Below are positions 1 through 64,000 of a DNA stretch of 64,000 nucleotides, in pieces (positions within the stretch are counted from its first letter, which is position 1; each line of letters begins with the position of its first letter). The stretch covers positions 8,617-72,616 of the forward strand of contig JADZEH010000024.1 of NCBI GenBank assembly GCA_020850635.1, read 5' to 3'. The position numbers and the translations under genes were made by a program. Source of the DNA: Candidatus Doudnabacteria bacterium. GTDB taxonomy: Bacteria > Patescibacteriota > Doudnabacteria > UBA920. Under the pieces are notes generated by a model that saw only the letters and a list, made by a program, of their open reading frames with translations, did no database searches and was not told the DNA's origin.

Positions 1-1099
1 TAAAAGCTTTAATGGCGGCGATAGTGGTTTCGGGTACGGTTGAAAAAGAATCATCATAATATGCCACGCCGTTTAGTTTACCGACGAGTTGTAGTCGGTG
101 CTCAAGTCCGACAAATTTTTGAAGACTCTCATGAATAGCCTCAGGCTTAATCCCCATTTGAAGCGTGGTTAGAGTCGCAGCGCTGACATTTTGTAAGTTA
201 TGCAACCCTCGAAGCATTAAATCTTGTAATTTTACGAAGGGATTAGAAATTTCATCACCAAAACCAATAATAGTCACATTACCCTCATCGGAGATGAATG
301 CTCCTGGCACTAGTCGATTCTTTTGACTGACCCAGGCAATTTGAGCTGGGGTGAAAGTCTTAAATTCCTTGCTGGCTGGAAAATCAGCATTGATGACCGC
401 AAAGTCTTCTGTGGTTTGATGAGCCACAATGTTGCGTTTAGCTTCGTGGTATTCCCCGAGATTCTTATGATGATCTAAGTGATCTTGAGTGATCATTAAC
501 ACCACCGCAAACTTTGGACTTTTAGAAACATCTTGCAACTGAAAACTAGAAAGTTCAAAAACTACCACATCATTGTCAGTGAGGGTTTCTAAAATTTCGA
601 ATGGTTGAGTTTTACCAATGTTGCCAGTTAAATAAACCTTTGATTTTTCTGTAAGTTTGGACGAGTTATTAAAGGCTTTGATCTCGATTGCGTGCTTAAT
701 TATTTCATGAATCAAACTACTGGTTGTGCCTTTCCCTTTTGTCCCCGTAACTCCAATAACAACAGCTGGGGTATTTTCAAGAAACCATTTGGTTTGGCTG
801 GTAATTGTCGTACCATTTTTTTCAGCCTCAATGAGTTGAGAATTAAGACGGTGAATGCCCGGACTTCGAAAGACGACATTAAACTCGGCAATTTTGTTTA
901 AATAGTCAGCTCCGCTAATCACGCTTAGTTTATTTTCCGTTGCGAAATTGGCGTCTTTGTCAGCCCACTCATGAAAAGGTTTCTCATCTAAAATCACTGG
1001 CGCAAGATTTTGGGCCAGTAACCATCGAGTGGTAGCTTGTCCTTCTACACCGAATCCTAGAACAGCTATTTTTTTGTTTAATAGATCTTGCTTGGTCAT
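1..1099 (-). CDS. murD: UDP-N-acetylmuramoylalanine--D-glutamate ligase MurD (partial; C-terminus runs off window start)
   Basis: Reverse-complement of 1097-1099 is ATG, giving MTKQDLLNKKIAVLGFGVEGQ... with a Mur-ligase P-loop GVTGTKGKGTT and EHRLQLV motif. Not in the ORF track because it is truncated at the window edge. Its start overlaps the upstream gene stop (ATGA). Confidence 0.8.
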   Translation of the reverse strand, partial: MTKQDLLNKKIAVLGFGVEGQATTRWLLAQNLAPVILDEKPFHEWADKDANFATENKLSVISGADYLNKIAEFNVVFRSPGIHRLNSQLIEAEKNGTTITSQTKWFLENTPAVVIGVTGTKGKGTTSSLIHEIIKHAIEIKAFNNSSKLTEKSKVYLTGNIGKTQPFEILETLTDNDVVVFELSSFQLQDVSKSPKFAVVLMITQDHLDHHKNLGEYHEAKRNIVAHQTTEDFAVINADFPASKEFKTFTPAQIAWVSQKNRLVPGAFISDEGNVTIIGFGDEISNPFVKLQDLMLRGLHNLQNVSAATLTTLQMGIKPEAIHESLQKFVGLEHRLQLVGKLNGVAYYDDSFSTVPETTIAAIKAF

Positions 1100-2688
1100 G
1101 TCTGTCGTTTCCTTAGAACTTGGCCGCTTAGAGTCTTGAGTGTAATCCCAGACTTTACAGTGAGTTGGCCATTAATCAGAACATGTTCAATTCCTCGAGG
1201 AAAGCGATAGGGGCTTGTTAGGGTTGCTGTATCGACAATAGTAGAAGGGTTAAAAATAACGATATCGGCTTTTTTCCCAACAGCGAGTTCACCACGATCA
1301 GTAATACCCACGACTTGTGCAGCCGTACTTGTGAGTTTGCGAATCGCCTCGCTTAAAGAAATGGCATTAGTGTCTCGGACGTCAGCTAAAAATTTAGGGG
1401 CTGTGCCAAAACAACGAGGATGAACTAAGCGGTCGTTAACTACACCACTGGTGACGCCCTGTGGGTTGGGAAAGCCTGCTCCATCGGTAGCGACCAAAGA
1501 AAACGGATGCATTACCAAACTCTCAACAGTTTTAGAATCGAGGGTTTGATCAAAAACCATAATTTCTGTGCCACCGTGTTCAATGAGCAAGAGTAGAGCT
1601 TCTTCACTCGTTATTTCAAAATCCTTAGCAATGTGGGATAGTCTCTTGCCGATTACGTTAAGTTTGTTAGCCGTAGATACCACCAATAGTTCGGGTAAGG
1701 TCGAGTTAGTGTTATGCAAGTGTTCAATAACTTTTTTTCGTTTGGTTGGGTCTTTGAGTTCGCTTAAGATGTGATTTCTACCACCAATTCTAATCCATGA
1801 CGGTAAGTATCGAGTAATATTTTGCCAAACCGTATCGTATGGGTAAACATCAAACCAGACATCAACACCTTGATGGCGTGCGGTTTCAAGCCGGTCGATA
1901 ACATGTTCCAATACGTGCTTATCTTGTCCCCCACTTAATTTTAAGTGAGAGATTTTTAGTTTGACTCCAGTGTCCTTCGCGAGCTCCAAAACTTCATCAA
2001 GGCTTTCGATAATATTTTCATCTTCGTTGCGTAAATGCACCGAAAATAAACCTTTGGTTTTAGCGACGGCTTCAACAAAATCTTTTAGTTCAATCGGAGT
2101 GACTGATAGTTCATGTCCGTAACCTAGCCCATTAGATAAACCAAAGGCTCCTTGAGCTAAACTTTGTTCTAGAAAAGCGAGTAAGGTTTTAGATTCTTGA
2201 GTTTGAAGAGCGTTAGCGTTTCCTCCTACAAGCCCGCGACGAAGCGTGCTGTATCCGACAAGGCTAGCAACGTTACACCCAAGTTCACTCATCTGTAGTG
2301 TCTCTATAAATTCTGAAAAACTGCTCCAGTTAACGTTTGCCCCTTCTAGGGAATGCCATTTTTGCATAGCACTTAACGATTCTCTGGAAAGCAGTGGAGC
2401 TAGGCTTGCTCCACAGTGTCCAACCACAATAGTTGTAAAACCTTGAGCACGTAAACTATCTAAAGAGGGGTTATCAAAAAGTTGCCAGTAGCTGTCGCTA
2501 TGGTTTTGGACATCGATAAAACCTGGGCAGACCACAAGTCCTTGGGCATCGATGACTGTTTGTCCAGCTGTGTCGATGGAGTCGGCAATCCGAACGATTT
2601 GTTCGCCTTCAATCGCGATGTCACCGTGACGCGGTTGACTGCCGGTACCATCAATGATGCTGGCATTTTTAATAACAACTGAATACAT
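1096..2688 (-). CDS. Amidohydrolase of the D-aminoacylase / N-acyl-D-amino-acid deacylase family
   Basis: 530 aa. N-terminal IIDGTG...DIAIEGEQI...VCPGFIDVQNHSD metal-binding signature typical of the D-aminoacylase family. Confidence 0.7.
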   Translation of the reverse strand: MYSVVIKNASIIDGTGSQPRHGDIAIEGEQIVRIADSIDTAGQTVIDAQGLVVCPGFIDVQNHSDSYWQLFDNPSLDSLRAQGFTTIVVGHCGASLAPLLSRESLSAMQKWHSLEGANVNWSSFSEFIETLQMSELGCNVASLVGYSTLRRGLVGGNANALQTQESKTLLAFLEQSLAQGAFGLSNGLGYGHELSVTPIELKDFVEAVAKTKGLFSVHLRNEDENIIESLDEVLELAKDTGVKLKISHLKLSGGQDKHVLEHVIDRLETARHQGVDVWFDVYPYDTVWQNITRYLPSWIRIGGRNHILSELKDPTKRKKVIEHLHNTNSTLPELLVVSTANKLNVIGKRLSHIAKDFEITSEEALLLLIEHGGTEIMVFDQTLDSKTVESLVMHPFSLVATDGAGFPNPQGVTSGVVNDRLVHPRCFGTAPKFLADVRDTNAISLSEAIRKLTSTAAQVVGITDRGELAVGKKADIVIFNPSTIVDTATLTSPYRFPRGIEHVLINGQLTVKSGITLKTLSGQVLRKRQT

Positions 2689-2696
2689 AAATTTCT

Positions 2697-3743
2697 TTAG
2701 AGATATCGATCAAGGAAAAAAATTATAACTCCAATAATACTTGTGACTGCGGAAATAATCCAAAAACGCATGGTTACTTTAGTTTCGGGCCAGCCTAATG
2801 CTTCAAAGTGGTGATGTATCGGAGCTGATATAAATATTTTCCGTTTAAAGACTTTTTTAGAAAAGATTTGAATGATCGCGCTAAAAGCTTCGATTACAAA
2901 AATAAATCCAATCAAAGGCAGGAGTAAAACGGAGTTGGTTAAAAATGCGACAATAGCCAAAAGCACACCCAGACCCATAGAACCCGTATCGCCCATGATA
3001 AATCTCGCTGGGTATACGTTAAACCACAGGAAAGCTAGCAAGCCACCGATCGTGACTCCTAGAAACGCGGCTAAGTTTTCTCTTCCACTCATGTAAGAAA
3101 TCAAAGAGAAAGATAGAAAAGCAATTAACAGTGTGCCTCCAGCTAGCCCATCTAAGCCGTCGGTTTCATTCACAGCAAAACTAGTCCCAACCACGACTAA
3201 AATAAAGAATGGGATAAAGAGCCAGCCAATTTCTAAATTTCCATAAAAAGGAACATGCAAATAACTAAAATCTAATTTGAAATAAAACCACCACGCACCA
3301 ATTATGGCCACCAGTGTATACAAGAAAACTTTAAAGCGGAAAGGAAAACCCCGACCTTTATGGCCTAAGCGATTGATGTCTAGAAAATCGTCAGCGAGAC
3401 CAACGAGTGAGGCTCCAAGAAACGCACCAAGTGGCAGTAAGGTTTCGCGACGTGTCAAAAAGTTGAAACCATGTGCTCCGGGAATTTCAAAAATACGATC
3501 AGCAATCCAAAAAACCACAGCAATAATAACAACGGTACCCCAGACTAAAATTCCCCCCATGGTTGGGGTGCCTTTTTTATCTTTATGTAAGGCTGAGAAT
3601 ACTGGAGTACTCCCATCATCGCGAATATTTTTACCAAGTTTGTATTTATATAAAAAGTGGGTAAGCAGTGGAGTGGCTAGTAACGCAAAAACGAATCCAA
3701 TCGAGGTCAGAGTGAAAATTTTGGTCAAAATCAGTGAAGTCAT
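2697..3743 (-). CDS. mraY: Phospho-N-acetylmuramoyl-pentapeptide transferase MraY
   Basis: 348 aa polytopic membrane protein with NETDGLDGLAGG and PIHHHFE motifs. Confidence 0.95.
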   Translation of the reverse strand: MTSLILTKIFTLTSIGFVFALLATPLLTHFLYKYKLGKNIRDDGSTPVFSALHKDKKGTPTMGGILVWGTVVIIAVVFWIADRIFEIPGAHGFNFLTRRETLLPLGAFLGASLVGLADDFLDINRLGHKGRGFPFRFKVFLYTLVAIIGAWWFYFKLDFSYLHVPFYGNLEIGWLFIPFFILVVVGTSFAVNETDGLDGLAGGTLLIAFLSFSLISYMSGRENLAAFLGVTIGGLLAFLWFNVYPARFIMGDTGSMGLGVLLAIVAFLTNSVLLLPLIGFIFVIEAFSAIIQIFSKKVFKRKIFISAPIHHHFEALGWPETKVTMRFWIISAVTSIIGVIIFFLDRYL

Positions 3744-3768
3744 ATGTTTATATTATACCACAAAAGCC

Positions 3769-4746
3769 CTATTTTAAGGGCTCAGTAGTTTCTAATGAAT
3801 AACTTTCTTGCACTATAGTTTTTAAACGGGTGGTATCGCTGTCACGATAATCACTTCCCAAGACAATAACCGCGATCTCGTGACCTTGATGATCAAATTT
3901 TGTAACCATCGCACCTTGGGCACCTTCGGTGTATCCAGTTTTGATTCCGGTAATTGCTGAATCTTTTTGAATTAACTTATTTGTCGCTCTAACACGATAA
4001 GTGTTTCCAAAGCTTCCTGAAAAGCTATATTGAGATAGTCGACCAAGTTCAGAAAAGTTTTGATGTCTTAGGATTGCTTTGACTAAAATATGAACATCAT
4101 AAGCGGTTGAGAACTGTTTGGAGCTATCAAACCCAATCGGGTTTTCAAAACGAGTGTTTTGCATCCCAAGTGCTCCTGCTTTTTGGTTCATTAAATCAGC
4201 GATCTGAATTCCAGTTTTATCTGCGACAACTCTCCCTAAAAATACTGCGGCGTCATTTGCCGAACCAACGAGCATCGCATTGATAACGTCGTTAACTTTT
4301 ACCGATTCCCCAATTCGCAGTCTTAAAGATGGGGTTATGGTTAGACTATCTTTCGGGGTAACAACAATTTGTTCATCTAGTGCTAAGTATTCATAGGCCA
4401 ATAATGCCGTCATGAGTTTAGTTAGACTGGCGATTGAGGTTTTAGTGTCAGACTCCTTTTCAGTAAGAATTTGTCCTGTTTCAATATCAAACACAAAGAA
4501 ACTTCGGGCGGAAACACTGGTGGTATCAACAATCTTTTTAAGGACAAATTGTTGTGGTTTGAGTTCCGTGAAGCTCGGAAGAGCACTATCGGTAGCAGTC
4601 TCTGCCCCTAAGACTTTTGGTTCAGGCGAGCTTTTGGCGAGTTCTGTTGGCGCTGAGACAGTCGGGGTGAAGACTGCAAATAAAAAAAGCGCCAAAATTC
4701 CTGTGAGCATGCTAAAAACACTGATTTTTGTTTTGATTTCGTCCAT
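3769..4746 (-). CDS. D-alanyl-D-alanine carboxypeptidase (serine peptidase S11, PBP5-like)
   Basis: Signal peptide/TM at N-terminus. SLTK (SxxK), SAN (SxN) and KTG motifs. Confidence 0.85.
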   Translation of the reverse strand: MDEIKTKISVFSMLTGILALFLFAVFTPTVSAPTELAKSSPEPKVLGAETATDSALPSFTELKPQQFVLKKIVDTTSVSARSFFVFDIETGQILTEKESDTKTSIASLTKLMTALLAYEYLALDEQIVVTPKDSLTITPSLRLRIGESVKVNDVINAMLVGSANDAAVFLGRVVADKTGIQIADLMNQKAGALGMQNTRFENPIGFDSSKQFSTAYDVHILVKAILRHQNFSELGRLSQYSFSGSFGNTYRVRATNKLIQKDSAITGIKTGYTEGAQGAMVTKFDHQGHEIAVIVLGSDYRDSDTTRLKTIVQESYSLETTEPLK

Positions 4747-4844
4747 ATTTCTTTACTATAAGTATACACTAGATTCTTCGCATTTGTTGACAACGAAAAC
4801 CCTTTGTGGATAAGATACCTTGTAACCAAATTAACAAAAATATT

Positions 4845-5165
4845 ATGGATGAAGTAAACGTAACCGAAGAAACCTTTGACCAGGAAGTTCTTAAGTCAAA
4901 TGTCCCAGTGCTGGTCGACTTTTGGGCAGAATGGTGTGGGCCATGTAAAATTGTTCACCCTATTTTAGACGAAATTCGTCAAGAATATAGTGGTAAAATC
5001 AAGATCGCTAAAGTAAACGTGGATGAGCAAAATGCTCTCGCTGGACGATATAACGTGATGAGTATTCCGAATATGAAGATTTTCAAAGGTGGTCAACAAG
5101 TTGGTGAAATTGTTGGCGCCGCTCCTAAACAGTCTATCCTTGCCGAACTCTTGAAACACATGTAA
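4845..5165 (+). CDS. trxA: Thioredoxin
   Basis: WAEWCGPCK active site. The ORF opens at 4806 but the conserved start is the MDEVNVTEETF methionine at 4845. Confidence 0.9.
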   Translation: MDEVNVTEETFDQEVLKSNVPVLVDFWAEWCGPCKIVHPILDEIRQEYSGKIKIAKVNVDEQNALAGRYNVMSIPNMKIFKGGQQVGEIVGAAPKQSILAELLKHM

Positions 5166-5167
5166 AT

Positions 5168-5194
5168 AAAAACCCCGCTCACAAGCGGGGTTTT
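5168..5194. terminator. Bidirectional intrinsic terminator between convergent trxA and the ATPase gene
   Basis: A-run, ccccgc/gcgggg stem with 6-nt loop, then T-run. Confidence 0.6.
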
Positions 5195-5198
5195 AAAT

Positions 5199-7115
5199 TT
5201 AGAATTGGTGGACTTCACCGGGTTTTAAGACTTGAGGGCTTTCCTCAGCTGGTTTTGGTGGCTGTGGTACGGGCTGTGTGGCTGGTTCTGCTGGTTTATT
5301 GATTGCAACTTGAGACACAGCACTCTCCACTTTATTTAACAAATCGTCAGTCTTTGATTTATCAATTGTGTGTACGGTATCCCAAATAGGGTTTTCGTGT
5401 TTTTTGGGTTGTGGTTTTGGTTGACTTGGTCGGTCAGTACTTCGTCTTTGTGGTGGTCTATTTCGATCGCCGTGTCTTCGGTTATCATCAGAACGATGTT
5501 CTGAGCGTGGTTGATTATTACTACTACCACGATCTCTGCGTGAATCTCTGCCGCCAGATGAACGAGTGCGGTTCGGGTCTGAAGATTGCTCAACTTTAGG
5601 AATCAAAGGCTTCTCCTTGTATTCATCTTTCGGTTCAGCTGAAGGAACAGCTGAAGCCATGGCCTTGGGTTCGGTAGGACGTGGAGCGTCGGGAACTGTT
5701 TCCGAAGCTGTAAATGGTTTTTGTGGTGCTAAAATTTCTTGAATTTGACTTTTGCGTTCTGTGGTTGGGTTTTCATCAGCTCTTTCTTCGGTGCCAACTA
5801 ATACACCTGCTTGTTCATGGTATTCAGCGCCCATCCAACGACTAATTTTTTCTTCAACTTCTGCAACGTCATTACCATATCGTTCGCGGGAAACTTTAAT
5901 TACCTTCTCGGCATTTCCAGTTTTCCATAAGTCATTAACGGGCATCGTTACAGCAGAAAAAGGATCACTGGCTACACCATTGATCATCAATTTTAAAATA
6001 ATGTTGTACTTCGGTAAGTTCACAATATCGGTTGGAGTAAAGATTGGGTCGAATTCTGTTTCTAGGAATTCGGCATCGGCTGCGCCAACTCGGAATATTA
6101 CCATGGTACCAACGTTACCAAACACAGCATCGCGAACCTTCGTACTGTTGCGATCGGGAACTAACTGACCAATATACTGGTGACCCATTATCAAATTCAG
6201 TCGGTATTTACGAGCTTCGCTCAAAATTGTAGCGAAACTTTCGGTCACAAAGTTTTGAAACTCATCTACATATAAATAGAAATCTTTACGTTCTTCTTCG
6301 GGGATATCAACGCGAGACAAAGCCGCCAATTGAAGTTTGGTAATAATCATCGCACCAAGCAAAGCTGAGTTGTCTTCACCAACTTTACCTTTAGACAAAT
6401 CCAAGAGCATGATCTTTTGGTTATCCATCATACTACGTAGGTCTATAGTAGAGCGTGGTTGACCGATAATATTACGAATAATACCGGATGACAAGAACTG
6501 TCCAACTTTGTTTTGAATTGGGGCTACCGCTTCTGTTCGATACTTTTCAGCATAGTTGGCGTATTCATCAACCCAAAAAGCGCGGACCATAGGGTCTTTG
6601 ATGTTGTCGACAATCTTTTTACGATACTTTTTGTCGACGTACATGCGAACAATACCAAGCATGGTGTTACCCGGACTTTCGAGCAAAGCCAAAATGGTGT
6701 TGTTAAGAATGTATTCCATACGAGAGGACCAGGTGTTGGCCCAAATCTTGGTAAACACACCCATCAAACCAGAAGCAACTAAATGTTTGTACTTGGTATC
6801 AACGGCTTCAAGAATGTTAAACGCGATTGGGTGATCTAAATCAGCAGGGTTAAAGTAAATAACGTCGTTAACACGACTACTTGGAACATAATCGAGGATT
6901 TTAGCGACTGAATCACCATGTGGGTCGATAAAACACACACCGTGACCATTTCTGATGTCCTGGATGACCATATTTTCCATCAAAGTCGTCTTACCCATAC
7001 CGGTTTTACCGATAATGTACATGTGACGACGACGATCATCAGCTTTTATACCAAAAGGCACTTCTCGATTGCGGAAGTTGGTTTTAGCGAAAAAGTTAAT
7101 GTCAGTATTGGCCAT
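5199..7115 (-). CDS. VirD4/TraG/TraD-family coupling-protein-like P-loop ATPase with a long low-complexity basic C-terminal tail
   Basis: Walker A GKTGMGKT, CFIDPHGD, Walker B YLYVDEFQNF, and a SEARKYRLNLIMGHQYIGQL motif like the TraG-D_C domain. No N-terminal TM helices. The last ~170 aa are rich in R/S/D/P/Q. Confidence 0.6.
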   Translation of the reverse strand: MANTDINFFAKTNFRNREVPFGIKADDRRRHMYIIGKTGMGKTTLMENMVIQDIRNGHGVCFIDPHGDSVAKILDYVPSSRVNDVIYFNPADLDHPIAFNILEAVDTKYKHLVASGLMGVFTKIWANTWSSRMEYILNNTILALLESPGNTMLGIVRMYVDKKYRKKIVDNIKDPMVRAFWVDEYANYAEKYRTEAVAPIQNKVGQFLSSGIIRNIIGQPRSTIDLRSMMDNQKIMLLDLSKGKVGEDNSALLGAMIITKLQLAALSRVDIPEEERKDFYLYVDEFQNFVTESFATILSEARKYRLNLIMGHQYIGQLVPDRNSTKVRDAVFGNVGTMVIFRVGAADAEFLETEFDPIFTPTDIVNLPKYNIILKLMINGVASDPFSAVTMPVNDLWKTGNAEKVIKVSRERYGNDVAEVEEKISRWMGAEYHEQAGVLVGTEERADENPTTERKSQIQEILAPQKPFTASETVPDAPRPTEPKAMASAVPSAEPKDEYKEKPLIPKVEQSSDPNRTRSSGGRDSRRDRGSSNNQPRSEHRSDDNRRHGDRNRPPQRRSTDRPSQPKPQPKKHENPIWDTVHTIDKSKTDDLLNKVESAVSQVAINKPAEPATQPVPQPPKPAEESPQVLKPGEVHQF

Positions 7116-7156
7116 AGTTGTAGTATAAAGTTATTAGCTTAAAGTAGCTAATATTA

Positions 7157-8479
7157 TTAGTAGTCGCCAGTAGGCAAATCCACAGGAGGCTGAGCTTTTT
7201 TGCTTTCGACTGAGGCCACTGGTGGCTGAGTTGGGTTTAACGACAATGGTAAATGGAATATCGTTGCGATTTCTTCAGCATTTAAGACAGGCATAGGATT
7301 ACCAATAAAGATACTGCGCTCTTTATACCCAGTGAACATGTATTTCTTCAGGATTTTCTTTTGTCTATCTACGTAAGGTTTTTCAAGGGTTGGTGAAAGC
7401 TTGGCCTTAGGATCGGTCCAAGTTTTTTTAGTATCTGGTTTTAAAGCGTTTAAAGTCCCTGAACCGAGAACGCGCATCGCCCCAACCATTAATGCTTTCT
7501 TAGCTGGGTCAAATTTATCTTTAGGGGCAACGTACATGTGACGAACTTTAGTATAATAGCCAGCCTTAGAAGTTTTATTCTGCACAGCATTAACTGCGGT
7601 TTTTTCAACCTCAGTCATGTTGAGTAAGTTATTTTTCTGATCATTTTTTTGCTCAGGTTTGACCTCTGAAACAAGTAAACTAGAAAATTTAAAATCTGCG
7701 ACAAAGTCAAACGGTGTCATTAAGATATTCAAGAGGGAAACTTTTTTTGGTAATTTTTCGCCAAGAAGAAGTTTTGATTTTTTTAGGGCTTCTTCGCGCC
7801 AACCTTCAGCATCGCCCGCTGGTTGAATAATCACTTGCATACCATAAAATTCCCAAGGTTGCATTTTACCCATGGCTTCGAAAACTGGTGCTAAGGGGTC
7901 GATAATTTTTTGTTCGGCAGTTGGATGTTCAAATTCTTTCCAAGTTTTAATCGGAATCGACTGGTCGTTGACAAGAGTAAATTCTGTACCCCAAAGATCA
8001 AAATCACTGGTTTCAGGGTCATACTCGATGTTTTCCATGTAATCATTAACTTCCACAACTTCTGCTGCCGGATACTGACCATAAATAGCCGCTTCAACCA
8101 ACTCTTTGGTATCAATCGGCGCGCGAATAATGAAGTTAACCTTACCACCTAGGCTCACGACTTCTAAGGAATACCATAGCATCACCTTACCTTCAATATA
8201 CTTGTTGGCAAAAGTCAGGCTAGTAAATAAGGCGTGGAGTTGATTAAAGATTTGTTCAACTGCCAGAGTACTCGTAAGGTTTTCGCGAGGAACTTTAATA
8301 CTCAAAAACACCCATTTTTGACTAGCAATAAACTGGGTGACAATTTCAAAGTAATATAGTTTATAGAGAATATAGATGCCGACGCCAATAAAGGCGACCC
8401 AACCACCGTGCGCAATAATGTACCACAATGGTCCAAAAATATCCCCCAACCCTGCAAACGGATTTCCAAAAATTCCCAT
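7157..8479 (-). CDS. Hypothetical membrane protein (N-terminal TM segments), co-oriented 41 bp upstream of the ATPase
   Basis: 440 aa. Hydrophobic N-terminus (WYIIAHGGWVAFIGVGIYILY). No recognised motif. Confidence 0.5.
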   Translation of the reverse strand: MGIFGNPFAGLGDIFGPLWYIIAHGGWVAFIGVGIYILYKLYYFEIVTQFIASQKWVFLSIKVPRENLTSTLAVEQIFNQLHALFTSLTFANKYIEGKVMLWYSLEVVSLGGKVNFIIRAPIDTKELVEAAIYGQYPAAEVVEVNDYMENIEYDPETSDFDLWGTEFTLVNDQSIPIKTWKEFEHPTAEQKIIDPLAPVFEAMGKMQPWEFYGMQVIIQPAGDAEGWREEALKKSKLLLGEKLPKKVSLLNILMTPFDFVADFKFSSLLVSEVKPEQKNDQKNNLLNMTEVEKTAVNAVQNKTSKAGYYTKVRHMYVAPKDKFDPAKKALMVGAMRVLGSGTLNALKPDTKKTWTDPKAKLSPTLEKPYVDRQKKILKKYMFTGYKERSIFIGNPMPVLNAEEIATIFHLPLSLNPTQPPVASVESKKAQPPVDLPTGDY

Positions 8480-8514
8480 GTTTTTATTTCAAATAAAGTC
8501 CCAACAAACTAAAA

Positions 8515-9600
8515 CTAAACTAGAGCGTATAGATTCTTTGCAACCTTTTTAAATAGCTTCTTGTTTGATAGACCAACTAAGATAGTATTCTTTTTTACCA
8601 AACGACGTTCAAGTACAGCGTCTACTATTTCGTCTCGGGTCATTGGTTGACCTTTTTGCTCTAAGATCTCTTTAATCATATCAGAAACAACGCCAGGTTT
8701 ATATCCCCATTCAGCTAAAGCGTAAATTCCGCGACCAACAAGAACAAAACGAGTGTCTTTGATAAGTTTGTTATGAACAGTTTCTTTGTAAGCAGTACGG
8801 TTGTCGAGCTTATGTTTGTTAATAAGTTCAGTAATAGTAGCGTAATGTTCTGGTTTCTTGTGGTGACGCATGACCAAATAAGCTTTATCACCAACGTCTT
8901 TTGGATGAATTTCACTCCAATCGCTGAGACCAAACTCACCGAAGACATTTTGTTCAACTGGTTGGGCGGCGTGAAGGAAGTTAATTAAAACTCGGTCATG
9001 TAAATCTTGATGATGTTTGTTAAATAACTCAGTTTCCTTAACCTTTTCTAGGAAATGCTCAGTATGCATAGGCTTGCCATGCTTGTTGAACATAGACTTT
9101 ACTTCGGAAATAAAGTCTTTCAATAAATCTTTGTTAAAACTTGGCATTTTCCAAGATGGCTTGATGTGAGCCTCGTTATCAACAAGTTCTAATTCAGAAA
9201 TGAGGTGTAAAATAAAACGAATTGAGTTTTCTTGCTGAGGAGTTTGACTGTTAAGTAGTTCTAGTAAACGTTCTTCAGAGATAATTCCACCATGCTCTAA
9301 AACCATATTCACGATTAAATCACGAGCGAGTGAAAATACTTGTTCGTCATTGGCATTACGTTTTAAAGCTCCAAGAAGCTCCTTTTCAATTTGGCGAACG
9401 CGTTCACGGGTTAAGCCTTGTTCTTCACCAACAGTTTTCAGAGTGGCAACAGGACTACCGTTTAAACCATAACGCTTAATTAAGATGGTTTTTTCACGTT
9501 CTTTTAGAGGTTCTAAAAGCTTGGAGACAATCAAAGCATGCTCGAATTTCTCGAGGGTCTTTTGCTGTTGCGTATCAATAATTTGGTCTAAAATTCCCAT
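8515..9600 (-). CDS. DNA-binding protein with N-terminal sigma-70 region-4 HTH and C-terminal HARE-HTH-like domain
   Basis: LTRERVRQIEKEL matches sigma70 r4.2. The C-terminal ...RFVLVGRGIYALAEWGY resembles the HARE-HTH domain (RpoE delta N-terminal domain). Confidence 0.5.
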   Translation of the reverse strand: MGILDQIIDTQQQKTLEKFEHALIVSKLLEPLKEREKTILIKRYGLNGSPVATLKTVGEEQGLTRERVRQIEKELLGALKRNANDEQVFSLARDLIVNMVLEHGGIISEERLLELLNSQTPQQENSIRFILHLISELELVDNEAHIKPSWKMPSFNKDLLKDFISEVKSMFNKHGKPMHTEHFLEKVKETELFNKHHQDLHDRVLINFLHAAQPVEQNVFGEFGLSDWSEIHPKDVGDKAYLVMRHHKKPEHYATITELINKHKLDNRTAYKETVHNKLIKDTRFVLVGRGIYALAEWGYKPGVVSDMIKEILEQKGQPMTRDEIVDAVLERRLVKKNTILVGLSNKKLFKKVAKNLYALV

Positions 9601-9754
9601 ATATTTGTGATATTCTAAACAGATTTTTCAGATGTTCTAAAGTATAACATAAACTTTTATATAAGTCAAATAAACCATATAATACTGTTTTGGCCTGTGT
9701 ATAACCATTCACCCACCCTTAGAACCCTGTTATCGCCGGAAAATAGTATCGTTC

Positions 9755-9790
9755 AAAAAAACTGCCTCCATGGATGAAGACAGTTTTTTA
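9755..9790 (-). terminator. Intrinsic terminator downstream of secF
   Basis: 8-bp stem (ctgcctcc/gaagacag with GU wobbles), 6-nt loop, flanked by A-run and T-run. Confidence 0.4.
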
Positions 9791-9793
9791 AGC

Positions 9794-10687
9794 TTATGTT
9801 CGATTGGAGCGCCATCGTTGCCAGAGAACTAATAACGGTGAAGCTACGAAAATTGAGGAGTAAGTTCCAGCGATGATACCAATGAATAAGGCCAGGACGA
9901 AGTACTTAATTGTTTCGCCACCAAAGAGCAATAGAGCTAATAACACAAAGAGAACGGTTAAACTAGTGTTTAAGGAACGAACTATGGTCTGAGTAATGCT
10001 ATGGTTAACCACGAACTCAAAAGGCTGGCCAGCATAAACTTTTAAGTTTTCTCGAATTCTGTCGAAGACCACAATTGTGTCGTGAACACTAAACCCGAGA
10101 ACCGTAAGCATAGCGGTAACGAACAAGCTATCGATTTCAATGTCGTAATAATGGCCAAGGATTGAAAATATACCCAAGACAATTAATAAGTCGTGAAGTA
10201 AAGCGACAATAGCAGCTACACCAAATTGAAATGAGGTGATTGGTTTAGCAACTTTGCGAAACGCGTAAGAGATGTAGATAATGATACCAGCTGAAACGAG
10301 TAACAGCTGATAGATAGCCTTACGCTTAAGCTCGTCCCCTATTACTGGTCCGATAGATTCAAAGCGTTTTTCTTCAAATGCACCGACTTTAGTGCGAATG
10401 TCCTCGAGAAGCTTGTCATGCTGTTCTTTTTCAAGTGTCCCGGTGCGAATAATTACCCCGTTGTTGTCTGTTGACTGTAATTGAAACGAGCCAATGTTTT
10501 GTTCTTCGACTACGGTCTTTACGGTATTGATATCACGTGGTTCAGAAAATGACAGTTCAGAAACTGTACCACCTTTGAAGTCGATCCCAAGTCTCAACCC
10601 GAACACAGCTAACGAAATAACTCCAGCTATTAAAATAACCCCGGAAAAGACGAATAAGTATTTGTAGACAGAAAGTAGTTTAAACAT
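9794..10687 (-). CDS. secF: Protein translocase subunit SecF
   Basis: 297 aa. SecD/SecF family TM architecture, located immediately downstream of secD. Confidence 0.9.
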   Translation of the reverse strand: MFKLLSVYKYLFVFSGVILIAGVISLAVFGLRLGIDFKGGTVSELSFSEPRDINTVKTVVEEQNIGSFQLQSTDNNGVIIRTGTLEKEQHDKLLEDIRTKVGAFEEKRFESIGPVIGDELKRKAIYQLLLVSAGIIIYISYAFRKVAKPITSFQFGVAAIVALLHDLLIVLGIFSILGHYYDIEIDSLFVTAMLTVLGFSVHDTIVVFDRIRENLKVYAGQPFEFVVNHSITQTIVRSLNTSLTVLFVLLALLLFGGETIKYFVLALFIGIIAGTYSSIFVASPLLVLWQRWRSNRT

Positions 10688-10693
10688 AGTGGT

Positions 10694-12205
10694 TTATTGA
10701 TTGGCTCCAGCAGGTTCTGACTGGGTGGTTTTAATTTTCTTTGCTCCAAAGAGCCATGGATGTGACAGAATGCTCGCCCCTAAGAAAGTTTTAAGGAGCG
10801 TGCGGGTAATTGTAATCGCAGTAAACATTGAGATTAAAATACCAATTCCAAGTGTAATTGCGAAACCTTTAATCGACGGTGTACCAAACATGTACAGAAT
10901 GATTACCGTGATTAAGCTTGAAACGTTTGAATCGCGAATTGATGTCCAAGCACGAGCAAAACCATCCTGAACCGCTTTGTGAATATCTTTACCAGAATGA
11001 ATTTCTTCTTTCAAGCGTTCGAAAATTAAGATATTAGCATCAACCGCCATACCAATCGATAGGATAAACCCAGCAATACCAGCTAGAGTTAAAGTCACGG
11101 GAGCTAAACCACCTAAGAACAATAAAAGAATGTAACTAATTAGGGCTAGTGCTCCGAACCAGGCACTTACCGTAAGCCCAAGGAAGAAGAACAGACCCAC
11201 TAAGATAACAGCCGTAATTGAAATACCGATTTTAAAGACGGCAAATGAAATTAAGGCGTAGATAATTAAAGCAATAACAGCAAGTAGTCCTGGTAAGCGG
11301 TAGTTGTAAAGCATGAACACAATAATCAACAACATCCCGATAATACCAGCGATAATCGATTTTTGGATTGATTCTTGTCCAAGACTAGCCCCAACGTTTT
11401 GCTGGGATACTAAACTGATAGGAACAGGCAAAGCCCCACTGTTTAAATTCGTTGCTAAATCTTTAGCTGCTTTGATATCCCCAATACCTGTGATGTTAGC
11501 AATACCATCTGTGATTGGAGTTTGCACTGTCGGAGCGCTTAAAATTTGACCGTCGAGGAAAATCGCTACCCGTTTTCCTAAATTCTCCGAAGTAATTTTA
11601 GCGAATAAGTCTTTACCTTCGTCGTTAAATTCTAAACGGACCACGGCTTCGCTACCAATAGTACTGGTTCCCTGCTGAAGGATATCTGCAGTTGCTCGCT
11701 TCAGTTGCTTACCTGATAAACCAGTTGGCGCCCATAAATCTGCTGGATCAAGTACCATCTTACCAGTTGCATCAACACTGGCCTCTGGGTTAGCATTTGG
11801 ATTTTCTATGCGAAACTCCATAAATGGAGTTTGACCAATTTGTCGAATCGCTTCATTTACATCTTTAATTCCCGGGAGTTCAACTACAATTTTATCCTGA
11901 CCCTCAACTTGAACTAAGGGTTCAGCTACGCCGAAAGAGTTTACACGACGTTCAATAACCGTGCGAATCGAATTTAGGGCTTCTTCCCGATCTTCATCTG
12001 GAATATCTTTGAAGTCCGCTTGATAAACTAGGTGCGAGCCCCCTTGCAAATCTAATCCCAAATGAATACTAAATTGTTGTTCATAAGGAATCTTTAGTGG
12101 TTTTAAATTAATCTTACTACCTTGAGGATGCACGATCCATCCAGCTCCGGCGGCAACTATCAGTACAGCAAGTAAGGATAGTCCTAGACGTATTTTCTGT
12201 TTCAT
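10694..12205 (-). CDS. secD: Protein translocase subunit SecD
   Basis: 503 aa. N-terminal TM, periplasmic domain, C-terminal 6-TM SecD/F domain. Confidence 0.9.
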   Translation of the reverse strand: MKQKIRLGLSLLAVLIVAAGAGWIVHPQGSKINLKPLKIPYEQQFSIHLGLDLQGGSHLVYQADFKDIPDEDREEALNSIRTVIERRVNSFGVAEPLVQVEGQDKIVVELPGIKDVNEAIRQIGQTPFMEFRIENPNANPEASVDATGKMVLDPADLWAPTGLSGKQLKRATADILQQGTSTIGSEAVVRLEFNDEGKDLFAKITSENLGKRVAIFLDGQILSAPTVQTPITDGIANITGIGDIKAAKDLATNLNSGALPVPISLVSQQNVGASLGQESIQKSIIAGIIGMLLIIVFMLYNYRLPGLLAVIALIIYALISFAVFKIGISITAVILVGLFFFLGLTVSAWFGALALISYILLLFLGGLAPVTLTLAGIAGFILSIGMAVDANILIFERLKEEIHSGKDIHKAVQDGFARAWTSIRDSNVSSLITVIILYMFGTPSIKGFAITLGIGILISMFTAITITRTLLKTFLGASILSHPWLFGAKKIKTTQSEPAGANQ

Positions 12206-12295
12206 GAATTGATTAATTACTTAAAAATAGTTTAAACAAGCTTTAAAATCCTCACTAGTATAGCAAATTGTGAGGTTCTTTGGCAATTCTTGTTT

Positions 12296-13372
12296 TTAGA
12301 GGATTTTATGGAATGGCCAGGTTAAGACCTCAGCAATTTTTTGCCAAAGTTGACGGTGCCTCCACTGATGGCGTCGAATTTCTAATGAGCTCTCAATATC
12401 TTCGATAAATTGAGCCTTAACTTCTGCGGCAAATTTTTTGTCAGTACTGTTGATGTTCCCTTCGTAGTTGAAAAGTAAGCTTAAATTATCGAGATTTGAA
12501 CTTCCCACACTCGACCACTCATCATCAATTACTATAGTTTTGGCGTGCAGAACCGCATCGGCGTAAGTAAAAATTCTAATACCGGCTCTAAGCGCAATCC
12601 CAAAGTATGAGTACGTGGCAAGATCAACAATTGCGTGATCAGAAATTAAAGGCGTGATAATGCGAACATCTACCCCGCGTTTACTTGCCATGCGAAGAGC
12701 TCGGAAGATTGCAAGGTCAGGGATAAAGTAGGGCGAAGTGATAAATATATAATTTTCAGCTGATCGAATACTTGAAATTAGCTGTCTATATAGATAGCGT
12801 CTTTGGAAGTGGGGCGAGTTAGTAACATAATGAAAAGTTTCCGAGAAGTCTTTAGTTCGTGGATACCTCTGTGGTTTATTCGAAAGCTGTTTCGCTCTTA
12901 GATTGAAAAAAGCTTGTTCCATTTCCTTAACTACTAATCCTTTAATGCGCACGTGAGTGTCTCGCCAGTCTTTCATTCGTCCATTAATTCCGACTCCACC
13001 CGTATGACCGATCTCTGAATCGACCACTAGCAATTTTCGATGATCCCGGAAAAACCACGAAGTATAGTTATATGCTCGCCAAATGCTAATTGGTTTGAAA
13101 ATTAGTACTTCAACTCCCGCTTGCCTCATTTCAGCAATGAGATGTGAATATGTAAATAAATAACTACCAGCGCCGTCTAAAAGCAACTTAACTTTAATAC
13201 CTTCCTGCGCTTTCTTAATGAGCAGTTGCCCAAATTTATTCCCAATAACCGAATCATTGTTAAAAATATACTGCTCTAAACAAATAGAATGCTTGGCGGA
13301 CTCACAATCCTCATACATTGAATTCCAAGCGTCCTCAGCTTTAAGATAAAATTTCCATTCGGTGTTAGTCAT
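12296..13372 (-). CDS. Phospholipase D-family protein (cardiolipin synthase-like)
   Basis: Two HKD motifs: HRKLLVVDSEIGHTGGVGI and HAKTIVIDDEWSSVGSSNLD. Confidence 0.85.
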   Translation of the reverse strand: MTNTEWKFYLKAEDAWNSMYEDCESAKHSICLEQYIFNNDSVIGNKFGQLLIKKAQEGIKVKLLLDGAGSYLFTYSHLIAEMRQAGVEVLIFKPISIWRAYNYTSWFFRDHRKLLVVDSEIGHTGGVGINGRMKDWRDTHVRIKGLVVKEMEQAFFNLRAKQLSNKPQRYPRTKDFSETFHYVTNSPHFQRRYLYRQLISSIRSAENYIFITSPYFIPDLAIFRALRMASKRGVDVRIITPLISDHAIVDLATYSYFGIALRAGIRIFTYADAVLHAKTIVIDDEWSSVGSSNLDNLSLLFNYEGNINSTDKKFAAEVKAQFIEDIESSLEIRRHQWRHRQLWQKIAEVLTWPFHKIL

Positions 13373-14156
13373 GGAGTTTGTTCATCGTTGTTAAAAAAGC
13401 GTTTGCCCAGTTTTCGTAACCAATGTCTGACGGGTGAAATTGATCTTGAGCAAAAGTGATTTTTATATCTGGATATAGATGCCAGCCAAAATCATGGATT
13501 GGAACAACATGAACTCGATCGTTTTCTAGCTTGAGAAGTTCACGATTGACTACTTGGGCTTTGGCCTCAAGGACTTGTCTAAAAATCCATGGCAATAAAG
13601 GTGCGTCTTTTAAAATAGGAGTATTTGTTAGATAGATCTGAGCGTGAGTTTCAGCAAGTAATCTCTCAATAATAATTGAGTAATTTTCGACGATACTTGC
13701 GTTGCTTTTTAAATGGGTAATATCATTAGCCCCGATGGAGAGTGTGATGATGTCAGGATTCACCTCAATTATTTTGGGTAGTTGTTCTTCAATCACATTG
13801 TTTGTACGTGCTCCGCTTTTACCCACATGAACATATTTAACTTTATTTTGTTCAGACAGTCTTTGGAAAACTTTGTACGTATAAGTATGAGCAATGTCAC
13901 TGGCGCCTACACCAACAGAAGTACTATCACCAGCGGCAACATAAGTTAAGAGTTCGCCCGATCCCTGTTCACTATTTTGTTGAACGATTTCTGGCAATCG
14001 ATTACTTTTGAGTACATACAAGAATCGCCCATAAGAGACGGCGGCGTAAACAACAACAACGGCGAGAATTATGTACATTATTTTGAAGTTACGTTTTGAC
14101 AATTTGTTTGAGTTGTAAAAAGTCTTTGATAATTTCGGCTTTGACTTTTGGAGCAT
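13365..14156 (-). CDS. SGNH/GDSL hydrolase family protein
   Basis: GDS(T)S block VAAGDSTSVG, GAND block, DQFHPSD (DxxH). N-terminal TM. The likely start is the internal Met at 14078. Confidence 0.8.
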   Translation of the reverse strand: MLQKSKPKLSKTFYNSNKLSKRNFKIMYIILAVVVVYAAVSYGRFLYVLKSNRLPEIVQQNSEQGSGELLTYVAAGDSTSVGVGASDIAHTYTYKVFQRLSEQNKVKYVHVGKSGARTNNVIEEQLPKIIEVNPDIITLSIGANDITHLKSNASIVENYSIIIERLLAETHAQIYLTNTPILKDAPLLPWIFRQVLEAKAQVVNRELLKLENDRVHVVPIHDFGWHLYPDIKITFAQDQFHPSDIGYENWANAFLTTMNKLHD

Positions 14157-14661
14157 AAAGTGGAGCAGCAGGATGATAAGCTAACAAATATTTAATGCCA
14201 TCATTTTCGACAATAGTTCCGTGTTCTTTGGCAATAGAAATATTTTGCTTTAGTACAGCGAGTGCTGCAACTCGACCTAGTAAGACTACAACTTTAGGCT
14301 CAATGATAGCAAACTGCAGCAACAAGTGTTTGCGACCATGCGCAACTTCGGCTGGTGTTGGTGTAACGTGTTTCGGCAAGTACTTTACCGGACTTGTGAT
14401 GTAGACATCTTTTTCTTTTAAACCAACTTCATTGATTAAACCGCGAAGCAGCTTCCCTGCTCTACCGATAAATGGTCTGCCGGTTTTAGCTTCTTCTTTC
14501 CCAGGAGCTTCGCCAATAAAGACAATGTCAGCATCGGGATTGCCTTCACCGGGAACAGCAACCCCAATTTTATCCTTTTTACAAACACGGCACTGCGAAA
14601 TTTGCAGTGCGATAGTATCTAAGGCTTCTTGTTTTTGTTTCTTTGTCAGTTTCTTTGGCAT
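14089..14661 (-). CDS. Uracil-DNA glycosylase, family 4
   Basis: [25 protein letters not shown] motif plus Cys residues (CRVCKK). The ORF extends to 14772, but the Met at 14661 matches the conserved UDG4 N-terminus and avoids overlapping the neighbouring gene. Confidence 0.8.
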
Positions 14662-14719
14662 GTCTTGAGTATACGAAAAAAGCCCATCCTTGGGTAGGAG
14701 GAGCTTTTCCAAAATACTC

Positions 14720-15742
14720 TTATTGAATACAAATATAGTTCCAGGTTTCGGCTCCGCCAGTTGTAGAGGCAACGAAATTTAAGGTAAGAGCTGTGGTAGA
14801 CGAAGTTACATAAACCTTACCGGCATCTACTTGGCCAGTGTCCGTGGCTGGGCTTACAGTGCATACCGGAGCCGATGCGTAAGCGGTTTGGAAAGTAACA
14901 ACTAAAGTCCCTGCTCCAGCGCCGACAGTTGCTGAAATTTTTCCTTTAGTATCGCTACTTCCTGAACTCAAAGTGGCACCGCTATAACCAGCACCTGTAA
15001 CGCTGGGTGTTGGGGCTGTTGTCTGTGATGAAATCAAGTGAGAAGTCGCTGGTCCAAGTGTAACGTTAGTACCCACAGTTACACCACTTGCCGCGATAGT
15101 AACAACGGCCGTGGTTGGTCTAGCTGCAAAGCCACCCGTAAAACCAATTCCGATAGTACTAGCACTGTGTGGGTAAATTGCACCAACATTACCTGGGGTA
15201 TTCAGAGTATAACCAATTCCGGATCCTCCATAGAGAATAATTCCACCCGTACCTGCTCCATTTGCTTCTGACCCAATTGCCAGAGTACCATTACTACTCG
15301 CGCTTGCTACTGAACTTGCCGACAGTCGCATTATGGTGTCTGGGCTAACTGGATTTGCTCCTGGAGGTGACCACAGAAAATCGAATGATGGACTACCAGC
15401 AAAATCACCCATTGAAATATTAGTCCCTAACACACTCGTATCATCTAAATTGTACGAATTATAGGTAGCTGTTGGGGACATATTAAAAGTAAACTGTGAC
15501 AACCTTATCAAATCTGAAAGCACAGAAGAGGTGGCCATATGAGCATACATACCAGTTTCAGCAATTGGGATCCTTAAAGTTCCCGTTAAAGTAGTGTCCC
15601 CGGTGATTGCAACTGATGTCCCTTGCAAAGCAATTAAGCCGTCCGATGTTATCGTAGTCGAGCCAACTGTTAAAGCCGCTTGTGCGGATTTTGCACTAGT
15701 AAATAATAGTGCAATAAAAATTAAAAAATAGAGTTTTTTCAT
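14720..15742 (-). CDS. Secreted Gly/Thr/Ser-rich repeat protein (paralog 1; candidate surface/adhesin beta-solenoid)
   Basis: Signal peptide ...SAKSAQA. Conserved AALTVG...ITSDGL block shared with the 30749-31600 product. Low-complexity G/T/S/A repeats. C-terminal Cys pair (VCTVSP...NYICIQ). Confidence 0.6.
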   Translation of the reverse strand: MKKLYFLIFIALLFTSAKSAQAALTVGSTTITSDGLIALQGTSVAITGDTTLTGTLRIPIAETGMYAHMATSSVLSDLIRLSQFTFNMSPTATYNSYNLDDTSVLGTNISMGDFAGSPSFDFLWSPPGANPVSPDTIMRLSASSVASASSNGTLAIGSEANGAGTGGIILYGGSGIGYTLNTPGNVGAIYPHSASTIGIGFTGGFAARPTTAVVTIAASGVTVGTNVTLGPATSHLISSQTTAPTPSVTGAGYSGATLSSGSSDTKGKISATVGAGAGTLVVTFQTAYASAPVCTVSPATDTGQVDAGKVYVTSSTTALTLNFVASTTGGAETWNYICIQ

Positions 15743-15886
15743 TTATTTTTATTTAATTACGAGCTTTTATTAGGTATTGTATCAATACTCAATTGTAACA
15801 TATATGTGTGACATCGACTAAGTTAGAGCTACCCTAACTTTAATACAGAAGGCCACTTTTTAAATAGAAGCGAACTCGACAGTAAT

Positions 15887-18610
15887 TTATTTCTTAGCTA
15901 AGTTTTGTTGATGTTCAGGTGTGTTGAGTAATTCGCACTTCTTGTACTTCTTTCCGCTTCCACAAGGGCAAGGGTCATTACGGCCGACGTCGTTATTACT
16001 AGAAGCATCAGGGTCACCAGAAGCCGCTTGTGCGCCATCAGATGAGCTCAAAACGATGTTACCGGTCGCTTGTTGGACTTCTTGAGGGGCCTGCACCGTA
16101 ACTTTCAAAACCATCGACGCGATTTGCTTGTTTAATTCCTTTAGCAAGCCTTGGAACATAATAAAGCCTTCTTTTTTGTATTCAACTAACGGATCTCTTT
16201 GACCATAACCGCGTAAACGTACTGAGTCACGCAAGTGATCCATGGTATCTAAGTGTTCCATCCATAAGGTATCCAAAGTTTGCAACGCAATATAACGTAT
16301 GATTTGCTCATACTGCTTCTCGCCTAATTCTTGTTCTTTGATTGCAAAATAATCTTCAGCAGCCTTAGTTAAAGCATCAGTGATTGCAAACTCTTTGCTG
16401 GCAGCGTTTCTACTTGCTTCAACAACCTTTGCCTGTACTTCTGGCGTAACTGGTAAGATGGTGTTGGCTTGTTCGAAAATTGTTTTTAAGGCTTCCTGGG
16501 AATCTTCAATTGATTCTGTGTTGAAAGTGACTAACTCCGAAATTTCATTGCGAATAAATCCAAGAACCTCTTCCTTTACATCAAGAGCTTCTTCATTTTC
16601 GCCGATTACACCTAAGTAGCGCTTGCGACGTTTGTAAATTACGGTGCGTTGATGATTCAAGACATCATCAAATTCAAGAACATGTTTTCGAGTATCAAAG
16701 TTTAATCCTTCAATTTTTTTCTGAGCTTGTTCAATAGAACGAGATACGAGACTGGCTTCGATAGGCTGATCATCTTCAAGGCCTAAGCGAGTCATCATGT
16801 TTTTCATACGCTCGCCACCAAAGAGGCGCATGAGATCGTCTTCCATGCTGACAAAGAACTGACTGCGACCATTATCGCCTTGACGACCAGAACGTCCACG
16901 GAGCTGGTTATCAATACGACGAGATTCGTGTCGCTCTGTACCTAAAACGTATAAACCACCGGCGTCTTGAACACGCTTTGCTTCCTCAGGATCGATTGGA
17001 TTACCACCAAGCAGAATGTCGACACCACGACCAGCAATGTTTGTAGCGAGTGTTACCGCACCAAAACGACCAGCCTGAGCAATAATATTAGCTTCACGTT
17101 CATGGTTTTTAGCATTCAAGATTTCAAACTGAACCCCTGCTTTCTTTAGATGCTCAGCAAGAATTTCGTTTTTAGCAATACTAACCGTACCAATCAAAAT
17201 TGGTTGACCAACTTTATTACGCTCCTTAACTTCATTAGCAATGGCTTTAAACTTCGCTTCCTCAGTTTTGTACACTACATCTGGGGCGTCTTCACGAACC
17301 ATTGGTTTGTTGGTGGGAATTTGCTCAACGTGAAGTTTGTAGATTTTGAAAAATTCTTCTTCTTCGGTTTTAGCCGTACCGGTCATACCAGAAAGTCTGG
17401 AGTATAGGCGGAATAAGTTCTGGAACGTAATTGTGGCTAAAGTCTTGCTCTCTTGCTGAATTTTCACACCCTCTTTAGCTTCGATAGCTTGGTGGAGACC
17501 TTCGCTGTAACGACGACCAAACATCATGCGTCCAGTAAATTCATCAACGATAATAATTTCGTTGTCACGAACCACATAGTCTCGGTCGCGTTTAAACAAA
17601 GTTTTAGCACGAAGGGCTTGCTCAATATGATGTAAGGTTGTTACACCCTTACTGGTGTCGTAAATGTTTTCAACATTTAAAATCTTTTCAATTTTGTTGA
17701 TACCTTCATCGCTCAAGCTGGCTGACTTATGTTTTTCGTCAGTGGTATAGTCAGTGTCTTCTTGGAGACGATCAACGATTTTTGCAAACTCAATATATTT
17801 ATCGGTTGGATCGGTATCCGGCTGAGAAATGATTAAAGGAGTACGAGCTTCATCAATTAAAATGCTGTCGACTTCATCGACGATCACGAAAAACAAATCT
17901 CGCTGAACTAAACGCTCGGCGGATGGTACCATGTTATCGCGCAAATAATCGAAACCGTATTCATTGTTGGTACCGTAGGTAATGTCGGCGGCATAAGCTT
18001 CGCGACGAGTAATTGGTCGCATGTGCTTTACGTCCATAACCAAACCTTGAGTTTCGCTCTCTAAACGATCGATTTCTTCTTGTTCTGGTTGATAAGTTGG
18101 ATCGTAACGGAAAGACTGTTCGTGTTGAATAGAGGAGACAGAAAGACCAAGATAGTGGAAGATGGGACCCATTAAACTCGCATGCCAACGTGCCAAATAG
18201 TCGTTAACAGTAACCAAATGAGCACCACGTCCTGCTAAAGCGTGTAAAACTAAAGGTAAGGTTGCGGTTAAAGTTTTACCTTCACCAGTTTTCATTTCGG
18301 CAATCTTACCTTCTGACAAAACTAAACCACCAACGACTTGAACATCGTAGTGTGATTTGGCAATTGAACGATGTGAGGCTTCGCGAGTTAAAGCGAACAC
18401 ACGATTTCGAATCTCGGCAAGCTTTTTAAAAACTTTGTCTTCAGATTTTAGTTCCGCGAGTTCATCACGATATGTTTTAATCTCAGCCTGAATTTGTTCT
18501 TGGCTGAGATTTTTGATTTCATCAGCAAGTGCGTTAATCTCAGCAAGGTCCTTCTTATATGTGACTAGAGGATCTTTTTCAAAAGAGAATATCTTGGAAA
18601 TAAATGACAT
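15887..18610 (-). CDS. secA: Preprotein translocase ATPase SecA
   Basis: 907 aa. DEAD-like motor domains. C-terminal zinc-binding CPCGSGKKYKKC. Confidence 0.97.
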   Translation of the reverse strand: MSFISKIFSFEKDPLVTYKKDLAEINALADEIKNLSQEQIQAEIKTYRDELAELKSEDKVFKKLAEIRNRVFALTREASHRSIAKSHYDVQVVGGLVLSEGKIAEMKTGEGKTLTATLPLVLHALAGRGAHLVTVNDYLARWHASLMGPIFHYLGLSVSSIQHEQSFRYDPTYQPEQEEIDRLESETQGLVMDVKHMRPITRREAYAADITYGTNNEYGFDYLRDNMVPSAERLVQRDLFFVIVDEVDSILIDEARTPLIISQPDTDPTDKYIEFAKIVDRLQEDTDYTTDEKHKSASLSDEGINKIEKILNVENIYDTSKGVTTLHHIEQALRAKTLFKRDRDYVVRDNEIIIVDEFTGRMMFGRRYSEGLHQAIEAKEGVKIQQESKTLATITFQNLFRLYSRLSGMTGTAKTEEEEFFKIYKLHVEQIPTNKPMVREDAPDVVYKTEEAKFKAIANEVKERNKVGQPILIGTVSIAKNEILAEHLKKAGVQFEILNAKNHEREANIIAQAGRFGAVTLATNIAGRGVDILLGGNPIDPEEAKRVQDAGGLYVLGTERHESRRIDNQLRGRSGRQGDNGRSQFFVSMEDDLMRLFGGERMKNMMTRLGLEDDQPIEASLVSRSIEQAQKKIEGLNFDTRKHVLEFDDVLNHQRTVIYKRRKRYLGVIGENEEALDVKEEVLGFIRNEISELVTFNTESIEDSQEALKTIFEQANTILPVTPEVQAKVVEASRNAASKEFAITDALTKAAEDYFAIKEQELGEKQYEQIIRYIALQTLDTLWMEHLDTMDHLRDSVRLRGYGQRDPLVEYKKEGFIMFQGLLKELNKQIASMVLKVTVQAPQEVQQATGNIVLSSSDGAQAASGDPDASSNNDVGRNDPCPCGSGKKYKKCELLNTPEHQQNLAKK

Positions 18611-18760
18611 AATTTGTCTTATATATAAGCCTTTTCTGGCGTTAAGTTCTGTAAATACTAATATAGTATAGCTTAAAATGGCCTAAAAACCAATGGTTGT
18701 TCTTCTAAACTAAAGTACGTCACCACTTTATAGATGACGTACTAATTAAATCTTAAATTC

Positions 18761-19093
18761 TTATTTCGCTCGCTTGAACATCGCCCCAAGACGACGACGT
18801 AAACTTATTTTCTTATCTTTTTCTTTCGTCAGTTGTTCGCGAATTTTTGGAAGGACTAAATCTAAAGCGGCATAAAAATTATCAGAAGCAGCCTCGGCAT
18901 AATGACCATGTGGCTGGATACGAACTTCTACTCGCTGCACTTCTCCGCTTTGATGATGCTTATCAATCTCCAACTCTACGTGTACGGTCTCGTCTGGTTT
19001 TAAAAACTTCTCTAAAACAGAAAGTTTGTTTTCAATACCGGCACGTACAGAATCGGACACTGTAGTATTTGTCGCTTTTATATTGAGATTCAT
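18761..19093 (-). CDS. hpf: Ribosome hibernation promoting factor (HPF/RaiA/YfiA family)
   Basis: 110 aa. MNLNIKATNTTVSDSVRAGIENKL... is typical of the sigma-54 modulation / HPF fold. Confidence 0.85.
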   Translation of the reverse strand: MNLNIKATNTTVSDSVRAGIENKLSVLEKFLKPDETVHVELEIDKHHQSGEVQRVEVRIQPHGHYAEAASDNFYAALDLVLPKIREQLTKEKDKKISLRRRLGAMFKRAK

Positions 19094-19124
19094 AAGATCC
19101 TTTCACTTACTAATCTTACCTTAA

Positions 19125-20216
19125 TTATACCACGTTAAGCCTTCCTTCAAAACCAACAAACTCTGGTTCGTGCTCTAATTCAACCCCAGTTTTTGCTAGT
19201 ACCCCAGCTTTTACTTGATTATAGAGGGTGATTACGTCTTCTGCACTAGCTTTCCCTGTTTTATTCAAGATAATCGCTGGTTGAGCGGGATTAATTTGAG
19301 CTCCCCCAACCTCTAAACCCTTAAACCCACAAACATCAAGTAAAAATGCAGTAGGGGTTTTGTAGCCTTGAGGGACTTTAAGTCTATCTGCCATCGCTTC
19401 AAGGCGCTGAGCTTGTTCAGTTCCAAATAAATCTAGAACTTTCTTTTGCATGTCCGCAAACTCACTATCGCTTAATATTGGACCACGGAAAAATGAACCA
19501 GCATTACCGCGTTCGGGTGCATCTGGAAACGGAAACTTGGTATTTCTAATTTCAATAATCGCGCTTCTAATTTCGGCAAGGGTAATTGTTTGCGGATCAC
19601 GATCAGCAAACTTAATTTTCAAATCACCATAAGATAAATTTGGATTGGGTACTTTTGATAACACTAAGTTTGTATGTAATATAACGTAACGATTTTTTTC
19701 CGAGGTATTGAAGATACTTTTTCGATAACCAAACTCACACTCATCGCGAGAAATAATTTTTGTGTCATGTGTTTGTCGATCGAATACCAACACTGATTCT
19801 ACAACCTGACTGGCCTCTTGTCCGTAAGCCCCCACATTTTGAACTGTAAGTGCGCCAGTGTTGCCTGGGATGTGTGATAAGTTCTCAATGCCCCATAGCC
19901 CATGCTCAACGGCAAACGCCACCACAGAGTCCCAGTTTTGACCTGAGCCAATCGTCAGTCGAACCTGAGAATCTGAAATATCTTCTTGCTCAATACCTTC
20001 GTTAACCAGCTTTATAACTAGGCCATCAAAGCCTTTATCCGAAACGAGAACATTGCTACCACCACCCATAATCAAAACTTGGGCAGATTTTTGTTCTGCA
20101 AATTTTAAAGCCTCGTTAAGCTCATCGGTGGTTTTAGCTTCACAAAAATATTTAGCTAGACCGCCGATGTGAAAAGTGGTGTGCTCTGAAAGTAAAATGT
20201 TTTCTTGAATATCCAT
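19125..20216 (-). CDS. murB: UDP-N-acetylenolpyruvoylglucosamine reductase MurB
   Basis: LSEHTTFHIGG FAD-binding N-terminus. Sits in a mur gene context. Confidence 0.85.
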   Translation of the reverse strand: MDIQENILLSEHTTFHIGGLAKYFCEAKTTDELNEALKFAEQKSAQVLIMGGGSNVLVSDKGFDGLVIKLVNEGIEQEDISDSQVRLTIGSGQNWDSVVAFAVEHGLWGIENLSHIPGNTGALTVQNVGAYGQEASQVVESVLVFDRQTHDTKIISRDECEFGYRKSIFNTSEKNRYVILHTNLVLSKVPNPNLSYGDLKIKFADRDPQTITLAEIRSAIIEIRNTKFPFPDAPERGNAGSFFRGPILSDSEFADMQKKVLDLFGTEQAQRLEAMADRLKVPQGYKTPTAFLLDVCGFKGLEVGGAQINPAQPAIILNKTGKASAEDVITLYNQVKAGVLAKTGVELEHEPEFVGFEGRLNVV

Positions 20217-20228
20217 AAGTTAAATTGT

Positions 20229-20257
20229 TTGACTAACCTCTATTTTTATGATTAAAT
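20229..20257 (+). promoter_or_regulatory. Sigma70-like promoter TTGACT-17-TTAAAT for the high-GC ORF
   Basis: -35 at 20229-20234, -10 at 20252-20257. GAGGAGG Shine-Dalgarno at 20279-20288. Confidence 0.4.
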
Positions 20258-20294
20258 GTATAGCCGAGAGAACGACGAAGAGGAGGAGTTACCC

Positions 20295-20669
20295 ATGCCT
20301 GACGAAGCCCCGGACTTGTCGGTGATCAAGATGCCAACTGACGACGAGAAGAAGTACTTCCTGTACAGTAAGCTCAACACATACATGCGTCGCGGCGAGG
20401 AACAAGGTCTTGCTTACAGGGCTCCTGAGGCCATGAGCAGGGACGAGATCGACACTCACTACAAGACCTACATTCTCACTCACTTGATTGTGAATGATGA
20501 GATCCTCCCAGACCAAATGTCGGCCGCACTTGCAGGCCCTTATGGCTTGGAAACCGATATATTCTACAATGCCTGGATAGTCATCGATGACTATGCCACA
20601 ACAGGAGGTGAAAAGGCTCGCGCCGGCAAATCCTGGAATCTCCCGCCTGAGGAGGACCCCCCGAACTGA
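20295..20669 (+). CDS. Hypothetical acidic protein, compositionally foreign (~52% GC)
   Basis: ATG at 20295 is preceded by aagaggaggag (the ORF track starts earlier at 20256). 124 aa, MPDEAPDLSVIKMPTDDEKKYFLYSKL... Terminator immediately downstream. Antisense to murB/murC. Confidence 0.55.
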   Translation: MPDEAPDLSVIKMPTDDEKKYFLYSKLNTYMRRGEEQGLAYRAPEAMSRDEIDTHYKTYILTHLIVNDEILPDQMSAALAGPYGLETDIFYNAWIVIDDYATTGGEKARAGKSWNLPPEEDPPN

Positions 20670-20684
20670 TCGGGGGCTTTTTTA
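20657..20684 (+). terminator. Strong intrinsic terminator (cccccga/tcggggg stem, T6) for the high-GC ORF
   Basis: 7-bp GC stem with the TGA stop in the loop, followed by TTTTTT. The T-run overlaps the murC stop codon on the opposite strand. Confidence 0.7.
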
Positions 20685-22106
20685 TATACTCTCTATAAAC
20701 TCGTAAGCCAACTTATTGAAACTTCCCACAGCCATAACAATAATTACATCATCGTTTATTGCCTCGTCTTTCAAAATTTCTAATGCCGCGTCTTTGTTCG
20801 CCACCAACCTGACGTCCTTGTGATGCTTACTGATCGCTTTAACTACGTCCTGCCCGCTGATTGTGGCATCTTTAACATTTTCACGAGCCGGATAAATTTC
20901 AGCGATTAAAACATGATCAGCGGCATCAAAACTTTTTACCAGCTCTGGTAACGTTGCCGATGTACGACTAAAGGTATGTGGTTCAAAGATTGCCCAAATT
21001 CGTTTCTCACTGTATCGAGAACGAGCCGCTTCCAAAGTTTCGCGAACCGCTGTTGGATGATGAGCGTAATCGTCAATAACGGTAATTCCGTTTCGTTTGC
21101 CGAGTAATTCAAAGCGACGCTTAACTCCTTTGTATTCACTCAACGGGGCACTAAGTAACTCATGCGAAAAGCCCAAAGCTCTCACGGTTGCAATACAAGC
21201 TAAAGCGTTGTAAACGTTAATTTTCCCTGGCAAAGAGATTGCGTAACTTTCCAGCTTTTCGTTAGCTTCGTTTTTCTTGTCTCGAACTTGAAAAGTAGTT
21301 TGTTCTGGGCCAAAGAAAATATCACTCGCGGTATACTCGCTCATTTCCTTTAAGCTGTAACCGAAACTAGCTACGTTTGTTTCGAAAGCCAATTTGGCTG
21401 CGTTCACATCATCAGCGTTGTATATAAGTAGGCCATCGGCTGGCATGGCGTGAATCAGTAATTTAAATTCTTCCAAGATTTCTTCAATGCTACCGAACAT
21501 ATCGGGATGATCGAATTCAATGTTGTTAAGAATCACGATGTCTGGTCGATAATATTGGAACTTTGGAGTAGGGTCATCAAAAGTAGCTTTGTATTCATCA
21601 CCTTCGAATACGAAATAATGACCATCACCTTTGTGGAAATTGGTTTCAGAACCTTGCAAAACAGCCCCAACCACAAACGAACTATCATCCAGTTCCCTTA
21701 AAACACTCCCCAATAAACCAGCTGTGGTAGATTTGCCATGAGTTCCTGCCACCACAATGCGTAATTTGTCTTTAGAGAGCTCATATAACAATTCAGAAAA
21801 CGACACATAAGGTAAGTCGTTATCAACAATGTATTTGACTTCAGGATTATTTAAATCTTCCCCAGCACTAAGCACATACAGATCAGCTGGATTATTAATA
21901 ATATTTTGAGCGTCGTAACCAGTAAAATAGTCGATGCTGTATTTATCTAAAACATCTTTTGCAGGCGCGTAGACAGTTTTAGCATCACTGCCAAGGACCG
22001 TATAACCTTCGTCGCGGGCTATTCCTGCCGTGGCAGACATCGCAATACCGCCAATCCCAACAAAATAGATATTATGGATTTCACTTAGATTCATGAGTTT
22101 GTTCAT
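20682..22106 (-). CDS. murC: UDP-N-acetylmuramate--L-alanine ligase MurC
   Basis: NIYFVGIGGIAMSATAGI N-terminus, GTHGKSTT P-loop, Mur ligase C-domain. Probable start at the MNLSEIHN methionine. Confidence 0.9.
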   Translation of the reverse strand: MNKLMNLSEIHNIYFVGIGGIAMSATAGIARDEGYTVLGSDAKTVYAPAKDVLDKYSIDYFTGYDAQNIINNPADLYVLSAGEDLNNPEVKYIVDNDLPYVSFSELLYELSKDKLRIVVAGTHGKSTTAGLLGSVLRELDDSSFVVGAVLQGSETNFHKGDGHYFVFEGDEYKATFDDPTPKFQYYRPDIVILNNIEFDHPDMFGSIEEILEEFKLLIHAMPADGLLIYNADDVNAAKLAFETNVASFGYSLKEMSEYTASDIFFGPEQTTFQVRDKKNEANEKLESYAISLPGKINVYNALACIATVRALGFSHELLSAPLSEYKGVKRRFELLGKRNGITVIDDYAHHPTAVRETLEAARSRYSEKRIWAIFEPHTFSRTSATLPELVKSFDAADHVLIAEIYPARENVKDATISGQDVVKAISKHHKDVRLVANKDAALEILKDEAINDDVIIVMAVGSFNKLAYEFIESI

Positions 22107-23067
22107 AGTTAGTAATCAATTTTCTAATTTGTGGAATATTTTCTAAAGCTGCTTTGCGACCTTCTTCATAATTTTGCTGCATCTGTTCAACCGCATACGA
22201 CTGTCGTCCACGTTTCATCTCATGACGAATAAGCAAGTCTGAATCTTTGAAAACGTCGTACTTATCTTTTTTATTCTGTGCAGCAATAGCCAAATCTAAA
22301 GATTTTCCAAGGACACTAAATAACCCTTGTCGGTTAGAAAAATCGGACTCATTTAAATTAACATCAGCAAAAAAATCAAAGATATCCATTTGCTCAAATG
22401 ACTTAGCCATAGTACTCCACAACCGTTCGGCATAAGAAACTAGGAAAACTTTTTTCAAAGTTTTTAAAGCTCGGTGAATCCTGACTTGATATGGCAAAAA
22501 AATATGTTCCACCGCTCTAATGTTAACCCCAATAACAATATCCATACCAGCTTGCCTGACTACATCACACGGTACAATGCTCAACAAACCACCATCGACT
22601 AAAGTCCGATTCCCCCAAACAACTGGTTCAAAAACTCCAGGAACTGTGCAAGAAATACGAGCAGCGTGAGCAATATCACCCATCGATAACACGACTTGCT
22701 CACCCTTATCTATATCAACTGTAACAAAACCCATTAAAGGTCGAACTTCTTCAAATTTTTTATCTCCAGTAAATTTGCGTATTTGCTCTTCAACTTTATC
22801 AAGGTTATAAATTCCACCCTTCGTGCCATTGCGATTTAATAAACTAAATACCACGTCTTTATTTAGTTTAAATAAGTATTGTTTAAGCTCAGGAAGAGTA
22901 CCACACGCGTAACTCGCTGCTATAATAGTTCCACCCGAGCAAGCAGCAATATAATCAATGGGTATGTTGTGTTCATTTAGAACTTCTAAAAATCCAATAT
23001 GAAAACCGGAACGCGATGAAGCGCCACTTAAAGCCAGGCCAATTTTAGGAATTCGTTTCTCGTTCAT
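22081..23067 (-). CDS. Patatin-like phospholipase family protein
   Basis: GLALSGASSRSGFHIGFL oxyanion block, ACSGGT nucleophile region, LVDGGLLS (DGG). Confidence 0.75.
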   Translation of the reverse strand: MNEKRIPKIGLALSGASSRSGFHIGFLEVLNEHNIPIDYIAACSGGTIIAASYACGTLPELKQYLFKLNKDVVFSLLNRNGTKGGIYNLDKVEEQIRKFTGDKKFEEVRPLMGFVTVDIDKGEQVVLSMGDIAHAARISCTVPGVFEPVVWGNRTLVDGGLLSIVPCDVVRQAGMDIVIGVNIRAVEHIFLPYQVRIHRALKTLKKVFLVSYAERLWSTMAKSFEQMDIFDFFADVNLNESDFSNRQGLFSVLGKSLDLAIAAQNKKDKYDVFKDSDLLIRHEMKRGRQSYAVEQMQQNYEEGRKAALENIPQIRKLITNYEQTHESK

Positions 23068-23069
23068 AT

Positions 23070-24167
23070 CTACTGTGCTAGTGAATAAATAACCTTGGCG
23101 ATTCTTTGCTCAGCACCAGCGGGCATTATCTCAGCTAAATTAGAAGTTATACTTTTTTGTAAATTTCCATCAAGCAGTAGATTGCGGACACCCTTCAGAA
23201 GCTCATCAACTTCCGTGCCATCTTGATCAAAAACTATTGCAGCTTTTTTACTCCACAACATGGCCGCGTTAGATTCTTGGTGGGTTTTAGGCATCGGTAT
23301 AATAATCGCTGGTTTATGAAGAACGCTTAATTCACTTATCGCCGAGAGACCGGCGCGAGAAATCACCACATCAGCAGCGGCATAAGCCATGTCCATGCGT
23401 TCAATATATTTATAAGGGTGATAGTTCGGCAAAGATTTCTCACTTGGTTTACCGGTAGTGTGAATAATTTGAGCGAAACTTAAAAGTTTAGGCAAAGCTT
23501 TTTCAACTAACTTATTAAGACCTTCCGCACCTGAACTTCCACCGGTAATTAGAACCACTGGTAATTCTGAATGAAGTTTAAAAAACTTTAAGGCAGCTGA
23601 TTTAGCTGGTAATTCTTTGGTATTAAAGCGCACAGGATTTCCCGCCCATAACACCTTATTATTAGCTTCTGAAAACAAACCACTCCCCTGAGAAAAATCA
23701 CGGATGGAATGCTCAAAGGTCACAGTGATTTTTGTGGCAATTGGCGCACAGAGTGAATTTGATAAAGTACGCTCCACATCTTGTTGATGAATTAATATTG
23801 GAATTCTTAATACCCAAGCCGCGTACATTAATGGGACTTGAACAAATCCCCCAGCTCCCACAACTACGTTAGGTTTATACGAAACAATAATGAATAGTGA
23901 TTGTAAAAACCCAAGAAGAATCGCGAAAGGAGACCATAACGTCTGCAAGGAAAAATATCGTCGCAACTTACCCGAAAAAATCGCTTTAAAGTCTATCCCT
24001 AAGCCATGAGCGGCTTTTTTTTCTGGTCCATGATATGTTCCAACCAATAGAAACTTCGTCTCTGGTTTTTCATTATAGATATGGTCTGCGATGGCTAAGA
24101 GCGGAGACACTGGTCCCATAGTTCCGCCACCAACTAAAATAATTTTAAAAATAGAATGTTTTGTCAT
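23070..24167 (-). CDS. murG: MurG-type glycosyltransferase (GT28; undecaprenyl-PP-MurNAc-pentapeptide GlcNAc transferase)
   Basis: ILVGGGTMGPVSPLLAIA N-terminal motif and ITGGSSGAEGLN C-terminal UDP-sugar binding motif. Confidence 0.8.
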   Translation of the reverse strand: MTKHSIFKIILVGGGTMGPVSPLLAIADHIYNEKPETKFLLVGTYHGPEKKAAHGLGIDFKAIFSGKLRRYFSLQTLWSPFAILLGFLQSLFIIVSYKPNVVVGAGGFVQVPLMYAAWVLRIPILIHQQDVERTLSNSLCAPIATKITVTFEHSIRDFSQGSGLFSEANNKVLWAGNPVRFNTKELPAKSAALKFFKLHSELPVVLITGGSSGAEGLNKLVEKALPKLLSFAQIIHTTGKPSEKSLPNYHPYKYIERMDMAYAAADVVISRAGLSAISELSVLHKPAIIIPMPKTHQESNAAMLWSKKAAIVFDQDGTEVDELLKGVRNLLLDGNLQKSITSNLAEIMPAGAEQRIAKVIYSLAQ

Positions 24168-24170
24168 GAT

Positions 24171-25352
24171 TTATTGGTCATCTTCTGGTTCAGGTTCGTA
24201 AGTTTCGGGTTGAGGCTCAACTGGTTTGAGCTCTTTAGCTGTTTGTCGATAAATTTCTAAAGTTTGCTTGGCTGCAATATCCCAGTCAAAATACTGGGAA
24301 CGGACTAAGCTTTTTTGTTGCATCTGTTGATGAAACTGAGTATCTTTCGCTAACAAGTAAAACTTTTCAGCCATATCTTCTAAATTATAAGGATCAAAAT
24401 ATAAAGCTGCGTTATCATAAACCTCATTAAACACTTCTATATTAGACACGGCCAGAGGTAAACCAAAACGCATCGCTTCTACACCTGGTAAGCCAAAACC
24501 TTCGTGCAATGAAGCATTGGCATAAGCATAGGCGCCTTGATAGAGAGCAGATAAATCTGTATCAGAAATATAGTCAGTGAAGACTAAACGGTTTTTATGA
24601 ATAACATCCATCGCCTGAAATTTGATCTCCGGGTAATGCGGGTCTGGTTTACCTGCAATGACCAAATCCATATCCAAATTATACTTTGATAAAAACTCAT
24701 CGAAACCATGAGTTAACTGAACCACATTCTTTTTTCGTTCTAAAGTCCCAACAAATAAAAAGTATGGTCGAGACAGTAAATATGAGCGCTTTACATCTGC
24801 AATTTGTTTGTCCGACACTGGCTCTAAAGTGGTGCCTTCATAAACAACATCAATCTTATCTAAAGACACTTTCAAGGTTTTGGCAATATCCTTTTTTGAC
24901 GCTTCTGAGACCGTGATAATTCTAATGGCTTTTTTGGCTGCAGTCTCAATAATTTTCTTGTATGCCATGAATTTCCAATAACGCCCAATTTTGTGGCCAC
25001 TAATTTTATGGTGAACCACGTCATGGATAGTTACAACATAAGGTCTGTTATACCAAATGGGGACATTAAAATTTGGAAAATGAACGATGTCTAACTTAGC
25101 TTTGTTTAACTGTCGTAAAAAGATCAACTGTTCCGAAAACGAATAATGCCTGGCGTTAGTTGAGACTAAAGTTACTTGAGAAAACTTTTGTAAAGCTATT
25201 AAATCTTCGTCAGCAATGGCGTCGGGTTTGTAAAACACAATAAACTCGTTATCTCGATCGCGTTTTAACATGGCAATAAGCAACGCAAAAGAGTACCGAC
25301 CAATGCCGGCATGCATGCTCCCACCCATTCTTAAATCAAATCCGATGCGCAT
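24171..25352 (-). CDS. Glycosyltransferase family 4 (GT-B)
   Basis: EGFGLPGVEAMRFGLPLAVS E-x7-E-like donor-binding motif. Confidence 0.85.
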   Translation of the reverse strand: MRIGFDLRMGGSMHAGIGRYSFALLIAMLKRDRDNEFIVFYKPDAIADEDLIALQKFSQVTLVSTNARHYSFSEQLIFLRQLNKAKLDIVHFPNFNVPIWYNRPYVVTIHDVVHHKISGHKIGRYWKFMAYKKIIETAAKKAIRIITVSEASKKDIAKTLKVSLDKIDVVYEGTTLEPVSDKQIADVKRSYLLSRPYFLFVGTLERKKNVVQLTHGFDEFLSKYNLDMDLVIAGKPDPHYPEIKFQAMDVIHKNRLVFTDYISDTDLSALYQGAYAYANASLHEGFGLPGVEAMRFGLPLAVSNIEVFNEVYDNAALYFDPYNLEDMAEKFYLLAKDTQFHQQMQQKSLVRSQYFDWDIAAKQTLEIYRQTAKELKPVEPQPETYEPEPEDDQ

Positions 25353-25361
25353 ATGAGTATT

Positions 25362-26486
25362 TTATCTCAGGCTATTAAATACCGCGAGAGTTTGTTCTGC
25401 GGTTCGCTCCCAGCTAAATCGTTCGGCTCTAGCACTTCCTTTGGCAATTAATTGTGATCGAACGCTTTCATTTGTAAGTACTTCAGACAGTGCGAACGCT
25501 AAATCATCAATATTATAGGGATTAACGAGTAAGGCAGCGTCCCCGACAATTTCGGGGATAGCTGAAACCTGACTTGTGACTACGGGGACGCCTAGACTCA
25601 TCGCTTCTAGTGGTACGAAGCCAAACCCTTCGTAAAAGCTTGGGTAGACAACTGCTCGAGCAAGTTTCATAATCGCAGGTTTGTCTGTTTCATCAACATA
25701 GCCCAAGTATTTTATTGAGCGCTTTTTTTTGCTCTTTCCGAGCGCTTCTAAAATTTCACCGTACTTCCAACCAAGCTTACCAACAATCACTAAATGGGCA
25801 TCAGAGTCTGTAGCTTCAAAAGCTTTGATTAAACCAATCAAGTTTTTTCGTGGCTCGAGAGTACTAACAAACAATAAATATTTTCCTGGTAAGCCATAAA
25901 CATTTCTAGCATCACGAAGTCTATCTGCAGGAATGTGCGAATCAAAAGTTGAACGGTCAATTCCAGGATTAATCACAGAAATTTTTGATTCCTCGATACC
26001 TGTTAGCTTTATGAGATCGTGCTTGGTGTGTTCTGAAACGGCTATGAGTTGATCCGCTCGTTCATAGATTTTCTTTACGTTTAGAAACTTGTGCCATAAA
26101 CGACCTTTCATACTGTAATATTGCGGGGTGATTATTGGTGAGAGATCGTGAACCGTAATAACTAATTTTTTTCCACTACTAATTCCAAAACGGTTGGCGT
26201 TTGGTAAAAATAATATATCGAAGTCACCGATAAGTTGTTCAAAGTGAGGACGACTAAAAACTTTAAGTGAGAGGTTTAAAACTCGATTTGGAATGCGGGT
26301 TTGAACAATCTTTGAATTAACATATTGTAAATGCTCAAAACTCTCTGGTAATAATGAATTTGAAAAAAACACATACTGATTATCTTGGTCGATTGCCAGC
26401 AGGTGCTCCAAAAGATTGAGGATATAATTTTCAACCCCGCTGACCACGCCTGTTTGTAAGCTTCTTAAATCAACAGCTATTTTCAT
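25362..26486 (-). CDS. Glycosyltransferase family 4 (GT-B)
   Basis: EGFGFVPLEAMSLGVPVVTS motif. Confidence 0.85.
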   Translation of the reverse strand: MKIAVDLRSLQTGVVSGVENYILNLLEHLLAIDQDNQYVFFSNSLLPESFEHLQYVNSKIVQTRIPNRVLNLSLKVFSRPHFEQLIGDFDILFLPNANRFGISSGKKLVITVHDLSPIITPQYYSMKGRLWHKFLNVKKIYERADQLIAVSEHTKHDLIKLTGIEESKISVINPGIDRSTFDSHIPADRLRDARNVYGLPGKYLLFVSTLEPRKNLIGLIKAFEATDSDAHLVIVGKLGWKYGEILEALGKSKKKRSIKYLGYVDETDKPAIMKLARAVVYPSFYEGFGFVPLEAMSLGVPVVTSQVSAIPEIVGDAALLVNPYNIDDLAFALSEVLTNESVRSQLIAKGSARAERFSWERTAEQTLAVFNSLR

Positions 26487-27583
26487 AACGTTTCGGTTAT
26501 AGGCTTCATAAATTCAGTGAGCTTTCGTTTAAACGACTCTTTACTGAACTTGTTAGCATGGTTTTGTAAAGCTTGCAGGTTATATTTTAAATGATCCCAA
26601 GCTTGGATATACGTTTTGATGCTGTCTTTCGTAACGTCAGAAAATAGTTCGCCGCTAACCCCAGGTTCTATTGTCTCCAACGAGCCGCCTCTGGCCAAGC
26701 CAAGAGTTGCTGTACCACAAGCCGCAGCCTCAAGTGGCATCATCCCGAAGTCTTCAAATTGAGGGTAAATGTACCCTTTGGCCCCACTATATTCATCTCT
26801 AAGGACTTCGTCACTTACTCGACCCAGAAAAGTTATATTTGGCTTAGCGATGGACCTTAAATACTCTTCTTGTCTACCAGTGCCAACCACATGAAGCGGC
26901 CAACCAAGTTCATTGAAGATCTCAACAATCTTTTCATTGTTTTTGTGAGCGTGAAGACGACCAGCAATCAAAAAGTAATCTTGTTTACTACGTGTGGGTT
27001 TCCAAAAATTCACATCAACAAATGGATGAATTACCACACTGTCGCGGTTATAATATTTCTTTATACGGCTTTGAACTTCTGCGGAGTTCGCAATGAAGTG
27101 CGTAACTTTTTGAGCATGAGCATAATCCCACTTTTGCATCCATGACAAATACTTCATCAAAAGAGGATAAAGAGGTTTTAAAATTTTTGGTAATTCCTGG
27201 GCGGCATATTCTTGCTCACCCCATAAAAATCTTGCCGGTGTGTGACAATAATTTACGTGAATAGAATTTTTATCAACGTTAAGATTACGGATAAAGCTTG
27301 AGCTGGATGACAATACCACCTTAGCTTGGGGTTTCATAAACTTTAACGCTAACGGAATAAATATCAACCAGTACTGTAAATTCTTTTTGATTAAATAAAG
27401 ATGCTGAATAAAACTTGTACGTAAGTCCCAATCGTCAAACAAGTTTCGATATTTCTCATCCGCAACTAAAGTGTAAACTGGGGCGTCTGGGTAGAGTTCA
27501 TGAATACAATCAAAAACCCGCTCAGAGCCGCCGAGCTGGGTAAAAGAATCGTGAGCAAGGGCAATATTAATTTCAGGTTTCAT
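26483..27583 (-). CDS. Glycosyltransferase (GT4-like)
   Basis: FEDFGMMPLEAAACGTATLG motif. 4-nt overlap with the upstream GT. Confidence 0.75.
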   Translation of the reverse strand: MKPEINIALAHDSFTQLGGSERVFDCIHELYPDAPVYTLVADEKYRNLFDDWDLRTSFIQHLYLIKKNLQYWLIFIPLALKFMKPQAKVVLSSSSSFIRNLNVDKNSIHVNYCHTPARFLWGEQEYAAQELPKILKPLYPLLMKYLSWMQKWDYAHAQKVTHFIANSAEVQSRIKKYYNRDSVVIHPFVDVNFWKPTRSKQDYFLIAGRLHAHKNNEKIVEIFNELGWPLHVVGTGRQEEYLRSIAKPNITFLGRVSDEVLRDEYSGAKGYIYPQFEDFGMMPLEAAACGTATLGLARGGSLETIEPGVSGELFSDVTKDSIKTYIQAWDHLKYNLQALQNHANKFSKESFKRKLTEFMKPITETL

Positions 27584-27601
27584 TAATCTATATTTGATAA
27601 C

Positions 27602-29038
27602 TTAGAAGTCTTCTTTTGGCTTTTTCGCAAAAAACAACATCCAAAAACTGTTAGCTAAAACTTTAATGTCTAGCCATAAACTCCAATTTTCAATGTAAAA
27701 CATATTAAGACGCATTTCTTCTTCGAAAGGTAAGAGTGGGCGAGAAATAATTGCCAACTGTGATAGACCAAAAATTCCCGGCTTGATACTTAACACTCGT
27801 GGATAGATATGCTTGTAATTTTCAAGTTCAGGTAAAACGTGTGGTCTTGGACCAACCATACTGATATCACCTTTTAAAACGTTCACGAACTGAGGTAATT
27901 CATCTAACTTAGTCTTACGTAAAAACCGTCCAAAGCGGGTCACCCGTGGGTCATCTTTAAATTTAGAGACGGCACCGTCGCTCCCACCACGGGCATTGTT
28001 TTGGCGCATTTCCAACCATAATTTTTCAGCTTCTTCTCCGCCATAACCCTCACCTACGCTTAGATGAGCGTGCATACTACGAAATTTGTAAAACCAAAAA
28101 GCTTTGTTACGACTCCCTCTTTGCGCAGAGTAAATTACAGGACCACGACTATCAAGTTTGATTCCAATTGCGATTAATATAAACAGTGGACTGGTTATAA
28201 CAATACAAATAGTGCTAACAATAATATCGAAAATTCGTTTGACTACTTTCCCCCATCCATCTAATGGTGTGTTTTTTAAACTAATAATTGGGATACCTTT
28301 AACCGTACTTACCTCGACAACATTTCGTTGCACCTCAAAAAGATTTGGGACGAAACTAAATTGTAACCCGTGCTTACGAACAAACTCAACGATTTTAAAA
28401 TTAGCTGTGTCACTTAATGACGCATTGGTTTGCATAATTTCATCAAACCGATTTTCAGCATAAAGCTTCTCAAGCTCCGACATCGTATTGTTGTCATATG
28501 GTAACTCTGCAACCAAGCGATATCCCAGACTTTTGTTCTTATACACCGACTCAATTATCTTTGACTCTTGATTGTTACCATTGATAATAACCAACCGATG
28601 TAGTCCAAGTCCGCGTTTGAATAAAACTTTTTGAATATTTTTTAAAATCAGTCGTCCGAAAACAACCAAGATAATACTCAAAACCCAAGTAGCTAAAACA
28701 ATAAAGCGTGAGGGAAAGAGTTCGCGATTAAAGAAGAATAAAATTATAACCAAAAATAGACCAAGAGACACGCCCAAAACCACTCGCCAGAACTCCTGAC
28801 TAAATTTTCTCGTCCCCTTCAAATTATACAAACCAAGACTTCCAAAAATGAGCAACATAATTGGAATGACAAAAGTCAGAACTCCTAAAAATTCAGAAAG
28901 TTGCAAGTTGTAGATGACTGGGCCAACTAACTCTTCAAAACGAAGTCGACTGTAAAAAGAAAAAATCCCCGCCGCCACGAGCATCAAGGCATCTACTGGC
29001 ACAGAGACTATATTAAATACAAGTTCCGGTTTCTTCAT
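27602..29038 (-). CDS. Polyprenyl-phosphate glycosylphosphotransferase (bacterial sugar transferase, WbaP/CpsE-like initiating enzyme)
   Basis: N-terminal TM bundle. KRIFDIIVSTICIVITSPLFILIAIGIKLDSRGPVIY...KFRSM...GDISMVGPRP signature. Confidence 0.85.
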   Translation of the reverse strand: MKKPELVFNIVSVPVDALMLVAAGIFSFYSRLRFEELVGPVIYNLQLSEFLGVLTFVIPIMLLIFGSLGLYNLKGTRKFSQEFWRVVLGVSLGLFLVIILFFFNRELFPSRFIVLATWVLSIILVVFGRLILKNIQKVLFKRGLGLHRLVIINGNNQESKIIESVYKNKSLGYRLVAELPYDNNTMSELEKLYAENRFDEIMQTNASLSDTANFKIVEFVRKHGLQFSFVPNLFEVQRNVVEVSTVKGIPIISLKNTPLDGWGKVVKRIFDIIVSTICIVITSPLFILIAIGIKLDSRGPVIYSAQRGSRNKAFWFYKFRSMHAHLSVGEGYGGEEAEKLWLEMRQNNARGGSDGAVSKFKDDPRVTRFGRFLRKTKLDELPQFVNVLKGDISMVGPRPHVLPELENYKHIYPRVLSIKPGIFGLSQLAIISRPLLPFEEEMRLNMFYIENWSLWLDIKVLANSFWMLFFAKKPKEDF

Positions 29039-29191
29039 AAGACTTTTACTGGTCTATAACTAATCATTTTCAGATAGAATTGCCCCGTTATTATAGCATT
29101 TTCTAAGACATTTCTCAAAACTGCCCCAAAATCCTAGGTTTAACATAGTTTAGGCAGTATGATAGTATATTAGTACGTTTATTCAGAAATT

Positions 29192-30235
29192 ATGACAGAA
29201 ACTCTACATTACAAAACAGCTGTTCTGTTCGGTGGCGCAGGATTTATCGGGACTCATTTGGCAGCAAGCTTGCTTAAAAGTTCTACTGTTGAAGAAGTCT
29301 TTTTAGCTGACCTCGTCTCTACTCCAACCAACCTCTGGCCAAAAGAGCTTCAAGAATTTAGTACTCAGGGAAAAGTCCATTTTGTGGAGTTGGATGTGAG
29401 GAAGCCAATACAACATTCTGATCTCCCACAAAACGTTGACTTAATCGTAAACTTAGCTGCCATTCATAAACAACCTGGACACAACGAACAGGAGTACTTT
29501 GAAACGAACTTGGCCGGTGCAGAAAATGTATGCGCCTGGGCCATTCAAGTTAAGTGTAACAAAATGATTTTTACAAGTAGTATTGCCACGTTTGGCAAAG
29601 CCACTGAACCTAAAACAGAAGACTCACTACCAACCCCAAACACTCCTTACGGTATTTCCAAACTTGTCGCTGAAAAAATTCACTTAACCTGGCAAGCTGG
29701 TAACTCCTCACGACGTTTATTAATCGTTCGTCCTGGAGTTATTTTTGGTCATAACGAAAATGGCAACGTTACCCGCATGATTAAAGCAGTTTTGGGACGA
29801 TATTTCTTTTATACCGGGAATAAAAAAGTTCGCAAAGCTGGAGGATACGTAAAAGAACTTTGTAATTCAATGATGTGGATGCTTAGACATCAAAATATAA
29901 AAGATCAACCAGTTCTTTTATATAATTTCAGCATGGACCCAGCACCAACAGTAGAAGATTATGTTCATGCTATAAACAAAACCGTAAATCGAAGCAACTT
30001 CACTCCTAACGTTCCCCATACCCTACTCCTCACCGCTTCTTACTTTATCGAAGCCCTTGCCCGTGTCTTGAAAATCAAACAACCGATTAGCCCAGTAAGA
30101 ATGAAAAAGCTCGTGCATCAAAATTTGATTGTGCCAACTGTACTCAAAGATTCAGGCTACACTTACCAGTACACTTTAGAGTCAGCGATGGCTGATTGGA
30201 AACAGGAATGGCCGGAAGACTGGTCAAAGAAGTAA
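29192..30235 (+). CDS. NAD-dependent epimerase/dehydratase (SDR family)
   Basis: VLFGGAGFIGTHLAASLL Rossmann motif. Divergent from the sugar-transferase operon. Confidence 0.85.
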   Translation: MTETLHYKTAVLFGGAGFIGTHLAASLLKSSTVEEVFLADLVSTPTNLWPKELQEFSTQGKVHFVELDVRKPIQHSDLPQNVDLIVNLAAIHKQPGHNEQEYFETNLAGAENVCAWAIQVKCNKMIFTSSIATFGKATEPKTEDSLPTPNTPYGISKLVAEKIHLTWQAGNSSRRLLIVRPGVIFGHNENGNVTRMIKAVLGRYFFYTGNKKVRKAGGYVKELCNSMMWMLRHQNIKDQPVLLYNFSMDPAPTVEDYVHAINKTVNRSNFTPNVPHTLLLTASYFIEALARVLKIKQPISPVRMKKLVHQNLIVPTVLKDSGYTYQYTLESAMADWKQEWPEDWSKK

Positions 30236-30254
30236 TTCAAGCTCAAATAGATAA

Positions 30255-30292
30255 ATAAAAAATCCTTTCGAAATTAATCGAAAGGATTTTTT
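30255..30292. terminator. Bidirectional intrinsic terminator (aatcctttcg/cgaaaggatt) shared by the epimerase gene (+) and rnpB (-)
   Basis: 10-bp stem, 8-nt loop, flanked by A-run and T-run. Confidence 0.6.
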
Positions 30293-30295
30293 ATA

Positions 30296-30621
30296 CTTTT
30301 AGCAAACTCGTAAGCCGAATTCTGTTTCTAAATAATCATCTATCTTGTCCTGCTGTTACCACCAGGATCATGCTGCCTACCAAATTTGGCATTGCACTCA
30401 GGTAAGGATTTGGCCGTTTCACCCTCTACATTACTGCAAAGGTTCACCCCGAAGGGTGCTCTTGGCTTGCGCCGCCAGCGTCACTGTTCGCACCTCTAAA
30501 ATTACTTTCGACGGGAATTACCCGCTACCCTTGTTAATGACTCTATAGTGGCCATCAACTAAGTGTTCGGACTTTCCTCTCTTAGCCTTGCGGTAAGAGC
30601 GATTATTCGATTTGCTAAAAG
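30296..30621 (-). ncRNA. rnpB: RNase P RNA (bacterial type; M1-like ribozyme)
   Basis: The minus strand carries GAGGAAAGUCCGAACAC (P4 5-prime strand), GGGUGAAACGG, ACAGAAUUCGGCUUAC (P4 3-prime strand). Terminal P1 pairing is CUUUUAGCAAAU / GUUUGCUAAAAG. No ORF. About 326 nt. Confidence 0.8.
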
Positions 30622-30628
30622 CCCCAAA

Positions 30629-30657
30629 ATAATATCATATTTGGGGGCTTTTGTCAA
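30629..30657 (-). promoter_or_regulatory. Sigma70-like promoter TTGACA-17-TATTAT upstream of rnpB
   Basis: Reverse complement of tgtcaa (30652-30657) and ataata (30629-30634), with a 17-bp spacer. Confidence 0.45.
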
Positions 30658-30689
30658 ACAAATCGCTACTGTTTAATTTCTGGAATACG

Positions 30690-30713
30690 AAAAACCCCTC
30701 CATGCGGAGGGGC
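30690..30713 (-). terminator. Intrinsic terminator after the secreted repeat protein gene (cccctcc/ggagggg)
   Basis: 7-bp GC stem with a tetraloop, then T-run on the minus strand. Confidence 0.55.
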
Positions 30714-30748
30714 TTTAAATTGATATTTGCTACTAAGCAAACTCATGA

Positions 30749-31600
30749 TTAAGGACTGGCATCAGCCCAAGCTGCGCCGGTACAAATCCACAAAATAGCG
30801 GCATCAGTCTCAACGTAAATTCTTCCAGCTTCTCCAGCTGCGTCACAATCGGTACCGGTAGGGGTAGCTGTTCCTGAAGGGATTTCTAGTAAACCAGCAA
30901 TGTTTGTAGTAGAGGTTGCGTGACCTATGTTAACTACATCTGTGGAAGGAACACCCTGAGTAGCAACAATGTTAACGGTTCTTGTACCAGCTAAAGCAGC
31001 TGCATTAGAAATGTTAACAGTTGTATTTCCACTACCCAGTGTATTGTTTGCAATGTTAAGAGTAGTTGTTGTGCCAGCGGCATTTACACCATTGGCAATA
31101 TTTACGGTTTGAATGTTTGTGCCACTTAAGTTAGCAGAACCAATATTAATAATATTTGAAGTACCGTTTGATTGACCAATAGTAATGGTACCTGTCTGAG
31201 CTGTTCCACCGATAGTGATTGTACCAGTAGTCATCGCGGCACCAATAGCAACGGATCCAGCGGTTTGAGTATTACCGATAGCGATAACGTTAGCTCCGGT
31301 TCCACCAACGCTAATGGTTTTAACCACAGCGGCACCAGTACCAATGTTAATTGTCTGTGCGGCTGTTCCAGTTCCCAAGCCAATGGTACCAGTTTGTCCC
31401 GTACCACCTAAAGTCAAAGTTCCAGCAACTGCAGCAGAACCAAGAACGATATCAGAACCTGCAGCAGCTTCCATTGATAAAGCACCATCGCTAGTAACAG
31501 CTAGGGCACCTACAGTCAAAGCTGCTCCGGCAGAACCCGGAACCATCAACGCGATAATTGCCAAACTCGCGGTGGCAATTTGCATTCCTTTTAGTTTCAT
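30749..31600 (-). CDS. Secreted Gly/Thr-rich beta-solenoid-like repeat protein (paralog 2)
   Basis: Signal peptide ...GSAGA. AALTVGALAVTSDGAL block shared with paralog 1. About 14-aa periodic T-x-T-I-x-I-G / N-I-x-N repeats. C-terminal CD...GEAGRIYVETD...LWICTGAAW. Confidence 0.6.
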   Translation of the reverse strand: MKLKGMQIATASLAIIALMVPGSAGAALTVGALAVTSDGALSMEAAAGSDIVLGSAAVAGTLTLGGTGQTGTIGLGTGTAAQTINIGTGAAVVKTISVGGTGANVIAIGNTQTAGSVAIGAAMTTGTITIGGTAQTGTITIGQSNGTSNIINIGSANLSGTNIQTVNIANGVNAAGTTTTLNIANNTLGSGNTTVNISNAAALAGTRTVNIVATQGVPSTDVVNIGHATSTTNIAGLLEIPSGTATPTGTDCDAAGEAGRIYVETDAAILWICTGAAWADASP

Positions 31601-31695
31601 TTTATCTTTCCTTTATTTCAAATATTTTCTATTTGAACAAGTTATTTTATGCATTAATTATACCACACTTTTAATACGCAAGGTGGATAACCTCG

Positions 31696-33012
<1,317 letters not shown>

Positions 33013-33065
33013 TTATTATACAAAGGATTGAGAGAAATAAAAAGAGCCGCAACATGCGGCACTAG

Positions 33066-33608
33066 TTAAACGATAAACTCGTGAATCGTTTCGTTATCAA
33101 GATCTCTTTCTTTAACATCACTAAATAAATGGTACATCAAGCGAATAATTCCAGCATGGGTGATAGCTAATATCACTTTATCATCTGTATGAGTTTGTCT
33201 GAGAAAATCAAGAAAAGTAGTTACACGTTTTTTTACATCGTTAAAATCTTCGCCACCAAACTCATGGTAGTCATATTCCTGTCTGAAATCTTTGTGTCGA
33301 TAGTCTGGCCCAAACTCTTCCAGAATATCTTTCCATGATCGGCCATTTAGAGAGCCGAAGTCGCGTTCAATTAATTCATCCCTATAGACAACAGGTAATT
33401 TAAGCTTTGTCGAAACAACTTCTGCCGTCTGATGCGTCCGCATTAAAGGCGAGGCGTAAATGGCATCAATATGATGTTCGGTGAGCTGGTCGGCCATTAC
33501 TGCAACTTGTTTCTCACCCACTTCGTTAATTGGCAAGTCCAAGTGACCATAGACTATCTCATTTTTATTACCATCTGTTTGCCCATGACGGATCATCAGT
33601 AATTTCAT
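33066..33608 (-). CDS. Histidine phosphatase family protein (phosphoglycerate mutase-like)
   Basis: LMIRHGQTDGN catalytic RHG motif. 180 aa. Confidence 0.8.
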   Translation of the reverse strand: MKLLMIRHGQTDGNKNEIVYGHLDLPINEVGEKQVAVMADQLTEHHIDAIYASPLMRTHQTAEVVSTKLKLPVVYRDELIERDFGSLNGRSWKDILEEFGPDYRHKDFRQEYDYHEFGGEDFNDVKKRVTTFLDFLRQTHTDDKVILAITHAGIIRLMYHLFSDVKERDLDNETIHEFIV

Positions 33609-34331
33609 CTATTTTCCCATTCTTCGTTCACGCTTGGCAAAATCTGCGAGCGCAAGTTCTAATTGATCAACGTTAAAAGCGGGCCACAACGTTTCGGTAA
33701 AATAAAATTGGCTGTTAGCTGTATGCCACATCATAAATCCTGCTGACCAGTGTGGTTCACCGCCAGTACGTACTACTAAATCGACTTCTGGTAGAAACCC
33801 AGTAGACAATGATTGTTTGACGTCTTCATAGGAAAGTTTTTGGTCAGTGGGGTTTAACTTTGGGATCGCATCAAGCATTTCTTCAATTCCACTGTATCCA
33901 AATAACACAGTGATAGTACGTTTTGTAAAATGGGCTGTTTTGCTTTCTAAGTCAGTAATAGATTTTGCTAAATCGGTATCGTTTAAAATCTCATTCCATT
34001 TCCCAACCACCCGAACTTTAATTTCATTTTTAATTAACTCTTCAAGCAATTTTGAATCAGATGATTTGCTTTTTGCTATAAAAGCAAGGAATTGAACTTC
34101 AAAGGGGGTTCTTTTTCGTAAGTTATCACCGGATGCTCCCCAAAAAGTAACGTAGTTTACGCCTTTCTTAAACAAGGCTTCACTGAGTTCCCAGAAACGT
34201 TTAATCCCTTCTTCATGCCCTGCAGTGGGCACAAGCCCTTGGCTCTTAGCCCAACGACGATTTCCGTCTGGAATAAGCGCTACGTGATTCGGTATATTTT
34301 CATCAGTCATACAACTGATTGTATCATACAA
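33609..34331 (-). CDS. uppS: Isoprenyl transferase (undecaprenyl-diphosphate synthase)
   Basis: HVALIPDGNRRWAK signature. Abuts the downstream gene with no spacer. Confidence 0.9.
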   Translation of the reverse strand: MYDTISCMTDENIPNHVALIPDGNRRWAKSQGLVPTAGHEEGIKRFWELSEALFKKGVNYVTFWGASGDNLRKRTPFEVQFLAFIAKSKSSDSKLLEELIKNEIKVRVVGKWNEILNDTDLAKSITDLESKTAHFTKRTITVLFGYSGIEEMLDAIPKLNPTDQKLSYEDVKQSLSTGFLPEVDLVVRTGGEPHWSAGFMMWHTANSQFYFTETLWPAFNVDQLELALADFAKRERRMGK

Positions 34332-34361
34332 AAACGCCCCAGAATAGGGACGTTTTGAAGT

Positions 34362-35852
34362 TTAATCTTTAGGAACAGTATGCCAGTAAATCTTGCTTGG
34401 ATCAGGGCGATTATTGCGTCTGTTAGGCTTACTACCAAACGGAGATTTGGCTGCACTTGGGCCTGTAGGACGCTGTGGTCGACCAGACTGAGAACTTGGA
34501 CCGCTGGGACGAGTAGTCCCCGCGCTTGGCCCTGAAGGACGAACTGGTCTGTCTGATTGAGCTGAATGAGCTCGTGGGCCACTAGGGCGAGCTGAGGAAC
34601 GAGGAGAACTGGAGACTGATCGAGTACTTCCGTAACTTGGACGAGTATTTGGTCTTGAACCAAACGAACGAGGAGGTCGGCTTGAACGCTCTGGTCGTTC
34701 TGGTCCTTCTAAAACAACGGCTTGTAAATTTTTGGGAGTTTCTTTAACAGGCAACGGCATTTTGATAACGCGTTCAATACTGCGAACATCAAATTTTTGA
34801 TCTGGCGTGACGAAAGAAATGGCTTTACCGATTTTTCCCGCACGAGCAGTACGACCAATTCGATGGACATAATCTTCAGCGTGTTCTGGTAAATCGTAGT
34901 TAACGACTAAGTTAATCCCGGAAACATCAATCCCGCGAGCCGCAATATCTGTTGCGACTAAAACGCGGTACTTTCCACTTTTGAAACCAGCCAAAGCTTC
35001 TTTGCGTTGAGACAAAGAACGATTGGAGTGAATTTCGGCAGCAGTGCTACCAAGTTTATTAATATGATGAGTAACTTTCTTGGCTCCGTACTTGGTACGA
35101 GTGAACACTAAAATAGTTTGATGACTTTCTTCAAGCAATTGCTGAAGTAAAGCCGGCTTTTCTTTGGGATGAACGAAAATGATTTCTTGAGTAACTTTTT
35201 CTGCAGTAGAACCAGCTGGCGCAACTTCCACACGAACAGGTAACTGCATGTAAGAGGTAGCTAAGGCAACAATTTCATTAGGCATGGTTGCAGAAAACAA
35301 CATGGTCTGACGATTGGTTGGCATCTTTTTGAAAACTTCTTTAATCTGAGGCGCAAAACCCATATCGAGCATACGATCAGCTTCATCTAAAACGACAACG
35401 CGAACTTTGTCGAGTTTAACTGTGCCTTGCTTTAAATGATCATTCAAACGACCAGGAGTCGCAATGAAAACATGAGGCTGCAGGCGCAAGCTACGAATTT
35501 GTTTAGAGATAGGCTCACCACCAATAAGCACGGTGGTCTTGAGACCGAGATCTCTACCGATGACGTGAAGTGATTCCTCAACTTGCAAAGCCAGTTCGCG
35601 AGTTGGAACAACAACTAAACCGTTGTTACCTTTGTGCTCACTTAAACGCTGAAGCATCGGAATACCGAAAGCTAAAGTTTTTCCGGTACCAGTTTGAGCA
35701 ATACCAATGACATCTGTACCAGTAATAGCCACAGGAATGGCCTGAGCCTGGATAGGAGTTGGTGTTGTGTACTTATTTTTTTCGAGTATCGTGAGAAACT
35801 TCTGATCAATGCCTAAAGAGGCAAAACCTTGTTCTGAGTGTGTAGTATCCAT
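34362..35852 (-). CDS. DEAD-box ATP-dependent RNA helicase with R/S/P-rich C-terminal tail
   Basis: Q-motif, AQTGTGKT, DEAD (VLDEADRMLD), SAT, ARGIDV. The last ~100 aa are low-complexity. Confidence 0.9.
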   Translation of the reverse strand: MDTTHSEQGFASLGIDQKFLTILEKNKYTTPTPIQAQAIPVAITGTDVIGIAQTGTGKTLAFGIPMLQRLSEHKGNNGLVVVPTRELALQVEESLHVIGRDLGLKTTVLIGGEPISKQIRSLRLQPHVFIATPGRLNDHLKQGTVKLDKVRVVVLDEADRMLDMGFAPQIKEVFKKMPTNRQTMLFSATMPNEIVALATSYMQLPVRVEVAPAGSTAEKVTQEIIFVHPKEKPALLQQLLEESHQTILVFTRTKYGAKKVTHHINKLGSTAAEIHSNRSLSQRKEALAGFKSGKYRVLVATDIAARGIDVSGINLVVNYDLPEHAEDYVHRIGRTARAGKIGKAISFVTPDQKFDVRSIERVIKMPLPVKETPKNLQAVVLEGPERPERSSRPPRSFGSRPNTRPSYGSTRSVSSSPRSSARPSGPRAHSAQSDRPVRPSGPSAGTTRPSGPSSQSGRPQRPTGPSAAKSPFGSKPNRRNNRPDPSKIYWHTVPKD

Positions 35853-35966
35853 AAAAAAATTCTGACCCCATTCCTTGGGCCAGAAAAATTCAGAGCATTA
35901 AGGTCAGAGTCTATTAATATCAATGATTATAACATAGAACTATTCATTTGTCAAAAGAATACCCTT

Positions 35967-37397
35967 TTATTTTATCTCTACGGTATAACCTTTTTCCGGC
36001 ATAGTTACGCTAACATTTGGATGACTGGCCTGAAGAGCCTCAACGAATGCCGTTCCTTGATCAACTTCAGTATGAACTACGAAAATCGATTTCAAACCCT
36101 TTAACTGCTTAATATAGTTCAATAAACCATTTTGATCAGCGTGAGCACTCAATTCATTGATCTTGCGAATCTGAGCTTTAACATGAAATTGCTTCCCAAA
36201 AATTCTCACCGGGCTTATTCCTTCAATAATTTTTCGACCAAGGGTATGCTGGGCTTGATACCCGGTAAACATAATAATACTGTTGGGATCTTCAATATTG
36301 TGCTTGAGGTGATGAAGAATACGGCCACCTTCAGCCATACCCGAAGCTGAAATAATCATCATCGGACCTTTCATATCGTTAATCGCTTTAGATTCTTCGA
36401 CGGAATGAGTGTAAATTAAATTTCGAAAAGCCAAAGGAGCCTCCCCTTTTGAACCAAACGCCACCCATGATTCATGGTCGAAGTCTTCTGCGTGCGCCAT
36501 GAAAACATCAGTGAGATGACCAGCTAGTGGACTATCTATATATATCGGCAAACGAGGGATTTCACCATCGTCAGTTAACTCATGAAGTAAATACACTAAC
36601 TCTTGAGTGCGACCAAGTGAAAAGGCTGGAACAATAATTTTGCTTTTGTGCTTGTAAGCATATTCAATCAGCTCACGCAATTCTTTTTTCGCATCATTAA
36701 TCGGACGATGATTACGAAAACCATAAGTCGCCTCAGTTAGAAATGTTTCAACAGGTTCCTGAATAACTTCGGGTGCGTGTAAAATTGGCGCAGGTGCTCG
36801 TCCTAAGTCTCCTGTAAATCCTAGGCTGTGAGTTTTCCCATTCTCGACACACTCTAAATAGATAACACTCGAACCTAAAATGTGACCGGCATCATAAAGC
36901 TTGAAGCGAATCCGCTCATTGAGAATTGTCCATTGTGGTCGAATTCTAAAGTATGGAATGGGCCGAACCTGTTTCATCATTATCTCTACGTCTTCAGTTG
37001 TATAAAGGGGTGAGATTGGGTCTTCGCCCTCTGGTAAACGATTATTATAGTACTCGGCATCTTGTTCTTGAATCTTGGCCGAATCGAGAAGAATCCAGCG
37101 CATCACTTCGGCTGTGGCGTTGGTACAATAGATATGACCAGTAAAACCTTGCTTGACGAGCAGGGGCAACATCCCGCAGTGATCTGCATGTCCATGAGAG
37201 ACAATCACCGCATTTATAGAACGAGCTTCGAATGGTAATTCACTATTTTGCTCACGGGCTTCACTACGACGTCCTTGAAACAAACCGCAATCTAAAAGCA
37301 CTCGATACCCTTGGGATTGAATCAAGTGTTTAGAACCAGTAACGTTTTGTGCGGCACCATAAAAAGTAATTTGCATTTTTGTTTTTGCAAGACCCAA
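35967..37397 (-). CDS. MBL-fold beta-CASP ribonuclease (CPSF-73/RNase J-like)
   Basis: VSHGHADHCGMLP metallo-beta-lactamase motif. About 476 aa with a beta-CASP-like C-terminal region. Confidence 0.7.
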   Translation of the reverse strand: MGLAKTKMQITFYGAAQNVTGSKHLIQSQGYRVLLDCGLFQGRRSEAREQNSELPFEARSINAVIVSHGHADHCGMLPLLVKQGFTGHIYCTNATAEVMRWILLDSAKIQEQDAEYYNNRLPEGEDPISPLYTTEDVEIMMKQVRPIPYFRIRPQWTILNERIRFKLYDAGHILGSSVIYLECVENGKTHSLGFTGDLGRAPAPILHAPEVIQEPVETFLTEATYGFRNHRPINDAKKELRELIEYAYKHKSKIIVPAFSLGRTQELVYLLHELTDDGEIPRLPIYIDSPLAGHLTDVFMAHAEDFDHESWVAFGSKGEAPLAFRNLIYTHSVEESKAINDMKGPMMIISASGMAEGGRILHHLKHNIEDPNSIIMFTGYQAQHTLGRKIIEGISPVRIFGKQFHVKAQIRKINELSAHADQNGLLNYIKQLKGLKSIFVVHTEVDQGTAFVEALQASHPNVSVTMPEKGYTVEIK

Positions 37398-37399
37398 TT

Positions 37400-38461
37400 T
37401 TATTTCTTAGGATTTTTGTCGGCGATTTGCTTCTGTCTATTGTGTTCAATAATTTTAAGGTAAACTTTCTCGTAACCAGTCACCATTTTTTCAACACTGA
37501 AATATTTTAAGGCACGCTTACGAGTCGCTTCCCGACTGATTTTATCAATAGATTTTATAGCTCGAACCATTTCCCCAACTGAATTAACCACATAACCACT
37601 TTCTTTATGTTGAACGACTTCTGGCACCGAACCCTTGTTCCAACCAATAACCGGGGTACCGCAAGACATCGCTTCGATCATAACCAAACCAAACACTTCA
37701 TCATACTGAGTTGGAAACAACAAACCTTTCGCGTTCTGTAAATATTTTACTTTCTCAGTTACACCAACATGGCCGATAAACTTGATTGTTTTTCCATTAA
37801 TAAATGGCTCGATCTTGCTTTGCCAGTATTTTTCATCAGGGTAACTATTGCCAGCAATTATTAAATTTACACCAGCAGTAATCGCCGCTTCAATAGCCAA
37901 GTGAACTCCTTTTTCATCTGTAATACGACCGATATAAAAGAAGTAGTCTTCTGGGTGAGGGTTAAAGCTAAACAAAGACGTATCAATCCCGTGGTAAATA
38001 TTAGCTGCCCAGTTTAGCTCTGGCATCTGTTTGCGTTGAGCTAAAGAAAAAGAAACGTAATAATTTTTAGGAAAAAATTGTAAAACTTTTTTAATATGCT
38101 CATCGAGCGGACTATGAACTGACTGTAGGGTTGGCGTTTTGACTAACCCGCTATAATATGAACTTAACAACGAAAAGTGTGAATGAATAATATCAAACTC
38201 ACTAGCTTTTTCGTAACACTTTGAAATAAGAACGTGTAAGTACTGCTTACGTAAATACTCCGCTAACCCAGCTTCACGAGTTGCAATTGGTGATACCGCT
38301 TGAAGAGTTGCATTTGTAACCGAATCCCCACTGCCAAAAAGCGTAACATCGTTACCACGTGACACAAGGCCATTAGTTAACCAGGCAGCTTGGGAATAGA
38401 TTCCCATACCGCTATGTGGATTAACCGCATATTCGTTTGAGACAAGCTGAGCTATTCTCAT
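37400..38461 (-). CDS. Glycosyltransferase family 4
   Basis: EVFGLVMIEAMSCGTPVIGW motif. Confidence 0.8.
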   Translation of the reverse strand: MRIAQLVSNEYAVNPHSGMGIYSQAAWLTNGLVSRGNDVTLFGSGDSVTNATLQAVSPIATREAGLAEYLRKQYLHVLISKCYEKASEFDIIHSHFSLLSSYYSGLVKTPTLQSVHSPLDEHIKKVLQFFPKNYYVSFSLAQRKQMPELNWAANIYHGIDTSLFSFNPHPEDYFFYIGRITDEKGVHLAIEAAITAGVNLIIAGNSYPDEKYWQSKIEPFINGKTIKFIGHVGVTEKVKYLQNAKGLLFPTQYDEVFGLVMIEAMSCGTPVIGWNKGSVPEVVQHKESGYVVNSVGEMVRAIKSIDKISREATRKRALKYFSVEKMVTGYEKVYLKIIEHNRQKQIADKNPKK

Positions 38462-39663
38462 TTCTTTGATATTACTTTTTTAAATAGACTCTCATACTGT
38501 TTAAAGATTGCCTCTGGATGATTATGGCTTATAATATAATTGACCAACTTCTTTGGTGGGGATGTTTTTGCTATCTTTTTGATTTTTCCGATGACCGTCT
38601 TAGGATTGTTAAATTGAGTAATCCAAGCGTTAAGTCCGAATTGTTTAAGCATATCCCCTGTGCCAACAGTTGGAGAAACTATAACTGGGCGGCCTTGCAA
38701 CAAAGCTTCGATAACTACACCGCAGAAAGTTTCAAAATATGATGGTACAACAATTAAATCCATTTCCTGATAAAACTTTTTGAGTTTCTCAGGTGGCATC
38801 GGATCAATTTGAGTTATGTAATTATTAAAAGATTTTACATGAGCATCAAGCCACGAATTCGGCACTGGATTTGTGACTGCGTAAAATTCCCAGGCCAAGC
38901 CCTGCTTTCTGGCTTCTTTTGCAATCGCGATGTATGCTGGAAAATTCTTAACTGCATCCCATCTTGCAACTATCCCAATCTTGATGACTTTCTTATCTTT
39001 GGTAAATGGTTTTGCTTTTACTTTGCTGACAAAAACTGGATTGTATGGCAACGCAATGTACTCAACTTGAGACTTAGGAACTTTCAATAAACGTTTAGAA
39101 TACTCTCGCTGACTCAAGGGCGTTAAGAAGATATTCTTTTTCGAATACCTCGCTAAATCTGATTCAACTTTACGACGAAACTCTAAATCATTTTTACTAA
39201 AAATTTTCTTAACTCTCTGAACGGCTTCTGTTTCTTTAATCCATAAGCCATGGTGAGTAGCCACAATAGGAATGCCAGCACGGTGAGCCGCAATAAAAAG
39301 CAAATAAGCCAAGGCTGAAAAACCGTTCATAAAGAACAAGTCCGGTTTCTGCGCGTTGATTATGCTCGCGAGTTTATCTAAAACCTTTCTTACGTCCTTA
39401 CTTTCTTTCCCAGAGTGAATTTTCAAAATTTCAGCGGTAGGAATCCAAAGTTTTACCACAATCCACTGATGCTTACCCCGCTTAAAAGTTTTGTAACTGA
39501 TTCCTAGCTTTTTGTCTTTAGGTCGTTCAAACACAAACGCAATATAACTATGCTTGGTTTTATCCCAATACATAGCAAACATGTTGGTAAAGTGCTGTGC
39601 CCCAACATAACCACTACCTAAGTTCTTTAAAAACTCGCGGTGACTGTTAAATAAAATTTTCAT
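38458..39663 (-). CDS. Glycosyltransferase (GT-B, GT4-like)
   Basis: ETFCGVVIEALLQGRPVIVSP motif. 4-nt overlap with the downstream GT. Confidence 0.75.
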   Translation of the reverse strand: MKILFNSHREFLKNLGSGYVGAQHFTNMFAMYWDKTKHSYIAFVFERPKDKKLGISYKTFKRGKHQWIVVKLWIPTAEILKIHSGKESKDVRKVLDKLASIINAQKPDLFFMNGFSALAYLLFIAAHRAGIPIVATHHGLWIKETEAVQRVKKIFSKNDLEFRRKVESDLARYSKKNIFLTPLSQREYSKRLLKVPKSQVEYIALPYNPVFVSKVKAKPFTKDKKVIKIGIVARWDAVKNFPAYIAIAKEARKQGLAWEFYAVTNPVPNSWLDAHVKSFNNYITQIDPMPPEKLKKFYQEMDLIVVPSYFETFCGVVIEALLQGRPVIVSPTVGTGDMLKQFGLNAWITQFNNPKTVIGKIKKIAKTSPPKKLVNYIISHNHPEAIFKQYESLFKKVISKK

Positions 39664-39687
39664 TTGCTGTTTTGATTTTTATATCAA

Positions 39688-40050
39688 CTACCTTACTGCT
39701 TTGCGATAACGCAACGGTCGAAGTGTAAACTTGGCGTCAGCAGCTAACTGGGAAATTTCTAACAACTGTTTTATCTTTTGGGTGAACAATTCTTTTTCTT
39801 TTTTTTGTGTCGCATCTTTACCCGTGAGAGCTTTGACTTCTTTTTCAAATTTGATTAGTTCTGGAGAGTAGTCATTATATTCAACTTTGCCATTAATCAG
39901 ACCGAGAAGCATGGCAATAATCTCATCTTCAATTACAGCAAACTTCACTCGAAGCATATTCGCAGCTTCTGAAGAGAGCTTGTCAGCAAAAGGAGTCGTA
40001 TGGTAGTTGCGCATTTCTACCAAGATTTTTTCTTTATTCGGTGAGGCCAT
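39688..40050 (-). CDS. Hypothetical protein
   Basis: 120-aa ORF in operon-like spacing after the GT pair. No recognised motif. Confidence 0.4.
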   Translation of the reverse strand: MASPNKEKILVEMRNYHTTPFADKLSSEAANMLRVKFAVIEDEIIAMLLGLINGKVEYNDYSPELIKFEKEVKALTGKDATQKKEKELFTQKIKQLLEISQLAADAKFTLRPLRYRKAVR

Positions 40051-40162
40051 ACGAGTGATTAATTAAGGCTATATCTCTATATTACTCCTATTTTGGGAAT
40101 AAAGATAGGGGTAAAGGATACTAAAAACACCGCGAGAGGCGGTGCTTTGAGAAAAACCCTAC

Positions 40163-40717
40163 TTATTTGAACTCGGCATAACTAAACAAAACAGAGAATG
40201 CTTTACACCAAATAAGGACTTTGTTGTACTTGCTGATATCGGTTCCTTCGGGAACTGTGTAATTTACATTTCCTTGTGTCGCTTTTAAATCACCCAAACT
40301 TACATAGTCGGCATCACCTAATTCGGATGATAAGTAAACATCGACATCTGGTCCATTGATAGTTTCAAAATTCTCGAATCGGACTACATGCTTACCATTC
40401 TGTTCAATGAGTATGGCCTTTCCAGAAACAGCGTGCGCCCGAGGTTTAAACTCAGCTGAGGCGACTATCTTAGCTTGATTTGATGGTACAGAATCAGACA
40501 TAACCATGACTTTATCTTTCATAGCCAAGGTCTCTTGTTCAAATCGCTCTTTGGTTTCAGGACTCATATTATCCAGATCATCCTTAACTACTTGAGAACC
40601 TACGGTGAGTGGTGATTCTTCATTCAACTCTTTGTTATTCCAAAACGGGGATATCAAATAATATGCAATCCCTAAAACCACTATTATCCCAACACTTAGT
40701 AAAACTTTTTTATTCAT
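40163..40717 (-). CDS. Secreted/membrane-anchored DM13-like domain protein
   Basis: N-terminal TM/signal. HAVSGKAILIEQNGKHVVRFENFETINGPDVDVYL resembles the DM13 domain consensus. Confidence 0.5.
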   Translation of the reverse strand: MNKKVLLSVGIIVVLGIAYYLISPFWNNKELNEESPLTVGSQVVKDDLDNMSPETKERFEQETLAMKDKVMVMSDSVPSNQAKIVASAEFKPRAHAVSGKAILIEQNGKHVVRFENFETINGPDVDVYLSSELGDADYVSLGDLKATQGNVNYTVPEGTDISKYNKVLIWCKAFSVLFSYAEFK

Positions 40718-40786
40718 ATGCTTGCATTAAAAATTTAACTACTTCTAACTTACTTGTTTAAAAGTATAACAAAAATCGCCACCTTG

Positions 40787-40860
40787 TGGCAGGGGCTGTA
40801 GGAATCGAACCTACGCAAATGGTTTTGGAGACCATTGTACTACCATTATACGAAGCCCCC
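40787..40860 (-). tRNA. tRNA-Trp (anticodon CCA)
   Basis: Reverse complement GGGGGCUUCGUAUAAUGGUAGUAC...CUCCAAA...GGUUCGAUUCC...CCA. Cloverleaf folds with anticodon CCA. CCA is encoded. Confidence 0.9.
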
Positions 40861-40930
40861 ATCAAAAGATGGTGATTATGTGCTAACCCAGTAAGTATAG
40901 CAAACCCCGAGGCTGTCCCCGGGGTAAATA

Positions 40931-41086
40931 CTACTTGGTTTCTTTGTGAACAGACATTTTCTTGCAGTGCTTACAAAACTTCTTGATTTCCAAGCGAGCT
41001 GGGGTGTTTTTCTTGTTCTTGCTCGTCATGTAATTCAAGTTTTTGCAAACCGTACATTCCAAATCGATTCGGTTATCTTGAGACAT
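40931..41086 (-). CDS. rpmG: 50S ribosomal protein L33
   Basis: 51-aa product [51 protein letters not shown] with two CxxC pairs. Below the ORF-track size cutoff. Confidence 0.85.
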
Positions 41087-41159
41087 AAAAAATGTTTTAA
41101 GTTGTTACAATTGTTTCAGCTATTGCAGCCAGGATCCGTTGGATACTTTTCTGAAACTA

Positions 41160-41235
41160 TGGAGCCGGCTGTCGGACTCGAACCGACCACCTACGGTTTA
41201 CAAAACCGTTGCTCTACCAGATGAGCTAAGCCGGC
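41160..41235 (-). tRNA. tRNA-Thr (anticodon UGU)
   Basis: Reverse complement GCCGGCUUAGCUCAUCUGGUAGAGCAACGGUUUUGUAAACCGU...GGUUCGAGUCC...GCCGGCUCCA. Confidence 0.9.
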
Positions 41236-41320
41236 ATCTAAAACTGACTTTTATTGCGTAGATAAAAGCCAAAATATTGTACCATAAACCCTGGAAAAAA
41301 TCCAGTCTTAATATAGTCGA

Positions 41321-41349
41321 TTGACATCAGCAGAAATTTATAGCATAAT
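41321..41349 (+). promoter_or_regulatory. Consensus-like sigma70 promoter TTGACA-17-CATAAT for the high-GC ORF
   Basis: -35 at 41321-41326, -10 at 41344-41349. AAGGAGGAG Shine-Dalgarno at 41386-41394. Confidence 0.5.
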
Positions 41350-41398
41350 ACTCAATCGACAGACACCAAATTCTGACGAGCTTCTAAGGAGGAGACCG

Positions 41399-41932
41399 AT
41401 GACTTTTGACCGCAGAGATAACGAACCATATCTCAAGCTCAACGACCAACTATACCAACGAACGTTAAGCGGAAGTATGGCAACAAACCATGCCCTGTTT
41501 CACTCCATCGTCATAGAGGCGATGAAGATGTTCGCAGACGTGCCCGGATGGGAGGAAAGAACTGGAGCGTACTGGGCAATTGCGGGCATCTACACCGAAG
41601 AGTCTTACGCTGCGGGCTACGCGGGTAACAACGGTTACTCAGCAGGTGAACAATTTCGATTGCGATGCAAAGAAAAGCTGGCACGTTTGGCGTCGCACCG
41701 ACATCACTTGAGCAGTGCCGAAAGCCGGAACCCTGATCGGCTCCAATTCGGAGGAGCGATCCGTACCAACTGGTACATGCTCTCGATGTCGGGACTACCC
41801 GAAGACGGCGACGAAATCTGCGTGCTCAAATTCGCTGTGGAGCGCTCCTGGCTCACCGACGACCAGGCAAAGCAGATCGCCGAGATCAGCGACAACTGGC
41901 TTTGGAAAGAGTTCTCTGAATTGCTCTTCTAG
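41399..41932 (+). CDS. Hypothetical protein, compositionally foreign (~53% GC), inserted within a tRNA cluster
   Basis: ATG at 41399 after a strong SD. The ORF-track start at 41321 is a TTG that coincides with the -35 box. 177 aa, MTFDRRDNEPYLKLNDQLYQRTLSGS... No recognised domain. Confidence 0.55.
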   Translation: MTFDRRDNEPYLKLNDQLYQRTLSGSMATNHALFHSIVIEAMKMFADVPGWEERTGAYWAIAGIYTEESYAAGYAGNNGYSAGEQFRLRCKEKLARLASHRHHLSSAESRNPDRLQFGGAIRTNWYMLSMSGLPEDGDEICVLKFAVERSWLTDDQAKQIAEISDNWLWKEFSELLF

Positions 41933-41962
41933 CAGACTGCGCCACAACGGCGCGACGTTCCA

Positions 41963-42001
41963 CCCTGCCCCTCCATCTCGGAGCGGCAGGGGATTTTTTT
42001 A
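41963..42001 (+). terminator. Intrinsic terminator (ccctgcc...ggcaggg, T7) for the high-GC ORF
   Basis: GC-rich stem with a nested ctcc/ggag inner stem, followed by seven Ts. Confidence 0.7.
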
Positions 42002-42012
42002 TCCAATAACAA

Positions 42013-42038
42013 AAGACACCTCATTTGAGGTGTCTTTT
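42013..42038. terminator. Bidirectional hairpin terminator (aagacacctc/gaggtgtctt) that also ends the tRNA-Thr/tRNA-Tyr transcript on the minus strand
   Basis: 10-bp stem, 4-nt loop, with A-run and T-run flanks. Directly abuts the tRNA-Tyr 3-prime end. Confidence 0.6.
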
Positions 42039-42039
42039 G

Positions 42040-42125
42040 TGGTGGGCCGAGAAGGATTCGAACCTTCGAAGGCAAAAGCCAGCAGATTTACAGTCTGCCC
42101 CCGTTGACCGCTTGGGTATCGACCC
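42040..42125 (-). tRNA. tRNA-Tyr (anticodon GUA), class II with long variable arm
   Basis: Reverse complement GGGUCGAUACCCAAGCGGUCAACGGGGGCAGACUGUAAAUCUGC...GGUUCGAAUCC...CCCACCA. 86 nt. Confidence 0.9.
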
Positions 42126-42201
42126 TGGAGCCGTTTTGCGGGATCGAACCGCAGACCTTCTCCTTACCATGGAGATGCTCTACCAACTGAGCTAAAACGG
42201 C
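42126..42201 (-). tRNA. tRNA-Thr (anticodon GGU)
   Basis: Reverse complement GCCGUUUUAGCUCAGUUGGUAGAGCAUCUCCAUGGUAAGGAGA...GGUUCGAUCCC...AAACGGCUCCA. Immediately adjacent to tRNA-Tyr. Confidence 0.9.
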
Positions 42202-42233
42202 ACACTATACTATCAAAATACCAAAAAACTATA

Positions 42234-42983
42234 TCATCGTTTCCGCTTCTTGTCTAGATCGGCATGCAGGTGTTGATACTTTTTATTCAGCGGTTCAAGC
42301 GCTAAAGCTTTCTCCGCGGTCTCAACGGCTAAGTCTAACTCCCCTGCACCCTCGTATGCCAAAGCAAGATTGTAAAAACGATTGGGATGAGTCGCATCTA
42401 ACGCTACAGACTTTTCATAAAGACGAGTAGCTTCAACCGCAAACCCTAAACGTAACTTACAGTAGCCGAACTTAGCATAGTAACTGCTATTGGCTGTATC
42501 ATGGTTTACTAGATACTCATAAACATTTGAAGCTTCACTATAGTTACGCAAATCTAAATAGTACTCACCAAGATTTTTGTAGTGCTCAAGATTATGCGGA
42601 TCTTTTTTGATGAGCATGAGAAAATAGTTCTCATCACGAATCATCTGAGGTTCAGGTCGGGCTGACAGTCCATCGATACCGTTACGTTTTGGTTTAGGTT
42701 TAAAGATTTGTTTGATCTTGTAACCGACCACAGCCTGATGACGCATTCCTTTTGCTTCCAAAACAAAATTCCATAAACGTTTAAGCCAATATGAAAACTT
42801 AGCTTTAATCACCCCAACCCAACGACGAAAGTCATCACGGGTTAAGAACCCTAAACGTTCACCACGCTTTTCTTCTTCCTCTTCTGTTAGCGCAGCCGCT
42901 TCCGGCAATCGTCGAACTATCAGCATAATAATGCCGACAATCCCGATGAGTAAAATTATGTTTGGAAATATTTGGTAAGCCAC
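42234..42983 (-). CDS. Membrane-anchored TPR-repeat protein
   Basis: N-terminal TM helix followed by tetratricopeptide-like repeats (YYLDLRNYSEASNVYEYL, YNLALAYEGAGELDLAVETAEKAL). Confidence 0.65.
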   Translation of the reverse strand: MAYQIFPNIILLIGIVGIIMLIVRRLPEAAALTEEEEEKRGERLGFLTRDDFRRWVGVIKAKFSYWLKRLWNFVLEAKGMRHQAVVGYKIKQIFKPKPKRNGIDGLSARPEPQMIRDENYFLMLIKKDPHNLEHYKNLGEYYLDLRNYSEASNVYEYLVNHDTANSSYYAKFGYCKLRLGFAVEATRLYEKSVALDATHPNRFYNLALAYEGAGELDLAVETAEKALALEPLNKKYQHLHADLDKKRKR

Positions 42984-43038
42984 TGTTACGAAACGTGGGC
43001 GCAGGAAAGTTTTGTCCTACACCCACGAGAGTTTAATT

Positions 43039-43629
43039 TTAACTACCTAAAACGTAACGAGCAAAACGACGAACCTGAACGTTCTCACCCATCTTGGCCA
43101 CACCATTACTAATGAGCTGGCTGATTTTCACATTTGGGTCTTTAACAAAAGGTTGTTCAAGTAAACAGACTTCTTCAAAGAATTTCTCAAGCTTGCCTTC
43201 AATCATCTTCGCGACGACATCATCTGGTTTACCTTGGCCAGCAGACTGCTCCTTGTAAATTTCACGTTCTTTCTCAATAACTTCGGCAGGAACTTCTTCA
43301 CGACTGACATACAATGGATTTGCTGCTGCAATATGAAGAGAGAGTTCTTTAGCTAAATTTTTGAAGTCATCAGTGCGAGCAACGAAGTCAGTTTCGCAGT
43401 TGAGTTCAACTAGAACACCGACGCGACCACCAGCATGAATGTAACTTTCAACGATACCTTCACGAGCTTCACGGTCGGCTTTCTTAGCGAGTTTAGTTAC
43501 GCCCTTTTTGCGAAGGAGTTCCATCGCCTTTTCTTTATCACCACCGGCTTCAGAAAGTGCGCTTTGCACATCAAGAATACCAGCACCAGTTATTTCACGG
43601 ATTTCTTTAATGAGATTATTATCTGCCAT
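43039..43629 (-). CDS. tsf: Elongation factor Ts (short form)
   Basis: [44 protein letters not shown]-terminal UBA-like domain. 196 aa. Confidence 0.95.
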
Positions 43630-43657
43630 GATTTATCTTTTAGTTTATTGTGAGAGA

Positions 43658-44395
43658 TTAAGCTGCAGCTGGTACAGAGTCTGTAGGCTTGGCTTCAATT
43701 TTAGAAGCGCCAGCTACTTTACCAGTATTGATCGCATCAGCAACGGACGCCGCAACTAATTCAATTGCTTGAGTCGCATCATCGTTTGCAGGAATTGGAT
43801 AGTCAGCTAATTCTGGGTTACTGTTGGTATCTACAACACCAACAATTTTGATTTTCATCTTACGAGCTTCTTTCAACGCAATTTCATCGTGATCGATAGA
43901 AGCGATGAACACTGCTTCTGGCATACGATGTAAGTCTTTGATACCAGCGAACAACTTCTGAAGTTTTTCAACTTCACGTTCAATAAGTAAACGTTCTTTC
44001 TTCGTGTAGCGCTGAGTGTAGGAATCGCTCTGTTGCTGTTCCATCAACTTTTCCATTTTGCGAATAGTTTTTTGGATAGTTCGGAAGTTAGTAAAAGTTC
44101 CACCTAACCAACGAACGTTAACGTAGGGCATGCCACAGCTTTCTGCGGCTTTCTTAACGATGTCGCGAGACTGACGTTTGGTGGCAATGAACAATACAGT
44201 ACCGCCACGGCTAGCTACATCGTGAACAAAACTAGTTGCTTTAAGCAATGCTTTCTTAGTTTTTTCGAGATCCAAAATATGGATATCATTACGAACCGTA
44301 TAAATATACGGTTTCATCTTCGCGTTCCATCTTGATGTTTTATGACCAAAATGAGCTCCGCTTTTAAGCAGATCTAACAAACTTACTTCTTTCAT
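43658..44395 (-). CDS. rpsB: 30S ribosomal protein S2
   Basis: LLKSGAHFGHKTSRWNAKMKPYIY signature. Upstream of tsf as in most bacteria. Confidence 0.95.
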   Translation of the reverse strand: MKEVSLLDLLKSGAHFGHKTSRWNAKMKPYIYTVRNDIHILDLEKTKKALLKATSFVHDVASRGGTVLFIATKRQSRDIVKKAAESCGMPYVNVRWLGGTFTNFRTIQKTIRKMEKLMEQQQSDSYTQRYTKKERLLIEREVEKLQKLFAGIKDLHRMPEAVFIASIDHDEIALKEARKMKIKIVGVVDTNSNPELADYPIPANDDATQAIELVAASVADAINTGKVAGASKIEAKPTDSVPAAA

Positions 44396-44508
44396 ACTAT
44401 ATCCTTATGCGTCCACCTCGCTACCGATAGTTCAGCCCGCAAGCGTTCCTAAAGGAGGATAAATGTGAGGTGTGCGTGATTAATAATGCCGCATTATTGT
44501 ACCATGCC

Positions 44509-44537
44509 TTGACGAAAATGGCAAATCCCGGTATACT
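44509..44537 (+). promoter_or_regulatory. Sigma70-like promoter TTGACG-17-TATACT upstream of rpmE
   Basis: -35 at 44509-44514, -10 at 44532-44537. Confidence 0.4.
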
Positions 44538-44560
44538 GATGTAACTTAACTCAAATCCCC

Positions 44561-44842
44561 ATGAAAAACGGAATTCACCCAGAATATAATACTGACACTG
44601 TTGTAAAATGCGCTTGTGGCAACACTTTCACTACCGGTTCTGTAGTCAAAGAAATCACTACTGAAATCTGCAGTAACTGCCACCCTTTTTACACTGGTAA
44701 GCAGAAACTCATCGATACTACTGGTACCGTTGATCGTTTCCGCAAAAAGCTCGAAGCAGCAACTAAACTTAAAGCTGTTAAAGCTGAGAAGAAACCTCGC
44801 AAAACTCGCGAGACCAAAGTTACCAAAACTGTCACCAAGTAA
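44561..44842 (+). CDS. rpmE: 50S ribosomal protein L31 with K-rich C-terminal extension
   Basis: [27 protein letters not shown]...[13 protein letters not shown]. Confidence 0.9.
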
Positions 44843-44909
44843 CTATTATATCTTACATTCAAAACCGTCCCTGACTTTGGGGATGGTTTTATGTTAGACT
44901 AAGACTATT

Positions 44910-45974
44910 ATGAACCAAGCATTTACTGAAATTCTCAAAGAATATAACGGAATCACCGAACAATTAAGTTCTGGTGCAAGTGTTGATATGGCCGCGTTAG
45001 GGAAACGTCAATCTGAACTTTTACCCACTGTTGAGAAAATCCAACATTTAGAAAAGCTGGAGGCGGAACGAGCTGGTAATGAAAACTTACTTGAAAGCAC
45101 TGATCCTGAAATCAAAAGCATGGCTTTTGAAGAAGCTAAGATGCTTGAACAACAAATTCTCGAAATTACTGAGGCCATTGAAACCGATTTAATTCCCAAA
45201 GATGAGTATGATGACAAAAATGTCATCATTGAAATGCGCGCTGGGGCGGGTGGGGATGAATCCACTTTATTTGCTGCCGAAATGTTTCGAGCTTACAGCA
45301 AGTATGCCGAAAAACAAAAGTGGTCTATTCACATTGTCTCGTCTTCCAAAAGCGAAGTTGGTGGCTTTAAAGAAATTATTTTTGAAGTTAATGGCCGTGG
45401 TAACCCTGGACCTTACAGTAAGTTTAAATATGAATCTGGCGTACATCGTGTACAGCGTGTGCCAGAAACTGAAAAAGCGGGGCGAGTTCATACTTCTACG
45501 ATTACTATCGCTGTAATCCCCCAACTTGAAGAAAAAGACTTTTCGATTGAACTCAAGGACTTAAAGATTGAAGCCACAACTTCATCCGGTGCTGGTGGTC
45601 AGAGTGTTAACACAACTTACTCCGCGATTCGTATTGTCCACATTCCAACTGGCATCGTGGCCACTTGTCAGGACGAACGCTCGCAGTCTCAGAACAAAGA
45701 AAAGGCTATGGAAGTTATTCGTTCACGTGTTGCTGCGTATTATAGAGAGATTGAAGAGAAGAAAGCGACTGATGCCCGTCGTAGCCAAATTGGTACCGGC
45801 GATCGCAGTGAAAAAATTCGTACTTATAACTTCCCTCAAGATCGCATTACCGATCATCGTATTAACGAAAACTTCAACCAGATAAGCTTGGTTTTAGAAG
45901 GTCAGCTTGAAGATATTTTTGATGCTCTTGAAAAAGCTGACTTGCGTATGAAAAAAGAAAGCTTGCAGAAATAA
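44910..45974 (+). CDS. prfA: Peptide chain release factor 1
   Basis: GGQ motif ([11 protein letters not shown]) and PET (PxT-type) tripeptide [17 protein letters not shown]. Confidence 0.95.
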
Positions 45975-45975
45975 A

Positions 45976-46341
45976 ATGGCCGAAAAACTTTCACTTGAAC
46001 AGCACGAGCAAAACGACGAAGAGTTCCAAGAGTGGTACAACGCGGCTAAGGACACCTTAGCTGACCATTACGGTGTGACAGACCTTACCCCGATAGAAGC
46101 AACTCGACTGCAGCAGATTCTTCGAGAGGTGCTGGAGGATAATGCTTACTATATACGGAAGCGTGACTCAGAAAGTGAAAAAAGAGCTGATCATAATATT
46201 GTCATGCCTAATTCTGAAGCTATTGCGCGATGGTTTCTGGATTACAACATTAACATAAAAACTGATCCCGACGTAGAAAATAACATGGGGCGGTTCAAAG
46301 AAAATCTACGCTTTCTCCGCGAACAAGCACATAACCCATGA
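45976..46341 (+). CDS. Hypothetical protein wedged between prfA and prmC
   Basis: 121 aa. Starts 2 nt after the prfA stop, and its stop overlaps the prmC start (ATGA). Acidic, no recognised motif. Confidence 0.45.
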   Translation: MAEKLSLEQHEQNDEEFQEWYNAAKDTLADHYGVTDLTPIEATRLQQILREVLEDNAYYIRKRDSESEKRADHNIVMPNSEAIARWFLDYNINIKTDPDVENNMGRFKENLRFLREQAHNP

Positions 46342-47150
46342 CCATACAGGAGACCTTAAGTCTTTATTCAGATGCTGAATCTGATTTATTACTCTCTTTC
46401 GTACTAAAAAAGTCGAGAGATTTTTTGTATATCCATCCAGAAAAAAAGCTTACAACAAAACAACTAAAAGCTTTTAAGTCTCTAGTTGCACGACGCAAAA
46501 AAGGTGAGCCTGTAGCTTACCTATTGAGATATAAAGATTTCTTTGGATTGAAATTCAAAGTTACCAAAGATACGTTAGTTCCTCGTCCTGAAACCGAATG
46601 GGTTGTGGATCATATCCTCAATCAAAAACTTTCAAACAACACTTCAATTCTCGATTTAGGAACCGGCTCTGGATGTATCGCGATCAGCATAAAAAAGAAC
46701 ACTCCTAAACTTTCTGTAACTGCAAGCGATGTTTCGAAAAAAGCTTTACTTGTAGCAAAACAAAACGCCCGATCCCACAAAACTAAAATTAACTTTGTTC
46801 ACTCAAACTTACTTAGTAACTTATCAAACAAACATTTTGATATTATTATCGCTAACCTTCCTTACGGCTGGAATGTTTGGAAAAATAATAGCTCTATCGA
46901 AGCAAAAAGTTTAAAGTTTGAACCACAATTAGCACTATTTACCAAAGAAAACGGCTTATACCTCTATCGCCTTTTACTGCAACAAGTTTCAAAACTCAAA
47001 AAACAACCTAGCGTAATCTATTTAGAATTCGATCCACGACAAAAAACTAAACTCGCTAAACTTATAAAAACAATACTACCTAAAGCCAAAACTATTTTTC
47101 ATAAAGATTTAGCTGGGTTGTGGCGATACGTAGAAATAAAACGAGGCTAG
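46338..47150 (+). CDS. prmC: Release factor glutamine methyltransferase PrmC (HemK)
   Basis: SAM-binding LDLGTGSGCIAISI and IANLPYGW (NPPY-type) motif. Confidence 0.85.
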   Translation: MTIQETLSLYSDAESDLLLSFVLKKSRDFLYIHPEKKLTTKQLKAFKSLVARRKKGEPVAYLLRYKDFFGLKFKVTKDTLVPRPETEWVVDHILNQKLSNNTSILDLGTGSGCIAISIKKNTPKLSVTASDVSKKALLVAKQNARSHKTKINFVHSNLLSNLSNKHFDIIIANLPYGWNVWKNNSSIEAKSLKFEPQLALFTKENGLYLYRLLLQQVSKLKKQPSVIYLEFDPRQKTKLAKLIKTILPKAKTIFHKDLAGLWRYVEIKRG

Positions 47151-47602
47151 CCAAAATGCGCTAACCTCATGCTCTGACCCGGGTAACACTCGTCAAGTCC
47201 CCGAAGCATGAGCCCAGTCCTTGGATGAGCGGGGTCCATTGAGATTCTATGACGGACCACAGCCGCCTTTTTCTCGTCCTGTCCAAGATAGTGATACATC
47301 ACGTTCGATACCTGAATGATCATCTTAACTATTTCTCGCTTCCCTTCTTGGGGAAAGCGCGAGATAACAGCCTTAATGCTTCGCTCGCTCGGTATCATCT
47401 TCAACGCAAAAGCTGCATAGGTAATCGGCGCGGTCCTCCCTTCGCTCCCGATCACATAGTACGCTTTGTTCCGCCCTCGCAAGGTTATCTGATATTCGAA
47501 CCTCACGGACACGCCAGACCTGACAAACTCCGAAAAACCATGCAGGTCTCCAGACTCCTTCTGACACAGCTGAGAAAACACCGAGACCACCCTTCTTGCC
47601 AT
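47147..47602 (-). CDS. Hypothetical protein, compositionally foreign (~52% GC)
   Basis: ATG at 47600-47602 (minus) preceded by GGTAGGAGGT SD. The ORF track extends to 47635. 151 aa, MARRVVSVFSQLCQKESGDL... Putative promoter on minus at 47630-47658 (TTGACA, then TATGCT-like -10). Its stop overlaps the convergent prmC stop within GCTAGC. Confidence 0.5.
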   Translation of the reverse strand: MARRVVSVFSQLCQKESGDLHGFSEFVRSGVSVRFEYQITLRGRNKAYYVIGSEGRTAPITYAAFALKMIPSERSIKAVISRFPQEGKREIVKMIIQVSNVMYHYLGQDEKKAAVVRHRISMDPAHPRTGLMLRGLDECYPGQSMRLAHFG

Positions 47603-47670
47603 CACACACCTCCTACCCATTGATGACATTAGCATACTCGAACATCAAAGTTTGTCAAAATCTACACAAC

Positions 47671-47696
47671 AAAAAACCCGCCACATCGGCGGGTTT
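47671..47696 (-). terminator. Intrinsic terminator after rplY (cccgcc/ggcggg)
   Basis: On the minus strand, hairpin followed by T6. Confidence 0.6.
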
Positions 47697-47702
47697 AAAA
47701 TG

Positions 47703-48377
47703 TTATTCTTTTTTCTCAGCGTCTTTATTTTCAGCACCTTCTTCAGCTGGCTTGTCTTCAGCCGCGCCTTCAACAGCACTAATATCTTCAACAACAGGTT
47801 CAGCGAGTTCAGCTTCGATATCACGAGGAGCTTGTGTGTTAGCCACAGTTTCTTCGGGATCAGATGTTACAACAACACCCTTTGGAAGCTTGATGTCCTT
47901 AACCAAAATAGAATCATCAAAAGTTTTCAATACCGAAATATCAATTTCAAGACTGTGAGGCAAATCGCCTGGCAAACATTCAACTTCAATTTCGTCGATA
48001 ACCTTAAGTAAAGTTCCACCTAAGATCTTGACTGCATCAGACTCACCTACGAATTCCAAAGGAACTGTAGCGGTAAGTTTTTCAGTCATACTAACTTCGT
48101 AGAAATCAACGTGAGTAATGGTACCAGTTAAGTAATGCTTCTGAATGGCTTGGATCAAAACGTTATGGGTTTTGCCATCATCTGTTTTAAGTTCAACAAT
48201 CGTACTTTCACCAGCTTTGCGGAAAAGTTTTTCAAACTCACCCTGAGCGACAGTTACGTGTACGTTGGGAATGTTATGTCCATACAAAACCGCTGGAATA
48301 GAACCCTGACCGCGCACGTTGTTTGCGGTAGCAGCCTGAACCTCTCGCGCTTTTGCTTGTAATTGCAGTTTTTCCAT
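47703..48377 (-). CDS. rplY: 50S ribosomal protein L25 / general stress protein Ctc
   Basis: 224 aa. L25 beta-barrel N-domain plus acidic C-terminal extension typical of Ctc forms. Confidence 0.9.
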   Translation of the reverse strand: MEKLQLQAKAREVQAATANNVRGQGSIPAVLYGHNIPNVHVTVAQGEFEKLFRKAGESTIVELKTDDGKTHNVLIQAIQKHYLTGTITHVDFYEVSMTEKLTATVPLEFVGESDAVKILGGTLLKVIDEIEVECLPGDLPHSLEIDISVLKTFDDSILVKDIKLPKGVVVTSDPEETVANTQAPRDIEAELAEPVVEDISAVEGAAEDKPAEEGAENKDAEKKE

Positions 48378-48446
48378 TGCTATCTGAGTAAATAATATCT
48401 GCTAAAGTATACCAAATACTGATGTTTTTGGCAAGTCCTATATCCA

Positions 48447-48476
48447 AAAAGCCCCCGCATCTGCGGGGGCTTTTAA
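48447..48476. terminator. Bidirectional hairpin terminator (agcccccgca/gcgggggctt)
   Basis: 9-bp GC stem with A-run and T-run flanks, located after the 120-aa gene on the minus strand. Confidence 0.55.
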
Positions 48477-48484
48477 AAGTTTAT

Positions 48485-48847
48485 CTATATCTTCCCTATG
48501 GCTTTAACTAAGTTGCCATCGAACTTCTTGAGAGTTTTGTGAATATTGATAATGTCGTCAGTATTAATTGGGTTGTATTTGCGGAACTTTATTGTGTCTT
48601 TACTGGTGAGATCGGTGATCATTCCAACACTAACAATATCAGGGCCAGTAATATCAATATTACACATCACCGAACTTTTACACTTTTCACAGTCGGCGTG
48701 AATCATAACGCGAGCGTCATTGGTCTGTTCATCATAAATAGTTTCGATCACTTGGATCCGTTCAAAATTATATTTAAACTGACAAATCTGACAGCGTAAA
48801 ACCACGCCGAGCCACGCAATCACTTTTTTAAAATCAATGTTTTTCAT
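48485..48847 (-). CDS. Hypothetical zinc-ribbon-like protein
   Basis: 120 aa with CQICQ...CEKCK (two CxxC pairs). Confidence 0.45.
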   Translation of the reverse strand: MKNIDFKKVIAWLGVVLRCQICQFKYNFERIQVIETIYDEQTNDARVMIHADCEKCKSSVMCNIDITGPDIVSVGMITDLTSKDTIKFRKYNPINTDDIINIHKTLKKFDGNLVKAIGKI

Positions 48848-48904
48848 AATGGGCAGTTCAATTCTTTACAGCAATTACATTAATATCAGTATATCAACGC
48901 CTTT

Positions 48905-50005
48905 TTAAAAACGCAATGTTTTTGATTGTCTGGCGATATTCTGCACAATTCCCAGCGCAATTAAGACAGTTAACAGCGAACTCCCACCATAACTTAAGAA
49001 TGGAAGCGGAATTCCTGTGACAGGCATCAAACCAATATTCATACCAATGTTAATCGAAATTTGACCAAATAACATAAATAAAACTCCACCGACAATATAA
49101 TAAGCTAAGTCATCTTTAGTGTTACGCATTATATAGAGGAGTCGGTTAAGCAACAAAAAGTATAGAATTAACAAAGCTGAAACACCAACGAATCCAATTT
49201 CTTCACTTGCGGATGCGAAAATGAAATCCGTTTGGCGTTCTGGTAAAAAGTTTAACTGCCCTTGCAGTCCCTGGCCCAAACCCCGCCCAAAAATTTGACC
49301 ACTCCCAACGGCAATCGTCGCCTGCCGAACATTATAACCTTGACCGCGCGGATCAAGCTCCGGATTAATAAATACTTCGATGCGCCGTTTCTGATAATCA
49401 TGCAAGACAAACTTCCAAGATATACCAGAAACTATCAAAGCTAAAATAATCAAAGCGGCTAAATATTTTTTGTGCATGGGACTAATTAAAATCAACCCAG
49501 CCCACACCCCGATCAAAATAATACTGGAGCCAAGATCGGGTTCGCGCATAATTAAAATTGCTGGAATACCAGTGTATAACAGAGTTATAGCAATACTTTT
49601 CCAAGTGTTAATTTGGCCACGCTTCAAATATAGCCAGCGTGATAACCCAACAATAACTACAATCTTTGCAAACTCAGCTGGTTGCAATTGGAAAAACCCA
49701 AGATCAATCCAACGAGTACTTCCTTTAATCTCACGACCAAAAACCAAAACGAAAATCAATAACAATAAAATTGCGATATAACCGTACTTACTGACTTTGG
49801 ACAGACTTTGGTAATCATAAAATGAAAAAAAGAAATAAACTGCTAAGCCAATTCCAGCAAATAAGAGTTGACGCCAAAAAATTTCCATGTTCGCCCCCGA
49901 TACCGAAGTCCCATAAAGAATAACTAGTCCTATTAAAAGCAAAAGGCCGCAGATTATCTGCAGCGGAACATCAAAAGATTTAAATTTGCTAAAAAAATTA
50001 AACAT
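48905..50005 (-). CDS. SEDS-family cell cycle protein (FtsW/RodA)
   Basis: 10-TM architecture with FIFASASEEIGFVGV and SYGGSSLL motifs. Confidence 0.9.
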   Translation of the reverse strand: MFNFFSKFKSFDVPLQIICGLLLLIGLVILYGTSVSGANMEIFWRQLLFAGIGLAVYFFFSFYDYQSLSKVSKYGYIAILLLLIFVLVFGREIKGSTRWIDLGFFQLQPAEFAKIVVIVGLSRWLYLKRGQINTWKSIAITLLYTGIPAILIMREPDLGSSIILIGVWAGLILISPMHKKYLAALIILALIVSGISWKFVLHDYQKRRIEVFINPELDPRGQGYNVRQATIAVGSGQIFGRGLGQGLQGQLNFLPERQTDFIFASASEEIGFVGVSALLILYFLLLNRLLYIMRNTKDDLAYYIVGGVLFMLFGQISINIGMNIGLMPVTGIPLPFLSYGGSSLLTVLIALGIVQNIARQSKTLRF

Positions 50006-50010
50006 GTGTT

Positions 50011-50934
50011 TTAGTAGAAATCAGTGTCTGGCCTGTCTAGACTTGAGCCTCCAACTGAGGGCAAATCTTCTAAAATTAAATTATTACCATTTAAAGAATT
50101 GGTTTCAGCAAACACTTCAACTCGAGCCACTTCGGACTCATACAAACCTGGCCATCGTTGAACGTAAGCTCGTCTTTCGCTCGAACGAACACTAAACTCA
50201 CTGCGTTCACTTATTCCTATAATCTCACCGCTGGCATCATACAACACAAAAGTGATACGAACTGTACCCAAACGATACGGACTTTCGTTGACAATAACTC
50301 CCTCCGCAACAAATTGGAGCGGATTTACTTCTTCGTATGTGGTTGGGGCAGGGGTCCGAATAACGATTTTAGGGATTGCAGCTTTCTTTTGCCAATTTAC
50401 TTGAGACAGAACAACTTTTGCCGAAGTTATCACTTCAGTTGAAACAACGTTTGAAACAACAATGTACTTTTCTTGATCGGGCAACAAAAACAAACCACCC
50501 TGCTGAGTTTTAACGACATCACCACTGTTATTAAAGAACGTGAATTCGTAACGCGCATCTTGCAAAGCTAAATCCAAATTTCTATTTTTGATTTTGGTAT
50601 AAACCGAGTATAGGTTATCACCACTGCGAATAACTTTAGCAGTCCCAACTTCAACATCTTGACTTGATTGGAATGCGGGCGCAGCCACAACTCTTAAATC
50701 TTTGTACTGCCAGTTCCAAAATGCGAAAGACCCATACTTCGCAATAAAAAATGCGGGGATCATGGCCACCAGACAGACAATTAAAACCAATCGCTTACCT
50801 CTTGGAAGTTCTTGAAAACTTCGCAAAACCACGAGAATGATTTCTTGAATTTTTAGCCACAGATCTTGAAGCATTTTAAAGTTTTTTCGAGTTTTTGTTT
50901 TAACTTTAGGTTCTATTAATAGTATAACAAACAA
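50011..50934 (-). CDS. Hypothetical single-pass membrane protein upstream of the SEDS gene
   Basis: 307-aa ORF with one TM helix near the N-terminus. Probable start at the internal MLQDLWLK. No recognised domain. Confidence 0.45.
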   Translation of the reverse strand: MFVILLIEPKVKTKTRKNFKMLQDLWLKIQEIILVVLRSFQELPRGKRLVLIVCLVAMIPAFFIAKYGSFAFWNWQYKDLRVVAAPAFQSSQDVEVGTAKVIRSGDNLYSVYTKIKNRNLDLALQDARYEFTFFNNSGDVVKTQQGGLFLLPDQEKYIVVSNVVSTEVITSAKVVLSQVNWQKKAAIPKIVIRTPAPTTYEEVNPLQFVAEGVIVNESPYRLGTVRITFVLYDASGEIIGISERSEFSVRSSERRAYVQRWPGLYESEVARVEVFAETNSLNGNNLILEDLPSVGGSSLDRPDTDFY

Positions 50935-51001
50935 GTGCGATTTTTGATATACTATAATGGTTATATCTCTCCATTGTGCGCACGCAATTTTACTATAAAA
51001 A

Positions 51002-54000
51002 ATGACTTTTACCCACCTCCATTGCCATACGCACTACTCCCTCCTCGACGGATTATCTAAAATTGGTCCGTTAGTTGATGAAGCCAAAAAGCTGGGAATG
51101 ACTAGCTTGGCTATGACCGATCATGGAGTGATGTATGGAGCTATTGAGTTTTACAACACCTGTCTTGAAGCTGGCATCAAACCAATTATCGGGATGGAAA
51201 GTTACGTCGCCCCTCGAACTAGATTTGATAAAGAAGGAAAAACCGACGCCGACTATTTTCACATCACCTTACTAGCCAAAAACGATACTGGCTACAAAAA
51301 TTTAATCCAACTTACTACCAAAGCCCATACTGAAGGGTTTTACTATAAACCCCGAGTCGACAAAGAACTACTAACACTTCATGCTGAAGGGTTAATCGCG
51401 CTGTCGGGATGCCAACGTGGGGAAGTTGCTCGAGCTGTAATGGAAAGTGAAACCAAAGGCAAAGAAATACTTGAGCTCTATATTAAGATTTTTGGGACAA
51501 ACAACTTCTTTATAGAAATTCAACGAAACGCTGAAGATCCCAACGACCAAAAACGCGAAACCGAACTCAATCGTCGCCTAATGGCTCTTGCAAAAGAGTA
51601 CAAGCTCTCACTGGTAGCCACAGGTGACTGTCATTATATTCACCCTGAAGACAAAGAAGCTCAAGATGTTTTGGTATGTATTGGCACTGGTCGAACTGTG
51701 CAAGACGAAAATCGCTTAGACATGCGCAGTCATGGTTTATGGCTGAGATCGAGCGTGGAAATGGCCGAACTGTTTAAAGATGTTCCGGAAGCAATAACCA
51801 ACACCCAAAAAGTCGCGGACCTCTGTCAGCTCGATATTCCGATTAATCAAAGATATTTCGCCAACGTTAAACTTCCGTCGAACACTAATGCAGAAGAGTT
51901 TCTCACCGTTGAAGTCGAAACTCAAGTTCATAAAATGTACGCTGACAAAAACGGCGTACTCCCCGATGAAATTCGTGAACGTGTTGATTACGAATTAGGA
52001 ATTATCAAACCCAAAGGTTTTGCCCCATATTTTATTATGGTGGCAGATATTGTAAAAGGGGCACACTCAATTGGTGCGATTACTAACACTCGTGGTTCAG
52101 CTGCGGGTAGTATTGTCGGACATGTTTTAGGGATCAGCGCAATTGACCCAATCTATTATCAGTTGCCTTTTGAACGTTTTTTAACGGCCTCTCGTCCAAC
52201 CCCACCTGATGTTGATTTGGACATTTCCGATACACGTCGTGATGAAACTATTGAATGGATTACGGAACAGTATGGGCGTGATAAAGTCGCGCAGATTATT
52301 ACTTTTGGAACAATGATGGCGCGCGCCGCCGTCCGCGATGTCGGTCGGGCTCTAGCCGTCCCTTATGGTAAATGTGATCGCATCGCCAAGATGATCCCTA
52401 TTGGTAAACAAGGTTTTCAAATGACGCTGAGCAAGGCTTTAGAAATGAACCCTGAGCTCAAGCAGGTCTACAACACCGATGCCGAAACCAAAAAAGTTGT
52501 CGACGTCGCCCGAAAACTAGAAGGTGGCGCACGCCACGCTTCCATTCACGCCGCGGCTCTAGCCATCACCCCAACTCCCCTCACCGACTATACCCCACTT
52601 CAAAAAGAACCTGATGGCGAACGCATGATTACGCAATACGACATGTACTCTCTTGATGTTGGTGCCGACAGTCACGCTATTGGTGTAATCAAAATGGACT
52701 TACTCGGAATACGCAACTTGAGTATTTTGGAAGAAGCCTTGAAGTTAGTGAAAGACAGGCACGGTGTTACGATTGATATTAACAAGCTTCCTCAACCCGA
52801 TCCCAAAACCATGAAACTCTTGTCCGATGGTCACACCTTTGGCGTGTTTCAACTTGGCTCATCGGGTATGACTCGTTATCTCAAAGAGCTAAAGCCACAA
52901 AACATTTTTGATATCATGGCCATGATCGCTCTGTATCGTCCGGGGCCAATGGGAATTATTCCAGAATATATTTCGCGCAGGCATAATCCACGAGCCATTC
53001 AATTTTTTGATCCGCGGATGAAAGATTACCTCGAACGCTCTTTGGGACTATTGGTCTACCAAGAAGATGTTTTACTCACAGCAATTAACATCGCTGGCTA
53101 CTCATGGGAAGAAGCGGACAAACTCCGCAAAGCTATGGGTAAAAAAATCCCTGAAGAAATGACTAAGCAAAAAGTGAAGTTCACCGAAGGCTGTGTTAAC
53201 GGTGGGATGCGCCCCGATCGTGCTGAGGAGTTGTTTAAACTCATCGAACCGTTTGCCGCGTATGGGTTTGGTAAAGCCCATGCCGCCAGTTACGCCCAAG
53301 TCTCCTATCAAACCGCCTATATGAAAGCCAATTATCCCGTGGAGTTCATGGCTGCGGTTATGACCGCCGAAAGCGGTAACGAAGACAAGATCTACGCTGC
53401 AGTAGAAGAATGTAAAGCTCTGGGTATAAAAGTTTTACCGCCAGATGTGAACGAATCACAAGGCGACTTTACCGTGGTTGATGATCATACAATTCGTTTT
53501 GGCATGAACGCCATCAAAAATTTAGGAACAGACGTTGTCGCTAAGATTATCGAATGCAACGAGGGCGGTAAAAAACATTTCGAATCAATAGAAGACTTTT
53601 TAGTGCGCTGTCATGCCAAAAACTTTAACAAGCGTTCATGGGAAGCCTTAGTTAAAGCTGGGGCGTTAGACAAGTTCGACGAACGAGGTAAACTCCTCGC
53701 CAACACCGATTACGTTTTAGATTTTGTGCGTGACCATTTTAAATCTGAGAACTCTGGACAAAATTCCCTGTTTGGCGCATCGCTGAAAATTGGCAAACTT
53801 CGCTTACAAGATGCACCACCGGCTACTCAAGAAGAGATGTTGTTATGGGAAAAGGAACATCTTAATTTTTATATCTCCGCGCACCCACTCGATAACTACA
53901 AATCTGTACTCAAAACTTTCCCCACCATCCGCGAAGTTCAAGCGCTGGAAGGAGAACAACTTGTGACTATCGGTGGAATTATTTCCAAAATGAAACGAAC

Positions 54001-54466
54001 TTTAACCAAGAAGAATGAGCCGATGGCGTTCTTCACTTTAGAAGACTCGACTGGATCACTCGAAGTACTAGTCTTTCCTAAAGTTATGCCAATCGCTTTA
54101 CCGTTCTTAGAACTGGATAAAATTGTTCAAGTTACGGGACGACTGTCAGACAAAGACGGCGAAGCCAAAGTTATCGCCAATGAACTCCAACAAATGCCCA
54201 ACGATGAACTTTATTTCATGGCATTATCTGAAATGGAAAAAAATAAGCAAGTTGTGATTCACATGATCAACGCCAATAACCCTGAAGTCTTAAACAAAAT
54301 CAAAGATGTGATTGTGATGTATCCTGGTAATGCCCAAGTTTATCTTAGTGTAGGAAACGGCAACAACTCCAAGAAGATCAAGACAAAATCACAGGTTCGC
54401 ATTAGCCTCGACCTTATCACTGCGCTCAAAGAAATTCCAGAAATAACCATGGTTAGCCAAAACTAG
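51002..54466 (+). CDS. dnaE: DNA polymerase III alpha subunit (DnaE-type)
   Basis: 1154 aa. PHP domain HLHCHTHYSLLDG at the N-terminus, polymerase core, OB fold. Confidence 0.97.
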   Translation: MTFTHLHCHTHYSLLDGLSKIGPLVDEAKKLGMTSLAMTDHGVMYGAIEFYNTCLEAGIKPIIGMESYVAPRTRFDKEGKTDADYFHITLLAKNDTGYKNLIQLTTKAHTEGFYYKPRVDKELLTLHAEGLIALSGCQRGEVARAVMESETKGKEILELYIKIFGTNNFFIEIQRNAEDPNDQKRETELNRRLMALAKEYKLSLVATGDCHYIHPEDKEAQDVLVCIGTGRTVQDENRLDMRSHGLWLRSSVEMAELFKDVPEAITNTQKVADLCQLDIPINQRYFANVKLPSNTNAEEFLTVEVETQVHKMYADKNGVLPDEIRERVDYELGIIKPKGFAPYFIMVADIVKGAHSIGAITNTRGSAAGSIVGHVLGISAIDPIYYQLPFERFLTASRPTPPDVDLDISDTRRDETIEWITEQYGRDKVAQIITFGTMMARAAVRDVGRALAVPYGKCDRIAKMIPIGKQGFQMTLSKALEMNPELKQVYNTDAETKKVVDVARKLEGGARHASIHAAALAITPTPLTDYTPLQKEPDGERMITQYDMYSLDVGADSHAIGVIKMDLLGIRNLSILEEALKLVKDRHGVTIDINKLPQPDPKTMKLLSDGHTFGVFQLGSSGMTRYLKELKPQNIFDIMAMIALYRPGPMGIIPEYISRRHNPRAIQFFDPRMKDYLERSLGLLVYQEDVLLTAINIAGYSWEEADKLRKAMGKKIPEEMTKQKVKFTEGCVNGGMRPDRAEELFKLIEPFAAYGFGKAHAASYAQVSYQTAYMKANYPVEFMAAVMTAESGNEDKIYAAVEECKALGIKVLPPDVNESQGDFTVVDDHTIRFGMNAIKNLGTDVVAKIIECNEGGKKHFESIEDFLVRCHAKNFNKRSWEALVKAGALDKFDERGKLLANTDYVLDFVRDHFKSENSGQNSLFGASLKIGKLRLQDAPPATQEEMLLWEKEHLNFYISAHPLDNYKSVLKTFPTIREVQALEGEQLVTIGGIISKMKRTLTKKNEPMAFFTLEDSTGSLEVLVFPKVMPIALPFLELDKIVQVTGRLSDKDGEAKVIANELQQMPNDELYFMALSEMEKNKQVVIHMINANNPEVLNKIKDVIVMYPGNAQVYLSVGNGNNSKKIKTKSQVRISLDLITALKEIPEITMVSQN

Positions 54467-54487
54467 AGCTTGTGGTATACTGAAGGC

Positions 54488-54742
54488 AATTTGCACTAAA
54501 GAGAATTGGCTTTCCCCTGGTCCAGCTAGTTACCCTCGCCTTTAGGAACATGTTTGAGACAATCGGCCCCACATACTGGAGAGTAGTTACTCCAGACATT
54601 CCCCACCTAAGAGCCAATTCTCACAATCGGTCAGTAGTGAATACCAGTCCAACAAGGAGGACTATCAAGCGCCTAGGCGCTTACCCCAAGTAGCACACCC
54701 AGTCACAGCGTTCCCGCGCAATGGTGTTGCTTGGGTTTTTTT
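54488..54742 (+). ncRNA. Candidate structured small RNA (~255 nt) with extended -10 promoter and intrinsic terminator; family unknown
   Basis: TGgTATACT extended -10 at 54473-54481. No ORF of 60 aa or more on this strand. Long-range stem GAGAAUUGGCU (54502-54512) pairs with AGCCAAUUCUC (54610-54620). Internal hairpins (cuggag/cuccag; GCGCCUAGGCGC). Terminal stem cccaag/cttggg followed by T7. Confidence 0.35.
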
Positions 54743-54744
54743 AT

Positions 54745-54773
54745 TTGACAAAAAGGGGTAATAGTCCTAGAAT
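54745..54773 (+). promoter_or_regulatory. Consensus-like sigma70 promoter TTGACA-17-TAGAAT
   Basis: -35 at 54745-54750, -10 at 54768-54773. GGAGAAAG Shine-Dalgarno before the ATG at 54855. Confidence 0.45.
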
Positions 54774-54854
54774 GAGCAAAGTTTCAACTAGAAGCACGGC
54801 TCATACAGCGTGTTTATCACCCAACGCCCAGCCGAAGCGAATTGGAGAAAGCTC

Positions 54855-55346
54855 ATGAAGAGTCTCCTTTCGATGCTGTCCGTTGCAATCGTCTTCGCTT
54901 TCGTGTCACCTCTGGTGGCCGACCTCGAGGCGAAAGCGAGTTCGACCAACAAATCGCCGCCGAGCATTACCATCACGGGTCAGCGCATCCATTACGGATC
55001 TGACGATGTGAACACGATGCCGATGGCCGACCAAACGCCGCTCGAGACGATCACCACGTCCGCCAGCATGGACAAGGTTTTCGCTCCACCGGCGATCAAC
55101 AGTTCGAAGATGACCGGGTCCACCGACGGGAAATCGGTGAACGATCCGGCCGCCACGCTCGCGGGAACCGACCCGTACATTGTTCTGTACATCAACGTCG
55201 CCATTCAACGGACGATGATACCGGCAATGGCAGGATGCAACGAGGCGATTTTGCGCGCACCCCGCAAGTCGGCACGTTCGGGTCCCGAGATCCAACGAGC
55301 CTGGCGCCCGTTCGCCGGCCTCGATCTCAACTCCTCGAAGCCCTGA
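54855..55346 (+). CDS. Small secreted hypothetical protein, high GC (~58%)
   Basis: ATG at 54855 (the ORF track opens at 54810). Signal peptide MKSLLSMLSVAIVFAFVSPLVADLEAKA. 163 aa. The antisense ORFs here are high-GC artefacts. Confidence 0.5.
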   Translation: MKSLLSMLSVAIVFAFVSPLVADLEAKASSTNKSPPSITITGQRIHYGSDDVNTMPMADQTPLETITTSASMDKVFAPPAINSSKMTGSTDGKSVNDPAATLAGTDPYIVLYINVAIQRTMIPAMAGCNEAILRAPRKSARSGPEIQRAWRPFAGLDLNSSKP

Positions 55347-55393
55347 AACTTGTTCGCAAAAGCGAACACTCACGACCTCCTCACGGAGGGACC

Positions 55394-55433
55394 CCGCTCT
55401 CGACATCTACGGATGTCGGAGCGGTCTTTTTTT
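55394..55433 (+). terminator. Intrinsic terminator (ccgctc-t-cgacatc / gatgtcggagcgg, T7)
   Basis: About 13-bp stem with one bulge and a tetraloop, followed by seven Ts. Confidence 0.65.
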
Positions 55434-55442
55434 ATTTAAAGA

Positions 55443-55471
55443 TTGACATTTAGCATTATTTTCTGTAGATT
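55443..55471 (+). promoter_or_regulatory. Sigma70-like promoter TTGACA-17-TAGATT
   Basis: -35 at 55443-55448 (the ORF-track TTG start is this box), -10 at 55466-55471. AAGGAGGA Shine-Dalgarno at 55482-55489. Confidence 0.45.
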
Positions 55472-55496
55472 GATATATCGCAAGGAGGAACGCGAC

Positions 55497-56012
55497 ATGA
55501 ACTCACTCCGCCATGTTTTGCTTTATGCAATTGTCATCCTGTTCATCTCGGTTATTGCCGCTATCCTGTACTGGCTATTCGGCATTCAACCGATCAACAC
55601 AGTCTACGGAACTATTGTAGTTTTCGTAGTTTGTTTTCTCTGGCTCTCTTGGGAAAATTTTGTGATTTCACCAAGAAGAATTCAAATAATCCTGCAAATC
55701 TTAGCCATGGATGGCGGAGAAATGACAACCTTAGAAATCATCGAGCAGGGCAAGGGCGAACTAAGCAGGGCTGCTATCCACTCCGAGTTAAATTACCTGA
55801 TTGAGAAAGATCTTGTGAGTAAACGTATCGAGGAACGAACCACACCATATATTCCGCTCAGCTACTTCAAGATCACACCCAACGGAAGACGAGAACAACA
55901 CGCCAAGATTACTTCGAAGTTGAGACTTAGCTGGCAACGTACGTGGAGCCAGTCCGGACAGACAATGTCCGGTCTTTTTTTATCCTCAAGATTTTTGACA
56001 CAAACAGTTTGA
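55497..56012 (+). CDS. Membrane-anchored winged-helix (PadR/MarR-like) protein
   Basis: ATG at 55497. Two N-terminal TM helices, then ILQILAMDGGEMTTLEIIE...SELNYLIEKDLVSKRIEE...YFKITPNGRRE resembling PadR-type wHTH. An intrinsic terminator lies inside the last ~20 codons. Confidence 0.5.
   Translation: MNSLRHVLLYAIVILFISVIAAILYWLFGIQPINTVYGTIVVFVVCFLWLSWENFVISPRRIQIILQILAMDGGEMTTLEIIEQGKGELSRAAIHSELNYLIEKDLVSKRIEERTTPYIPLSYFKITPNGRREQHAKITSKLRLSWQRTWSQSGQTMSGLFLSSRFLTQTV
55954..55981 (+). terminator. Intrinsic terminator (ccggaca/tgtccgg, T7) embedded in the 3-prime end of the wHTH ORF
   Basis: 7-bp stem, 5-nt loop, TTTTTTT. Confidence 0.6.
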
Positions 56013-56023
56013 GCATCTATAAT
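55995..56023 (+). promoter_or_regulatory. Perfect consensus sigma70 promoter TTGACA-17-TATAAT
   Basis: -35 at 55995-56000, -10 at 56018-56023. Overlaps the stop codon (56010-56012) of the upstream ORF. Confidence 0.5.
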
Positions 56024-56029
56024 GGTCGC

Positions 56030-56378
56030 GGTTGTGAACTCGGAAGACAAGCACGTCCGGGCACTTACAATCATGCATTAAAGGAACCGATGCAAGGGAA
56101 TCAGAACTGGCTGAATACGCTTTCACCGCTTCAGCAATTTCTGGTCCGAGTTGCCCCTTACGTTGGGAAGTTCCACACTTTAAAAATCCCAAGATGCACC
56201 CACCCAAATCGGTAGAGCCGTGATGGGCAATGACCACCGGTTTTCCCTAGGAAGATAAGGTAGCTCTAAATCAGCGCCAATCGTGACCATGAAACTTTTG
56301 ACCTAGGCACAACAACAAGGAGAATACGAGACAGAAAACCCACCGTTCAGATTCAGAGCTTCTGAACGGTCTTTTTTA
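56030..56378 (+). ncRNA. About 350-nt transcription unit: either a non-coding RNA or mRNA for a 41-aa peptide (MQGNQNWLNTLSPLQQFLVRVAPYVGKFHTLKIPRCTHPNR, 56090-56215) with a 125-nt 3-prime UTR
   Basis: Defined by the perfect promoter upstream and the 10-bp-stem terminator at 56342-56377. Only a weak SD (AAAGGA) before the ATG at 56090. Confidence 0.3.
56342..56377 (+). terminator. Intrinsic terminator (accgttcaga/tctgaacggt, T6)
   Basis: Perfect 10-bp stem, 9-nt loop, TTTTTT. Confidence 0.7.
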
Positions 56379-56385
56379 TCCCCGG

Positions 56386-56414
56386 TTGATTTTCAAAAGC
56401 TTATTTACTATACT
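56386..56414 (+). promoter_or_regulatory. Sigma70-like promoter TTGATT-17-TATACT
   Basis: -35 at 56386-56391, -10 at 56409-56414. Confidence 0.4.
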
Positions 56415-56420
56415 ATTAAT

Positions 56421-56578
56421 AGATTCTGCAAGCGCTGATCCGACTACCACTCGGGAAGTTTGCCCAAATTAAATACAAAAGGTCGCACCATAAGATGCGA
56501 CGAACTGGGACGGAAACGTCTATAAAAAGACCCCAGCATATTGTTCTGAACAAGTTCAGAGCAGCATGCTGGGTTTTT
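56421..56578 (+). ncRNA. Candidate small RNA (~158 nt) between promoter and bidirectional terminator
   Basis: No ORF. Internal hairpin gucgca/ugcgac. Ends in a compound hairpin cccagcat...atgctggg followed by T5. Confidence 0.3.
56532..56578. terminator. Bidirectional compound hairpin terminator (cccagcat...ctgaac/gttcag...atgctggg)
   Basis: 8-bp outer stem plus 6-bp inner stem. T-run on plus and on minus (ctttttat). Confidence 0.55.
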
Positions 56579-56584
56579 GAGAGA

Positions 56585-56854
56585 TCATTTGCACAAAAAG
56601 TAAATGAAGAGGATGGCAACTGAGGCTATGAGAATCAACAGGTTTTCTTTTTGGAAGAGCCACCGGAATGCCCCAAGGCTCATAACGCCAAAGCCAGTAA
56701 GCAAATAAACGCCACCTTCGTGTAACTCGCGATTGAAATCGCAAATCACTCTTCCTTCTGGAAGTAGTCCATACCCATGTATGGCAATACAACATCCGAT
56801 AAGAAAAAGTGAGACGAACACAACTTTCTTTGCACAGATCCACACAAACTTCAT
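56585..56854 (-). CDS. Small hypothetical membrane protein (2 TM), divergent from thrS
   Basis: 89 aa, MKFVWICAKKVVFVSLFLIGCCIAIHGYGLL... GGGGGA SD 6 nt upstream. The larger overlapping ORF (56556-56888) is in another frame. Confidence 0.4.
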   Translation of the reverse strand: MKFVWICAKKVVFVSLFLIGCCIAIHGYGLLPEGRVICDFNRELHEGGVYLLTGFGVMSLGAFRWLFQKENLLILIASVAILFIYFLCK

Positions 56855-56916
56855 GACAAATCCCCCTTTGTCGAAAGTCTATAAGCATATCATTACGAAA
56901 TTAAATTAGCAAAATT

Positions 56917-58731
56917 ATGAACCAAGACGAACAACTTTCAAATATTCGCCACTCATTGGCTCACTTACTTGCATCAAGCGTGCTTGAAGTTTTCCCTGAC
57001 GCCAAACTTGGTGTTGGTCCAGTAATAGACAATGGCTTTTATTACGATTTTCAATTACCACGTCCTTTAACTCCCGATGACCTCAAAGACATTGAGAAAA
57101 AGATGAAAAAGCTCGTGGGTAAAAAATTAGCGTTTGAACGCCAAGAACTTTCTACCACTGAGGCCACAAAGTTTTTTAAAGACGCTGATCAACCTTTCAA
57201 GCTCGATCTAATTAGCGCCTTAGAAAAATTTGGAACGACTAGTGCTGATGAAATTCTTAACGCTGAGCAAGCAACTTCAAGTGAGCAAAGTGGTGGAGTT
57301 GATACAGTCTCACTTTACAAAACGGGTGAATTTACAGACCTTTGCCGTGGCGGTCACGTGGAGAACACATCGGAAATTGATGCAGATAGTTTTAAGCTTG
57401 ATAAGATTGCTGGAGCCTACTGGCGTGGTGATGAAAAAAATCCTCAACTCACTCGTATTTACGGACTAGCTTTTGAAAACAAAGAAGCGCTTGATGAATA
57501 CTTGCACATGCGCGAAGAAGCTGAAAAGCGCGACCACAAAAAACTTGGACGTGAATTAAAACTCTTTACCATTTCTGACTTAGTCGGTGCTGGCCTGCCT
57601 TTGATTCAACCAAAAGGTATGGTTATCCGCAAAACGATTGAAGATTATTTATGGTCACTCCACGCTGATAAAGGTTACTCACGAGTCTGGACACCTCATA
57701 TTGCGAAAGAGGCTTTATACGAAACTTCTGGTCACGCCGCTAAATTCGGTGATGAACTTTTCCGTGTACAAGGAAAAGAGGACAAATTCATCATGAAGCC
57801 CATGAACTGCCCACATCACATGCAACTCTACGCGGATAATCAATTCTCGTATCGTGATATGCCTGTTCGTTACTTTGAACCCGCTACAGTCTATCGTGAT
57901 GAAAAATCAGGACAACTTGGTGGATTGACTCGCGTTCGAAGCATTACGCAAGACGATGGTCATTTATTCTGTCGCGTCTCACAAATCGAACAAGAAGTTA
58001 GTATGATCGTTTCTGTCATCACCGAATTTTATAGCTCCGTAGGAATGTTAGATAGCTATTGGGTAAGTCTTTCGGTTCGTGGTGAAGATAAATCTAAATA
58101 CTTGGGTGAGGATAGTGTCTGGGAAATGGCTGAAAGTAGCCTCGAACAAGCTGCCAAAGCGAATAATTTGCCTTACAAACGAATGGTCGGTGAAGCCGCG
58201 TTCTATGGACCAAAGCTCGACTTTATGTTTAAAGATTCGATTGGCCGTGAGTGGCAATTAGCTACCATTCAATGTGACTTTAACCTACCCGCACGGTTTG
58301 AATTAGCTTACAAAAATGAAAAAGGCGAAGATGAACAACCAGTTGTTATTCACCGTGCTATTTCAGGCTCACTCGAGCGCTTTATGGGAATTCTAATCGA
58401 ACATTATGCTGGAGCGTTCCCAGTGTGGTTAGCACCTGTCCAAGCTTCTGTCTTACCAATCTCAGACAAACATTTAGATTACGCTCAAGACGTAAAACAA
58501 CAACTTCACGAAGCTGGTATCCGAGTTGAACTCGATGACCGTAGTGAATCAATCGGGAAGAAAATTCGTGAAGCCACCAAGCAAAAAGTTCCTTACATGC
58601 TCGTTGTTGGTGACAAAGAAGTCGAAGCTGGTAAAGTCGCCATTCGAAATTTGGCCGGTGATGATCTTGGCACAATGACAATCCCAGACTTGATCAACAA
58701 ACTCCAACAAGAAATTACAACTAAAGCCTAA
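56917..58731 (+). CDS. thrS: Threonine--tRNA ligase
   Basis: 604 aa. Class II aaRS motifs and a ThrRS catalytic core (HRAISGSLERFMGILIEHYAG), C-terminal anticodon-binding domain. Confidence 0.97.
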   Translation: MNQDEQLSNIRHSLAHLLASSVLEVFPDAKLGVGPVIDNGFYYDFQLPRPLTPDDLKDIEKKMKKLVGKKLAFERQELSTTEATKFFKDADQPFKLDLISALEKFGTTSADEILNAEQATSSEQSGGVDTVSLYKTGEFTDLCRGGHVENTSEIDADSFKLDKIAGAYWRGDEKNPQLTRIYGLAFENKEALDEYLHMREEAEKRDHKKLGRELKLFTISDLVGAGLPLIQPKGMVIRKTIEDYLWSLHADKGYSRVWTPHIAKEALYETSGHAAKFGDELFRVQGKEDKFIMKPMNCPHHMQLYADNQFSYRDMPVRYFEPATVYRDEKSGQLGGLTRVRSITQDDGHLFCRVSQIEQEVSMIVSVITEFYSSVGMLDSYWVSLSVRGEDKSKYLGEDSVWEMAESSLEQAAKANNLPYKRMVGEAAFYGPKLDFMFKDSIGREWQLATIQCDFNLPARFELAYKNEKGEDEQPVVIHRAISGSLERFMGILIEHYAGAFPVWLAPVQASVLPISDKHLDYAQDVKQQLHEAGIRVELDDRSESIGKKIREATKQKVPYMLVVGDKEVEAGKVAIRNLAGDDLGTMTIPDLINKLQQEITTKA

Positions 58732-58737
58732 CATAAA

Positions 58738-58770
58738 AAAAACAGCATCTCTCACTCGATGCTGTTTTTT
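58738..58770. terminator. Bidirectional terminator between convergent thrS and map (aacagcatc/gatgctgtt)
   Basis: 9-bp stem, 9-nt loop, A7 and T6 flanks. Confidence 0.65.
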
Positions 58771-58777
58771 ATTTACT

Positions 58778-59539
58778 TTAAGTTAATATTCGAGAACCTT
58801 TGTCTGTAATGGCAATAGTGTGTTCGAAGTGAGCGGCAAGTCCACCATCTTGAGTACGAATTGTCCAACCATCTTCATCAAAATAAATTTCAGGGTGCTT
58901 TTCTGTGAACATTGGTTCAATAGCAATAACTAAACCTGGCTCGAGTTTTAAACCTTTCCCGCGCTTACCATACCCAGGAACGTTCGGCTCTTCATGCACC
59001 GCATAACCCACGCCATGGCCAACCAAGTCTCGAACCGTGGACACACCATTACTTTCTGCAATTTCTTGGATAACTGCACCAATGTCACCTATCGTGTTTC
59101 CAGGTTTGGCTTCGGCAATCGCCGCATCTAAAGCTTGCTTGGTAAGCTTCATTAACTTTTCTGCTACAAAACTAACTTTCCCTACAGGTACCGTAATAGC
59201 CGTATCTGTGTATAAGCCTTTGTAAATCATGCCAATATCAAGGCCAATAATGTCCCCTTCTTGAAGAAAATCACGAGCAGAAGGAACTCCATGAACAATC
59301 ACGTCATTGATAGATGTACATAGTCCGGCCGGGAAAGGATTTTTCTTTGTGCCATAACCAATAAAGCTTGGTTTACCACCAACTTTTAGCATTTCTCGTT
59401 CAGCAAAACTATTTAACTCAGCGGTTGTAATCCCCGGCTTCACCAGCTCAGCTGTGCGCAATAAAATATCACGAAGGAGTTTACCGCCTTCGTTGATAGT
59501 TTCTATCTCTGCTTGAGTTTTAATCATTCGTGACTTCAT
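58778..59539 (-). CDS. map: Methionine aminopeptidase type I
   Basis: 253 aa with metal-ligand pattern (D...D...H...E...E) in pita-bread fold regions. Sits at the typical adk-map locus. Confidence 0.95.
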   Translation of the reverse strand: MKSRMIKTQAEIETINEGGKLLRDILLRTAELVKPGITTAELNSFAEREMLKVGGKPSFIGYGTKKNPFPAGLCTSINDVIVHGVPSARDFLQEGDIIGLDIGMIYKGLYTDTAITVPVGKVSFVAEKLMKLTKQALDAAIAEAKPGNTIGDIGAVIQEIAESNGVSTVRDLVGHGVGYAVHEEPNVPGYGKRGKGLKLEPGLVIAIEPMFTEKHPEIYFDEDGWTIRTQDGGLAAHFEHTIAITDKGSRILT

Positions 59540-59541
59540 GT

Positions 59542-60207
59542 CTAATTGGAACGCTGTCGGGCTTTTCTGGCGCTAGGATGATGTTGTGCTACCAACTTTC
59601 GTTCGTGCTTAGTAATCACCGCTTGCATTCGTTTTTGCACATCTGCTACAGTACCGATCCCGCTCACTTCAATAAATGTATATTCTTTTTTAAAAAACTT
59701 AATAACTTCGGCGACATTTTTGCGATAATAGCTTTGGCGGTTCTTTAAAGCCGCAACTGTATCGTCGGGACGCTTCCCATATTTCCCAGCAAAGTAACCC
59801 AAACGACCTGACATTCGTTTTACCGTTTCAGAAACTGGAACTTTCAAATATATAACCAGTGGTTTGACGCGATAAGTTTCGCGAAGCCATTTTCTGACTA
59901 AACGAGCTTCACCAACCATTTTGGGATGACCATCAAACAAAATCCCTTTAGAGACTGGTGTGGCATGAATTACTTCGTCTAAAATTTCTCGTACAATTTT
60001 TGTTGGTGTGAGTTTGCCTTCGTCATTAAAGACTCGCAGCATCTTATCCAACGCTTTATCTTTCTTACGGCGACGCATCAACTCTGCTCCCATGTCAAAA
60101 TCATATAACTTGTATTTTTTGACGAGCAACTTTGCTTGAGTGGCCTTACCTGCAGCAGGGTCACCAAGTAAAATTATATTTAATGGATGCGTAGACTTTT
60201 TAGACAT
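59542..60207 (-). CDS. Adenylate kinase family protein (NMP kinase paralog 2)
   Basis: P-loop GDPAAGKATQA and ILFDGHPK (DGFPR-like) motif. Short form without zinc lid. Confidence 0.75.
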   Translation of the reverse strand: MSKKSTHPLNIILLGDPAAGKATQAKLLVKKYKLYDFDMGAELMRRRKKDKALDKMLRVFNDEGKLTPTKIVREILDEVIHATPVSKGILFDGHPKMVGEARLVRKWLRETYRVKPLVIYLKVPVSETVKRMSGRLGYFAGKYGKRPDDTVAALKNRQSYYRKNVAEVIKFFKKEYTFIEVSGIGTVADVQKRMQAVITKHERKLVAQHHPSARKARQRSN

Positions 60208-60838
60208 AGTCGAGATGAAGCGCGGTGTTAATTGCCACTCTCACTTCTGGGATAGAAGGAGTTCCATTGATTTCGATATGAGTAGTTTCCTTACGAAGTA
60301 AATCTATCACTGGTAAAGTTTCTTTGTCATACATCTGGAGTCGATACTCAATAGCTTCCCTGGTGTCATCTTTGCGAAATTCATGATGAGCTCGTTCCAA
60401 AAGTCTGGCTACAGAAATATCGTGGGGAATATCGAGGAAGATAGTAACAAAGTTCGTTCGGCCATGTTCTCGTAAATAGCTCAACAAAAACTGAGCTTGG
60501 CCAACGCGTCTGGGTACTCCATCGAAAATAATCCCTCTATCAGTTGGTAACTCCTTTAACTTCTCAACCATAACTTTGTAAAGATCTTCATCGTCTAACA
60601 AATGACCGTTATTGATGAGTTCAGCGATATGCTTTCCTAAAGGTGTGTCTTTCTGAGCTTCTTCACGTAAGATTGCCCCCATTTCAAAGTGATAAAAACC
60701 AAGTTGTTCTGCGAGCTGACGTGCCTGAGTCCCTTTGCCTGAGCCTTGGGGGCCAATGAAGAAAATTATATCAAGATCCATGAAGTGTGTTTCTATGTGA
60801 ATTGCTTTTACTATAGAGGATTTTGAGAAGATTATCAA
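60200..60838 (-). CDS. adk: Adenylate kinase
   Basis: GPQGSGKGTQA P-loop, IIFDGVPRRVGQA NMP-binding motif. Probable start at the internal MDLDIIFFIG. Confidence 0.85.
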   Translation of the reverse strand: MIIFSKSSIVKAIHIETHFMDLDIIFFIGPQGSGKGTQARQLAEQLGFYHFEMGAILREEAQKDTPLGKHIAELINNGHLLDDEDLYKVMVEKLKELPTDRGIIFDGVPRRVGQAQFLLSYLREHGRTNFVTIFLDIPHDISVARLLERAHHEFRKDDTREAIEYRLQMYDKETLPVIDLLRKETTHIEINGTPSIPEVRVAINTALHLDYV

Positions 60839-60882
60839 CTTTTTCTAAAGTTTTTTGATGATAACAGCAAAAATATGGTATA

Positions 60883-62604
60883 GTGAAGAAAACATTTCGT
60901 CCGAAACTAAAATCAAACGTGCACTCAATTTTCTTTGATCTTACAATAATTTTCCTGCTGGCCGGAACCGCTGCGTTCATTGTCAGCTTTTTCAAACAAC
61001 CTAGTTTAATCGCTTACATTGCTACAGGGGTTATCATTGGCCCACTGGGTTATTATCGTTTAAGCGAAGGCGATATTCTCAAAGGTTTGTCTGAGCTGGG
61101 GATTACTTTACTACTGTTTATGGTCGGACTCGATCTCGATTTTTCGGGTCTGAAAAAAATGGGTCGAGTTGCGCTAACAGCCGGTCTGGCCCAAATTGTT
61201 TTTACTAGTGCTGCTGGATTTGGTGTAGCTCGTTTGATTGGTTTTGATGTTGTGCCTGCCGCTTACATTGCGCTTGCTTTAACTTTTTCCTCAGGTATCA
61301 TCGCGGTTAAACTTTTGAACGAGAAAAAGGATTTGCACAGTTTGTATGGAAAGTTAGCTGTCGGAATTTTATTGATCCAAGATTTAGCCATCATGCTAAC
61401 TTTGATTTTACTAACTGGGACATCAATCAATGACGGCAGTGTCCCCTTGTGGGAAAACATTTTCTTTACACTAGTTAAAACTGGAGTAATCGCCGTTATA
61501 ATTATTTGGCTCAGTACCAAAGTTTTCCCGATAATTTTACGTCATGCGGGAAAATCTGATGAACTCTTGCTGGTCTGTAGTTTAGCTTGGGCTTTAGGCT
61601 TCTCGGCGTTTGTGTCGTTACCGTTTATTGGTTTGAATCTGGAGATCGGTGGATTTTTAGCTGGACTGGCTTTAGCTAATACTGCTTCGCATTATCAAAT
61701 TGGTGCGCGTATAAAATCGTTACGCGATTTCTTTTTAATTTTGTTTTTGATCTCCTTAGGCTCACAACTCGTTTTCACCAGGATGGATGAACTGTTTTCA
61801 CCAATAATTATTCTGTCGCTGTTTGTTCTAATCGCTAATCCGTTAATTATTTTGTTCATTCTTGGTGTCTTGGGTTACAAACCTCGCACAGGATTACTGA
61901 CCGGTTTAACCTTGGCACAAGTCTCAGAATTTAGTTTGATCATTATCGGTCTTGGTTACAAACTCGAACACATTAGCCAAGGAGTGGCCAGCCTCGTCAC
62001 TATCGTCACAGTTATTACAATGATCGTTTCATCATATTTAGTCACTCACGCCAACGCCATTTACCGCATCACTCAACCGTTTATAAAGCGCTTTGATTTC
62101 CGCAAAGGAAAAGCCGAAAAAAGTTTACAAGAAATTACTTTCAAAAATCACATTGTTTTAGTTGGGGCACATCGACTGGGCTCGCACTTGATTCATTCTT
62201 TGCAAAAACAGCAACAAGACTTTATTATCATCGACCATGATCCCCAGATTGTTGAAAATTATCAAAAAGATGGCCTGGTCTGTATTTGTGGAGATGTCGC
62301 CGATCCTTACATTCAAGAACTTGGTAATTTAGACAAAGCGAGCTTGATTATTTCTACTGTTCCCGACTTTCATGATAACTTAGCGTTGATTGAAAGCATT
62401 AAAACCAAGAACCCGCGCATCAAAATGATTTTTGCTGCTCATGATGAAGCCGAAGCTCTAGAACTCTACGACAAGAAAGTTGATTACGCGTTGCTTCCCC
62501 ACTTTATTGGTGGCGAACACTTAGCGCAGATCTTCGAAGACAAAAAAGGTTTGGCTGGTCTGAAAAAACTTAAAGACAATCATCTCAAAACCCTTCGTTC
62601 TTAA
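60883..62604 (+). CDS. CPA2-family cation:proton antiporter with C-terminal RCK/TrkA-N domain (Kef-type)
   Basis: 12-13 TM Na+/H+ exchanger core, then HIVLVGAHRLG Rossmann RCK domain. Confidence 0.85.
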   Translation: MKKTFRPKLKSNVHSIFFDLTIIFLLAGTAAFIVSFFKQPSLIAYIATGVIIGPLGYYRLSEGDILKGLSELGITLLLFMVGLDLDFSGLKKMGRVALTAGLAQIVFTSAAGFGVARLIGFDVVPAAYIALALTFSSGIIAVKLLNEKKDLHSLYGKLAVGILLIQDLAIMLTLILLTGTSINDGSVPLWENIFFTLVKTGVIAVIIIWLSTKVFPIILRHAGKSDELLLVCSLAWALGFSAFVSLPFIGLNLEIGGFLAGLALANTASHYQIGARIKSLRDFFLILFLISLGSQLVFTRMDELFSPIIILSLFVLIANPLIILFILGVLGYKPRTGLLTGLTLAQVSEFSLIIIGLGYKLEHISQGVASLVTIVTVITMIVSSYLVTHANAIYRITQPFIKRFDFRKGKAEKSLQEITFKNHIVLVGAHRLGSHLIHSLQKQQQDFIIIDHDPQIVENYQKDGLVCICGDVADPYIQELGNLDKASLIISTVPDFHDNLALIESIKTKNPRIKMIFAAHDEAEALELYDKKVDYALLPHFIGGEHLAQIFEDKKGLAGLKKLKDNHLKTLRS

Positions 62605-62664
62605 ACCTTAGGCGCCAAAAATGGGCGTCTTTCTTGAAGTAACTAAAAATGATACTATGTAGCT

Positions 62665-64000
62665 ATGCTTACACTCTTTGATACCCTATCTAAATCTAAA
62701 AAGGATATAAATATTTCTAGTAGACCAGTCCGACTTTATTCTTGTGGCCCCACTGTTTACGACCACGCTCACATCGGCAACCTCCGCAGTTTTATCTTTG
62801 CTGACACAATTGCTCGGACTCTTGAGTACAACGGACAGGAAGTTGACTGGGTAATGAACATCACTGATGTTGATGACAAGACGATCAAAAAAACTATTGA
62901 AGAGTTTGGAGAGAACGCCACCCCAAACGAATTAAAACAGCTAACTACTCGTCACGCAAAAACTTTCTTAGCTGACTTAGAAGCCCTGAATATAGACACA
63001 AAACGAATTCGCTTCATTAATGTAAGTGATGTCATCCCCCAGATTCAAGAATTTATCTTAGGGCTTCTCGATAAAGGATATGCTTACACCGCCGATGATG
63101 GCAGTGTTTACTTTAATATCGAAAAGTATCAAGCTGACTTTAAAGATTACGGCGAGCTAGTTGGTGCTGGATTTATAGAAGGCAAAAAAGTTGGGGCACG
63201 AGTTGCCGTAGATGAATACGAGAAAGATAACCTCAGCGACTTTGCGTTATGGAAAGCTCGTCACACTGACGATGGCCAAATTTTTTGGACTCACGACAAA
63301 TTAGCGGATGGTCGTCCAGGATGGCACATTGAATGTTCGGTGATCAACAACATTGCTTTTGATGGCCAACCAACGGATATCCACACTGGCGGCATTGATT
63401 TGATCTTCCCTCATCACACCAATGAAATTGCTCAGAGCCAACCGTTTTACAAACCTTTCTCCGCACATTGGACACACAGCGGCCACTTGTTAGTTGATAA
63501 TAAGAAGATGGCCAAGAGCGCTGGGAGCTACCTTACATTGTCTAATTTGCAAAAGAAAACCGCTTTAGCTGGTCCGACATTGCGCTATCTATGTTTACAA
63601 AATGACATGCGTAATCAACAAAACTTTACAGATGAAGCATTTGAAGCAGCACGCAATGGACTACAACGCTTATATGGTACTTACGAAAGCGCATCAAGTG
63701 ATGATAAAGCGGAAGTTCTTGAAAAATTCAGCTCTAGTTTGAATAATGATCTAAACACAGCTGAGGCTGTGGCTGTAATGCATGCATCTGGGCTCTCAAA
63801 AGCCAGCATGGACACAATGGATAAAGTATTTGGGCTTGGTCTTGGACAAACAGCAGCAGAACTTCCTAGTGAAGTTGCCGAGCTCGCAAAGTCTCGCCAG
63901 GACGCACGCGACAGTAAAGACTTTGCAAAATCAGATGAACTCCGCACACAAATAGAAACACTAGGATACGAAGTCAAAGACACTAACGACGGACAAAAAG
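62665..64000 (+). CDS. cysS: Cysteine--tRNA ligase (partial; continues beyond window end)
   Basis: ATG at 62665. CGPTVYDHAHIGN (HIGH) and KMAKSAGS (KMSKS) class I motifs. No stop reached by 64000. Confidence 0.9.
   Translation, partial: MLTLFDTLSKSKKDINISSRPVRLYSCGPTVYDHAHIGNLRSFIFADTIARTLEYNGQEVDWVMNITDVDDKTIKKTIEEFGENATPNELKQLTTRHAKTFLADLEALNIDTKRIRFINVSDVIPQIQEFILGLLDKGYAYTADDGSVYFNIEKYQADFKDYGELVGAGFIEGKKVGARVAVDEYEKDNLSDFALWKARHTDDGQIFWTHDKLADGRPGWHIECSVINNIAFDGQPTDIHTGGIDLIFPHHTNEIAQSQPFYKPFSAHWTHSGHLLVDNKKMAKSAGSYLTLSNLQKKTALAGPTLRYLCLQNDMRNQQNFTDEAFEAARNGLQRLYGTYESASSDDKAEVLEKFSSSLNNDLNTAEAVAVMHASGLSKASMDTMDKVFGLGLGQTAAELPSEVAELAKSRQDARDSKDFAKSDELRTQIETLGYEVKDTNDGQK

Follow-up and report, generated by a model that had tools for sequence, protein, structure and literature searches.

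The gene at 30749..31600 on the (−) strand of the window, a 64,000-nucleotide stretch of Candidatus Doudnabacteria DNA, encodes a predicted exported protein with a repetitive shaft and a small C-terminal knob. Sequence comparison indicates that both parts have homologs in fibre proteins of 34–41 kb phages, the shaft in their shaft and the knob in their distal tip. We propose, with about as much confidence as doubt, that the product is an abundant Sec-exported fibre that is probably trimeric and adhesive; the homology is an outcome of the comparisons, and we infer the oligomeric state and function. Since the repeat shaft and end-knob are common to tail fibres of uncultivated phages, a surface fibre is more likely than the stand-alone beta-solenoid that a first-pass annotation of this DNA had suggested.

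Gene, locus and expression signals

The open reading frame list gives a coding sequence with an ATG start and 283 codons followed by a stop codon (30749..31600 (−)). A syntenic ortholog that is 75% identical occurs at locus L003 of a Candidatus Saccharibacteria MAG, and comparison of the two genes over 251 codons yielded dS = 0.78, dN = 0.11 and dN/dS = 0.146. From this ratio we conclude that the reading frame is a real gene under purifying selection. The same comparison ruled out a spurious reading frame in low-complexity DNA, and the overlapping frames at 31172..31411 (+), 31231..31407 (−) and 31314..31778 (+) were set aside as by-products of the repeat composition. Among the protein relatives, P0001 (84% identity) and P0002 (75% identity) are orthologs. 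An exact look-up found no identical sequence in the searched collection, and the clusters of P0001, P0005 and P0116 have one member each, indicating that orthologs are rare in databases. The gene is also the paralog that the first-pass annotation had called it, in that the window also encodes a weak paralog (14720..15742 (−); 22% identity, tblastn E = 1e-8), which shares its signal peptide and its ALTVG..TSDG N-terminus.

The neighbours of the gene are those for enolase, RNase P RNA, undecaprenyl-diphosphate synthase and a DEAD-box helicase, and the order DEAD helicase, His_Phos, enolase, target gene is kept in the genome of the ortholog. These are housekeeping genes, and no phage genes were found nearby. 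Genes for a sugar transferase, an epimerase and a glycosyltransferase also lie in the vicinity.

Signals for independent expression were found on both sides of the coding sequence. A putative extended −10 promoter element, TGGTATAAT (31657..31665 (−)), was read from the sequence 31–39 nt downstream of the enolase stop codon and is not accompanied by a good −35 element. A consensus promoter scan did not report this element because the scan demands a −35 hexamer; the promoter block GTATTAAAAGTGTGGTATAATTAA is identical at the ortholog locus in L003, where the flanks diverge. The ribosome-binding site, AAAGGAAAG (31606..31614 (−)), is likewise conserved in L003 and ends 5 nt upstream of the ATG. 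Downstream of the gene is an intrinsic terminator, AAAGCCCCUCC-GCAU-GGAGGGGUUUUU (30690..30716 (−)), in which the hairpin CCCCUCC-GCAU-GGAGGGG, 32 nt past the stop codon, is followed by UUUUU. The terminator appeared in the hairpin listing, is conserved in L003 and folds with −26.2 kcal/mol (z = −5.2) when calculated for a 76-nt stretch that includes a second small hairpin. The strong terminator of its own that had been noted earlier is thus confirmed, and the gene appears to have its own promoter too.

With codon bias as a proxy for expression only, the gene has the lowest Nc among 46 genes in the window (34.1, compared with 37.6 for EF-Ts and 45.8 for ribosomal protein S2). High expression, also suggested by the first-pass annotation, is therefore likely.

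Signal peptide and mature N-terminus

Residues 1–26 (31523..31600 (−)) have the features of a Sec-type signal peptide, with an MKLK n-region, a hydrophobic core and a predicted AGA↓A cleavage site, and AlphaFold2 (AF2) places a helix at residues 6–19. This signal peptide contains no lipobox Cys. In 41 of 200 relatives an AxA↓ motif directly precedes [AT]LT-phi. The mature N-terminus, residues 27–49 (ALTVGALAVTSDGALSMEAAAGS, 31454..31522 (−)), is a candidate cap or anchor on the grounds of motif conservation: [AT]-L-T-phi-G..[ST]-D-G-A-L opens the mature chain in the same number of relatives (41/200), the bodies of which differ. This segment also has the top pLDDT of the whole-protein AF2 model (88–90). 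At least four different C-terminal heads occur among CPR proteins that share this signal peptide and N-terminus, and phage receptor-binding proteins vary their C-terminal heads in the same way. No recognisable LPXTG motif, lipobox, SLH domain or second transmembrane segment was found as a cell anchor, and the protein may simply be released from the cell.

These features bear on whether the product is a main envelope-coat (S-layer-like) protein, i.e. an abundant structural protein that builds a lattice or sheath and not a separate fibre for adhesion. A coat protein could be expected to show what we observed, namely a codon bias stronger than that of any other gene in the window, a separate promoter and terminator, a signal peptide and an acidic composition rich in Thr, Ala and Gly, and the nearby sugar transferase, epimerase and glycosyltransferase genes would suit a coat protein that is glycosylated. 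However, the mature protein is only about 26 kDa, neither an SLH domain nor any other S-layer family was matched in Pfam or NCBIfam, the orthologs are rare (single-member clusters for P0001, P0005 and P0116), and the homologs belong to the phage fibre proteins, which have exchangeable tips, and not to lattice proteins. We consider a coat protein distinctly improbable.

Repeats of the shaft

We parsed the protein for the pattern [ILVM]-x-[ILVM]-[GASV] and found 16 sites, whereas composition-preserving shuffles contained 6.4 ± 2.2 sites (P(≥16) = 0.0002). Successive sites are spaced by 23, 11, 11, 11, 12, 10, 11, 11, 11, 12, 15, 15, 14, 14 and 14 residues, with a coefficient of variation of 0.24 compared to 0.82 in the shuffles. 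BLOSUM autocorrelation was highest at a lag of 11 residues (z = 4.0), with further peaks at 34 (z = 3.6) and 22 residues (z = 2.5), to be read against a null in which the 99th percentile of shuffle maxima was 3.6. As both the parse and the autocorrelation exceed the shuffles, the periodicity is beyond chance. The first-pass annotation had listed repeat strings and a period of about 14 residues; the strings are present and the periodicity is real (P = 0.0002), but a period of about 14 fits only the last third, and units elsewhere are 10–12 residues long.

The shaft consists of two arrays, one with a period of about 11 aa (residues 50–149) and one of 14–15 aa (residues 150–222). Array 1 (31154..31453 (−)), defined by the parse, the shuffle test and the lag-11 autocorrelation, comprises nine units of 10–12 aa, each with an x-phi-x-phi-G strand and a G/T/A-rich loop. 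It contains the family core GTGANVIAIGNTQTAGSVAIGAAMTTGTITIGGTAQTGTITIG and is the portion common to the phage fibre proteins. Array 2 (residues 150–236, 30893..31153 (−)), defined by the parse, has five units of 14–15 aa (T-V-N-I-x plus a loop) followed by a last irregular unit, and in the P0002 ortholog it is shorter by about 32 aa, or roughly two units. No tandem repeat was detected at the DNA level. Polyglycine-II or collagen-like packing was rejected upon reading the sequence, because Gly does not occupy every third position.

Predicted structure of the shaft

The AF2 monomer contains no DSSP strand or bridge anywhere in residues 20–236, although the same run does detect strands in the C-terminal module. 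Confidence was good for residues 30–170 (pLDDT 80–90) and lower for array 2 (residues 150–236, pLDDT 52–76). The model is not a disordered one. Searches with the protein gave no Pfam match at E ≤ 10 to Beta_helix, Pectate_lyase, Hexapep, Pentapeptide and similar families, and no match in NCBIfam; PHROGs held no family for the shaft, and no PDB sequence matched profiles A1 and A2 at E ≤ 10. We conclude that the shaft repeat and the 47-aa tip are without a Pfam, NCBIfam, PHROG or PDB counterpart. A literature search likewise found no description of this protein family.

The self-contained parallel beta-helix that had been proposed from the repeats was accordingly not recovered, as AF2 gave no intrachain ladder and Pfam no beta-helix family. 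In such a reading each chain would form a monomeric parallel beta-helix or beta-roll with one or two units per coil, capped by a disulfide-bonded module, and would be a surface or secreted protein. The regular phi-x-phi-G periodicity fits this fold, as do the 14–15-aa T-V-N-I units, whose length is close to that of one coil in small beta-rolls (for example, the YadA head or the Lolium ice-binding protein). The lag-22 and lag-34 peaks could mean two or three units per coil, and giant surface proteins made of a single chain contain the repeat too. On the other hand, a monomeric beta-solenoid would have a constant coil, usually of 18–25 aa with two or three strands, and the shaft instead has nine units of 10–12 aa and five of 14–15 aa; units of 10–12 aa with only two inward-facing hydrophobic residues would probably need disulfides or metal ions to close a rung. 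Neither a beta-helix nor a Hep_Hag or pentapeptide family was matched even at E ≤ 10, no intrachain strand or bridge was predicted in residues 20–236 despite good confidence, and six of the seven relatives with a Pfam domain carry domains of trimeric phage fibres or spikes. We therefore regard the monomeric solenoid as unlikely, though less so than the other alternatives to the fibre.

The recurrence of TITIG, TVNI and TLNI at fixed spacing also recalls ice-binding or antifreeze-type proteins, in which T-x-T and T-x-N ladders on a repetitive fold would make up a flat face that orders water; insect and grass antifreeze proteins are typically solenoids of short period that carry Thr ladders. Yet no ice-binding family was matched (Pfam, E ≤ 10), AF2 predicted no solenoid, and the Thr residues sit beside an Ile or Val that faces inward, an arrangement common to amphipathic strands in general. 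The homologs are phage fibres plus proteins from many habitats and phyla. This function is the least probable of those considered and scarcely credible.

An intertwined trimeric fibre is suggested by two results. First, the shaft of the AF2 monomer has a pLDDT of 80–90 yet no intrachain ladder. Second, the domains carried by six of the seven domain-bearing relatives are those of trimeric fibres or spikes.

The C-terminal module

Residues 237–283 (30752..30892 (−)) form a 47-aa module, supported by AF2 of the module alone and by HMM matches. Its predicted layout combines a short strand and two short helical turns with a beta-meander of three strands (RIYV / ILWIC / AWA), and AF2 of the module alone gave a pLDDT of 90.8 and a pTM of 0.69. 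Residues invariant in P0001, P0002 and P0005 include C252, C273, G259, Y262 and W278, in agreement with the conserved Cys/Trp module described by the first-pass annotation. That annotation had also likened the module to a disulfide-stabilised cap; the role of a solenoid cap does not fit what we found: the module is autonomous (about 45–47 aa), folds alone in the prediction, and occurs as four tandem copies in P0116 and as about 25 copies without Cys in P0196. It is also found at the C-terminal end of phage fibre proteins.

The codons for Cys252 in the DCD motif (30845..30847 (−)) and for Cys273 in the WIC motif at the end of meander strand 2 (30782..30784 (−)) are invariant in the window protein, P0001, P0002 and P0005, and Cys273 is also present in P0088 and P0116. 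Both Cys residues are missing together from the phage versions of the module, and Cys positions vary elsewhere, with four Cys in P0116 and the use of C2 plus C3 in P0123. A C252–C273 disulfide is plausible from this pattern, the pairing being our assignment.

A module HMM matched P0005 and the four tandem copies in P0116 with E-values of 1e-26 to 1e-28. In a set of 200 sequences, its matches to phage fibre C-termini ranged from 1e-5 to 2e-2 and included P0036 (1e-5), P0026 (1.6e-4) and P0053 (4e-4). The columns in common are G, P, A-E-A-G, Y, T, phi-Y/W-phi and a final W (alignments A4 and A5). These matches indicate that a subset of phage fibres carries a homologous tip module, the relationship being distant.

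Structural searches with the knob gave no significant match. The top PDB matches of the knob in Foldseek were CBA120 TSP3, Mtd, HylP1 and the collagen XV/XVIII trimerisation domains (E = 1.6–10 for a 54-aa query), mostly protomers of trimers; the match to collagen XV (3n3f) had an E-value of 2.8, a TM-score of 0.44 and an rmsd of 1.2 Å over 26 columns and is likewise not significant for a query of this length. For the module against the T4 foldon hhalign gave a probability of 2%, and homology between the two appears unlikely. The module profile A5 gave only chance matches among PDB sequences (auracyanin, cyclophilin), and the module alignment had no match in Pfam. A homology search with the 51-aa C-terminal module alone gave no match; its word index needs three shared 5-mers.

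Relatives in phages and bacteria

A first search with the protein returned 73 relatives. The non-orthologous phmmer matches had E-values of 4.5e-27 to 1e-3 and were mostly phage-type proteins, and a profile search extended the family to 505 cluster representatives at E ≤ 1e-3. Among these are fibre proteins from phage contigs of 34–41 kb, which have a C1q, Peptidase_S74 or K1-lyase_C domain or a form of the present C-terminal module without Cys at their end. Relatives are encoded by 35 IMG/VR viral contigs, mostly of 34–41 kb, as confirmed by tblastn. On one of the phage contigs, L001, the homolog adjoins a C1q fibre, and the contig also encodes an ERF recombinase and a tail-fibre assembly protein (phrog_863). 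The best structural matches in BFVD were uncultured Caudovirales proteins with about 30% identity, one of which has a C1q domain. A tblastn search against 50,697 deposited phage genomes gave no match with the low-complexity filter on, possibly because of that filter, and it is for this reason that the phage link rests on metagenomic viral contigs. Two apparent Latescibacterota relatives (L019 and L022) were rejected, as they are flagellins that match the pattern over no more than a short stretch.

Of 119 relatives scanned with Pfam, only 7 had a domain: one C1q, two Peptidase_S74 (P0060 and P0089), three K1-lyase_C and one DUF5907. C1q, Peptidase_S74 and K1-lyase_C are domains of trimeric phage fibres or spikes, and S74 is a chaperone for triple-beta-helix folding. 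The homologs come from many habitats and phyla, and the same repeat is present in giant (1000–3600 aa) CPR and Bacteroidota proteins.

The closest known proteins are fibres of uncultivated 34–41 kb tailed phages, for example P0003, P0026 and P0036, those of IMG/VR loci L025–L053 and the UniProt entries A0A6J5LF71 and A0A6J5LHP4. They have in common with our protein the core GTGANVI-IGNTQTAGS---GAAMTTGTI-IGGT--TGTI-IG, with 40–90% identity over the best local segments, and the arrangement of an N-terminal attachment part, a shaft and a swappable head; a subset has the homologous C-terminal hairpin module. They differ in beginning with a virion-attachment domain of roughly 70 aa (YGL..P.I..R.PT..D...G..W), whereas our protein lacks this domain and has a signal peptide and ALTVG..SDG instead. 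The phage proteins are also 300–890 aa long, have a knob without Cys and are encoded among tail genes, not among housekeeping genes.

Given a shaft and tip in common with phage fibre proteins, the gene could be a phage fibre gene that was left behind or recently taken up (a prophage remnant) and does nothing for the cell itself. This explanation is close to refuted: purifying selection acts on the gene, its codons are better adapted than those of translation genes, a signal peptide replaces the phage virion-attachment domain, and in place of phage genes it has housekeeping neighbours in the same order in another genome.

Proposed model

In the fibre that we favour, cleavage of the signal peptide at AGA↓A would release the mature chain, and the N-terminal motif ALTVG..TSDGAL would cap or anchor the fibre. 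Three chains would intertwine as a fibre of the triple-beta-helix type, and the C-terminal knob, held by one disulfide (C252–C273), would start folding as in phage fibres. The fibre would then project from the cell, with the knob as the tip that binds a host bacterium or some other surface. Cleavage at the predicted site, the disulfide, the trimer, the position on the cell surface and the adhesive function are all proposals of this model.

Saccharibacteria live attached to other bacteria, and to our knowledge their host binding has so far been tied mainly to type IV pili. As a candidate, the protein would add a second and very abundant fibre to the cell surface, one that has modules in common with phages and a tip that could set attachment specificity. 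We tentatively extend this idea to a speculation that we consider possible but well short of probable: receptor-binding fibres of the phage type may be a major structure on the surface of Saccharibacteria and other CPR/Patescibacteria. These fibres would form a Sec-exported family in which the N-terminal anchor motif is fixed, the shaft is triple-beta-helix-like and of a repeat class without a solved structure, and the tips are interchangeable; the family would draw on the module pool that also supplies the tail fibres of co-occurring phages. If so, the tips would set the host bacterium to which the epibiont attaches. Given that Pfam, NCBIfam, PHROGs and the PDB hold no counterpart, a structure of the shaft would define a new class of fibre repeat and provide an annotation for hundreds of phage and CPR proteins that are now dark. 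Should the product instead be a plain monomeric repeat protein, the value would drop to that of a family annotation.

Comparison with known systems

Triple-beta-helix fibres and spikes in which a C-terminal Peptidase_S74 domain is the intramolecular chaperone (endosialidase type) and the T4 gp5 needle have short repeats of a strand plus Gly, as does the shaft described here. Further points of likeness are the relatives with S74 or C1q heads and the monomer model without an intrachain ladder. The unit of 10–15 aa, however, differs from the 8-aa repeat of the T4 gp5 needle, our protein has no S74 domain, and the solved triple beta-helices gave no sequence match or significant structural match to it.

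The exosporium filaments of Bacillus (BclA) and streptococcal Scl collagen-like proteins are cell-surface fibres that have an N-terminal anchor, a shaft with a variable number of units and a small C-terminal trimerising or binding head, built of modules common to phages. Our protein resembles them in its candidate anchoring N-terminus, repeat shaft, small C-terminal head and phage-shared modules. The BclA/Scl shaft is a G-x-y collagen triple helix and not a phi-x-phi-G strand repeat, and the BclA head is TNF/C1q-like rather than a 47-aa beta-meander.

In trimeric autotransporter adhesins, the YadA-type head is a left-handed beta-roll of 14-aa Hep_Hag repeats. A local motif (SVAIG...), units of the 14-aa class and a possibly trimeric adhesive fibre recall this head, but our protein has no beta-barrel anchor, most of its units are 11 aa long, no beta-roll was predicted, and the Hep_Hag/YadA profile had no Pfam match at E ≤ 10. 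Finally, the knob resembles the collagen XV/XVIII trimerisation domain and the T4 fibritin foldon in size (27–55 aa), in its predicted beta-hairpin or meander structure and in its position at the end of a putative fibre.

A conserved gene with its own expression signals next to enolase

The 283-residue ORF at 30749–31600 (minus strand, ATG start) was delimited exactly as in the first-pass annotation, and all of the repeat strings that had been read from it were found in the protein. It is 84% identical to its ortholog P0001 and 75% to P0002, whose gene, in a Candidatus Saccharibacteria MAG, stands in the same order as here: DEAD-box helicase, a 217-aa gene, His_Phos, enolase and the fibre gene candidate itself. 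A codon-level comparison with the P0002 gene yielded a dS of 0.78 and a dN of 0.11 (dN/dS 0.146). From these two orthologs, the conserved gene order and the dN/dS ratio we conclude that this is a real gene; ORFs overlapping it on both strands were dismissed as by-products of repeat composition. The window, which also carries secA, murB, enolase, dnaE, thrS, tsf, rpsB, tRNAs and RNase P RNA, is by its sequence core chromosome of a Saccharibacterium.

An extended −10 element (TGGTATAAT) without a good −35 lies 31–39 nt after the enolase stop codon on the minus strand; the 24-nt block around it is unchanged in the ortholog, while the flanks of the block have diverged. Comparison with the ortholog also identified a ribosome-binding site (AAAGGAAAG) downstream of this element. 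A GC-rich hairpin followed by UUUUU, likewise conserved, begins 32 nt after the stop codon; the 76-nt stretch that includes a second small hairpin folds at −26.2 kcal/mol (z −5.2). The effective number of codons (Nc), 34.1, is the lowest among 46 window genes (median near 50), the next lowest being EF-Ts (43039–43629) at 37.6, with ribosomal protein S2 at 45.8. NNG codons are almost excluded. The gene has no GGG, TCG or GTC codon and hardly any ACG or GCG. As far as sequence goes, the terminator, the −10 element and the Nc support the proposal that the gene has its own terminator, is monocistronic and is probably highly expressed. Read-through from enolase may add to transcription from its own promoter, and the protein is probably abundant.

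These expression signals would also suit an S-layer-like coat protein. This reading is rather unlikely, however, as the protein lacks an SLH domain, is small and has homologs of the fibre type. That the gene is a prophage remnant is very improbable: it encodes a signal peptide, has adapted codon usage and is under purifying selection, and its gene context also speaks against this.

Directly downstream of the terminator is the RNase P RNA gene (30295–30618, minus strand; Rfam RF00010, 108.6 bits). Its promoter (30629–30657, minus strand) matches the sigma-70 type at 11 of 12 positions, TTGACA-17-TATTAT with a TG extension, and overlaps the hairpin GCCCCCAAA...TTTGGGGC. The same arrangement of promoter, hairpin and RNase P RNA gene is kept at the P0002 locus. 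A sugar transferase (27602–29038) and an NAD-dependent epimerase (29192–30235) were confirmed in the window, where several adjacent ORFs of glycosyltransferase size flank the region (about 20.6–30.2 kb and 37.4–39.7 kb); GT4/GT1 genes are present at the ortholog locus.

Signal peptide and repeat anatomy

Residues 1–26 form a predicted Sec signal peptide of typical build, in which the n-region (MKLK) is followed by a hydrophobic core and A-G-A|A is the cleavage site. It has no lipobox, and the AF2 model places a helix at residues 6–19. The mature chain begins ALTVGALAVTSDGAL. Parsing the protein with [ILVM]-x-[ILVM]-[GASV] gave 16 sites compared with 6.4 ± 2.2 in composition-preserving shuffles (P = 0.0002), spaced at 23, 11, 11, 11, 12, 10, 11, 11, 11, 12, 15, 15, 14, 14 and 14 residues, and autocorrelation was maximal at lags 11 (z 4.0), 34 (z 3.6) and 22 (z 2.5). 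The reported periodicity is thus real, but a period of 13–15 residues holds only for the second of two arrays (residues 150–222, 14–15 aa), the first (residues 50–149) being of an 11-aa class. The shaft formed by these arrays is followed by a Cys/Trp module, the last 47 residues. As no tandem repeat was found in the gene at the DNA level, we take the shaft units to be old and diverged. P0002 (6001–6756 of its locus) is ~32 aa shorter, with a gap at window residues about 162–193 equal to roughly two 14–15-aa units, indicating that unit number varies even among close relatives.

The shaft is best read as one chain of a trimeric fibre

The whole-protein AF2 model, built with 57 sequences, had a mean pLDDT of 75 and a pTM of 0.58. 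Residues 30–170 were modeled at pLDDT 80–90, and DSSP assigned no strand or bridge to residues 20–236, although the strands of the C-terminal module do appear in the same model. The first-pass annotation had proposed a monomeric beta-solenoid, for which stacked ladders would be expected; we consider this fold unlikely. Disorder, the outcome it had set against that proposal, does not describe the shaft either, since a pLDDT of 80–90 is too confident for a disordered chain. The model is what one chain of an intertwined triple beta-helix should look like, its sheets being formed between chains. Pfam domains occur in 7 of the 119 relatives scanned; six are C1q, S74 or K1-lyase_C, which are domains of trimeric fibres and spikes, and the seventh is DUF5907. 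As relatives are also found in phage tail-fibre gene contexts, and units of 10–12 aa would be too short to close a rung alone, we infer that a trimeric fibre is the best-supported reading, with the caveat that the repeat also occurs in giant proteins whose oligomeric state gives no guide. An ice-binding protein is the least probable identity that we weighed.

The C-terminal module is an autonomous domain

A profile HMM of the module recovered the C-terminus of P0005, a relative 42% identical overall, at 1e-28, four tandem copies in P0116 at 1e-27 to 1e-28 with four Cys per copy, and, more weakly, phage fibre C-termini (1e-5 to 2e-2 within 200 sequences). In a MAFFT alignment the window module matched the phage tips column for column, with common G, P, A-E-A-G, Y, T, phi-[YW]-phi and final W residues. 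Both of its Cys are present in the Saccharibacteria proteins and both are absent in the phage forms; Cys positions differ in related variants. Folded alone with its alignment, the module reached a pLDDT of 90.8 (pTM 0.69); the model comprises one short strand and a pair of helical turns, besides a meander of three strands (RIYV / ILWIC / AWA). Its tandem and phage occurrence and its confident fold alone indicate an autonomous small domain rather than a disulfide-stabilised solenoid cap; a C252–C273 disulfide is plausible in the exported protein. The original observation is partly confirmed and its interpretation partly supported: periodicity, the Cys/Trp module and the terminator stand, the cap and the uniform period do not, and the solenoid is unlikely.

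Foldseek with the module returned nothing significant. Its top entries (all E 1.6–10) were mostly trimer protomers, namely CBA120 TSP3, Bordetella phage Mtd, streptococcal phage HylP1 and collagen XV/XVIII trimerisation domains. The T4 foldon gave a negative result in profile comparison (2% probability), and the module profile gave only chance matches against PDB sequences and Pfam.

The module's hairpin motif, G-x-x-[YW]-x-x-T...[YWF]-x-x-x-G-x-W, is found in ~25 tandem Cys-free copies in P0196, in the four copies of P0116, and in N-terminal domains of phage and Bacteroidota proteins (GLLIYQTDNTPGFYYYNGLTW; P0062 and P0029-type N-termini). It seems, from these sequences, to be a widespread small module without a Pfam family.

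Relatives share a shaft and differ at their ends

The protein had no family match in Pfam, NCBIfam or PHROG, and no PDB sequence matched the family profiles even at E ≤ 10. A word-index search yielded 73 relatives; in a full search with a profile, 505 of 1.84 billion cluster representatives matched at E ≤ 1e-3. They have in common a shaft core, GTGANVI-IGNTQTAGS---GAAMTTGTI-IGGT--TGTI-IG, and vary at their ends.

Phage-class members begin with a roughly 70-aa domain (YGL..P.I..R.PT..D...G..W) and end in C1q, Peptidase_S74, K1-lyase_C, an 'NNGAAALNG..FWV' domain or a 'GDxYINT...RxYxAT..G.W' module. Their genes lie on 34–41 kb metagenomic contigs, with 35 such loci in IMG/VR. On L001, one of these viral contigs, the homolog is accompanied by genes for an ERF recombinase, for a protein of tail-fibre assembly and for a C1q fibre. 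The best matches in a viral structure library came from uncultured Caudovirales, and one of them carries a C1q domain. L001 and L025–L053 form a coherent set of uncultivated phage contigs of this size with a shared shaft and at least five alternative heads; several fibre-like genes stand in a row on L001.

The window protein belongs to a second, CPR class (41 of 200 sequences examined), in which a signal peptide ends in an AxA site and [AT]-L-T-phi-G..[ST]-D-G-A-L comes immediately after it. Where known, the organisms are Saccharibacteria and Paceibacterota, and the heads differ among members and mostly contain Cys. A Bacteroidota class has its own N-terminus (AQVAINTDGS...), and the repeat also occurs within giant proteins of 1000–3600 aa in CPR and Bacteroidota. 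Two Latescibacterota candidates from a pattern scan (L019 and L022, 5503–6666) are flagellins with only a short GxxSQTINIGT-like stretch in the variable region, and are probably not homologous.

Module sharing between fibres of the cell surface and those of phages is already known, with BclA, Scl proteins and tailocin fibres as examples. The present case is new in joining four features. Neither the shaft repeat nor the tip module has a curated family or a solved structure; the exported form is specific to CPR and keeps its mature N-terminus fixed; codon bias makes high expression in a Saccharibacterium very probable; and modules are clearly shared with the 34–41 kb uncultivated phages, which form a coherent group.

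A possible route to a surface adhesin

The protein would be exported by Sec and cleaved at AGA|A. The C-terminal knob could then nucleate assembly as in phage fibres, with the shaft zipping towards the N-terminus, where the invariant mature end would cap the fibre or attach it to an envelope partner. The disulfide-braced knob would serve as the distal binding tip. Saccharibacteria have an epibiotic lifestyle; this, the probable abundance of the protein and the swappable heads of its class fit a family of surface adhesins that exchange tips with phages. Of adhesion systems, the papers found discuss only type IV pili.

A second exported protein of the class

Directly downstream of secA (15887–18610), a 340-aa protein of the same exported class is encoded at 14720–15742 on the minus strand. 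It has a signal peptide and ALTVGSTTITSDG as in that class, with a body and head unlike those of the enolase-adjacent protein, and gave no match in Pfam, PHROG or NCBIfam. Its head of roughly 110 aa, with two Cys and the pattern LGPATSH.ISSQTTAPT...W.YIC.Q, is common to P0071, P0064, P0066 and P0100.

P0005 has the same N- and C-terminal modules as the enolase-adjacent protein; its locus is not syntenic with the window and has HU upstream. Adjoining P0005 (L060, 2263–3315) is an exported 350-aa protein that had no family match and contains a PPV-rich linker.

Follow-up and report, generated by a model that had tools for sequence, protein, structure and literature searches.

The window, a 64-kb stretch of DNA from Candidatus Doudnabacteria (CPR/Patescibacteria), a tiny bacterium of symbiotic type, encodes a cluster of minus-strand tRNA genes with a single plus-strand gene lodged inside it. 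We identified genes for tRNA-Trp (40787-40860), ribosomal protein L33 (rpmG; 40931-41086), tRNA-Thr(UGU) (41160-41235), tRNA-Tyr(GUA) (42040-42125) and tRNA-Thr(GGU) (42126-42201), all on the minus strand, with the tRNAs recognized by both ARAGORN and Rfam. The slot occupied by the plus-strand gene is bordered on the left by tRNA-Thr(UGU) and on the right by tRNA-Tyr and tRNA-Thr(GGU). rpmG and tRNA-Trp are conserved members of the cluster, and this part has identical order in the related genomes L001, L003 and L025. The gene itself (41399-41932, from the open reading frame list) encodes 177 amino acids plus a stop codon, and its position and orientation between the opposing tRNA genes agree with the first-pass annotation of this DNA. 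An RNA element at the open reading frame (ORF) is unlikely, because the only Rfam matches are the tRNAs and RNase P. The idea of a head-on gene near a replication origin was also dropped: a turn in the local skew near 45 kb is not matched by a minimum in the cumulative skew of the whole window, which declines steadily.

The gene is preceded by a sigma-70-type promoter (41321-41349, plus strand), with a -35 element TTGACA (41321-41326), a 17-nt spacer and a -10 element CATAAT (41344-41349). This promoter, reported earlier from inspection of the sequence, matches the consensus at 11 of 12 positions, and both hexamers are invariant in the three genomes compared (the window, L001 and L003). The segment 41320-41359 is 85% identical to L003; its composition is host-like and it is conserved together with the flank. 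Promoter-like sites are no more frequent in this region than chance predicts (4 found vs 3.4 expected). The strong Shine-Dalgarno sequence claimed for the gene, TAAGGAGGAG, is present at 41385-41394 on the plus strand, 4 nt before the ATG at 41399, as read from the sequence; the corresponding sequence in L001 is TGAGGAGGAG.

Downstream are the two tandem terminators that had been noted. The first (41963-41999, plus strand) is the gene's own, and consists of a hairpin (41963-41991) and a U-run. A 70-nt stretch containing it folds at -32.4 kcal/mol (z -5.2). It sits in the divergent part of the transcription unit, and is homologous yet diverged in L001 and L003 (61-68% identity, z 4.7-8.6 vs shuffles). 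Because a U-run follows, we interpret this inverted repeat as an intrinsic terminator rather than an attC-like site. The second (42009-42040, assigned to neither strand) is a perfect 15-bp palindromic hairpin directly adjoining tRNA-Tyr at its 3' end. It belongs to the conserved host flank rather than to the gene, and both L001 and L003 have it. It is capable of acting in both directions because the palindrome carries both an A-tract and a T-tract (-25.5 kcal/mol, z -6.9, on the plus strand; -23.4 kcal/mol on the minus strand), and it probably also ends the minus-strand tRNA unit.

The coding sequence (CDS) is GC-rich for its genome. Its GC content, given earlier as about 53%, was measured at 0.532, far above the host (window mean 0.412), and its GC at third codon positions (GC3) is 0.633 vs 0.32-0.43 for adjacent genes. 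Comparison with the L001 allele gives dN 0.087, dS 0.55 and omega 0.16. The ORF is a genuine protein-coding gene on which purifying selection is acting. NCBI lists the identical protein as IT410_02815, from a metagenome-assembled genome of Candidatus Doudnabacteria.

The protein belongs to an unannotated family of proteins of about 160 amino acids that occurs mostly in CPR/Patescibacteria. We defined this family by full-length similarity and shared motifs in alignments A1 and A7. With phmmer, 581 representatives of clusters at 50% identity match at E<=1e-3, of which 42 also reach E<=1e-10, and a score of 168.6 bits was obtained for the window protein with the family HMM. The family motifs are GGYFC, EKAxRLAxHPxHxSSWQSRNP, GGAIR and LSFSGLPExxDEA. 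In the window protein, the conserved core (amino acids 56-139; 41564-41815, plus strand) carries GAYWA in place of GGYFC, followed by EKLARLASHRHHLSSAESRNP, GGAIR and LSMSGLPEDGDE. The core motif columns are nearly invariant among 138 family members and are present in the window protein. The segment ASHRHHLSS, earlier described as His-rich, is instead the form taken in the window by the family motif A-x-H-P-x-H-x-S-S-W-Q-S-R-N-P, and not a low-complexity stretch. The reported absence of a recognizable domain holds, as the window protein has no Pfam match even at E<=10. Neither it nor the 138 family members match Pfam, PHROGs, NCBIfam or PADLOC, and a sequence search of the PDB with the family profile returned nothing. 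A viral origin is unsupported: IMG/VR viral contigs include no relative, and BFVD gave no fold match.

CPR genomes are the native setting of the family, and the GC of the gene follows that of the genome in most hosts. Members from low-GC hosts have 33-39% GC, so an intrinsic need of the family for high GC can be rejected; the members in L002 and L016 differ in GC from their hosts. We found no conserved neighbour or operon partner over 20 family loci and, because there is no conserved partner gene, the product most likely acts alone. A tRNA gene lies within 1 kb at five of 17 independent family loci, compared with about one expected (p ~0.002, against a rough background). Most family loci have no neighbouring tRNA, and where tRNAs are present they vary by lineage (Thr, Tyr, Trp, Gln, Glu, Ser and Val). 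In one of the Giovannonibacteria (L013), the family member lies between tRNA-Thr(GGU)/rpmG and tRNA-Trp.

Structure prediction, suggested earlier as a way to place the protein, provides a possible relationship. AlphaFold models of two family members have pLDDT values of 88 and 95, and in one of them pLDDT is at least 94 over most of the core. For both models the top Foldseek matches are EfgA (6bws), ORFY (2a2l), PduOC (5cx7) and Ybr137w (4clc), with E ~0.016-0.05, probability 0.9-1.0 and TM-scores of only 0.44-0.52. These are DUF336-type (PF03928; DUF336/GlcG/HbpS-like) structures, and the predicted fold may be described as resembling DUF336/GlcG/EfgA. The likeness extends to size (about 140-170 amino acids) and to predicted topology (helix, beta-hairpin, helix, loop, beta-hairpin, helix). 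In addition, helix 2 carries K-A, G-G precedes strand 3, strand 4 closes with S-G and helix 3 opens with D/E, an order that appears to match the pocket residues of EfgA. However, the structural matches are weak (E ~0.02) and sequence comparisons do not recover the relationship. None of the 138 family members match PF03928, for which a GlcG control sequence scores 123 bits, and the profile-profile comparison of A1 with a DUF336 alignment (A4; only five sequences, and thus low power) was not significant (hhalign E 0.06-0.21, probability below 1%). hhalign placed the Lys helix alone in the expected EfgA register. Unlike DUF336 proteins, the family studied here has additional helices at both termini and a conserved loop motif not shared with them (H-P-x-H-x-S-S-W-Q-S-R-N-P), and is mainly found in CPR as a stand-alone gene away from metabolic clusters.

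EfgA is a DUF336 protein of the cytoplasm that acts as a sensor and brings growth and translation to a halt; its pocket residues are K57, S114 and D121 (PMC8153426). In the window protein, K93 (41675-41677), S131 (41789-41791) and D138 (41810-41812), all encoded on the plus strand and in nearly invariant columns, are proposed ligand-pocket residues. They fall in predicted elements equivalent to those of the EfgA pocket, K93 in helix 2, S131 where strand 4 ends and D138 where helix 3 begins. We infer that they correspond to K57, S114 and D121, from motif order and predicted secondary structure rather than from a significant alignment. The product appears to retain a Lys-Ser-Asp pocket, and the family could plausibly be a distant offshoot of the DUF336 small-molecule sensor fold that has kept its pocket. 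The window gene encodes a cytoplasmic protein of about 20 kDa that is probably a small-ligand binder or sensor.

The content of the slot between tRNA-Tyr and tRNA-Thr(UGU) varies among relatives. There is one gene in the window and in L001, and two in L003 and L004 (the extra gene of L003 encodes 263 amino acids). In L025 no family member is present, and the slot instead contains four unrelated genes with GC like that of the host. In L108 different cargo is found at the neighbouring junction. Four independent assemblies of relatives break inside tRNA-Thr(GGU). Three slot alleles of the family gene are known (window, L001 and L003), and their divergence is discordant with that of the flanks. 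Between L001 and the window, 604 of 609 flanking positions match (99.2%), compared with 85% identity in the CDS (nucleotides and amino acids alike). L003 is more distant, with flanking proteins 94.8% (TPR protein), 98.0% (EF-Ts) and 94.3% (S2) identical to those of the window, flanking DNA about 87% identical overall, and 91.7% identity for 40931-41305. Nonetheless, the family protein of L003 is only 36% identical to that of the window, and the aligned codons are 46% identical. Homology to L003 has sharp boundaries: it spans the promoter (41320-41359) and picks up again at 41990. The pattern in L001 is mosaic: for its CDS, identity is 85% with the window and about 37% with L003, but for its 3'UTR L003 is the closer of the two (68%, vs 64% for the window).

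The same gene between the same tRNAs in relatives, with host-like composition, was expected to argue against insertion. The gene is indeed there, but its GC (0.54-0.55 against a background of 0.41) is not host-like. All three alleles have GC of 0.53-0.55 in genomes of 0.41 GC, a pattern that is not explained by simple exchange with low-GC relatives. The high GC could come either from import from a higher-GC gene pool or from recombination-associated GC bias.

We favour, with somewhat more confidence than doubt, the explanation that this is a one-gene flexible islet of the replacement type, in which alleles are swapped by homologous recombination across conserved tRNA flanks. With very different versions at the same spot in near-identical relatives, it looks like a swapped resident gene rather than a fresh insertion. 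Under this explanation, the gene would be a resident, monocistronic accessory gene of the Doudnabacteria chromosome, in a variable slot inside a conserved tRNA-Thr(GGU)-tRNA-Tyr | tRNA-Thr(UGU)-rpmG-tRNA-Trp cluster. It would be transcribed from its own conserved consensus promoter, and its own terminator together with the conserved bidirectional terminator would insulate it from the opposing tRNA genes. The transcription unit as a whole is common to relatives, and the CDS and 3'UTR within it would be exchanged for strongly diverged alleles from one protein family. Exchange between strains or species would probably proceed by homologous recombination, in which the tRNA, promoter and terminator flanks, all highly conserved, would serve as homology arms.

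There is precedent for tRNA-flanked replacement flexible islands that exchange by homologous recombination (PMC10872708). As in those islands, the alternative versions occupy the same chromosomal position in relatives between conserved flanks (here tRNA genes), and are dissimilar in sequence and of one functional family. Sharp boundaries, the mosaic 3'UTR and assemblies that fragment at the border are further points in common. Classical replacement islands comprise several genes with functions in surface structures, unlike this locus with its single cytoplasmic protein. Here the unit is one 0.6-kb gene, the product is not of the glycocalyx or cell surface, GC is above that of the host, and recombination is inferred from only three alleles. 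The locus also resembles tRNA-targeting integrative islands, additive flexible islands and tycheposons, in being adjacent to tRNAs with hypothetical cargo genes that vary by relative; it differs in the lack of an integrase or other recombinase and of tRNA 3'-end repeats, and in the conservation of the promoter with the flank. The resident promoter, followed by an exchangeable ORF closed by an imperfect inverted repeat, recalls an integron cassette. However, Pfam scans identified no tyrosine recombinase and no IntI integrase nearby, there is a single cassette and, unlike an attC site, the inverted repeat is homologous across alleles.

The first-pass annotation saw in the gene an insertion of cargo, and the corresponding explanation is a recently acquired mobile cassette inserted site-specifically into the tRNA cluster. 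Its foreign composition (both GC and GC3 far exceed those of the host) and the variability of the slot are confirmed and favour such a cassette, as do the enrichment of the family beside various tRNAs (on the rough background noted above) and the similar GC mismatch of the L002 and L016 members. The slot is also polymorphic for presence and absence, given the other cargo in L025, the extra gene in L003 and the content of the next junction in L108. However, recency and site specificity are not borne out. Relatives already have the promoter, the two terminators and a family member at this position, among them genomes whose flanks have diverged by 13% in nucleotides, and the promoter is host-like in composition. 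Pfam scans of 20 proteins (19 window ORFs spanning about 30.7-56.0 kb and the 263-aa ORF of L003) identified only housekeeping or unannotated proteins, with no integrase, transposase or other recombinase and no reverse transcriptase within about 10 kb. In the window and L003 there is no att-like or meaningful direct repeat, or partial tRNA copy, in or beside the slot; the only repeat similarities are of tRNA genes to each other. Thus, the earlier statement that integrase, direct repeat and tRNA 3'-end duplication are lacking stands, and with it site-specific mobile insertion is largely refuted. Given also the lack of viral relatives, we regard a recent mobile cassette as very improbable. Still less credible, to the point that it can nearly be dismissed, is a spurious ORF (a reading frame open by chance where GC is high, a structured RNA or a chimeric assembly). 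The GC-rich DNA of the locus does contain long overlapping ORFs in several frames, and the protein has no annotated domain. This reading is nonetheless refuted by the purifying selection (dN/dS 0.16), by motifs shared with hundreds of homologues, by confident structure models, by the lack of an Rfam match to the ORF, and by identical junctions assembled independently from several samples.

Another possibility is that the gene has been at the locus since the common ancestor, with its CDS and 3'UTR diverging extremely fast in place and no alleles imported. We consider this unlikely, though less so than insertion of a mobile cassette, and the same holds for the drivers proposed as part of it (locally elevated GC-biased mutation, gene conversion or an arms race). 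In its favour, the window/L001 and L003 proteins are mutual best or joint-best matches in a library of 1.84 billion representatives, and the promoter and 3'UTR/terminator are homologous in all three genomes. A neighbour-joining tree of the family gives 40% bootstrap to the three slot alleles as one clade, and is neutral as to whether distant alleles were imported. Two more GC-rich genes in the window behave likewise. One (47147-47635, minus strand) is similarly hyperdivergent. The protein of the other (54846-55346) is 45% identical within flanks that are 95.6% identical, and GC3 is 0.75-0.79 in all known alleles. It appears to be a lineage-restricted ORFan, as no homologues outside the lineage were found by a word-indexed search, and persistently high GC3 in such an ORFan is not easily accounted for by import from a high-GC donor. 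Against divergence in place, dS in the CDS is 0.55 (dN/dS 0.16) but the intergenic DNA next to it has diverged by less than 1%, a contrast that would require a rise in mutation rate of about 50-fold or greater, with boundaries only a few bases wide. Furthermore, the discordant similarities of the 3'UTR and CDS suggest breakpoints. A diversity-generating retroelement was rejected as the source of variation, since there is no reverse transcriptase and no template (no segment of 41321-42000 is repeated within the window). The divergence covers the whole CDS, including synonymous sites. The neighbourhood (tRNAs, rpmG, tsf and rpsB) might alternatively reflect function rather than an integration hotspot, if the product were an EfgA-like sensor that modulates translation. 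The arrest of growth and translation by EfgA, the top structural match, the similar placement in L013 and the enrichment beside tRNA genes are consistent with this idea. However, the neighbouring tRNAs vary by lineage and are missing at most loci, other neighbours are not conserved across lineages, the gene is missing from the L025 slot, and hypervariability is unexpected in a housekeeping regulator. A link to translation is therefore improbable, although it is compatible with the replacement islet and not strictly exclusive of it.

Beyond the replacement islet at this one slot, we speculate, with considerable doubt, that a locus-restricted process in the Doudnabacteria lineage drives extreme divergence and raises GC in small, separately transcribed accessory genes. 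At least three genes in the 64-kb window fit this pattern (41399-41932, 47147-47635 and 54846-55346). Candidate mechanisms include strongly GC-biased gene conversion at recombination hotspots and targeted GC-biased hypermutation.

The analysis defines a large protein family (at least 581 clusters at 50% identity) that has no Pfam or NCBIfam model. The family provides a concrete entry point for biochemistry in CPR bacteria, most of whose genes lack an assigned function. A replacement islet at this site would make the conserved tRNA cluster of a reduced CPR genome a hotspot at which a single gene is replaced by divergent alleles without mobile-element machinery. The locus is also a caution that a GC-rich gene beside a tRNA need not signify recent integration. 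Elevated GC3 and hyperdivergence are repeatably linked in this lineage and, if a locus-restricted process that raises GC does exist, it would be a diversification mechanism previously undescribed for reduced CPR genomes.

Sequence comparisons show that the GC-rich ORF on the plus strand at 41399-41932 (177 codons) is a genuine gene. It encodes a protein that matches NCBI entry IT410_02815 exactly, on an 86-kb contig of a Candidatus Doudnabacteria MAG. ARAGORN and Rfam identified minus-strand genes for tRNA-Trp (40787-40860), tRNA-Thr(UGU) (41160-41235), tRNA-Tyr (42040-42125) and tRNA-Thr(GGU) (42126-42201); rpmG is at 40931-41086. Between tRNA-Thr(UGU) and tRNA-Tyr is a complete plus-strand transcription unit, with a TTGACA-17-CATAAT promoter (41321-41349, 11/12 matches), an SD sequence (TAAGGAGGAG, 41385-41394), the ORF, and a GC-rich hairpin with U-run (terminator 1, 41963-41999). 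A perfect 15-bp palindromic hairpin (terminator 2, 42009-42040) abuts tRNA-Tyr. The GC content of the ORF is 53.2%, compared with a window mean of 41.2%, and its GC3 is 0.63, compared with 0.32-0.43 in neighbouring genes. The first-pass annotation described this slot accurately, as the elements that it named were found again.

That annotation interpreted the gene as cargo inserted in the tRNA cluster, while remarking on the lack of an integrase, direct repeat or duplicated tRNA 3' end. We agree on the latter: no integrase, transposase or RT was identified among 19 window ORFs around the slot, neither a duplicated tRNA end nor a flanking repeat was detected, and there is no template-like second copy. 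The cargo reading holds in part: the slot is indeed variable and the gene compositionally foreign, but this is neither a recent nor a site-specific insertion.

Comparison of synteny, proposed as a check on the insertion, showed that slot content differs among relatives, but also that a family member occupies the same tRNA position in contigs L001 and L003/L004. Apart from the L001 strain, the nearest homologue that is not identical (P0004, in L003/L004) lies between tRNA-Thr(UGU) and tRNA-Tyr/Thr(GGU), with TPR, tsf and rpsB genes alongside as in the window. Flanking proteins of L003 are 94.8%, 98.0% and 94.3% identical to those of the window (DNA about 87%); the slot proteins are only 36% identical (aligned codons 46%). 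L001 derives from a near-identical strain, with matches at 604/609 flanking positions; its CDS is 85% identical to that of the window (dN 0.087, dS 0.55, dN/dS 0.16). The slot alleles are all GC-rich (0.53-0.55, in 0.41 backgrounds) and have a common promoter, with invariant hexamers and 85% identity to L003 over 41320-41359. Homology among the window, L001 and L003 is also seen in the 3'UTR and terminator 1 (z 4.7-8.6 vs shuffles). Homology to L003 restarts at 41990, and thus terminator 2 is part of the flank. The L001 3'UTR is 68% identical to that of L003 and 64% to that of the window, although the L001 CDS is window-like.

In L025, which is more distantly related (its EF-Ts is 76% identical), the slot holds four unrelated genes of host-like GC and lacks a family member. 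Contig L108 has cargo between tRNA-Thr(GGU) and an inverted tRNA-Tyr. Four independent metagenome assemblies of related genomes (L105, L106, L107, L109) end within tRNA-Thr(GGU), a short way downstream of the TPR gene, the pattern expected if strains diverge sharply past that tRNA. Beyond tRNA-Trp, a single DM13-domain gene (40163-40717) has as its L003 counterpart about 4 kb (1853-5848) with HIT, a 637-aa ORF, an acetyltransferase and a PALP-domain gene; thus, the tRNA cluster is variable at either edge.

The transcription unit predates the split of the window and L003 lineages and its promoter is resident, so the gene is not a fresh insertion. Exchange of the coding segment by homologous recombination across conserved flanks best accounts for three features: silent-site divergence of the CDS is enormous while divergence of the adjacent intergenic DNA is close to zero, the boundaries are sharp and the 3'UTR pattern is mosaic. 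Replacement flexible genomic islands are known in other streamlined bacteria and can be tRNA-flanked (PMC10872708); the slot would be a one-gene version.

A serious rival to recombinational replacement is hyper-evolution of the gene in place. The alleles of the slot are one another's closest relatives, or nearly so, the family tree does not resolve them, and two more GC-rich genes in the window behave likewise. One forms a second single-gene islet (54746-55432, plus strand; GC up to 0.61, GC3 0.75), with a plus-strand TTGACA-N18-TAGAAT promoter, an ORF with a signal-peptide-like N-terminus (54846-55346, plus strand) and a strong terminator (-41.9 kcal/mol, z -7.2). A word-indexed search of a 5.8-billion-protein set gave only three homologues of its protein (100%, 90% and 45% identity), and none was found outside the lineage. 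Each of the three alleles has a GC3 of 0.75-0.79; in the relative L112 the flanks are 95.6% identical and the protein 45%. The other gene (47147-47635, minus strand; 162 aa, GC 0.51, GC3 0.60, no Pfam match) lies between prmC and rplY (L25), a placement that is conserved. Its positional counterpart in L003 (13570-14007) can hardly be aligned with it, while the flanks are 80-89% identical; L003 also carries an extra 208-aa gene at this site.

Directly beside the second islet is another small presence/absence polymorphism: a segment of about 525 nt (55445-55969), with a 171-aa ORF (55497-56012, plus strand; membrane-like N-terminus, no Pfam match), is missing from the related contig L110, although the rest of that contig is 94-97% identical. 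After dnaE, a non-coding stretch of about 260 nt (54470-54730, plus strand) is closed by a terminator made up of a hairpin and U-run; the stretch is absent from L112, which has only about 37 nt there. It has no Rfam match and unexceptional folding energy (z -1.8), and may represent a small RNA gene or what is left of an insertion. Elsewhere, we identified a class A bacterial RNase P RNA (30295-30618, minus strand; 108.6 bits, just over the gathering score of 100).

Searching 1.84 billion representatives exhaustively with phmmer recovered 581 homologous clusters (E<=1e-3), almost all with lengths of 150-180 aa. Common motifs are GGYFC, EKAxRLAxHPxHxSSWQSRNP, GGAIR and LSFSGLPExxDEA; the reportedly His-rich segment ASHRHHLSS is present, but belongs to the second of these. 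No family member searched matched Pfam, NCBIfam, PADLOC or PHROGs, in keeping with the earlier statement that no domain is recognisable. The family profile found nothing among PDB sequences, and no relatives were found in viral contigs. One conserved peptide pattern recovered 16 loci in species-representative genomes, 11 explicitly Patescibacteria (Minisyncoccia, Giovannoni-, Lipton-, Buchanan- and Kerfeldbacteria, Saccharibacteria, Paceibacterota), three titled only "bacterium" and two Acidobacteriaceae MAGs. No neighbouring gene is conserved across lineages, thus the slot gene appears to act alone.

Across the family, gene GC usually follows host GC (0.33 to 0.65), with mismatches at a few loci (L002, L009, L012, L016). 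The L002 member (1478-1984, 34% identical) has GC 0.60 and GC3 0.76 in a 0.42-GC contig, so the mismatch recurs outside the tRNA slot; it adjoins KTSC and epimerase-like genes, an unrelated context. Two tandem paralogues on one MAG contig (L009, JAKALK010000031.1; 1-531 and 703-1260) indicate that the family is capable of local duplication. A tRNA gene, of varying identity, lies <=1 kb from the family member in 5/17 independent loci, where a rough CPR background predicts about 1 (p about 0.002). In L007 (8949-9436) and L013 (6878-7278), small GIY-YIG nuclease genes adjoin tRNA-Gln and tRNA-Trp, respectively, with a partial copy of that tRNA on the far side, resembling an att-type duplication. 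This may be a tRNA-targeting GIY-YIG mobile element of CPR genomes; a family member is within about 1 kb in both, and also in L008.

Structure prediction and HHpred-type profile comparison were both suggested by the first-pass annotation. AlphaFold predicts a shared topology (helix, hairpin, helix, loop, hairpin, helices) for the window protein (pLDDT 88) and for another, more typical member of the family (pLDDT 95). Both Foldseek PDB searches rank DUF336 structures first (EfgA 6bws, ORFY 2a2l, PduOC 5cx7, Ybr137w 4clc), with probability 0.87-1.00, yet E only 0.016-0.12 and TM 0.39-0.52. Profile comparison by hhalign detected no significant similarity to a small DUF336 alignment, assembled from PDB chains retrieved with a GlcG sequence that itself scores 123 bits on PF03928. 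The conserved EfgA ligand pocket comprises K57, S114 and D121 (PMC8153426), whose positions in the topology are those predicted for the nearly invariant family residues K93 (helix 2), S131 (end of strand 4) and D138 (start of the next helix). Together, these results make the family a probable remote, pocket-preserving relative of DUF336 rather than a demonstrated member. Motifs of the proposed pocket are kept across alleles while the remaining sequence diverges. From the predicted DUF336-like fold and the proposed, conserved polar pocket we infer a cytoplasmic product that stands alone and probably binds or senses a small ligand.

A further feature of these genes is that high GC goes together with hyperdivergence. 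Recombination and GC3 are reportedly positively associated in bacteria (PMC4450053), which would tie hyperdivergence to high GC; three alleles are known here. Besides this link, the new elements are a protein family centred on CPR bacteria that lacks annotation and probably has a DUF336-like fold, and a putative single-gene replacement islet at a tRNA cluster.

Follow-up and report, generated by a model that had tools for sequence, protein, structure and literature searches.

ORF151, a minus-strand gene of 151 codons lying between prmC and rplY in a Candidatus Doudnabacteria chromosome, is best explained as an accessory gene of moron-like, self-contained type that occupies a slot prone to recombination, its alleles being exchanged via conserved flanks. 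We assign this reading a probability of roughly 70%. The gene was analysed within a window of 64,000 nucleotides, 41% GC overall, from this member of the Patescibacteria (CPR). The window carries rpsB, tsf, rpmE, prfA, prmC, rplY, ftsW and dnaE, together with RNase P RNA and tRNAs, and a search with PrfA places the nearest genomes among Doudnabacteria/Patescibacteria MAGs. ORF151 is not a new kind of element but one of a familiar kind, a lineage-restricted ORFan whose slot is variable, and the findings pose no challenge to current understanding. The features to which we refer are as follows.

46338..47150, plus strand: prmC, release-factor glutamine methyltransferase, assigned from Pfam domains; the convergent neighbour of ORF151
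47131..47170, minus strand: terminator-like hairpin over the stop codons with T-tract, located by scan and conserved in three alleles
47142..47648, no strand: allelic-replacement tract relative to genome L086, from blastn breakpoints; 40-52% identity, unalignable, extending between the -10 region and the stop
47145..47152, no strand: 8-nt palindrome GGCTAGCC, containing both convergent Gly-stop ends and forming the 3' arm of the terminator stem
47147..47602, minus strand: ORF151 coding sequence, 151 aa from the ATG behind a Shine-Dalgarno (SD) sequence, from the ORF list and the sequence
47609..47613, minus strand: SD sequence GGAGG, 6 nt before the ATG, inside GGTAGGAGGT at 47617-47608
47631..47658, minus strand: predicted sigma-70-type promoter from a promoter scan, TTGACA (47658-47653), 16 nt, TATGCT (47636-47631)
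47674..47696, minus strand: rplY intrinsic terminator hairpin, located by scan; the upstream boundary of the ORF151 unit

A minus-strand ORF of 151 residues and approximately 52% GC had been predicted here, and it is present, the peptide quoted at the time included. A longer in-frame version of 162 codons starts at 47635; the ATG backed by the SD sequence is that at 47602. The GC content is 0.52 and the third-position value (GC3) is 0.61. The 50 backbone genes of the window have a mean GC3 of 0.352 with a standard deviation of 0.041, which places ORF151 at z = +6.2, and the flanking prmC and rplY have values of 0.28 and 0.31, respectively. This deviation, taken with the expression signals that the gene carries, supports the view of ORF151 as a compositionally foreign, self-contained single-gene unit. 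The product is basic, with a pI of 10.0, and neither signal peptide nor transmembrane segment is evident in it.

The unit appears monocistronic, comprising a predicted promoter, SD sequence, 151-codon ORF and hairpin terminator. The SD sequence and TTGACA-containing promoter of the original prediction are both present and are conserved across alleles from other genomes. TTGACA, the 16-nt spacing and the -10 box are kept in the sister species L001 (TATGCT) and in L086 (TATTCT), while GGAGG is retained in L001 and replaced by the purine-rich GGGGGAAAG in L086. The spacer and leader sequences diverge among the three alleles while the hexamers, SD and hairpin stay. The rplY terminator is likewise conserved in L001 and L086. 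Since the region has no more promoter-like and terminator-like sites than expected from shuffled sequence, the credibility of these signals derives from their conservation across alleles and not from the scan. A conserved -35 box, a 16-nt spacing to TAT(G/T)CT, an SD sequence and a hairpin are what would be expected of a functional expression 'socket'.

The gene is packed, as had been proposed, between the rplY terminator (47696-47674) and the prmC stop codon (47148-47150). The convergent stops do overlap within GCTAGC; the TAG of prmC occupies 47148-47150 on the plus strand, that of ORF151 occupies 47149-47147 on the minus strand, and CTAG inside GGCTAGCC is common to both. The same arrangement is found in L001 but not in L086, where a 10-nt spacer, placed between two copies of GCTAGC, separates the stops. 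The statement that ORF151 has no terminator of its own proved wrong. A hairpin with a T-tract spans 47170-47131; the scan gives 11 pairs at 47170-47141, with a 9-bp core of GAGGTTAGC-8 nt-GCTAGCCTC followed by GTTTTATTT, a T-tract lying antisense to the final codons of prmC. In L001 the hairpin and T-tract are of the same type (GAGGCTAGC-8-GCTAGCCTT), and the single arm base that differs converts a U.G wobble to C-G so that pairing is preserved. The divergent L086 allele has GGGCTAGC-8-GCTAGCTC and then T6. Retention of a hairpin at the stop in three alleles identifies the GCTAGC palindrome as an arm of a conserved terminator stem and not a mere coincidence of two stops. No T-tract follows the hairpin on the strand of prmC. 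Because prmC lacks a terminator of its own, transcripts of prfA-prmC probably continue antisense through ORF151 towards the rplY hairpin, and with such read-through the ORF151 and prmC units may interfere mutually.

About 25 Doudnabacteria-like genomes, with PrfA 57-72% identical, retain the block rpmE-prfA-prmC converging on rplY-hyp120-ftsW. The junction between prmC and rplY is variable. It is empty in six genomes (L010, L011, L018, L020, L026 and L030), with 89-165 bp between the two genes; many genomes have a membrane-anchored polysaccharide deacetylase (PF01522) there, at times with extra genes such as DUF3048, and two have small TonB_C-like secreted proteins. Seen across the order, the slot is flexible and ORF151 is one of several genes that can fill it. 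Among more distant Doudnabacteria, about 20 have prmC directly next to rplY or with other genes in between, and we regard the ORF151 family as confined to one genus on that account.

The family has three known members in one genus-level clade, all of them at the same site, downstream of rplY and convergent with prmC. The original prediction named conserved orthologs at this site in relatives as evidence against itself, and within the genus they exist. ORF151 is not a private recent insertion, since there is an ortholog in the sister species L001 and a divergent allele in a third lineage, L086, at the same site. As no strain of the same species with an empty site came to light and ORF151 has neither a mobility gene nor repeats at its flanks, only composition and taxonomic restriction point to acquisition by transfer.

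Genomes L003-L005, of the same species and about 97% identical overall, match the window at 100% over 47000-48500, ORF151 included, and in a sliding-window comparison of prmC with L003 and L004 identity is patchy at 86-97%. In L001 the rplY region is 87% identical to the window at the nucleotide level, the ORF 82% and prmC 76-80%. L086 is the nearer relative, with 97.5% nucleotide identity in the rplY region and amino acid identities of 99% for RplY and 100% for hyp120. Sliding identity to L086 is 94-100% across rplY and 81-91% across prmC (85% overall for the latter), yet between the two breakpoints the sequences cannot be aligned. The L086 allele shares 33% amino acid identity with ORF151, with GC of 0.43, GC3 of 0.48 and an acidic pI of 5.8. 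The L001 allele is of the same type as ORF151, 77% identical in amino acid sequence with GC of 0.53, though L001 is more distant than L086.

The allele phylogeny therefore conflicts with that of the flanks, the ORF151 type being shared with L001 and not with the nearer L086. This incongruence and the sharp breakpoints indicate whole-allele exchange via conserved flanks, or a long-lived polymorphism, and clock-like divergence does not fit. Divergence is also elevated and mosaic in prmC and the 3' end of prfA, and some of the mosaicism of prmC goes with a separate insertion, hyp121 (45976-46341). The two allele types differ in charge (pI 10.0 against 5.8); since charge is not conserved, no shared binding property can be argued for the family.

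Is an ordinary vertical history sufficient? A genus-specific gene, fixed once in the ancestor and evolving fast, could owe its GC content to amino-acid or mRNA constraint, and the L086 allele would then be a fast-diverged ortholog. The conservation of position, promoter, SD and terminator in all three lineages (3/3) is what such a history predicts, as is the absence of mobility signatures, and the 82% nucleotide identity to the sister species matches the flanks (80-87%). It is difficult to reconcile with an ORF at 40-52% nucleotide identity beside the nearly identical rplY of L086, with the abrupt limits at 47142 and 47648. The ORF151 type persists in L001, the more distant genome, so that exchange or ancient polymorphism is needed in any case, and a GC3 value 6 standard deviations above 50 backbone genes is a further obstacle. 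We consider an exclusively vertical history unlikely.

If ORF151 is, as we prefer, an accessory gene with exchangeable alleles, divergent alleles would be swapped by homologous recombination, using the -35 box and rplY terminator on one side and prmC, with its linked divergence, on the other. The GC-rich allele would most likely have been imported from a GC-richer relative or a mobile pool before the window and sister species split, with no amelioration yet. With respect to import we note that the high GC3 retained in both species at a dS of about 0.56 could also reflect a constraint intrinsic to the allele.

Three further GC-rich ORFs occur in the window (20295-20669, 41399-41932 and 54855-55346), with GC3 of 0.63-0.75. 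Each has a predicted TTGACA-type promoter, a GGAGG SD sequence and a clean hairpin/T-run terminator, and the proposal that ORF151 shares its design with the other GC-rich units stands to that extent. A common origin, which had also been proposed, is unproven. No protein or DNA similarity was detected among the four units, and the case for a common source consequently comes down to the GC-richness they have in common; moreover their third positions differ.

The codon-usage comparison suggested with that proposal gave a divided answer. With a leave-one-out codon likelihood the backbone model is the better fit for each of the 50 backbone genes (-0.03 to -0.38 nats per codon), and the GC-rich units, 4/4, prefer the model pooled from the other units (+0.09 to +0.24 nats per codon, ORF151 being the weakest), so the four do stand apart from the backbone. 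Among themselves they are heterogeneous in third-position composition (chi2 32.3, df 9, p = 1.8e-4). ORF151 is an outlier in favouring G-ending codons, with G3/(G3+C3) of 0.66 against 0.41-0.48 for the other three. The products of those three carry the annotation hypothetical protein, and each forms a singleton at 90% clustering; IMG/VR contigs hold no relatives of them, and that of the 54855-55346 unit has a signal peptide. One might go further and see in the four units a class of 'chromosomal morons' in CPR, drawn from a GC-richer unsampled pool (host, phage or sister lineage) into fixed intergenic 'sockets', with ORF151/ORF142 a new hypervariable conflict protein, acting in defence or immunity, with alleles that pass from strain to strain. 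This extension is speculative and we think it quite improbable.

The ORF151 family is very small. A word-indexed search of 5.8 billion proteins returned only ORF151 itself and P0002, a 151-aa ortholog of 77% identity located in GCA_964407465.1, from the sister species. An exhaustive HMMER search of 1.84 billion cluster representatives added only P0003, of 142 aa (E = 7e-4), which in a pairwise BLASTP comparison is 33% identical to ORF151 over 78 aa with E = 2e-11. The core common to ORF151 and P0003 is ...RF.Y..T...Y.I...ITYAAF...AV..RF..GK.E.V..I. A profile search with the three sequences found no further members, and neither the window nor 110 fetched loci contain an ORF151 paralog. Relatives are likewise absent from IMG/VR viral contigs, INPHARED phages and PLSDB plasmids. 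A search of JGI metagenome contigs with RplY for further alleles reached 57% at best, not a close relative, and the exact sequences of RplY and of the 120-aa neighbour led to no contigs beyond those already known.

That the product has no confident family assignment, as first suggested, is borne out for all three alleles by searches of Pfam-A, NCBIfam, PHROGs, PADLOC and PDB sequences, with no credible match; the best E-values against curated families, 0.007-0.8, are inconsistent between alleles. Models from AlphaFold2 with two-sequence and three-sequence alignments have pLDDT values of 34 and 49, respectively, and Foldseek comparison with the PDB and BFVD finds nothing at E <= 1e-3. These values and the lack of a structural match render the models unusable. 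A GIY-YIG-like reading of YYVIG...ITYAAF came from inspection by eye and was dropped, as Pfam gives it no support.

A second alternative is that ORF151 is a selfish, free-standing gene resembling those of homing endonucleases, which would maintain itself in the slot and account, through co-conversion of flanks, for the patchy divergence seen in prmC. The anatomy is that expected, a lone gene in an intergenic space, flanked by conserved genes and equipped with expression signals of its own; the raised, mosaic divergence in the adjoining prmC and prfA 3' end would follow, and a basic protein of pI 10 is compatible with it. Against this, Pfam gives no match to HNH, GIY-YIG, LAGLIDADG or PD-(D/E)XK families even at E <= 10, the divergent L086 allele is acidic, polymorphism of empty and occupied sites within the species was not seen, and the prmC mosaicism is linked in part to the hyp121 insertion. 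The prospect of such an element is slim.

The substitution pattern indicates that ORF151 is a real protein-coding gene under purifying selection. Over 456 nt the gene and its L001 ortholog show no indels at 82% nucleotide and 77% amino acid identity, and the differences fall at codon positions 1, 2 and 3 in the ratio 25/16/41. The dN/dS value is 0.23, from 41.5 changes in 106 synonymous sites and 40.5 in 347 non-synonymous sites (Fisher p = 7e-10). It is close to 0.2 in each third of the gene, this uniformity leaving no positively selected patch to be seen. The dN of 0.127 is to be compared with 0.015-0.06 for most neighbours and 0.147 for prmC; dS is about 0.56. A plus-strand ORF of 124 aa (47249-47623) has a dN/dS of 0.83, and was rejected as a real gene for that reason. 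None of the Rfam 15 families reaches its gathering score, the only sub-threshold matches lie on the rplY terminator, and the folding of both strands is unremarkable (z = -1.4 and -1.0); on these searches and folds a structured RNA was rejected as the explanation of the GC-rich stretch. The view that there is no protein gene here, the stretch being a structured RNA or a chance ORF opposite the 124-aa one, draws on the frequency of RNA genes among GC-rich islands in AT-rich genomes, on long ORFs on both strands and on the apparent omission of ORF151 from the NCBI annotation of the MAG, and is effectively refuted by the lack of any Rfam match inside the ORF even at E <= 10, by the codon-position pattern and the dN/dS contrast between the minus and plus frames, by the absence of indels, and by a 33%-identical allele that retains frame, length and the core motif ITYAAF.

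Several known systems bear comparison with the locus. Phage morons are single ORFs with their own promoter and terminator, located between genes that lie side by side in relatives, and of deviant nucleotide composition (PMC4378225). ORF151 resembles them in being one ORF with a sigma-70-type promoter and a hairpin/T-tract terminator, as predicted from sequence; in the direct adjacency of prmC and rplY in several relatives of the window; and in a composition clearly unlike its neighbours (GC3 of 0.61 against 0.28 and 0.31). Like them, it has no recombinase site. The differences are that ORF151 resides in a bacterial chromosome among housekeeping genes, with no PHROG, viral-contig or phage match, that its position is shared by orthologs in at least three lineages, and that its locus displays deeply divergent alleles in place of simple presence or absence. 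On the predicted features ORF151 has every characteristic of a phage moron that was tested, except residence in a phage or prophage, and it might be regarded as a chromosomal analogue, a plug-in gene of foreign composition that would be expressed independently of its neighbours.

Chromosomal hotspots of horizontal transfer, or 'islets', have core-gene flanks with lineage-specific ORFans inside. Here prmC and rplY stay conserved throughout the order around a changing content, and ORF151 is atypical in composition and has homologs in a narrow clade only. In most bacteria ORFans exceed the host in AT content, whereas ORF151 is GC-richer than its 41% GC host; it is also a single gene in its slot and its expression signals are precisely conserved.

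Hypervariable allelic loci, such as those for immunity, defence or surface antigens, are maintained by recombination in conserved flanking genes. The edges of the ORF151 cassette carry sharp identity breakpoints, the phylogenies of allele and flank are incongruent and the linked prmC is more divergent, all of which recall such loci. The likeness is limited in that three ORF151-family alleles only are known, dN/dS is about 0.2 throughout with no positive selection seen, and the gene has neither a partner toxin nor a known defence domain. Because the protein evolves fast, its alleles have diverged deeply and strains vary at the locus, we guess at a conflict-type role for the family, perhaps in phage defence, anti-defence or immunity. 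We note that the family has no PADLOC defence-family match, and no partner gene, positively selected patch or usable structure has been obtained that would speak for such a role.

Other types of element were considered for the locus and rejected. A type II toxin-antitoxin module does not agree with a single ORF between promoter and terminator and a neutral antisense ORF (omega 0.83). Against a diversity-generating retroelement target, no part of the island recurs in the 64-kb window and divergence spans the whole gene. An integron cassette was rejected on anatomy.

The locus offers a small, clean case of reduced CPR genomes keeping flexible single-gene slots between essential genes, and a conserved 'socket' of -35 box and terminator hairpin with swappable alleles may interest those who study accessory genomes, symbiont-host relations or phage conflict in ultra-small, uncultured bacteria. 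The practical value is modest, that a likely unannotated Doudnabacteria ORF is shown to be a real, expressed-looking gene. The ORF151 protein is recorded from Logan/ENA sources only and the accession series between the adjacent genes is one short, from which it appears that the GenBank record of this MAG carries no annotation of ORF151.

The gene hyp121 marks a second variable slot, adjoining the prmC/rplY slot that holds ORF151, the GC-rich 151-aa orphan gene.

45976-46341, plus strand: 121-aa ORF (hyp121) between prfA and prmC

The start and stop of hyp121 abut the flanking prfA and prmC, and its composition is GC 0.44 with GC3 0.43. It is absent from the sister species (L001), from the three loci of the same species (L003-L005) and from the nearer relative L086, where the prfA-prmC gap is 7 bp. 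The presence of hyp121 accompanies a replaced prmC N-terminus (46338-46418) and a patchy identity of 86-97% across the prfA 3′ end and prmC. In another relative (L014) the same slot is filled by an ORF sharing 30% identity with hyp121, the 90% cluster of which has five members.

ORF151 itself (47147-47602, minus strand) seems to be absent from the GenBank annotation of the source MAG. For its protein, the sole sources are gene calls from Logan/ENA. Accessions in the MCC73565xx series cover six proteins, as opposed to seven ORFs between hyp121 and the ORF starting at 54855. That last ORF is one of three further GC-rich units in the window.

20295-20669, plus strand: GC-rich monocistronic unit, high GC3, own signals
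41399-41932, plus strand: GC-rich monocistronic unit, high GC3, own signals
54855-55346, plus strand: GC-rich monocistronic unit, high GC3, own signals, N-terminal signal peptide

Their GC3 values are 0.63-0.75, and a TTGACA-type promoter, a GGAGG Shine-Dalgarno sequence and a hairpin/T-run terminator are each present in all three. Each is labelled 'hypothetical protein' and is a singleton; none matches Pfam, and a search for viral relatives of the three found none. The unit at 41399-41932 lies at a synteny break. Synteny with L001 ends directly after tRNA-Thr(GGT) (L001 8340-8590, window 42040-42201), at which point L001 carries purB, not found within the 64-kb window, and the window carries tRNA-Tyr, then this unit and another tRNA-Thr.

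The unit at 54855-55346 is flanked by two further features.

54484-54748, plus strand: non-coding DNA of about 265 nt between dnaE and the GC-rich unit
55497-56012, plus strand: 171-aa ORF, two TM segments at the N-terminus

The non-coding stretch may encode a small RNA. An extended -10-like TGGTATACT lies just before it, and the stretch contains a 13-bp long-range helix (arms GAGAAUUGGCUUU/AGAGCCAAUUCUC) and ends in a strong hairpin and T7; the folding z-score is -1.8 and Rfam gives no match. The 171-aa ORF has weak winged-helix matches (BlaI/PadR/MarR-like), and in codon usage it is intermediate between backbone genes and the GC-rich units.

The window contains three other features.

30295-30618, minus strand: RNase P RNA, bacterial class A, Rfam match
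14720-15742, minus strand: ORF with signal peptide, high GC2, low GC3
30749-31600, minus strand: ORF with signal peptide, high GC2, low GC3

With a score of 108.6, the RNase P RNA barely clears the Rfam gathering threshold of 100; several of its helices are missing or divergent, and it has an insertion. Such deviations are typical of the reduced RNase P RNAs of CPR bacteria. The two ORFs have similar N-termini (…AALTVG…TSDG…), an unusually high GC2 of 0.59-0.60 and low GC3, and they account for two GC bumps in the window. They probably encode paralogous proteins, secreted or on the surface, that are rich in Ala, Gly and Thr.
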